In this document: in pieces, positions 1-15,840 of the stretch
How positions within the stretch are numbered: position 1 is the stretch's first letter
Layout of the letters: each line of letters starts with the position of its first letter
Made by a program: the position numbers and the translations under genes
Source: a virus
DNA length: 15,840 nucleotides
Strand: one strand, 5' to 3'
Virus record (IMG/VR): IMGVR_UViG_3300045988_110782
Notes under the pieces: model-generated
Seen by the model: only the letters and a program-made list of their open reading frames with translations
Told to the model about the DNA's origin: nothing
Database searches by the model: none

Positions 1-291
1 AAAGTTACATAGTCCGTGTAGCGCGGACACTGTTTTCCCCAAAAAGACAAACATACGTTCGATAAATCAGATGTTAAATTCGCTACCTAAAAGTTGATCT
101 ATTCCAATTTGTCAATAGTAAAAATGCACAAAGATCTACTAAATCTTTGTGCATAATGCATATTGATTTTTAAGTTTTCAGACAATTCAACGAGTTTTCA
201 AAGTTGTTTGCACAACACGAAAAAACAGTGTCCGCGGTAGACGGACACTATTAGTCCGTCTAGCACGAACACTTGTTCGATGTGGATAACT
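1..291. repeat. Left inverted terminal repeat (genome terminus)
   Basis: Checked in 10-nt blocks: 1-291 is the reverse complement of 15550-15840. The only mismatch is 249 (T) versus the complement of 15592 (C). Complementarity stops at 292/15549. The terminus 5'-AAAGTT resembles the phi29 terminal AAAGTA. No ORF lies inside. Confidence 0.95.
117..153 (-). terminator. Intrinsic terminator ending the leftward transcription unit, embedded in the left ITR
   Basis: An 11-bp perfect stem, TGCACAAAGAT (125-135) / ATCTTTGTGCA (143-153), with a 7-nt loop. On the minus strand the hairpin is followed directly by TTTTTACT (124-117). It lies about 150 nt downstream of the last minus-strand stop codon (302-304). 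Confidence 0.7.
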
Positions 292-301
292 TACAAAATG
301 G

Positions 302-1201
302 TTAAACTACGTTGATAGTAAAAGAACCATTCAAGCAAAAAGTGGCGTTAGTAGTTGCGTTAGTATTTACTTGTATGGCAGTAGAGTTAGGATAGATGAA
401 GATTGAAGCAAAGTTTTGTTCGTTGATATAGTCATGTGCTACTTTTGTATTGTTCGGAAATCTGCTGTCAATCGTTCCGCTTATAAACAAGTCCGCTAAG
501 TACAAGTCGAGAACGCCGTGACAGTTAATCGTTAGTGTAAAGTTTACAGAATTACCGATCTGGAGAAATTGAAAAATATAGTTCTCATATCCACCATGAT
601 ATCCAGTGTACGGTGTTGTGTTGTTGATATAGTAATATTTAAGCATACCACGTATATCTGTATCTCCCTTTTCGCGGTCTGCAATTTCCTTATCAATTCG
701 CGCGTTGATTCTTACATCTTCCGCAATCCTGTCAGTTTCTACTTTATCAATTCGCGCGTTGATTCTTACATCTTCCGCAATCCTGTCAGTTTCTACTTTA
801 TCAATTCGCGCGTTGATTCTTACATCTTCCGCAATCCTGTCAGTTTCTTCTTTATCAATTCGCGCGTTGATTCTTACATCTTCCGCAATCCTGTCAGTTT
901 CTTCTTTATCAATTCGCGCGTTGATTCTTACATCTTCCGCAATCCTGTCAGTTTCTTCTTTATCAATTCGCGCGTTGATTCTTACATCTTCCGCAATCCT
1001 GTCAGTTTCTTCTTTATCAATTCGCGCGTTGATTCTTACATCTTCCGCAATCCTGTCAGTTTCTTCTTTTTTCAGCGCCGCGTCAATCTGTACGAGTGCA
1101 TTACTCAACGGCTCTAAAGGCGTGCTTTTCGGCGCATCGAATCCGTAATTTTTTGTTTTGAAAACAATGTTTTCGTCTGGATGATAGTCTCTCTTATACA
1201 T
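302..1201 (-). CDS. Distal tail fibre / receptor-binding protein candidate with 7 x 18-aa tandem repeats
   Basis: The ORF track gives 302..1216. I prefer the ATG at 1201 (MYKRDY...) because GGAGGTG sits 8 nt upstream and this start begins 1 nt after the stop of the preceding gene. It is the last gene of the structural module. The centre is (RIAEDVRINARIDK[E/V]ETD) x7, charged and helical-looking. The C-terminal ~115 aa is beta-rich (NSVNFTLTINCHG...FCLNGSFTINVV). Function is assigned from position and architecture only. Confidence 0.55.
   Translation of the reverse strand: MYKRDYHPDENIVFKTKNYGFDAPKSTPLEPLSNALVQIDAALKKEETDRIAEDVRINARIDKEETDRIAEDVRINARIDKEETDRIAEDVRINARIDKEETDRIAEDVRINARIDKEETDRIAEDVRINARIDKVETDRIAEDVRINARIDKVETDRIAEDVRINARIDKEIADREKGDTDIRGMLKYYYINNTTPYTGYHGGYENYIFQFLQIGNSVNFTLTINCHGVLDLYLADLFISGTIDSRFPNNTKVAHDYINEQNFASIFIYPNSTAIQVNTNATTNATFCLNGSFTINVV
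691..1068. repeat. Tandem repeat, 7 x 54 bp, in frame within the fibre CDS
   Basis: Unit tatcaattcgcgcgttgattcttacatcttccgcaatcctgtcagtttct[a/t]ctt starts at 691, 745, 799, 853, 907, 961 and 1015. The copies are identical except one A/T position (units 1-2 versus 3-7), which gives V versus E in the protein. Confidence 0.95.
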
Positions 1202-1202
1202 A

Positions 1203-2108
1203 TTATACACCTCCATTTAATGGCTGTAATATGCCAAACTCTCCAAGTGCATACACTTGCAAGTTCGGGTTCCTAGTTTGTGTACTGGCATTGTAAGCAA
1301 CAACCGTCCATTTGTCGACATTAACAATGATTCCTTCACAATCAATGCTCGCATTGGCAAGAAAGTAGAATCCATCTTTTTGCATACTTTCTGGTAGTAA
1401 GATTCTTGTGCTTGCGCCCGCCTCTAACGTCACAACCTGCTCCCATATACCGCCATAAGTTACCACATGTTCAAGGATACCGACAGTTACAAAATCTTTG
1501 ATCTTGTCGTTTACCTCATTCTCAAAGTTGCTAATAATATTGTTAATTTCCTCTTTGTATGAATTAAACTGATTTGTAATATCTGTTTTGTATGAATTAA
1601 ACTGATTTGTAATATCTGTTTTGTATGAATTAAACTGATTTGTAATATCTGTCTGAAATTGGTTGTTGTTTTGCACCATGTTGTTAAATGTTTCCGTCCA
1701 CTGCGCAAAAGTTTCCGTCCACTGCGCAAAAGTAGACACCCACTGCGCAAAAGTAGACACCCACTGCGCCCAAGTAGCCGACCATTGCGACCATGTGGTT
1801 TTCATGGAATTCCATTCTGTTACAATGTTATTCCACTGATCGACAATACTATTCCATTCGTTAATAATTTGATTTAAAAGATTTGTAGCATCTTCTATAA
1901 ATTTTTTTTGTGCGTCAGTAAGATCGTTTACTTGTTTAATAAGCTGATTAAGCATAGCACTAACTCGGCACAATACCTCATAGTATGACAGCGCATCATC
2001 ATAAACAAGTGGTTGAGTTTTTTGCAACCAAAACGCAAAGTCCGGAAAGTGTACGTTGTAGAGTCCAGAATTTACGTTAGGGTCAAACGGGTTAATTTTG
2101 TTCGCCAT
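1203..2108 (-). CDS. Fibre/appendage protein candidate with aromatic heptad repeats and 11-aa repeats
   Basis: 301-aa ORF with RBS AAGGGAG upstream of the ATG at 2108. It follows the lower collar gene, the position held by appendage genes in phi29-like phages. The centre carries W/F heptads (TWAQWVSTFAQWVSTFAQWTETFAQWTETF) and (TDITNQFNSYK) x3. The C-terminal ~90 aa looks globular. No family was recognised with certainty. Confidence 0.5.
   Translation of the reverse strand: MANKINPFDPNVNSGLYNVHFPDFAFWLQKTQPLVYDDALSYYEVLCRVSAMLNQLIKQVNDLTDAQKKFIEDATNLLNQIINEWNSIVDQWNNIVTEWNSMKTTWSQWSATWAQWVSTFAQWVSTFAQWTETFAQWTETFNNMVQNNNQFQTDITNQFNSYKTDITNQFNSYKTDITNQFNSYKEEINNIISNFENEVNDKIKDFVTVGILEHVVTYGGIWEQVVTLEAGASTRILLPESMQKDGFYFLANASIDCEGIIVNVDKWTVVAYNASTQTRNPNLQVYALGEFGILQPLNGGV
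1554..1652. repeat. Tandem repeat, 3 x 33 bp, perfect, in frame
   Basis: Unit tttgtatgaattaaactgatttgtaatatctgt occurs at 1554-1586, 1587-1619 and 1620-1652. It encodes TDITNQFNSYK x3 on the minus strand. Confidence 0.95.
1691..1802. repeat. Tandem repeat with 21-bp (7-aa) period, about 5 units, partly diverged
   Basis: ccactgcgcaaaag followed by tttccgt or tagacac occurs at 1698, 1719 and 1740. Diverged units occur at 1761 (ccactgcgcccaagtagccga) and 1782 (ccattgcgaccatgtggtttt). These encode the xxxFAQW heptads. Confidence 0.9.
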
Positions 2109-2121
2109 TTCTTACTCCCTT

Positions 2122-2901
2122 CTACCTCATCCAATCAATAGATAAGCCCAAGTTTCCGCGGTTTCCATATGCCGCCATATTAAAATCGTTTCCATGTTCG
2201 GAAAAATCGTCAAAAATTGACATAAACAATTCTTCACAATCTGCAATAATCGCATTATTAACGTTTACAATGTGCTCGCGGTACATAATAAGTTCGTTCA
2301 TTTTACTGCCACGCCATCCTTTTTCTGTCCGATGACTAGTGTCTACAACTGATGTATTACTCTTACCTGTGTTTTTCTCATTAACTGCGCGGCTGTCCTC
2401 TCCCGTGCTTTGACCTCTAGTCATGCCGGACGCATAGTCCGTACCGGAAAAATTAACTTGTGGGTTATCACTGTTAATCCGTTGATCGTTAGAGCTACTA
2501 TTGTTAGTGTCGCTCATGGTTCTGTCTGCTTGTGATGTATTGTTTCCGTCGCTCGTGTCAGTATCGTCAAACGTCATATTTGTATTTTCTAAAATTTGCG
2601 CCACGCTTAAATTACTGTCATACATTGCTTTGTATCTAGGCATGTTGCGCCTTAATGTATCATTAAGTTTAAGCTTAAAAAGACCAATCGTTTCAAAACC
2701 GATCTCGCACATGTAAAAGTGTATGATAAACATACGCTCAAATTCTGTCCGGCTTGATTCGTCCTCATTGTACCACGGAAAAGTAAAATCAAAAAGCTTT
2801 GGTATACCCTTTTCGATTTTGTCATATGTATTCGCGTTTATTTCTTTCCAATCCGTAAAACTTTCGATATAGTCTCTAAGTCTGGTCGTATATGTCGCCA
2901 T
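2122..2901 (-). CDS. Lower collar protein (phi29 gp11-like)
   Basis: The ORF track gives 2122..2922. I prefer the ATG at 2901 (MATYTTRL...) because GGAGGTG lies 7 nt upstream. The gene sits immediately downstream of the portal, as in phi29. The N-terminal block LFDFTFPWYNEDESSRTEFERMFIIHFYMCEIGFETIGLFKLKLNDTLRRNMPRYKAMYDS matches the pattern I recall for picovirus lower collar proteins (FDF.YP...HFY..EIGFET.G.FK). A central polar low-complexity stretch is also present. Confidence 0.7.
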   Translation of the reverse strand: MATYTTRLRDYIESFTDWKEINANTYDKIEKGIPKLFDFTFPWYNEDESSRTEFERMFIIHFYMCEIGFETIGLFKLKLNDTLRRNMPRYKAMYDSNLSVAQILENTNMTFDDTDTSDGNNTSQADRTMSDTNNSSSNDQRINSDNPQVNFSGTDYASGMTRGQSTGEDSRAVNEKNTGKSNTSVVDTSHRTEKGWRGSKMNELIMYREHIVNVNNAIIADCEELFMSIFDDFSEHGNDFNMAAYGNRGNLGLSIDWMR

Positions 2902-3766
2902 TTTCGCCACCTCCATTTGCAAGGTTTTCTTTTCGCTCTACACCTAAGCCGTTACCAATGTATCGTACATTAACCTCAAGTCCAAACAAACGGTTAATCT
3001 GTTCACAAGCACGTTTTCGCACACCTAAAAAAGACTGACGGTTAATTAACGTAAGGTCTGCATCTTGTTCGACTTCGCTTGTAATTAAACGCTCTTTTTT
3101 TGCGCCGTCAATGTTACTAATACCAAACTGCACGCAAAAGTCTGCGATTTCTTGACGCATAGCTGTAGTGAGATCTCCAAACACGTTAGGCGCGTCAAGC
3201 TTAAGGACTTTGACATTATCGAGATTTGTTACACCATCTTTAACGGCAATAAATGGCACAAAATCATTATATTGTTTAAATAGATTTTTTATACTTAATC
3301 GCTGATTTTCGCTAGCCGCTATAGCTATTGGCGTTCTCTGTGCATATATATTTAGGTTTCTTGTCATCCTCATGTTAGCCAAACTCTCCGCGTACATCTG
3401 CACATAATCTACGCTTGGGTATCCTACGCTACTATCCCAGATAATAACGCTGTTATTTTTTCCTAAGGTTTTAAAATACTGTTGTGCGTAAGCAAATCGC
3501 ATGTTCGGCACTCCGTAGATGTCCACAGTGCCGCCAAGGTTGGTTTTCATAGCTGCATATTTTTCTAATACATCATCTTTAAAAAAGACAGCTTGCCCCC
3601 ACCAAAAAAGATAATCTTCGATTACTCTTGGCGGAATTTCGTCCGGCAGCCCTAGCCACTCAAATCGGTTCACAATCATTTCGTGTAGCATATTAAAATA
3701 TCGTATATAATAATTGCGATATTGCGGCACGCTGAAATATTCCGCGTCTTTTGATTGATTTTTCAT
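2876..3766 (-). CDS. Portal / upper collar (connector) protein, phi29 gp10-like
   Basis: 296 aa with RBS AGAGGTGG. Several blocks align with my recollection of phi29 gp10: [11 protein letters not shown] vs [43 protein letters not shown] vs [44 protein letters not shown] vs [30 protein letters not shown] vs REEACEKINELYGLNVKVKF. Confidence 0.9.
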   Translation of the reverse strand: [296 protein letters not shown]

Positions 3767-3783
3767 TTTTCCACCTCTTTTCG

Positions 3784-5469
3784 CTAATTATTTGCAAGTC
3801 CATAATTACCAATGTCATTAGTGTGCCATATTGTTACACCACGATCAAAAATCGAGCGTAAAATGACAAGGTAATCAAGATCTATGTTACCGCTGATTGT
3901 GCAATTACGCGTTTTTACAAAATCCCACGCGCTCCGGTTATTGATTGATGGTGTACCAATTTCGCCAATCTTATAGCCAAACATTGTAAAATAATCATCA
4001 ATCTTACGTGCATACTCTGCACGAATCTGCATCGGGTAATAGCTGATGTGATCGTTACCGATAATTTTACTAGCATTGCCACTAGAAGTAGTTACGTTTC
4101 CGCTCGGTTGTAAATAATGATTAACTACGGCTTTAATACCGTCTCCGATAACTTCCGACCAATCAGTGCTACTAAGTGTCGCAAGCGGGCTAGACTTAAA
4201 AGCATCACTCGCGGCTTGCTTTCCTGTTGCTATGGCGCTTCCCGCTCCACTTGCCGCCGCACCCAAAAAACCAAAACCCGCACCAGATAATGCCTTTCCA
4301 ACGCCGCTAAAAACTCCGGCGGCAGTGTCAACACCTTGTGAAACCGCGTCTCCCGCGCTTATTAAAGCGCTCGCGCCCGCGGTGCTTGTCATTTGCGCAA
4401 TATATGCCTTGTATGCGTCTGTCATGATGGCACATTTTGGATAGTCCGAAAATGTAAGCATGTCGGTATAGTCTACGGCGTATCCTCTATACTGGATGGG
4501 GTAGGACACTAACAGTGGATTAGGTGTCATAGCTACTGTATAAGTAAAACTACAAGCGTTACTGGAAAAATACTCATATTTATACTCTATTCCTGTGCCG
4601 TTGTTGTTGTTTCCGTATAAAAAGTTATATGGATAACAAAACAGTTTTTTGTTTTTCGGTACATAGCCGTCAATACTGTCATACTTTTTTGGTAGATTAA
4701 GTTGCTTGAATTGTGTTTCCTCTGCAATAAAGCTGGTTGGCATCATAAACGCGTTTAAAATTCCGTCAATAGTACCATTTGCGTTAGCAGAAATTAAAAA
4801 TTCGTTTACGCCGTCTCCATTATCAAAAACGTTATAAGTGATGGCAGTATACACGCCATCTCTAAATTCGCCGCCGTTAAAATTTCCGTTCTCGTCAAAT
4901 GCGCTCGGAACGACAACACTCATAATGTTTCGATCACTTAGTTCCGGCGCATCATAATTTTGTTCTGTCTCTTGTTTTACGATATAATCTCCGGTTTCCA
5001 ATCCCTCTGGAAAAGTATACCGCCCTATCACATCTTCACTCTTTTTTACAATCTGGCGCTCGATATAGCATTTATTTAGCACCATATCGAATTGGCAATT
5101 TGTCCAGACGTCCATGATAAAATGCACGCGGCAAGAGTTCACGGACAACGGTTCTACGCTCGTAATAAAGCCGTATATCCAATTATCCATATATCCAACA
5201 TTTTTAAATGCGATATAGTTAGCGCTATCGGCGTATAACTCGTTGACGGGCGCGGCAAAATCCGCGTAACCTCTCTTAACTGGCGCGGCATTATTAGTGC
5301 TATAAATTGCTTTGCTATCAACATAAGCAAAAAGTTCTTCTCGACTATTAAAAAGCCTTACATGGTTATACGACGAATCCCAAGGAATCCCGCGGCAGAT
5401 TCTTACTTGTGCAACAGGTGCTATCCCGTCTACGTTTTTTTGTGTTGGCATAGGTATCATTCTATCCAT
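3784..5469 (-). CDS. Tail knob / distal tube protein, phi29 gp9-like
   Basis: 561 aa, located between the capsid and portal genes as in phi29. N-terminal blocks resemble gp9: VRICRGIPWDSSYNH vs VRILADVPFSNDYKN; YIAFKNVGYMDNWIYGFITSVEP vs YIMFQNADYGNKWFYAFVTELEF; HFIMDVWTNC vs HFEIDVLQTW. The ATG at 5469 follows GAGGAAAC (short spacing). An alternative ATG lies 3 codons downstream. Confidence 0.85.
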   Translation of the reverse strand: MDRMIPMPTQKNVDGIAPVAQVRICRGIPWDSSYNHVRLFNSREELFAYVDSKAIYSTNNAAPVKRGYADFAAPVNELYADSANYIAFKNVGYMDNWIYGFITSVEPLSVNSCRVHFIMDVWTNCQFDMVLNKCYIERQIVKKSEDVIGRYTFPEGLETGDYIVKQETEQNYDAPELSDRNIMSVVVPSAFDENGNFNGGEFRDGVYTAITYNVFDNGDGVNEFLISANANGTIDGILNAFMMPTSFIAEETQFKQLNLPKKYDSIDGYVPKNKKLFCYPYNFLYGNNNNGTGIEYKYEYFSSNACSFTYTVAMTPNPLLVSYPIQYRGYAVDYTDMLTFSDYPKCAIMTDAYKAYIAQMTSTAGASALISAGDAVSQGVDTAAGVFSGVGKALSGAGFGFLGAAASGAGSAIATGKQAASDAFKSSPLATLSSTDWSEVIGDGIKAVVNHYLQPSGNVTTSSGNASKIIGNDHISYYPMQIRAEYARKIDDYFTMFGYKIGEIGTPSINNRSAWDFVKTRNCTISGNIDLDYLVILRSIFDRGVTIWHTNDIGNYGLANN

Positions 5470-5483
5470 GTTTCCTCATTTCT

Positions 5484-5504
5484 AGGGGAGCATTGCACTC
5501 CCCT
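5484..5504 (-). other. GC-rich stem-loop between the capsid and tail-knob genes
   Basis: AGGGGAG (5484-5490) / CTCCCCT (5498-5504), a 7-bp stem with a 7-nt loop. There is no U-run after it on the minus strand; a U-run precedes it. It is therefore more likely an mRNA stability or attenuation element than a full terminator. Confidence 0.4.
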
Positions 5505-5513
5505 CAAAAATCA

Positions 5514-5531
5514 ATGCTTCACGCGAAACAT
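5514..5531. promoter_or_regulatory. Degenerate copy of the 18-bp palindrome family
   Basis: atgCttcacgCgaaacat differs at 2 of 18 positions from ATGTTTCACGTGAAACAT. It lies 1 nt downstream of the capsid stop codon, in the capsid/knob intergenic region. Confidence 0.35.
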
Positions 5532-5532
5532 T

Positions 5533-6810
5533 TTACTGGTTGACTGTGACAGTACCTGTTCCGCTGATCGTGCTATCATATCTTGACGTTGCTTTGACCG
5601 TAAGTGTTGCCGCTTTCTCATCATTTGCAATATGCAAGATATTCGACCCCGGAATAAAACCTGTATACTGGCTTGTCGCGCCCTCTACGTCAAAATCGAG
5701 CATTTGCGGCGTGTACTGGCTATCTCCGGTCACTAACGCTGTAATCTCCACATCAGTTCCCACATTTCCGGCGGTATCTGTAACGCTTACGGTTGTAAGA
5801 CCGACAGTATCTGTAGTAAAAACAATGCAGGGGAAAAACGGAGAATAAGAAAACATTTCGCTCATTGTGTAAAAATAATTCCATGTCAACGCTGCTCCGT
5901 TTCTCGAATCGGTCAGTGTCCGGAAATTCTCACGTACATTAAAAAATCTCATATCAAACAGCGCAAGCTTGATATTGGGGTCGTCAAACTTGTCAATGAT
6001 AATTTTGCGGACATTGATGTCAACTTTATCCATATTAAAGGCTGTTGCAAGCACTTCAACATCTAACTCCGCGTCAATTTCCGGCGTTGTGATATAAAAG
6101 ATTGTCTGATCGTTTGCGCAACTGTCTGCTCCGGCAATGTTGTACTCGGGATGGGGAAATTTCATCTGACCAATGTAAGCCTTTACAAGCTTTGTCAGCT
6201 TCTTCGCGTTTTCTGTGCTCGCTGTAGGGTCTGCAACATTGACCGCATAGAGCTGATCTGCCGCGCTCGCGCTCTCAATCAGACGTTTCATACACAAATA
6301 TTCATCCCAATTTGCCGCCGCAAAAAGACTCTGTACTTTTGCATTGATTAAATCGCGCACACCATATTCCGACCGGAACGCTGTACGCAAGTTGTCAAAA
6401 GTGACTGTAACCGCGTACTGGATAGCGGGCGTGATCTTGTGATACGCCGCCATGACACTTGACTGATAGTAGGCATACAGTTCTGCAACGGTTGCGAACT
6501 GATTAAACTGCTTACCTTTTGCCATGTTGATAAAAATTTCTTCCTCCGTGCCGCCGTAACGCATCGGATCTCTCTTAAGTACTCCAAGGGGATTTTCAAA
6601 AAAGACTGTCTCGATTCTCTGCTCCATAATCTGTTCTACTAATGCGTTAGCGAACGCATTTCGCAACGGAACGATGTTCAGCAAACTTTCGTAGATACTC
6701 GAGATATTCTCTGCTGTTGCTTCCGGTATTCTGTTCTGATACTCCAAACTCTGCATAGATCTTATTGCGTTTAAAATGGCTACGTTCGTAGCCGGAACTT
6801 TGTTACCCAT
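5533..6810 (-). CDS. Major capsid protein, phi29 gp8-like, with C-terminal Ig-like (BIG2-type) domain
   Basis: The ORF track gives 5533..6849. I prefer the ATG at 6810 (MGNKVPATN...) because GAGGAG lies 6 nt upstream and this start avoids overlap with the scaffold gene. Blocks resemble gp8: NVAILNAIRS vs IVNAIRNS; TTPEIDAELDVEVLATAFNMDKVDI vs [26 protein letters not shown]. The C-terminal ~90 aa is beta-rich and Ig-like (ATLTVKATSRYDSTISGTGTVTV), as in gp8. Confidence 0.9.
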   Translation of the reverse strand: MGNKVPATNVAILNAIRSMQSLEYQNRIPEATAENISSIYESLLNIVPLRNAFANALVEQIMEQRIETVFFENPLGVLKRDPMRYGGTEEEIFINMAKGKQFNQFATVAELYAYYQSSVMAAYHKITPAIQYAVTVTFDNLRTAFRSEYGVRDLINAKVQSLFAAANWDEYLCMKRLIESASAADQLYAVNVADPTASTENAKKLTKLVKAYIGQMKFPHPEYNIAGADSCANDQTIFYITTPEIDAELDVEVLATAFNMDKVDINVRKIIIDKFDDPNIKLALFDMRFFNVRENFRTLTDSRNGAALTWNYFYTMSEMFSYSPFFPCIVFTTDTVGLTTVSVTDTAGNVGTDVEITALVTGDSQYTPQMLDFDVEGATSQYTGFIPGSNILHIANDEKAATLTVKATSRYDSTISGTGTVTVNQ

Positions 6811-6823
6811 TTTTTCTCCTCTC

Positions 6824-7114
6824 TTACTCTGTACTGCCGTCAAAGTCAAGCATTTCCGGCGTTACATCTTCTACCACGCCAACATCTGCTTTTGGCTCTT
6901 CGATGTCTGCTTTCGGTGTTTCCTGTCCCGCCAACATTTCGCCAAATCGCGCAATGTACTTTTCGCGCAAGCCCTCATAGCGTTCTTTATAGCCGTCGTC
7001 TGTTACATTTGCGCCACTTCTGATGGATTCCGTAATAACGTTGATTTCTTCGTCCAATTCTTCCGGCGCTTCGATCTTTCCTAAAATCGCTTTCAAAGCT
7101 TCGTCTGCTGTCAT
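6824..7114 (-). CDS. Scaffolding protein (phi29 gp7-like by size, position and composition)
   Basis: 96 aa, highly acidic and helical-looking, located immediately upstream of the capsid gene. The call rests on synteny and composition only. Confidence 0.6.
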   Translation of the reverse strand: MTADEALKAILGKIEAPEELDEEINVITESIRSGANVTDDGYKERYEGLREKYIARFGEMLAGQETPKADIEEPKADVGVVEDVTPEMLDFDGSTE

Positions 7115-7118
7115 TCTT

Positions 7119-8267
7119 CTACCTACCTTTCCCTAAAAATGGTTTTAAATAATATATAAATGGTGTTTTTCTAGCGCTTGGAATAGGCGCTACACCAGAT
7201 ATATTGATGGTACAGTCTTGATAAATATTTGTATCACTTAATACAAAAAAACGAATAATTACACGTCGCAATGCTGTAACGTTTACTTTGATATAGCAAT
7301 AACCTCTTTCTTTTTTAACAAGTTCCGCTCCGTTTGGTACGCTAACTCCCCAATCATAATTTGATCTTACATTAAACCTAATAATAGTACCAATATTAGC
7401 TCTCTGGCTATATGGTGTGACGTTAATCTCCGGCGCTGGCGGCGCGGGTCTGTTTATACCAATCTGGCATTGTGCTGTAACGCTCCGATCATCAACTAAC
7501 CAAAAGTTTACAACACTTGTAACTTGCGCACCGTTTGCATTGCCGCTAACAATCAAAGCATTATCTTCTTTTGTTGCCGTTAAATATTGACCGAGATTAT
7601 AAGTCCATTCAGAGTTAGCGTTGACGGTAATTCTAACGCTTCCTCCATCTATTATACTACTACTAATCGGGTCGATTGCCAACACTTTTATTTCCGGTGG
7701 CAAGTTACCATGCATATCGTCGTAAACATCCATACTACAAGCAAAACGATAATCTTGGACATCTTGCCCCTGCAAGGTTGGATTTTCAAAGTTTTTAAGC
7801 ACATATGTGCTCGCTGTGCGCATATCTGTAGCATTTCGTAAAACCTCAAGAGTGCTCGAAAATGATGTTTCTAGTTCGTAACTTAAATAATAAAGCGCTA
7901 ATTCAATGCTGCCTATACTACTATATCCACCGCTTTTCCATGCATCATAATAACCTGTCTTACGCGTGTAGTATGTCCATTGTGCCAACCCATAACCCTT
8001 ATGCACTGTATCTCCGTCTAAACCGCTGTTTATAAATTGTTCGCGCGTTATAGTACCATTATCTACACTGTTAGTATAAATACGGCTTCTATTAAAAAAA
8101 TTTGTACTATTATTATCGTTTTCGCACCTATAAGGCACAATTCCACTCTCCGCCCATAAGTTACCAAGCAACGCGGCTAAACCTATTTCGTTGTTGATTA
8201 AATTATATAAGCCGTTCCAAACTGCTCTAGTGTAACCATAATCACGATAATCAGATCGTCTACCCAT
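7119..8267 (-). CDS. Virion-associated peptidoglycan hydrolase (phage tail lysozyme-type N-terminal domain) with two C-terminal beta domains
   Basis: The start ATG overlaps the ATPase stop (TGATG), with GAGG 9 nt upstream. The N-terminal ~170 aa carries the motif series I associate with the Phage_lysozyme2 family: LLGNLWAESG, GYGLAQWT, LALYYLSYEL, NFENP. Two ~85-aa segments with a similar pattern follow (SVRITVNANSEWTY... and TIIRFNVRSNYDWGV...), separated by PAPPAP. Confidence 0.65.
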   Translation of the reverse strand: MGRRSDYRDYGYTRAVWNGLYNLINNEIGLAALLGNLWAESGIVPYRCENDNNSTNFFNRSRIYTNSVDNGTITREQFINSGLDGDTVHKGYGLAQWTYYTRKTGYYDAWKSGGYSSIGSIELALYYLSYELETSFSSTLEVLRNATDMRTASTYVLKNFENPTLQGQDVQDYRFACSMDVYDDMHGNLPPEIKVLAIDPISSSIIDGGSVRITVNANSEWTYNLGQYLTATKEDNALIVSGNANGAQVTSVVNFWLVDDRSVTAQCQIGINRPAPPAPEINVTPYSQRANIGTIIRFNVRSNYDWGVSVPNGAELVKKERGYCYIKVNVTALRRVIIRFFVLSDTNIYQDCTINISGVAPIPSARKTPFIYYLKPFLGKGR

Positions 8268-9319
8268 CACATCAACCTCACACTAAGTATATCAAGCACA
8301 ATATCTTTACATTTCAGATCTTTAAATCTTAACAATCCCAAGTCATAAGACCGTTTAAGATAGTCATAGATAAAACTCTGACTACTCAACATCAAAGTGT
8401 CTGCATTATGACTGCTCGCGTCAAACGTAAAGCGATATTTACAACTCTGGTCTACAGTTCTGTCAATATACACAATACCTTTTTCTGGGTACTCTCTTAC
8501 TGCATAGTTATCTTTACCGCAAACAAGCGTAAATATATAACGGCTGTTTCCGCTAACAGTTTCTACAAAAGCGCTTGCATCACATAAATACACGCCATCT
8601 GCGCTACTCTTCTGATACTGGCTATTTTTAAACACTTTAGCAAATTTGCTTTCGTTCATGGCGTTCTGTGCGTCCTTGTTAATAACAAATTGTGCAACCC
8701 ATCCATGCCCACGCAAAAAATTTGTGTTATCTCGCAATCTTTTGTGGATTCCAAAATAAATAAAATACGGATTCAGAAGTGTTACATAATTTGCCATTAG
8801 ATAAGTTGGTACTTCTCGTACCTGTTTTCCTTTACCTCTACAGATCGTTCTCAACGTACTTTCAAACTTTGTTATCTCATTTTTTAAATATCCATTATTT
8901 TCAAGCACAAATTCATCAAAAACAATCAAACTAACGTCTTTAAACATTGGGCTGTACTTTTTGAGTTTATCGGTATTGTTAAAATATACCGCATATCCAA
9001 GTAACACAACGTTATCATCTTTATCATGTAGCATCATTGCACTTATTAAGCCTTTTACAATGCTTTTATTAGTCACAACTTTTCCATACTCTGGGTAAAT
9101 ATCAAGCACGTCCTCATACATTTTTCCACTACTCGATATTTCATCCTGTGTTCTGTATAAAAAAACAACTTGCTTATCATTCTGCACATTTTTTAAAGAT
9201 TCAATCAAAAGCGCTGTAGTCTTTCCGGCGCTACGATTTCCGATAATCATTCTTAAAATCGGTTCATCGTCATCTAAGTCTTTTACATTTTTTATACTAT
9301 CAAGATTATAAAAAGCCAT
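8267..9319 (-). CDS. DNA encapsidation (packaging) ATPase, phi29 gp16-like
   Basis: 350 aa with RBS AAGGAGG 7 nt upstream. Walker A is GNRSAGKTT and Walker B is LIVFDEF. Blocks resemble gp16: IIGNRSAGKT vs VIGARGIGKS; LIVFDEFV vs TIVFDEFI; LLNPYFIYFGI vs VVNPYFLFFNL; GIVYIDRT vs GLMYIDTA; GLLRFKD vs GYLRFDN. Confidence 0.9.
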   Translation of the reverse strand: MAFYNLDSIKNVKDLDDDEPILRMIIGNRSAGKTTALLIESLKNVQNDKQVVFLYRTQDEISSSGKMYEDVLDIYPEYGKVVTNKSIVKGLISAMMLHDKDDNVVLLGYAVYFNNTDKLKKYSPMFKDVSLIVFDEFVLENNGYLKNEITKFESTLRTICRGKGKQVREVPTYLMANYVTLLNPYFIYFGIHKRLRDNTNFLRGHGWVAQFVINKDAQNAMNESKFAKVFKNSQYQKSSADGVYLCDASAFVETVSGNSRYIFTLVCGKDNYAVREYPEKGIVYIDRTVDQSCKYRFTFDASSHNADTLMLSSQSFIYDYLKRSYDLGLLRFKDLKCKDIVLDILSVRLM

Positions 9320-9336
9320 TACGCTTCCTCCTTAAA

Positions 9337-9408
9337 CTGGACTAGCAGGAATCGAACCCGCATTGACGGAAATCAAAATCCGTTGTCCTACCGTTAGACG
9401 ATAGTCCC
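9337..9408 (-). tRNA. tRNA-Gln(UUG)-like gene with an 8-nt anticodon loop and a G1.A72 mismatch; no encoded CCA
   Basis: Hand-folded cloverleaf of the 72-nt minus strand: GGGACUA UC GUCU AACGGUA GGAC A ACGGA UUUUGAUU UCCGU CAAU GCGGG UUCGAUU CCUGC UAGUCCA G. U8, A14, the GG in the D loop and the UUCGAUU T-loop are all present. The anticodon stem and the A72/G73 end match my recollection of Firmicute tRNA-Gln. The loop has one U more than the canonical 7 nt. Confidence 0.7.
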
Positions 9409-9414
9409 TAGAAA

Positions 9415-9430
9415 TGTTTCACGTGAAACA
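9415..9430. promoter_or_regulatory. Palindrome family copy (16-bp perfect core TGTTTCACGTGAAACA)
   Basis: It lies 4 nt downstream of the holin stop codon and 6 nt upstream of the tRNA 5' end on the minus strand. Confidence 0.5.
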
Positions 9431-9434
9431 CTTC

Positions 9435-9764
9435 TTATTTTTTCGGTGCTTTCTCCAAGATTTCTCTAATCTTTTCCGGCACTAAGCTTTTATTTATCCG
9501 GCTTACATTTTCCAAAATACTGCCGATTTCCATTAAAATAATATAAACGCAAATACTCTCGAGCGCCGGAACTCTAAAGCCCATATCAAGAAAACTCTGC
9601 CCGTAGTCAATCAAAAACCCAACAGCCACAATGACGATTTCGCCGAACTTGTTAAAAAGTCCGTCACGCATCACACTGCTGTTAAAATTACTGTTTTTAA
9701 CTGCCATAACAATTCCGGTAATAAAATCAAGCGCAATAAACAACATTACAATTACAATACTCAT
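9435..9764 (-). CDS. Holin (phage_holin_4_1 / phiLC3-TcdE-like family)
   Basis: The ORF track start at 9794 is a TTG. I prefer the ATG at 9764 (MSIVIVMLFIALDFITGIVMAV...). Three hydrophobic segments are followed by a charged C-terminus (EKIREILEKAPKK). The LDxITG and E..SIlEN motifs are typical of this holin family. Confidence 0.8.
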   Translation of the reverse strand: MSIVIVMLFIALDFITGIVMAVKNSNFNSSVMRDGLFNKFGEIVIVAVGFLIDYGQSFLDMGFRVPALESICVYIILMEIGSILENVSRINKSLVPEKIREILEKAPKK

Positions 9765-10016
9765 TTTTTCTACTCTTTTCTGCGGCGGTAGCAATTAACA
9801 GAATTACCGCCGCGTTGATAGTTTTAGAGTTTCGCGGTATCGGCTCGCACCAACCACGGCGCGGGGCACGGTTTTTCCCGTCGGTTTACGCCCACAAAAA
9901 CCAATCCGGTACTACTCCACACACTCCAATTACTCGGACATAGGACATTTCGTAAAGAATTTAGGAGGAATTTAGTAATTTAAGTGTGTGCAATAGTACC
10001 GTATAAATTATGTTTT

Positions 10017-10109
10017 ATGCCATGTACGGCAAGCCATGCCGCTCCATGCCGGTTTCGCCGTACATGCCATAAATGCCATTTCTACGCCGTGCAATGCCGT
10101 GAATGGCAT
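10017..10109. repeat. Cluster of short iterated ATGCC(AT) motifs
   Basis: ATGCC starts at 10017, 10036, 10046, 10065, 10073 and 10094, with an inverted GGCAT at 10105-10109. Most copies extend to (C)CATGCC or ATGCCAT. Confidence 0.8.
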
Positions 10110-10115
10110 TGCACG
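10086..10115 (-). other. 12-bp perfect hairpin immediately downstream of the SSB-like gene
   Basis: CCGTGCAATGCC gtgaat GGCATTGCACGG begins 6 nt after the stop codon at 10122-10124. No U-tract follows on either strand, so terminator function is uncertain. Confidence 0.4.
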
Positions 10116-10121
10116 GAGATC

Positions 10122-10520
10122 TTACCGATTAAACGGGTTGTACGGTTCTGCGGGAACAAGCTTGGAAATGTCAATTCCCTTGAGGTATGCGCTCTGGTAC
10201 TTCTTTCCCTTGTACTTGCCCTCAACAACCTTAAACGCAATTTCTACTTCGGAATCTGTTCCGATCTCTTCCGCCTTGATTGCTGTTTCATCTTCCGGTT
10301 TCTGCTCAACACCGTCAAGATAAATTGGGAAGTCGAACTGGGTGTGTGCCTTTACAAGCTTTGTGCCGTCATCGGTCGTCTTAATCGGGCAGTCAATCTC
10401 GGTGTTCAGACCCGCTTTTTCGATCAGCTCCGTCGCGGCTTCATCTGTGATCTCTACCATGATGGAAAACTTGCCATCGTTTGAAAATGCGGAATAAACC
10501 TTACCTGTTGCGTATAACAT
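10122..10520 (-). CDS. Putative ssDNA-binding protein (early gene); otherwise hypothetical
   Basis: 132 aa with RBS AAGGAG. It is the last gene of the early block, as SSB/DBP genes are in phi29. The strand/acidic-linker/strand layout (GKVYSAFSNDGKFSIMVEI...EVEIAFKVVEGKYKGKKYQSAYLKGI) is reminiscent of small phage OB-fold SSBs (the phi29 gp5 C-terminus, FKVKVVQGTSSKGNVFFSLQL). The similarity is weak and recalled from memory. Confidence 0.35.
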   Translation of the reverse strand: MLYATGKVYSAFSNDGKFSIMVEITDEAATELIEKAGLNTEIDCPIKTTDDGTKLVKAHTQFDFPIYLDGVEQKPEDETAIKAEEIGTDSEVEIAFKVVEGKYKGKKYQSAYLKGIDISKLVPAEPYNPFNR

Positions 10521-10561
10521 AATTTTTCTCCTTTTCTCTAATTGAATTTAATGGTGCAAGC

Positions 10562-10579
10562 ATGTTTCACGTGAAACAT
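10562..10579. promoter_or_regulatory. Palindrome family copy (18-bp perfect ATGTTTCACGTGAAACAT)
   Basis: It lies in the intergenic region between CDS 10604..10885 and CDS 10122..10520. It is nested inside a second inverted repeat, GCAAGCA (10556-10562) / TGCTTGC (10590-10596). Confidence 0.55.
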
Positions 10580-10603
10580 TTTAAAGTGTTGCTTGCGTGA
10601 TCT

Positions 10604-10885
10604 CTACTTCTTTGACGCTTTGTAGGCATCATACTCTTCTGCTGTCATTGAGTTCTCAATGAACGTGGACAACGGCATAAAGCGGGTTTCCTCTTTCCGG
10701 TCAACCTCAATCAGATTACCCTTTGCAATACCGAAAGACCCTAAAATCTCGTCTCTCTCCGCCGCTGTGGTAATCTCATGATCCCATTCTACAACATCTC
10801 CCATTTTAATACCATCTTCTGCCGATACCGTCATAATCTGGTATAATACTTTTGTTGGGATAGTTCTGGAAATTACCTTTTCCAT
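10604..10885 (-). CDS. Hypothetical early protein (93 aa)
   Basis: An ORF with the conserved early leader AGAAAGAGAGGAAAACAAA directly before the ATG. No family was recognised. Confidence 0.7.
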   Translation of the reverse strand: MEKVISRTIPTKVLYQIMTVSAEDGIKMGDVVEWDHEITTAAERDEILGSFGIAKGNLIEVDRKEETRFMPLSTFIENSMTAEEYDAYKASKK

Positions 10886-10987
10886 TTTGTTTTCCTCTCT
10901 TTCTTTGTATAATGTAGCGAAAACTGAATGACTTGTAAATGATACTAGCTTGCCATCGTCAGACTGTAAGTTGCTATCTTTCCAGTT

Positions 10988-11008
10988 ACGGGAGATTGTG
11001 TCTCCCGT
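10988..11008. other. Stem-loop in the intergenic region
   Basis: ACGGGAGA (10988-10995) / TCTCCCGT (11001-11008), an 8-bp stem with a 5-nt loop, located 6 nt beyond the stop of CDS 11014..11202. A T-rich run follows it on the plus strand only (TTTCGGCTATTCTTGTT), so it may block antisense transcription or attenuate minus-strand transcription. Confidence 0.35.
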
Positions 11009-11013
11009 TTCGG

Positions 11014-11202
11014 CTATTCTTGTTCTCTTAAAAATAATGAGTTTTTATAAAAACTTAAAACTTCATAATTTTTGTATTTATAAATTATATCTAACGCCTG
11101 TCCAGAATCACATTTAGTATCGCCTAAATGGTTATAGCTAATAGTTAATTCTGTTTTTGTATCCCATTCTGCGTTTGCTGTAAATAAATCAAATAATGTC
11201 AT
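11014..11202 (-). CDS. Hypothetical early protein (62 aa)
   Basis: An ORF preceded by AAGAAAGTGAGGAAACAAC before the ATG. No family was recognised. Confidence 0.6.
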   Translation of the reverse strand: MTLFDLFTANAEWDTKTELTISYNHLGDTKCDSGQALDIIYKYKNYEVLSFYKNSLFLREQE

Positions 11203-11219
11203 GTTGTTTCCTCACTTTC

Positions 11220-11429
11220 TTAAAATCCCATGAGACTTTCTAATCTCGATTTATTCAATACAATACTATCATCTATTAACTGATTAACAACATTCAATAC
11301 ATTTTCCATTTTAGCATCGGGAAATGCACCGCCAATATAGAAAAATATTGACCCACCAAAAGGACTTAAATTATTTTCTTTCATGTGTCTTTTTGTAAAA
11401 TCGTAGATTTCTTTTTCTTTCTTTGTCAT
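11220..11429 (-). CDS. Hypothetical early protein (69 aa), possibly winged-helix-like
   Basis: An ORF preceded by CAGAAAGAGAGGAAACCACA before the ATG. The pattern KEKEIYDFTKRHMKENNLSP...VLNVVNQLIDDSIVL loosely resembles small wHTH regulators. This is a weak impression only. Confidence 0.6.
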   Translation of the reverse strand: MTKKEKEIYDFTKRHMKENNLSPFGGSIFFYIGGAFPDAKMENVLNVVNQLIDDSIVLNKSRLESLMGF

Positions 11430-11485
11430 TGTGGTTTCCTCTCTTTCTGTTTGTTTTATTGTTTTGTAACTTCATTACATTATCT

Positions 11486-11513
11486 ATTATACGCTGATTG
11501 GTGGAAATGTCAA
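11486..11513 (-). promoter_or_regulatory. Sigma-A/sigma-70 consensus promoter (early)
   Basis: Minus strand: TTGACA (11513-11508), a 16-nt spacer, then TATAAT (11491-11486). It lies about 55 nt upstream of the ATG at 11429. Confidence 0.75.
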
Positions 11514-11571
11514 GAAGTTTTTCTAAATTTTTAAATTTTCTTTTAAACAATTTAGAATTGTACCTCCATGA

Positions 11572-11745
11572 TTATTTCCACTCCACCGGAATTTTGATAA
11601 TTTTCCATCCGCCGTATGCTTTTGTTGTGTCCAGATATTTAATAGGCAATCGCGCCACATTTCCAAAATCTTCTAATACATATCTGTAGTTTTTGGTGTC
11701 AACTGTGCCATTCTTTTTTACCTTTTCATAAAACGATCTTCTCAT
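11572..11745 (-). CDS. Hypothetical small early protein (57 aa), absent from the supplied ORF track
   Basis: Hand translation: MRRSFYEKVKKNGTVDTKNYRYVLEDFGNVARLPIKYLDTTKAYGGWKIIKIPVEWK, ending in a TAA stop at 11572-11574. It is preceded by the same leader as other early genes (CAAGAAAGTGAGGAAATAAAC then ATG) and lies downstream of the promoter at 11790-11818. Confidence 0.55.
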   Translation of the reverse strand: MRRSFYEKVKKNGTVDTKNYRYVLEDFGNVARLPIKYLDTTKAYGGWKIIKIPVEWK

Positions 11746-11789
11746 GTTTATTTCCTCACTTTCTTGTACTTTGTTTCATTACATTATGT

Positions 11790-11818
11790 ATTATATACCT
11801 ATGATAATTATATGTCAA
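11790..11818 (-). promoter_or_regulatory. Sigma-A/sigma-70 consensus promoter (early)
   Basis: Minus strand: TTGACA (11818-11813), a 17-nt spacer, then TATAAT (11795-11790). The -35 element starts 5 nt after the polymerase stop codon. Confidence 0.8.
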
Positions 11819-11822
11819 GCAT

Positions 11823-13997
11823 TTATTCGCAATTATCTATAAAATTTTTTCCTATGATTTCTGAATACTCGTCTGTAATGCCTAAAGTGTAAGTTGTATC
11901 TACTATAGCTATATTTGACGCTGTTGTAAATGTTGATTCTTTACCTATATAATCTGTTATTGTTATCGAATGTATGTTCGATTCATTAAAATAAGACACG
12001 GTTCGTCCAGAATCAGTAAATAACTTTCCTATTTTAAAATCGGCAATTCCGTTTCCGCGCTCTAACTCTGCCGCACCTTTTTGTTTCGATAAACCAGATA
12101 CCGTTACGTGTAAAACATCTTTTCTTATTTCTCCTGTTTTTTTATCTTTGTCATCAGATATATACGCGTACTTTTTAGCTCCAAGCGTTTTAAACTTTTT
12201 ATAGTATCCATCGTCATCCCATACGCCTAAATAATATCTAGTTACCGTTCCATTATCGTTTTTTCGATCTGAATAATTTCTGTAACGTTGATGTTGTGCT
12301 AATAAATACTCATTGCGATCTTTAAAACTTTGTAAGTGTTGTTTATTTATAAATTTAACACTATCAGTGTCAGCGTAAACAAAATCCCATCCTACGGCGT
12401 CTATCATTTTTTGTAATTCCCATCTTGCATTAGCTGTAATGTATACCCCCCATTGATAGAGTAAAAACGAATTTTTTGAAGCTGTATAACTAGCTATTGA
12501 TTCTAACAAATCCGGTGTAACTTTTGTCCACTCTCCGTCTGTGTAAACTATTTCATCATGGCATATGTCTGTAACCATCGTTCCAAAAACAGAATTTAAA
12601 CTGTTTTTACTTTTCATATACTCATATTCTTTTCCGTCAACGTCCTTTAACTGTGTTTTTTTATCGTAAAACTCTAGCATTGTATTTACTATAGGCTCTG
12701 GTAAATAATCTTTTTTTGCCATGTACCCGCTCAACCATTCTATTTCCTCAAAATGGTATTGATTGCAGATAATTATAAAATCTAATTCAGTACAAGCATA
12801 TGTTACCCATTCTGCGGATAACACTCGCCCGTTGTCATTTATGTATTCTTTGCTAAATGATGTACAGTGTGCGAAATCAATATACGGAACTGTCACATCA
12901 TCATGTACTGTTATAGATTTAAACGTTACTTGCATAATGATAGCGTTTTGTTTTTTGTTACAATCAGATAATAATTGTGTAAAGTTTTTTGGTACATACT
13001 CTATAAACGGTGTCATAGGGTATAAGTCCGAGCATATGCATGATGGATAACTTGAGACTCTATCCATACTGTAGACATTCTCAACTATTGCATCTGCGTA
13101 ATATCTACTTGCATGTGTATTGCCGCCGCGAAAAGCTTTTCGTAATAGTGTATATACTTCCGGTGTAGTCATGAGACTTTCAAATAATTCCCTATAATGT
13201 TTGTCCTCTCTGCAAGCTTTGCGCATTTCACGGCGCACATATCCGGTCGATGTTAGCGGTATTGTTGCTAATGTGTCATTATAATCATCCATTTTTGACA
13301 GTATGCATTCTTCAAGCCCTTTTACATCGTTATAATCATATGCTAACTCTGTTCCTGTTTGTGGTGTGTCTGGTGTCCGTACTTTTTTATAATCATATGT
13401 GTCTAGTAATTTTCGATGAATACAAAATTTTGAATTTTCGCAAAACTTTGCTAAACTCATATTAGATAAAAAATATGAACATCTAAACTCAAAATGAGGG
13501 AATGTTTCACGTGAAACATCTAGCCTATTTACTGTTTTTAGATAATCAGATTTTAAACAAGCATTGAATTTTATGACCTTATGGGATTCTCGTGCAAAAA
13601 GTGATACTATATATAAAAAATCCTTTACAAACATAAATTCATAAGCTAAATTATGGACATAAATGACTAATTGTTTTGATGCTGATAATTCCAAGTATTC
13701 TCCTAGTTTACTTAGAAACTTAGTAAATTCTTCCCACCGTGTGCCAAAACAAACATTTCCTTTGTAACAAAACTGCCAATGGTACATAAATGCATAAGGT
13801 TTTTCGCTGTTTATTGTTGTAGTTTCTATATCAAATGTTGCAGGGCTATCTATATAAGCAATAGCCCTTTTTCCTTTTTTTCTGACTGTAGTATAATTCC
13901 AATTTATTGCGTTATATGGATAATCGTATACTGTGTAAACTGTTTCATTTTTTGTATATTCTTTCCCATTTTCTGTATAAAATGTTTGTACTACCAT
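11823..13997 (-). CDS. Family-B DNA polymerase, protein-primed (phi29 gp2-like)
   Basis: 724 aa. Motifs: Exo I FDIETT; Exo II HNLAYEF; Exo III YDYNDV; motif A DRVSSYPS (Dx2SLYP type); motif B KNSLNSVFG (Kx3NSxYG); motif C YADTDS; and KKY (KxY). Its ATG overlaps the stop of the upstream ORF (ATGGTAG). Confidence 0.95.
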   Translation of the reverse strand: MVVQTFYTENGKEYTKNETVYTVYDYPYNAINWNYTTVRKKGKRAIAYIDSPATFDIETTTINSEKPYAFMYHWQFCYKGNVCFGTRWEEFTKFLSKLGEYLELSASKQLVIYVHNLAYEFMFVKDFLYIVSLFARESHKVIKFNACLKSDYLKTVNRLDVSRETFPHFEFRCSYFLSNMSLAKFCENSKFCIHRKLLDTYDYKKVRTPDTPQTGTELAYDYNDVKGLEECILSKMDDYNDTLATIPLTSTGYVRREMRKACREDKHYRELFESLMTTPEVYTLLRKAFRGGNTHASRYYADAIVENVYSMDRVSSYPSCICSDLYPMTPFIEYVPKNFTQLLSDCNKKQNAIIMQVTFKSITVHDDVTVPYIDFAHCTSFSKEYINDNGRVLSAEWVTYACTELDFIIICNQYHFEEIEWLSGYMAKKDYLPEPIVNTMLEFYDKKTQLKDVDGKEYEYMKSKNSLNSVFGTMVTDICHDEIVYTDGEWTKVTPDLLESIASYTASKNSFLLYQWGVYITANARWELQKMIDAVGWDFVYADTDSVKFINKQHLQSFKDRNEYLLAQHQRYRNYSDRKNDNGTVTRYYLGVWDDDGYYKKFKTLGAKKYAYISDDKDKKTGEIRKDVLHVTVSGLSKQKGAAELERGNGIADFKIGKLFTDSGRTVSYFNESNIHSITITDYIGKESTFTTASNIAIVDTTYTLGITDEYSEIIGKNFIDNCE
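13502..13519. promoter_or_regulatory. Palindrome family copy (18-bp perfect) inside the polymerase CDS
   Basis: ATGTTTCACGTGAAACAT at 13502-13519 is identical to the copy at 10562-10579. In the polymerase frame it encodes part of DVSRETF. Confidence 0.5.
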
Positions 13998-14488
13998 AGG
14001 CTCCTACCTTTTATATATGTATGCATTGCAGAGCTATATTCTTGCAGTTCTAACTTTATTTCGTTTGCTGACTTTCCCTCTTTATATAGTAAATCATATA
14101 TTTCTATTATATCTTCTGACGGATTGCGCATTTTTAAGCTTTTGTACTCTTGAGAGTGTAAAAAAGCGTAAAAATCTTGATCGTTTAGCAATTCTTCTGA
14201 TACTCCTAAGTTTCTAAGCGCTTGTGTTCGCTCTTGCCTTATCTCTCTTATCCCTGTCAATGTGTGACTTCTTGCCGTTACAAATCGTACAAGCTTCAAG
14301 TAAGCGCGCTGATTGTACTTATCTGGGTTCCATTCATCCCTTTTACCTAAGACATTCAGTACACTTTCTTTCTTATATCCAGCTTTTATGATGCGATCTC
14401 TTTGTTTGTTAGCAAGCGGCGCTAACTTTTTGTACATGTTGCGCCGCTCTTTTCCGCGCAAAGATAAGAGATAATCTTTGTTATACAT
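13991..14488 (-). CDS. Putative terminal protein (by synteny), 165 aa
   Basis: It lies immediately upstream of, and is translationally coupled to, the protein-primed polymerase, as gene 3 is to gene 2 in phi29. The N-terminal half is very basic (RGKERRNMYKKLAPLANKQRDRIIKAGYKK). No sequence similarity was recognised, and it is much shorter than the phi29 terminal protein (266 aa). Confidence 0.4.
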   Translation of the reverse strand: MYNKDYLLSLRGKERRNMYKKLAPLANKQRDRIIKAGYKKESVLNVLGKRDEWNPDKYNQRAYLKLVRFVTARSHTLTGIREIRQERTQALRNLGVSEELLNDQDFYAFLHSQEYKSLKMRNPSEDIIEIYDLLYKEGKSANEIKLELQEYSSAMHTYIKGRSLW

Positions 14489-14726
14489 GCCTTATCCTTT
14501 CCGCGCATATAGTAAATGCTATGCGTGTATTAGCTCTCTCTATAATGTCGTTTACATTCTCTTTTTTGTTTACCTCTACTATTACAAATTGTACTGTAAT
14601 TTCTGTGTCAACGGCAAATACTATAGCGCTCGAACCATCACTATACATTGCTACGGTGTCCACAAGGACACCGTACCATTTTTCACATACTTTTTTAGCT
14701 ATTGCAATAATTTTCTTTTTGTTCAT
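14481..14726 (-). CDS. Hypothetical early protein (81 aa)
   Basis: An ORF with RBS AAGGAG 6 nt upstream of the ATG. Its 3' end overlaps the start of the next gene by 8 nt. No family was recognised. Confidence 0.65.
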   Translation of the reverse strand: MNKKKIIAIAKKVCEKWYGVLVDTVAMYSDGSSAIVFAVDTEITVQFVIVEVNKKENVNDIIERANTRIAFTICAERIRHV

Positions 14727-14735
14727 TTTTTCTCC

Positions 14736-15455
14736 TTATGATTCTGTAATCAGTACATTATAACCGCTTTTCTCAAGTGCGGCTTTCAAATTTGCGGCAT
14801 TTTGCGCATTGTGAAAAGCGCCTTTCTGATCTAATACGCAGACACGGTAGATCTTGCCGGTACCTATATCTTCTGAAACGTCCTCTTCATCTTTCTGCAA
14901 TGTTTCTTTCGATTCATCCGTGCCAATGCACCTTGTACCAGTGATCCCGTAAACAATAGCCGCCGCCATTTCCTCAACGTTGTATAACGATACATCTTTT
15001 TCAGAGCCTACAAAGCAACATTCGATAATGACGGCAGGGGCTTTTGTCTTACGCAAAAAGTACAACTTTTCTGACTTTTTAACTCCGCGATTCTTAAAAC
15101 CAAGCGAACAAATTGCATTTAAAATGTCGGTAGCTTTATCCACGGCTTTTGATTTATCGTTATACACCCATACTTCCGCCCCATTAGCCGCCGCAGAACT
15201 TGACGCGTTAAAGTGTATTGACAAATCAAGATCAACCGTGTGCGCATTTGACTTCTTTACAATCTTAGTCAGCACATCAGACTGTGTAAGACCGTTTTCA
15301 ACTGTACAGTCATAAACGGTGTGACCCATGCGCCGTAGTTCATCGACCACAAGATCTTTTACACGTCTGTTTTCCAAAGATTCTGAAATCAGACCTACAG
15401 CGCCGCAAGCTACTCTTCCGTGCGGGTTGTGCCCAGCATGCACATTAATTACCAT
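14736..15455 (-). CDS. Endolysin: N-acetylmuramoyl-L-alanine amidase (Amidase_3 type) with SPOR-like C-terminal segment
   Basis: 239 aa. The motif series is typical of Amidase_3/CwlA-type phage lysins: INVHAGHN, LSIHFNA, GAEVWVY, FKNRGVK, PAVIIECCFV. The C-terminus (KIYRVCVLDQKGAFHNAQNAANLKAALEKSGYNVLI) resembles the Y.VQ.GAF....A..L...L...G pattern of SPOR domains. RBS is AGAGAGGAA. Confidence 0.85.
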   Translation of the reverse strand: MVINVHAGHNPHGRVACGAVGLISESLENRRVKDLVVDELRRMGHTVYDCTVENGLTQSDVLTKIVKKSNAHTVDLDLSIHFNASSSAAANGAEVWVYNDKSKAVDKATDILNAICSLGFKNRGVKKSEKLYFLRKTKAPAVIIECCFVGSEKDVSLYNVEEMAAAIVYGITGTRCIGTDESKETLQKDEEDVSEDIGTGKIYRVCVLDQKGAFHNAQNAANLKAALEKSGYNVLITES

Positions 15456-15498
15456 TTTTATTCCTCTCTTTCTGATAGACTATTTCTATCTATAATCC

Positions 15499-15527
15499 AT
15501 TTTAAACCTAGCATATAAAATTGTCAA
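15499..15527 (-). promoter_or_regulatory. Sigma-A/sigma-70-type promoter for the rightmost (first) transcription unit
   Basis: Minus strand: TTGACA (15527-15522), a 17-nt spacer, then TAAAAT (15504-15499). It lies just inside the right ITR boundary and about 45 nt upstream of the endolysin ATG. Confidence 0.75.
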
Positions 15528-15549
15528 CCAGAACTTTTGTTCATGTATG

Positions 15550-15840
15550 AGTTATCCACATCGAACAAGTGTTCGTGCTAGACGGACTAATGGTGTCCGT
15601 CTACCGCGGACACTGTTTTTTCGTGTTGTGCAAACAACTTTGAAAACTCGTTGAATTGTCTGAAAACTTAAAAATCAATATGCATTATGCACAAAGATTT
15701 AGTAGATCTTTGTGCATTTTTACTATTGACAAATTGGAATAGATCAACTTTTAGGTAGCGAATTTAACATCTGATTTATCGAACGTATGTTTGTCTTTTT
15801 GGGGAAAACAGTGTCCGCGCTACACGGACTATGTAACTTT
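15550..15840. repeat. Right inverted terminal repeat (genome terminus)
   Basis: Reverse complement of 1-291 with a single mismatch (15592). The window ends ...ATGTAACTTT-3'. Confidence 0.95.
15688..15724 (+). terminator. Mirror copy of the ITR terminator hairpin, facing outward
   Basis: The same 11-bp stem (15688-15698/15706-15716) is followed by TTTTTACT on the plus strand. No plus-strand gene lies upstream, so it is probably present only because it is part of the ITR. Confidence 0.4.

Follow-up and report, generated by a model that had tools for sequence, protein, structure and literature searches.

Why does a small phage carry a tRNA gene whose anticodon loop has eight nucleotides rather than seven, and can such a tRNA still decode? 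We addressed this question for one locus in the window, which is the whole 15,840-bp stretch of DNA analysed (IMG/VR record IMGVR_UViG_3300045988_110782). The window is the complete genome of a protein-primed phage with 291-bp ITRs, and all of its genes lie on the minus strand. The features of the locus are listed in Table 1.

Table 1. Positions of the tRNA gene, its parts and its neighbours in the window.
Feature	Position	Strand	Remarks
Holin, 109 aa from ATG at 9764	9435..9764	minus	PHROG 199; Pfam PF05105 Phage_holin_4_1; directly upstream of tRNA
parS site (ParB/Spo0J binding site, predicted), TGTTTCACGTGAAACA	9415..9430	.	6 nt upstream of tRNA 5′ end
tRNA-Gln-derived gene, 72 nt	9337..9408	minus	5′ end G1 = 9408; discriminator G = 9337; CCA not encoded
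Acceptor stem	9338..9408	minus	9408-9402 with 9344-9338; G1.A72 mismatch
Anticodon arm	9366..9383	minus	stem ACGGA (9383-9379) with UCCGU (9370-9366)
Anticodon loop, 8 nt, UUUUGAUU	9371..9378	minus	U32 U33 U34 U35 G36 A37 U38 + one extra U
Shine-Dalgarno sequence AAGGAGG of ATPase gene	9327..9333	minus	starts 3 nt past discriminator; ATG 9319-9317
Packaging ATPase (phi29-type, gp16-like), 350 aa	8267..9319	minus	PHROG 2150, E 8e-51; Pfam PF05894 Podovirus_Gp16; directly downstream of tRNA

A phage-encoded tRNA-Gln gene beside a parS site

An earlier note, made from the nucleotide sequence, had described a convincing cloverleaf at this position and had proposed scoring it with tRNA predictors; both predictions and fold support it. 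ARAGORN returned 'tRNA-??? anticodon (ttga)', which denotes an 8-nt loop, and Rfam RF00005 matched over its full length (1-71/71) with 47.4 bits and an E-value of 1.3e-7, the gathering score of this family being 29. The minimum free energy (MFE) structure of the 72-mer, calculated with ViennaRNA, was exactly the cloverleaf with the 8-nt loop (-23.2 kcal/mol). The stems of 7/4/5/5 bp and the score above the family threshold are those of a canonical elongator tRNA, and the window allele has the full set of tertiary nucleotides (U8, A14, G18G19, U33, G53-U54-U55-C56-R57-A58 and C61) with zero defects. It departs from the canonical form in the anticodon loop, which has 8 nt instead of 7. As the note had read it, the stem encloses the equivalent of a Gln UUG loop with one additional U; the order U33-U34-U35-G36-A37 is kept, though inside an 8-nt loop, and the 7-nt relatives have UUG or CUG. 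The extra U lies within a U-run (9372-9370) that spans the loop/stem junction. A canonical 7-nt loop would need a bulged U39, in an alternative fold that costs +4.3 kcal/mol.

Bacterial tRNA-Gln is identified by a weak U1-A72 pair and the discriminator G73, which are recognized by GlnRS and GatCAB. The window tRNA has G73, and its pair 1-72 is G.A, a feature that the note had pointed out together with the missing CCA. Over 37 alleles from relatives (see below), pair 1-72 was UA in 19 and unpaired in 18, the variants being U1-A72, G1.A72 and A1.A72. The 3′ trailer is UUU. The gene, of the class that we call type A, is ~79% identical to annotated phage tRNA-Gln genes. Because ARAGORN, Rfam, the MFE fold, compensatory changes in all four helices and this identity to phage tRNA-Gln genes all agree, we conclude that, as far as sequence can tell, the locus is a genuine phage-encoded tRNA-Gln gene.

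The tRNA sits directly between two same-strand coding sequences without a promoter or terminator of its own, and no sigma-70-like promoter or intrinsic terminator was found from the holin stop codon to the start of the ATPase gene. PHROG and Pfam matches agree with the placement between holin and packaging ATPase given in the note, and the 109-aa holin gene call recurs in identical contigs. The distances that it had given, 17 nt from the discriminator to the ATPase ATG (9319) and 6 nt from the tRNA 5′ end to a palindrome copy, were likewise correct. The ribosome-binding AAGGAGG is present as described, but starts at the fourth nucleotide after the discriminator and not 5 nt after it, a trivial difference. 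Among relatives, the spacer before the ATPase is variable (pi 0.13).

The palindrome satisfies the 16-bp parS consensus TGTTNCACGTGAAACA; TGTTTCACGTGAAACA occurs three times exactly and once as a variant in the window, where 0.16 occurrences are expected. The same 16-mer is the parS consensus in the ParB/parS and related chromosome-organisation literature, and phi29 has parS sites, which are used for spore entrapment. For the phage of the window, such sites point to a spore-forming member of the Clostridia as the probable host. The site is found upstream of the tRNA in all relatives and, in a sister clade that lacks the tRNA, directly upstream of the ATPase ribosome-binding site (RBS). When metagenomes were scanned for the palindrome together with the T-arm, the matches were unrelated bacterial contigs of 30-66% GC in which it stood beside various tRNAs, and this occurrence beside assorted bacterial tRNAs led to its identification as parS. 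We conclude from the consensus match that the palindrome next to the tRNA is a canonical parS site. The earlier reader had listed a palindrome copy without recognizing it as parS. An RNA hairpin, terminator or processing site had also been considered for this sequence, and was dropped once it was matched to parS.

Loop alleles among related phages

At the nucleotide level the locus matched nothing among GenBank phages, and a protein search returned only relatives that were at most 43% identical and that lacked tRNAs. The comparison set consisted of 53 related contigs from many gut samples, with 37 tRNA alleles. All 53 carried the tRNA-Gln at the same site. Their anticodon loops were 7-nt UUG in 19 contigs, CUG in three and UUA in six, had 6 nt in ten and 8 nt in 14, and were broken in one. 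The loop insertion that the earlier note had suggested looking for is thus present in 14 of the 53 contigs and constitutes the commonest allele class after UUG. A pattern combining the anticodon arm and the T-arm found no similar tRNA in 185,579 bacterial species genomes (GTDB), and the GTDB species genomes yielded no ATPase relative either. The contig MT838061, which is of human-faecal origin and has a tRNA that is 76% similar, was set aside as it represents the tRNA array of an unrelated large phage.

Across the 37 alleles, double changes were seen in 10 of the 21 base pairs, and 96.6% of the cells were paired, as compared with 86% in shuffles. Covariation was present in all four stems of the tRNA, with compensatory double changes in three of the five anticodon-stem pairs. 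These comparisons indicate that the cloverleaf structure is maintained in the family by compensatory evolution.

The 14 contigs with the 8-nt loop go back to 8 or more independent samples or assemblies (IMG/VR, ENA and Logan) and differed in SNPs elsewhere. The same tRNA body as in the window occurred with the 7-nt loop UUUUGAU in one relative (L108) and with the 6-nt loop UUUGAU in another (L049). The extra U was missing from the U-run in 16 of 31 aligned relatives, and the outgroup alleles (type B and hybrids) had 7-nt loops. The alignments indicate that these phages truly possess and inherit the 8-nt allele, and that it was derived from the 7-nt form by insertion of a U at the 3′ loop/stem junction.

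Changes in the length of homopolymer runs, counted over genome-runs, affected 23% of those in the tRNA, 11% of those in other non-coding sequence and 0.5-2% of those in coding sequence. The anticodon loop was among the most haplotype-rich segments of the tRNA, with 10 haplotypes as compared with 3 for the T-loop, and the T-arm was the most conserved segment (entropy 0.09-0.2). Substitutions in the anticodon itself were restricted to U34C, which still specifies Gln, and G36A, which gives an ochre anticodon; this restriction shows that decoding is of importance to at least some members of the family. The six UUA contigs had alleles that scored 60-63 bits with Rfam, with a compensated T-stem pair among them.

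Gain, loss and constraint

Sister clades whose ATPases are 56-58% identical to that of the window have the syntenic order holin-parS-RBS-ATPase with a spacer of ~30 nt and without the tRNA, and more distant relatives are also devoid of it. The absence from sister clades with the same gene order implies that the tRNA is a clade-specific insertion, which the ancestor of this human-gut phi29-like genus would have acquired between parS and the ATPase RBS. In a further contig beyond the 53 (L069), the tRNA was deleted after the D-arm, so that two thirds of it are gone, and the D-loop remnant is now the RBS of the ATPase. Judging from this deletion and from its absence in the syntenic sister clades and the distant relatives, the tRNA is dispensable.

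Does the tRNA decay freely? Structural defects beyond the loop were found in 8 of 15 abnormal-loop alleles and in 5 of 21 canonical ones, which is a trend only (Fisher p = 0.09). Those within the 8-nt clade comprised C5.A68, U11.C24, G18A and a T-loop deletion with A4.C69. A functional feature has been lost and relatives carry further lesions, as in a pseudogene. The rate of change, on the other hand, was not the neutral one expected of a tRNA pseudogene. Nucleotide diversity (pi) of the tRNA body was 0.060 in the type-A carriers, as compared with 0.20-0.26 at the adjacent four-fold sites of the ATPase gene and 0.13 in the 17-nt spacer, and 0.021 as compared with 0.09-0.20 in the 8-nt clade. 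The body therefore evolves at a rate 3-4 times below that of the four-fold sites beside it (pi of 0.02-0.06 and 0.09-0.26 overall), a comparison that is less than decisive as a test of neutrality because the low-diversity block reaches 35-190 nt into both flanking genes, so that recent recombination or hitch-hiking is an alternative to constraint. The low pi of the 8-nt clade means that some function of the 8-nt allele may still be selected. Of the four roles among which the earlier note had made no choice, a decaying pseudo-tRNA fits best in that loops of 6, 7 and 8 nt, one deletion and additional defects are all seen; free decay, however, is at odds with the slowly changing body.

Explanations for the enlarged loop

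The reading that we favour, at a probability of about 0.5, is that the accessory tRNA-Gln is dispensable and that its 8-nt form is weakened or inactive, though still excised from polycistronic RNA. One U would have been inserted in the U-run at positions 38/39, turning the loop UUUUGAU (anticodon UUG) into an 8-membered one, in a population where selection may not reliably protect the anticodon loop of an accessory tRNA. Since the loop changes freely in relatives (6, 7 or 8 nt; UUG, CUG or UUA), the extra base most likely weakens the tRNA and is tolerated. With a dispensable tRNA whose loop is not reliably protected, the 8-nt allele is most likely a hypomorphic or inactive decoder at an early stage of functional loss, and it would be expected to decode less well; that it evolved as a dedicated frameshifter or recoding device is improbable. 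Located in a polycistronic unit, the tRNA presumably is still transcribed and processed: RNase P would cut its 5′ end and RNase Z its 3′ end (the trailer being CCA-less and U-rich), and its excision would, as a by-product, divide the message into a holin part and an ATPase/late part. As tRNA-SufJ and SufA6 show, an 8-membered loop remains capable of zero-frame decoding when the additional base lies outside positions 33-37 (PMC4238358). Zero-frame decoding by loops of this type counts against an inactive decoder.

Comparison with known tRNAs places the window allele between functional and decaying forms. Like the accessory tRNAs of other phages (e.g. the T5-like tRNA-Gln), it has a full cloverleaf, the UUG triplet, A37 and the sequence identity given above, and it lies among same-strand phage genes and varies in presence between related phages. 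Unlike them, it is the sole tRNA of a 15.8-kb protein-primed phi29-like genome and combines the 8-nt loop with a G.A pair 1-72. It resembles tRNA pseudogenes and decaying phage tRNAs in having lost the 7-nt loop and in having relatives with a T-loop deletion, mismatches, G18A or a full deletion, but differs from them in its high-scoring, slowly changing body and in the many relatives with apparently functional UUG, CUG or UUA alleles.

An alternative that we regard as unlikely, although worth weighing, and that is close to the nuclease escape listed in the earlier note, is that the tRNA is a functional Gln decoder whose altered loop escapes, or acts as a decoy for, a host defence that targets tRNAs. 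The sole phage tRNA would then stand in for a host tRNA-Gln that suffers cleavage or modification during infection, and the loop variants (changes at 32/38, U34C and the extra U) would be escape alleles. The haplotype richness of the anticodon loop relative to the T-loop, which is the reverse of normal tRNA evolution, is consistent with such escape, as is the conservation of the body when set against four-fold sites, which holds for the 8-nt alleles too. Phages that overcome defences directed at tRNAs have been reported to carry just one accessory tRNA, and it has been proposed that substitutions in the anticodon loop let phage tRNAs escape (PMC10264068, PMC11555353). The cases in the literature, however, are substitutions and not insertions. 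Bulging of the extra U could in principle restore a canonical 7-nt loop, but only at the energetic cost given above. The 6-nt loops, which occur in at least 4 backgrounds, are unable to form a normal anticodon loop at all, and the deletion in one relative and the absence from sister clades also speak against this reading. Homopolymer indels are found in other non-coding runs as well, so that the changes in loop length need no selection. Moreover, the analysis identified neither a host nor a Gln-specific bacterial anticodon nuclease.

More doubtful is the proposal, another of the roles in the earlier note, that the locus is a tRNA-shaped punctuation signal for mRNA, with anticodon-independent cutting by RNase P and RNase Z as its selected function. 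The cut would split holin (early/middle) RNA from ATPase/late RNA, and the new 5′ end, a few nt before a strong Shine-Dalgarno sequence, could stabilise the downstream message. The position of the tRNA, 3 nt before the Shine-Dalgarno sequence and 6 nt after parS between same-strand genes that lack an intervening promoter or terminator, is suggestive in this respect. So are the strong conservation of the T-arm and a loop that varies freely in length on a conserved body. In all relatives the trailer is U-rich and CCA-less, and such a trailer suits RNase Z, as in the processing of B. subtilis tRNAs. The arrangement resembles mitochondrial tRNA punctuation and bacterial operons cut by RNase P/Z in that the tRNA abuts same-strand coding sequences and its maturation would cleave the mRNA. 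Unlike in those systems, the syntenic sister phages manage without the tRNA, keeping holin, parS, RBS and ATPase with their short spacer, and the acceptor/T-arm is not conserved preferentially over features related to decoding; its defects (L038, L043, L046, L053, L055, L045 and L062) are at least as frequent as those of the D/anticodon arms. The loss of two thirds of the tRNA in L069, the compensatory changes in the anticodon and D stems, which the processing enzymes do not need, and the confinement of anticodon substitutions to Gln or ochre likewise argue against a selected signal. The part of the proposal that would stand is the cutting itself, which, given that no promoter or terminator separates the genes, is almost unavoidable if the tRNA is matured.

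We consider marginally less probable again an outright arms race in which a defence of the host attacks the anticodon loop of tRNA-Gln or senses it. The UUG, CUG, UUA, 6-nt and 8-nt forms would in that case be selected escape, decoy or recoding variants, the 8-nt tRNA would be matured and active, and the combination of a conserved body with a labile loop would reflect selection and not drift.

Recoding leaves little trace in these genomes. Across the related contigs, no in-frame stops, frameshifted genes or codon-usage shifts tracked the alleles. TAA is the main stop codon in all allele classes, and CAA makes up ~50% of the Gln codons in every one of them, so that adaptation of codon usage to the allele, which we had considered, gave no signal (CAA fraction ~0.5 throughout). 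The six contigs with a Gln-type UUA anticodon, which is of the ochre-suppressor type, recall the suppressor tRNAs of recoded gut phages. In contrast to those phages, no in-frame TAA or TAG was seen in the conserved genes of the UUA contigs, and the window allele, whose anticodon is not a stop anticodon, is no suppressor. Stop-codon recoding was accordingly rejected: the few in-frame stops reported by tblastn lay at ORF ends or over-extended starts and were not tied to the UUA alleles.

The role of a +1 frameshift or quadruplet decoder, which the earlier note had also offered, is very unlikely. Such a tRNA-Gln would decode CAA in the A site with a +1 slip, yielding a shifted product or rescuing a frameshifted gene like sufJ, sufA6 and sufB2. 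ARAGORN indeed reads a 4-base anticodon, 'ttga', and relative to L108 the window allele has the single-base insertion that creates an 8-nt loop. One-base insertions giving 8-nt loops are classic +1 suppressors even when they lie beside the stem, away from the anticodon (PMC4238358). The same 8-membered anticodon loop arises by a one-nucleotide insertion in sufJ (C31.5), sufA6/sufB2 (G37.5) and sufD, and the insertion in the window, at the loop/stem junction, mirrors position 31.5 of sufJ on the opposite side with U33-A37 intact (PMC4238358). The suf suppressors, however, were obtained by laboratory selection against a known frameshift mutation, whereas the window has neither a site to suppress nor a shifted gene, and alleles of 6 nt and 7 nt occur alongside in phages that are otherwise equivalent. 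All ORFs of the window are colinear with those of relatives that have 6-nt or 7-nt loops, close relatives of both kinds encode the same proteins, and the gene set and its overlaps resemble ordinary translational coupling. When, reciprocally, 687 ORFs from the relatives were searched against the window, frameshift junctions appeared only at mosaic tail-fibre boundaries. The search for a frameshifted target gene in both directions yielded these junctions and one spurious ORF, and no gene is split or shifted in 8-nt as compared with 7-nt or 6-nt genomes.

Finally, an assembly or sequencing error can be dismissed for practical purposes: the loop-length differences do fall in U-runs, and single-base indels occur in the tRNA and other non-coding runs of many relatives, but the coding regions of the same contigs have almost no frameshifts and essentially indel-free homopolymers, and independent ENA, Logan and IMG assemblies agree on the loop in 14 contigs with different linked SNPs.

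On the favoured reading of a weakened accessory tRNA, the locus is evidence that a tRNA can occur at all in phi29-like gut phages, and offers a clean natural case in which an accessory phage tRNA was gained by insertion between parS and RBS and then drifted by loop indels. It also warns that the '4-base anticodons' which predictors report in phage genomes usually mark attenuated alleles. If the arms race were real, the phage would be a compact system, with one tRNA in 15.8 kb and a natural UUG/CUG/UUA/6-nt/8-nt series for studying selection on the loop, and it would point to an unknown tRNA-Gln-directed host activity. The surroundings of the tRNA may be of broader interest for the biology of gut phi29-like phages than the tRNA itself. 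Upstream of the holin gene lies a conserved, covarying structured RNA of 330 nt (9795-10121), which is a candidate packaging RNA (pRNA); when the non-coding sequence ahead of the holin gene was scanned with Rfam by E-value, the only hits were chance matches to microRNAs, and none belonged to a known pRNA family. The consensus parS sites, in turn, suggest that this gut podophage may hitch-hike in spores in the manner of phi29.

Genome organization and conserved non-coding elements

The window ends in perfect 291-bp inverted terminal repeats (1-291 and 15550-15840), from which we conclude that it is a complete, protein-primed linear genome; the repeats contain internal inverted repeats (12-36/222-246). 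Its gene set, which includes a protein-primed-type DNA polymerase, holin, phi29-type packaging ATPase, major head protein, tail knob, upper collar/connector and endolysin, points to a phi29-like podophage. Every gene lies on the minus strand, whereas the early and late genes of phi29 diverge. No close relative was found among GenBank phages, and the nearest ATPases, from Clostridium phage HM2, Clostridium symbiosum phages and human-faecal contigs, were at most 43% identical.

ATPase protein searches yielded 36 related IMG/VR contigs (ATPase 79-100% identical), and 17 more relatives were taken from ENA and Logan assemblies; almost all are ~15-kb genomes from human-gut samples. Compared with the window, these genomes are strongly mosaic, with modules of 3-25% divergence variously combined. 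Mosaic or split alignments occur chiefly in the two distal tail/appendage genes (632-1177 and 1539-1802), which carry long in-frame tandem repeats (54-nt units in eight copies, and also 33-nt and 21-nt units). The intergenic substitution rate, 0.04-0.05 per site, was below that of coding regions.

The palindrome TGTTTCACGTGAAACA matches the consensus parS site of bacterial ParB/Spo0J and is predicted to be one. The window has four copies (see the table), against 0.16 expected by chance. One lies within the DNA polymerase ORF (13503-13518), where it codes VSRET, and the copy beside the ATPase ribosome-binding site (RBS) is kept even in sister clades that lack the tRNA. In phi29, parS sites are used for carriage into spores (PMC2731898), which suggests the same strategy here in a spore-forming gut host: the window phage may hitch-hike into the spores of a Clostridia host.

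The 327-nt non-coding region upstream of the holin gene folds at -130.6 kcal/mol (z = -7.5 versus shuffles) and is more conserved than its flanking genes. Among ten relatives, in one clade of which the flanking protein is only 38% identical, compensatory changes occurred at 26 of its 57 predicted pairs. A search of Rfam gave no match to this region. We regard it as a good candidate for the packaging RNA (pRNA analogue) of this phage group, or for another structured phage ncRNA. Most sister-clade loci (related contigs L113-L115, L117 and L118) have a similar-sized gap before the holin.

Features of the tRNA locus and other non-coding elements of the window
Feature	Position	Strand	Details
Anticodon arm of the tRNA		(-)	stem ACGGA/UCCGU enclosing UUUUGAUU
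tRNA ends		(-)	G1.A72 mismatch; discriminator G; CCA not encoded; trailer UUU
ATPase Shine-Dalgarno AAGGAGG	9333-9327	(-)	strong; begins 3 nt past the tRNA discriminator
tRNA-ATPase spacing		(-)	17 nt from discriminator to ATPase ATG
Predicted parS, perfect copies TGTTTCACGTGAAACA	9415-9430, 10563-10578, 13503-13518		16-bp palindrome; the copy at the tRNA ends 6 nt upstream of its 5' end
Predicted parS, variant copy TGCTTCACGCGAAACA	5515-5530
Structured non-coding region	9795-10121	(-)	between 132-aa ORF and holin

A tRNA-Gln gene family between holin and ATPase

ARAGORN detected exactly one tRNA in the window, at 9337-9408 on the minus strand, and reported it as 'tRNA-???' with the four-base anticodon 'ttga', that is, with an 8-nt loop. 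The Rfam tRNA model matched it over its full length (47.4 bits versus a gathering score of 29; E 1.3e-7). The cloverleaf is the minimum-free-energy fold of the 72-mer (-23.2 kcal/mol); an alternative fold that regains the canonical 7-nt loop by bulging U39 comes at a cost of +4.3 kcal/mol. None of the universally conserved tRNA nucleotides is missing, and the loop has 8 nt where a canonical tRNA has 7. The earlier note, which had described a tRNA-like cloverleaf with an 8-nt loop and proposed submitting it to tRNA predictors, is thus borne out; the anticodon stem, the mismatched first pair, the lack of CCA and the distances to the ATPase ATG and the palindrome also agree with the sequence. Its coordinates hold, with the strand corrected to minus.

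A tRNA occupies exactly the same position in 53 contigs, in every case with the same palindrome immediately upstream, as 37 distinct alleles whose Rfam scores (30.6-67.9 bits) all exceed the threshold. Their bodies are of type A (that of the window), type B or A/B hybrids. Across these, 96.6% of stem cells hold standard pairs, compensatory double changes occurred at 10 of the 21 pairs with all four helices represented, and type A shares ~79% identity with the tRNA-Gln genes annotated in T5-like phages. These features establish the element as a bona fide tRNA-Gln gene family and not a chance cloverleaf. For a phi29-like genome of less than 16 kb, carrying a tRNA appears unusual, because none was found in the relatives examined outside this genus.

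Anticodon-loop alleles and possible signatures of selection

The 7-nt loops carry UUG (19 contigs), CUG, which is still Gln (three contigs: L122, L123 and L124), or the ochre-suppressor type UUA (six contigs of at least two origins: L048, L056, L059, L060, L068 and L119). A 6-nt loop, UUUGAY, is found in 10 contigs of at least four sequence backgrounds, the 8-nt loop of the window type in 14, and a broken arm in one. The CUG alleles read CAG, and L122 and L123 additionally have G at position 32. UUA derives from the Gln anticodon UUG via G36A, and the UUA alleles are intact and high-scoring. Anticodon substitutions are confined to U34C and G36A; the UUG, CUG and UUA set shows that they yield only Gln anticodons or the stop anticodon one step away. 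In L069 (IMGVR_UViG_3300013382_000050, 1490-1535), a natural deletion mutant, the tRNA is deleted past the D-arm, and the D-loop remnant AGAGGGAGAAC (GAGGGAG), directly before the ATPase ATG, appears to act as the ATPase ribosome-binding site.

The window's tRNA body is also found with a 7-nt (L108) and a 6-nt (L049) loop, so the 8-nt allele is a simple derivative that gained one U where a U-run spans the 3' junction of loop and stem. Changes in homopolymer-run length affected 23% of genome-runs in the tRNA, 11% in other non-coding DNA and 0.5-2% in coding DNA; for indels, the tRNA behaves as unprotected spacer DNA. Non-coding runs of 3-5 nt vary in length in 11-31% of genome-runs, and coding runs are almost invariant.

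In the reading to which we give a probability of about one half, the family would be a real, decoding, accessory tRNA-Gln, and the one-U insertion would have attenuated or abolished normal decoding by the window allele. The phage would tolerate this allele because the tRNA is dispensable, and its RNA probably continues to be transcribed and excised.

The signals of relaxed selection and of maintenance are mixed. The loop-length polymorphism and the L069 deletion stand on the side of relaxed selection. Extra structural lesions occurred in 8 of 15 abnormal-loop alleles versus 5 of 21 canonical ones (Fisher p = 0.09); those of the 8-nt clade are C5.A68 (L038), U11.C24 (L039), G18A (L105 and L107) and a T-loop deletion with A4.C69 (L043). 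Among type-A carriers, pi was 0.060 in the tRNA, compared with 0.20-0.26 at four-fold sites of the adjacent ATPase and 0.13 in the 17-nt spacer; within the 8-nt clade it was 0.021 versus 0.09-0.20 at four-fold sites. These low values count against free decay, as do the restricted anticodon substitutions together with a compensated T-stem pair in one UUA allele. The low-diversity block reaches 35-190 nt into both flanking genes, and with such strong mosaicism, constraint on the tRNA can be mimicked by a short segment that recently recombined or hitch-hiked. The decaying pseudo-tRNA proposed earlier is supported by the polymorphism, deletion and lesions but not by the diversity: the tRNA resembles a young pseudogene, yet evolves at a non-neutral rate.

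Alternative roles of the tRNA

The allele might instead be active and serve to evade or decoy a host activity aimed at tRNA-Gln. This would be compatible with a loop that is a hot spot on a conserved body, but published cases of escape involve substitutions rather than insertions (PMC10264068), and we consider this role unlikely.

No sigma-70-like promoter or intrinsic terminator was found from the holin stop codon to the ATPase start codon, so maturation of the tRNA, if it takes place, requires RNase P and RNase Z cleavage of the polycistronic RNA. In Firmicutes, a CCA-less tRNA gene with a U-rich trailer is of the type that RNase Z processes. The processing signal suggested by the earlier note can be retained as far as this conditional cutting is concerned; that mRNA punctuation is the selected function is quite improbable. 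In sister clades, whose ATPases are 56-58% identical, the genes follow the same order without the tRNA (holin stop, parS, RBS, ATPase), and more distant relatives likewise lack tRNAs. The tRNA is thus a genus-specific insertion between parS and the RBS, and the operon works without it. Defects in the relatives' acceptor stem and T-arm are at least as frequent as in the other arms, and the anticodon and D stems covary, which the processing enzymes do not require. From these three observations, punctuation is probably a by-product.

The window proteins are colinear with those of all relatives, with splits only in the repetitive tail-fibre gene, and comparison of 687 relative ORFs with the window gave no frameshift junction beyond mosaic tail-fibre boundaries and one spurious ORF. 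No in-frame stops tracked with the UUA alleles, and no in-frame TAA or TAG was seen in the conserved genes of the six UUA-allele genomes. TAA is the commonest stop codon everywhere, these genomes included, and the share of CAA among Gln codons is about one half in each allele class alike. Programmed +1 frameshifting, quadruplet decoding and stop-codon recoding are therefore unsupported; for the +1 or quadruplet decoder considered earlier, neither direction of the ORF comparison revealed a shifted gene. Since 8-nt-loop insertions sparing positions 33-37 can read the zero-frame triplet and promote +1 slippage, as in sufJ and sufA6 (PMC4238358), the window allele could, by analogy, decode or shift frame weakly. 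It carries the lesion that defines the frameshift-suppressor tRNAs but has no target, and +1 frameshifting by the 8-nt allele seems very unlikely. The UUA alleles are intact although no recoding was seen.

An artefactual 8-nt loop can practically be dismissed, as assembly error is ruled out by its occurrence in 14 contigs from independent samples with different linked SNPs; the coding regions of these contigs are essentially frameshift-free.

The element belongs among the phage accessory tRNA genes and works like them. The main interest of this tRNA is as a natural allelic series.

Follow-up and report, generated by a model that had tools for sequence, protein, structure and literature searches.

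The palindrome repeated in this viral genome is, judged by its letters, a host-type chromosomal parS "centromere" site, of which three copies are intact and one is decaying. The genome, IMG/VR record IMGVR_UViG_3300045988_110782, is a linear and complete stretch of 15,840 nt, referred to below as the window. The chromosomal parS consensus TGTTNCACGTGAAACA is the site of ParB/Spo0J (PMC7022226). Three of the cores read TGTTTCACGTGAAACA, a full match to this consensus, and the fourth matches at 14/16 positions. A striking repeat is thus explained without invoking a new element. Host ParB is likely to load on these sites, which would couple the phage genome to chromosome segregation. parAB is present in most bacteria outside a few families according to a review (PMC7022226).

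Gene content and the repeated palindrome

The left terminal inverted repeat of the window (1-291) has its partner at 15550-15840, and the two 291 nt arms are 100% complementary. In the ORF list of the whole 15.8 kb, every long ORF lies on the minus strand. Pfam matches were obtained to Phi29_MCP, connector gp10, tail knob gp9, the gp16 packaging ATPase, tail lysozyme and holin, and the endolysin was classified as Amidase_3 by the same database. The PHROGs contributed the DNA polymerase and the lower collar. The polymerase ORF (11823-13997, minus strand, 724 aa) matched PHROG 1907, DNA polymerase, with an E value of 3e-54. Its translation shows FDIETTT and YADTDS motifs, and its orthologues in relatives match PF03175 (DNA_pol_B_2). 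The 291-bp ITRs together with the phi29-type Pfam and PHROG genes mark the window, at the level of sequence, as the whole genome of a phi29-like, protein-primed podophage.

Megablast of the whole genome against cultured phages gave no match. The capsid protein is 27% identical to that of phi29, and the nearest cultured capsid relatives (~28-33% identity) belong to phages of human-gut Hungatella, Clostridium symbiosum and C. innocuum. The nearest endolysins are those of phages of Clostridia and Bacillus. No close relative of the capsid protein was found in 185,579 species genomes; a capsid profile run against the same set returned only mixed-binning MAG contigs, none of them close, and no host call. 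An exact-protein look-up with two start choices showed that an identical capsid protein is not on record. The host is probably a gut Clostridia-type bacterium. The lineage was present in 162 collection blocks, always on contigs ≤20 kb, so it was never seen integrated, which fits a non-integrating lifestyle.

The two terminal ORFs (302-1216 and 1203-2108) contain in-frame tandem repeats at 632-1177, 1539-1652 and 1677-1802, with units of 54 nt (8 copies), 33 nt and 21 nt. These ORFs differ among relatives in length and domains, with a GDSL-lipase domain instead in some, and likely encode receptor-binding or appendage proteins. The program-made TTG starts of the ORFs at 9435-9794 and 5533-6849 are probably too far upstream; gene calls in relatives give a holin of 109 aa and a capsid protein of 425 aa with its start ATG at 6810.

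The whole genome was searched for the 18-mer ATGTTTCACGTGAAACAT with ≤3 mismatches, which generated exactly four matches. The exact 18-mer occurs twice, at 10562-10579 and 13502-13519. A 17/18 copy at 9414-9431 has a perfect 16-bp core (9415-9430), and a 16/18 copy at 5514-5531 has a core that matches at 14/16. Dinucleotide shuffles produced a mean of 0.01 matches each, and four matches were reached in 0/200. The initial annotation had claimed both this recurrence and its negligible probability by chance, and all four copies and the estimate are confirmed. It had also suggested a restriction or methylation relationship for CACGTG, which is a type II restriction site, but no bias was found. CACGTG occurs 3 times vs 2.8 expected, neither depleted nor enriched, and only within the three intact parS cores, and the conservation described below spans all 16 bp. 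Given these counts and the 0/200 shuffles, it is exceedingly improbable that the repeat is chance recurrence or a restriction or methylation footprint.

Site A (13502-13519), a perfect parS with core 13503-13518 (TGTTTCACGTGAAACA), lies within the DNA polymerase gene and is read as V-S-R-E-T in the 724-aa ORF. Site B (10562-10579, core 10563-10578), also perfect, separates the genes for p93 (10604-10885) and p132 (10122-10520), beginning 24 nt past the upstream stop codon. Site C (9414-9431), with the perfect core 9415-9430, begins 3 nt past the holin stop codon and is just upstream of a tRNA gene. Site D (5514-5531) is a degenerate parS, core TGCTTCACGCGAAACA (14/16), in the capsid/tail-knob gap, 1 nt past the capsid gene stop and ~45 nt ahead of the tail-knob gene start. 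Placement of the copies in gene gaps, as first described, is therefore correct for the three at 5514, 9414 and 10562 but not for the copy at 13502, whose position in the polymerase ORF had been overlooked.

The nesting of the 10562 copy in a second inverted repeat is real. The arms GCAAGCA and TGCTTGC lie at 10556-10562 and 10590-10596 (minus strand), with a folding energy of -13.9 kcal/mol as RNA (z -2.96). They are mostly retained in relatives; the changes seen there affect one arm at a time (GCGAGCA, TGCTCGC) and give no information on covariation.

A phage protein was considered as the binding partner. The palindrome could be an operator for a phage-encoded dimeric regulator of module boundaries, since three copies sit at gene-module boundaries and the window encodes small early proteins without an assigned function. 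ParB or HTH domains had no Pfam match in the 19 ORFs and none by PHROGs in 10 of them, and p57, p62, p69, p81, p93, p132 and p165 had no Pfam or PHROG match. By tblastn, the small early proteins found matches in only one close relative, L029 (p62, p81, p93 and p132), among the phi29-like loci bearing the 18-mer. The palindrome thus recurs in phages that share no small early proteins with this genome. With no recognisable phage DNA-binding protein and with early proteins that are unshared, the binder must be a widespread host factor, which fits ParB. The operator reading also has to contend with a core identical to the universal bacterial parS, with one copy inside the polymerase gene, and with recurrence of the 16-mer in phages with ~30% capsid identity, in phi29, in CPQ1 and in an inovirus.

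Promoter positions bear on the same question. Three sigma-70-type consensus promoters were predicted (15527-15499, 11818-11790 and 11513-11486), and none overlaps any copy, which argues against an operator role. It had been stated that no promoter-like hexamers overlap the copies; no strong promoter lies over any of them, but a weak 9/12 match, whose -10 hexamer ends at 10578, touches the 10562 copy. We regard an operator for a phage-encoded regulator as very unlikely. What stands of the earlier suggestion of a dimeric-protein operator is a selected site of the kind bound by dimeric DNA-binding proteins; its proposed partner, a small early phage protein, does not fit a core that is parS.

Two related candidates were rejected. 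The consensus of the Noc-binding site (NBS) is ATTTCCCGGGAAAT; the copies center on CACGTG, not CCCGGG. A self-encoded ParABS cassette was discarded as no ParA or ParB was found among 19 ORFs (Pfam) or 10 ORFs (PHROGs).

Conservation of the sites and neighbouring RNA features

To follow the sites across related phages, 34 near-complete relatives were selected by capsid protein (95-99% identity) and not by motif. Ten further genomes came from independent ENA and Logan samples, giving 44 relatives altogether. Site A was perfect in 23/30 close relatives that cover it and had one mismatch in 7/30; in the 10 extra genomes it was perfect in 9/10 with one mismatch in 1/10. The site is kept even where the polymerase protein is only ~72% identical, and 81% of its columns are invariant vs 53% flanking. 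The site B 16-mer was perfect in 30/30 aligned close relatives and in 10/10 extra genomes, with 100% invariant columns vs 58% flanking. Site C was perfect in 29/31 aligned relatives and stays constant while the neighbouring tRNA alters its identity; like A and B, it is also present in the 10 extra genomes. Sites A-C together have 81-100% invariant columns vs 51-58% in their flanks, where 42-49% of columns vary. A search of related phages, one of the checks put forward in the initial annotation, thus found sites A-C near-invariant in 44 relatives. Read from these alignments, the DNA sequence of the three sites is under strong purifying selection. The position of site D was perfect in 3 relatives, had 1-2 mismatches in 7, and carried an extra base or a clean deletion in the rest. 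Site D is probably weak or defunct in this genome.

An RNA hairpin on long minus-strand transcripts would offer a different reason for conservation: it could process, stabilise or attenuate mRNA, for example by setting where the tRNA or the capsid mRNA ends. The genes are all on one strand, three copies lie just past stop codons and one of these adjoins a tRNA, and the sites in relatives frequently flank the scaffold-capsid module; an intergenic position beside highly expressed genes could hint at a role at the RNA level. The palindrome does fold (8-11 bp, -7 to -12 kcal/mol), but folding is expected of any palindrome and site D has a z of only -0.5. No U-tract follows, and one copy is within coding sequence. 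Motif variants in relatives are always single-sided with no compensatory pair, which indicates that the sequence is conserved and not the helix. The ACGU loop is as invariant as the stem, whereas a nearby GC-rich hairpin at 5484-5504 does show compensatory changes. The 7-bp stem with an ACGU loop proposed at first therefore loses its footing, and an RNA hairpin would leave the parS identity across unrelated phages unexplained. We consider this reading highly unlikely. An intrinsic terminator was rejected because the stem is AU-rich, no T-run follows any of the four copies, and the copies were absent from a terminator scan. A search of Rfam at E≤1 found only tRNA and spurious miRNA matches, none at the sites.

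The tRNA gene by site C (9337-9408, minus strand) has an 8-nt anticodon loop, for which ARAGORN gives the anticodon 'ttga'. Among the 34 close relatives, the tRNA at this position was called as tRNA-Gln UUG in 13 and as a UUA 'stop'/ochre-suppressor type in 6; it had an 8-nt loop in 6 and a 6-nt loop in 8, and none was called in 4. The polymorphic tRNA could have suppressor or recoding activity, or could be a decaying gene.

Between the p132 gene and the holin, 327 nt at 9795-10121 (minus strand, probably extending to ~9765) contain no credible ORF. The segment folds at -130.6 kcal/mol (z -7.5), a value equalled by 0/100 shuffles. Across 9 genomes its conservation is very high, and a long hairpin within it has three compensatory base pairs. 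It had no Rfam match. We classify it as a structured RNA candidate that may be the packaging RNA of this phi29-like phage.

The GC-rich hairpin at 5484-5504 (AGGGGAG-loop-CTCCCCT) lies 10 nt away from site D in the gap that follows the capsid stop and precedes the tail-knob start. Its folding energy as RNA is -16.6 kcal/mol (z -4.4), and it is retained in relatives by the compensatory variants GGGGGC/GCCCCC, GGGAG/CTCCC and GGGGC/GCCCC. No T-run lies downstream of it.

parS sites in other phages

The exact 18-mer was found in >120 IMG/VR contigs, 42 of which are phi29-like by tblastn. Seventy distant phi29-like contigs with capsids 30-38% identical served as an unbiased sample. At least one perfect parS was present in 20/70, for a total of 29 perfect sites in 0.95 Mb where ~0.002 are expected by chance (our own estimate). 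The other 50/70 are parS-free, which indicates that parS is dispensable for this phage type. Among MAG-binned phi29-like contigs, 4/73 have perfect sites, up to six apiece. The cultured phages of Hungatella, C. symbiosum and C. innocuum have one perfect parS each, and seven sites occur in gene gaps of C. perfringens phage CPQ1, four perfect and three with one mismatch. Genome scans of Streptococcus phage Cp-1 and Curtobacterium phage Reje found no parS.

A parS immediately following the capsid gene, at times in tandem, is also seen in distant relatives, and this placement is either an insertion hot spot used repeatedly or a favoured architecture. Sites are frequently directly 3' of the capsid gene or ~400-500 nt 5' of it (contigs L184, L193, L197, L229 and L276, and CPQ1, which is L310). 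Tandem copies 25-30 bp apart are frequent, with up to four in a row, in L276.

Outside the phi29-like phages, INPHARED contains 320 cultured or deposited phage records with parS-like matches, which include Microbacterium, Gordonia, Arthrobacter and Lactobacillus plantarum phages. C. sporogenes siphophages and Roseobacter phages are also among them. In Butyrivibrio virus Arian the parS is covered by an annotated predicted-promoter feature. The records 'Listeria phage LM 4-11-1/4-14-1' resemble fragmented assemblies and may include host DNA. In the unrelated, higher-GC viral contigs L011 (8615-9325) and L022 (8761-10575), long ORFs carry the 18-mer at their 5' ends, where it would read M-F-H-V-K-H if the putative ORF starts hold.

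A rodent-gut inovirus, bajarodino virus 6 (PQ006135.1, L308, 5910 bp), has six perfect parS sites, starting at 635, 662, 1414, 2857, 4096 and 5628. Three are 0-1 nt past an annotated stop, two are at 19 and 46 nt, and one is within a CDS. These sites suggest ParB-assisted inheritance of an episomal form. On the more tentative reading given below, the borrowing of parS would appear to have been acquired independently many times, filamentous phages included. No earlier report of parS in gut or Clostridium phi29-like phages was found in the literature, which is not proof of absence. What is new here is the strict conservation of parS in an abundant uncultured human-gut lineage and its spread among Clostridia phi29-like phages.

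Proposed role and comparison with known systems

The proposed mechanism is drawn by analogy with phi29 and established ParB biology. After injection, dimers of host ParB (Spo0J) would recognise the 16-bp sites, load as CTP-dependent clamps and spread along the 15.8-kb linear DNA. The phage genome would thereby be tied to the origin-positioning machinery (ParA/Soj, SMC). A non-lysing genome could then travel with the chromosome, entering the forespore if the Clostridia-type host sporulates or passing to daughter cells in a carrier state. We infer both ParB binding to these sites and the payoff in segregation or spore entrapment from the analogy. The presence of host-type parS in phages of non-sporulating hosts (Microbacterium, Gordonia, Arthrobacter and Lactobacillus, for instance) and in an inovirus means that spore entrapment cannot be the sole use, and coupling to host segregation is more likely the general function than spore entrapment as such.

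ParB could also be bound for a different end. Hundreds of replicating genomes, each with 3-4 sites, might titrate ParB/SMC from the origin and so perturb the host by disturbing chromosome organisation or division, or the sites might recruit SMC/ParB to organise a phage replication factory. The density of sites is very high (4 per 15.8 kb vs 10 in the B. subtilis chromosome), Spo0A boxes that could stop lytic growth are absent, and parS also occurs in phages of non-sporulating hosts, all of which would suit titration. However, no report of such a role was found, the phi29 evidence in PMC2731898 favours prespore segregation, and strict conservation at three particular positions is not obviously demanded by titration. 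We judge this use of ParB unlikely.

Host ParB coupling, our preferred reading, would extend the hitch-hiking strategy of phi29 to an abundant, uncultured human-gut phage lineage and to many of its distant relatives. Should host ParB load on the sites, seemingly lytic gut podophages could survive unnoticed in spores or in dividing cells, which would matter for phage ecology, for spore-based transmission of gut Clostridia and for phage therapy directed at spore-formers, C. perfringens among them. More tentatively, virulent-looking small phi29-like phages of gut Clostridia and C. perfringens might routinely borrow the host ParB-parS system, so that their terminal-protein-capped linear genomes are inherited like mini-chromosomes or locked in endospores, with lytic shut-off in the present lineage achieved without Spo0A boxes; we hold this broader idea to be possible and would sooner doubt it than assume it. 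If it were true, spores would be a vehicle for phage persistence and person-to-person transmission. The parS sites would serve as a simple sequence marker for phages using such a strategy.

Chromosomal parS has the same 16-bp sequence. The B. subtilis chromosome has 10 such sites (PMC7022226). The sites in the window differ in that they are on a 15.8-kb viral genome and not around oriC, with no parAB operon in cis and at a density roughly a thousand times higher.

The plasmid-prophages P1 and N15 and some mycobacteriophages encode their own ParA and ParB with their own specific sites. As in these ParABS systems, centromere-like repeats would serve segregation of an extrachromosomal phage genome, but ParA and ParB are both missing here and it is the site of the host that has been copied.

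CPQ1, which belongs to the Brucesealvirus CP7R species, resembles the present phage in being a small phi29-like phage with several host-type parS in gene gaps, and its host is a spore-former. Unlike the present genome, it has seven sites, mostly in pairs 25-26 bp apart, and a SpoVG-like gene. A term search of the 2012 paper on PhiCP7R, PhiCPV4 and PhiZP2, related podoviruses of C. perfringens, found parS, Spo0J and Spo0A unmentioned.

The closest comparison is with phi29 itself. Five parS sites are reported in the phi29 genome in PMC2731898, which, summarising Meijer et al. 2005, implicates Spo0J in segregating the phi29 genome into the prespore and trapping it in spores. Our scan of the phi29 reference genome gave four perfect TGTTCCACGTGAAACA sites, at 10445, 15903, 17243 and 18760, and one phi29 parS sits 1 nt past the gp16 stop. 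The two phages differ in several respects. The phi29 site is TGTTCCACGTGAAACA, whereas the fully palindromic TGTTTCACGTGAAACA is used here. Spo0A boxes (TGTCGAA) number 0 in the window vs 2.1-2.25 expected, and TGNCGAA is likewise not enriched. In the phi29 control, by contrast, 6 were counted, of which five cluster close to the early promoters annotated as A2c and C2. Thus the part of the phi29 strategy that shuts off the lytic cycle is not evident here. All genes of the present phage are on one strand, and its host is probably a gut Clostridia-type bacterium, whereas phi29 is a Bacillus phage. The likenesses are that both are phi29-type protein-primed podophages without a ParB of their own, and that both genomes contain multiple host-type parS 16-mers in coding and intergenic DNA. 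The phi29 precedent therefore assigns the palindrome to a known kind of element.
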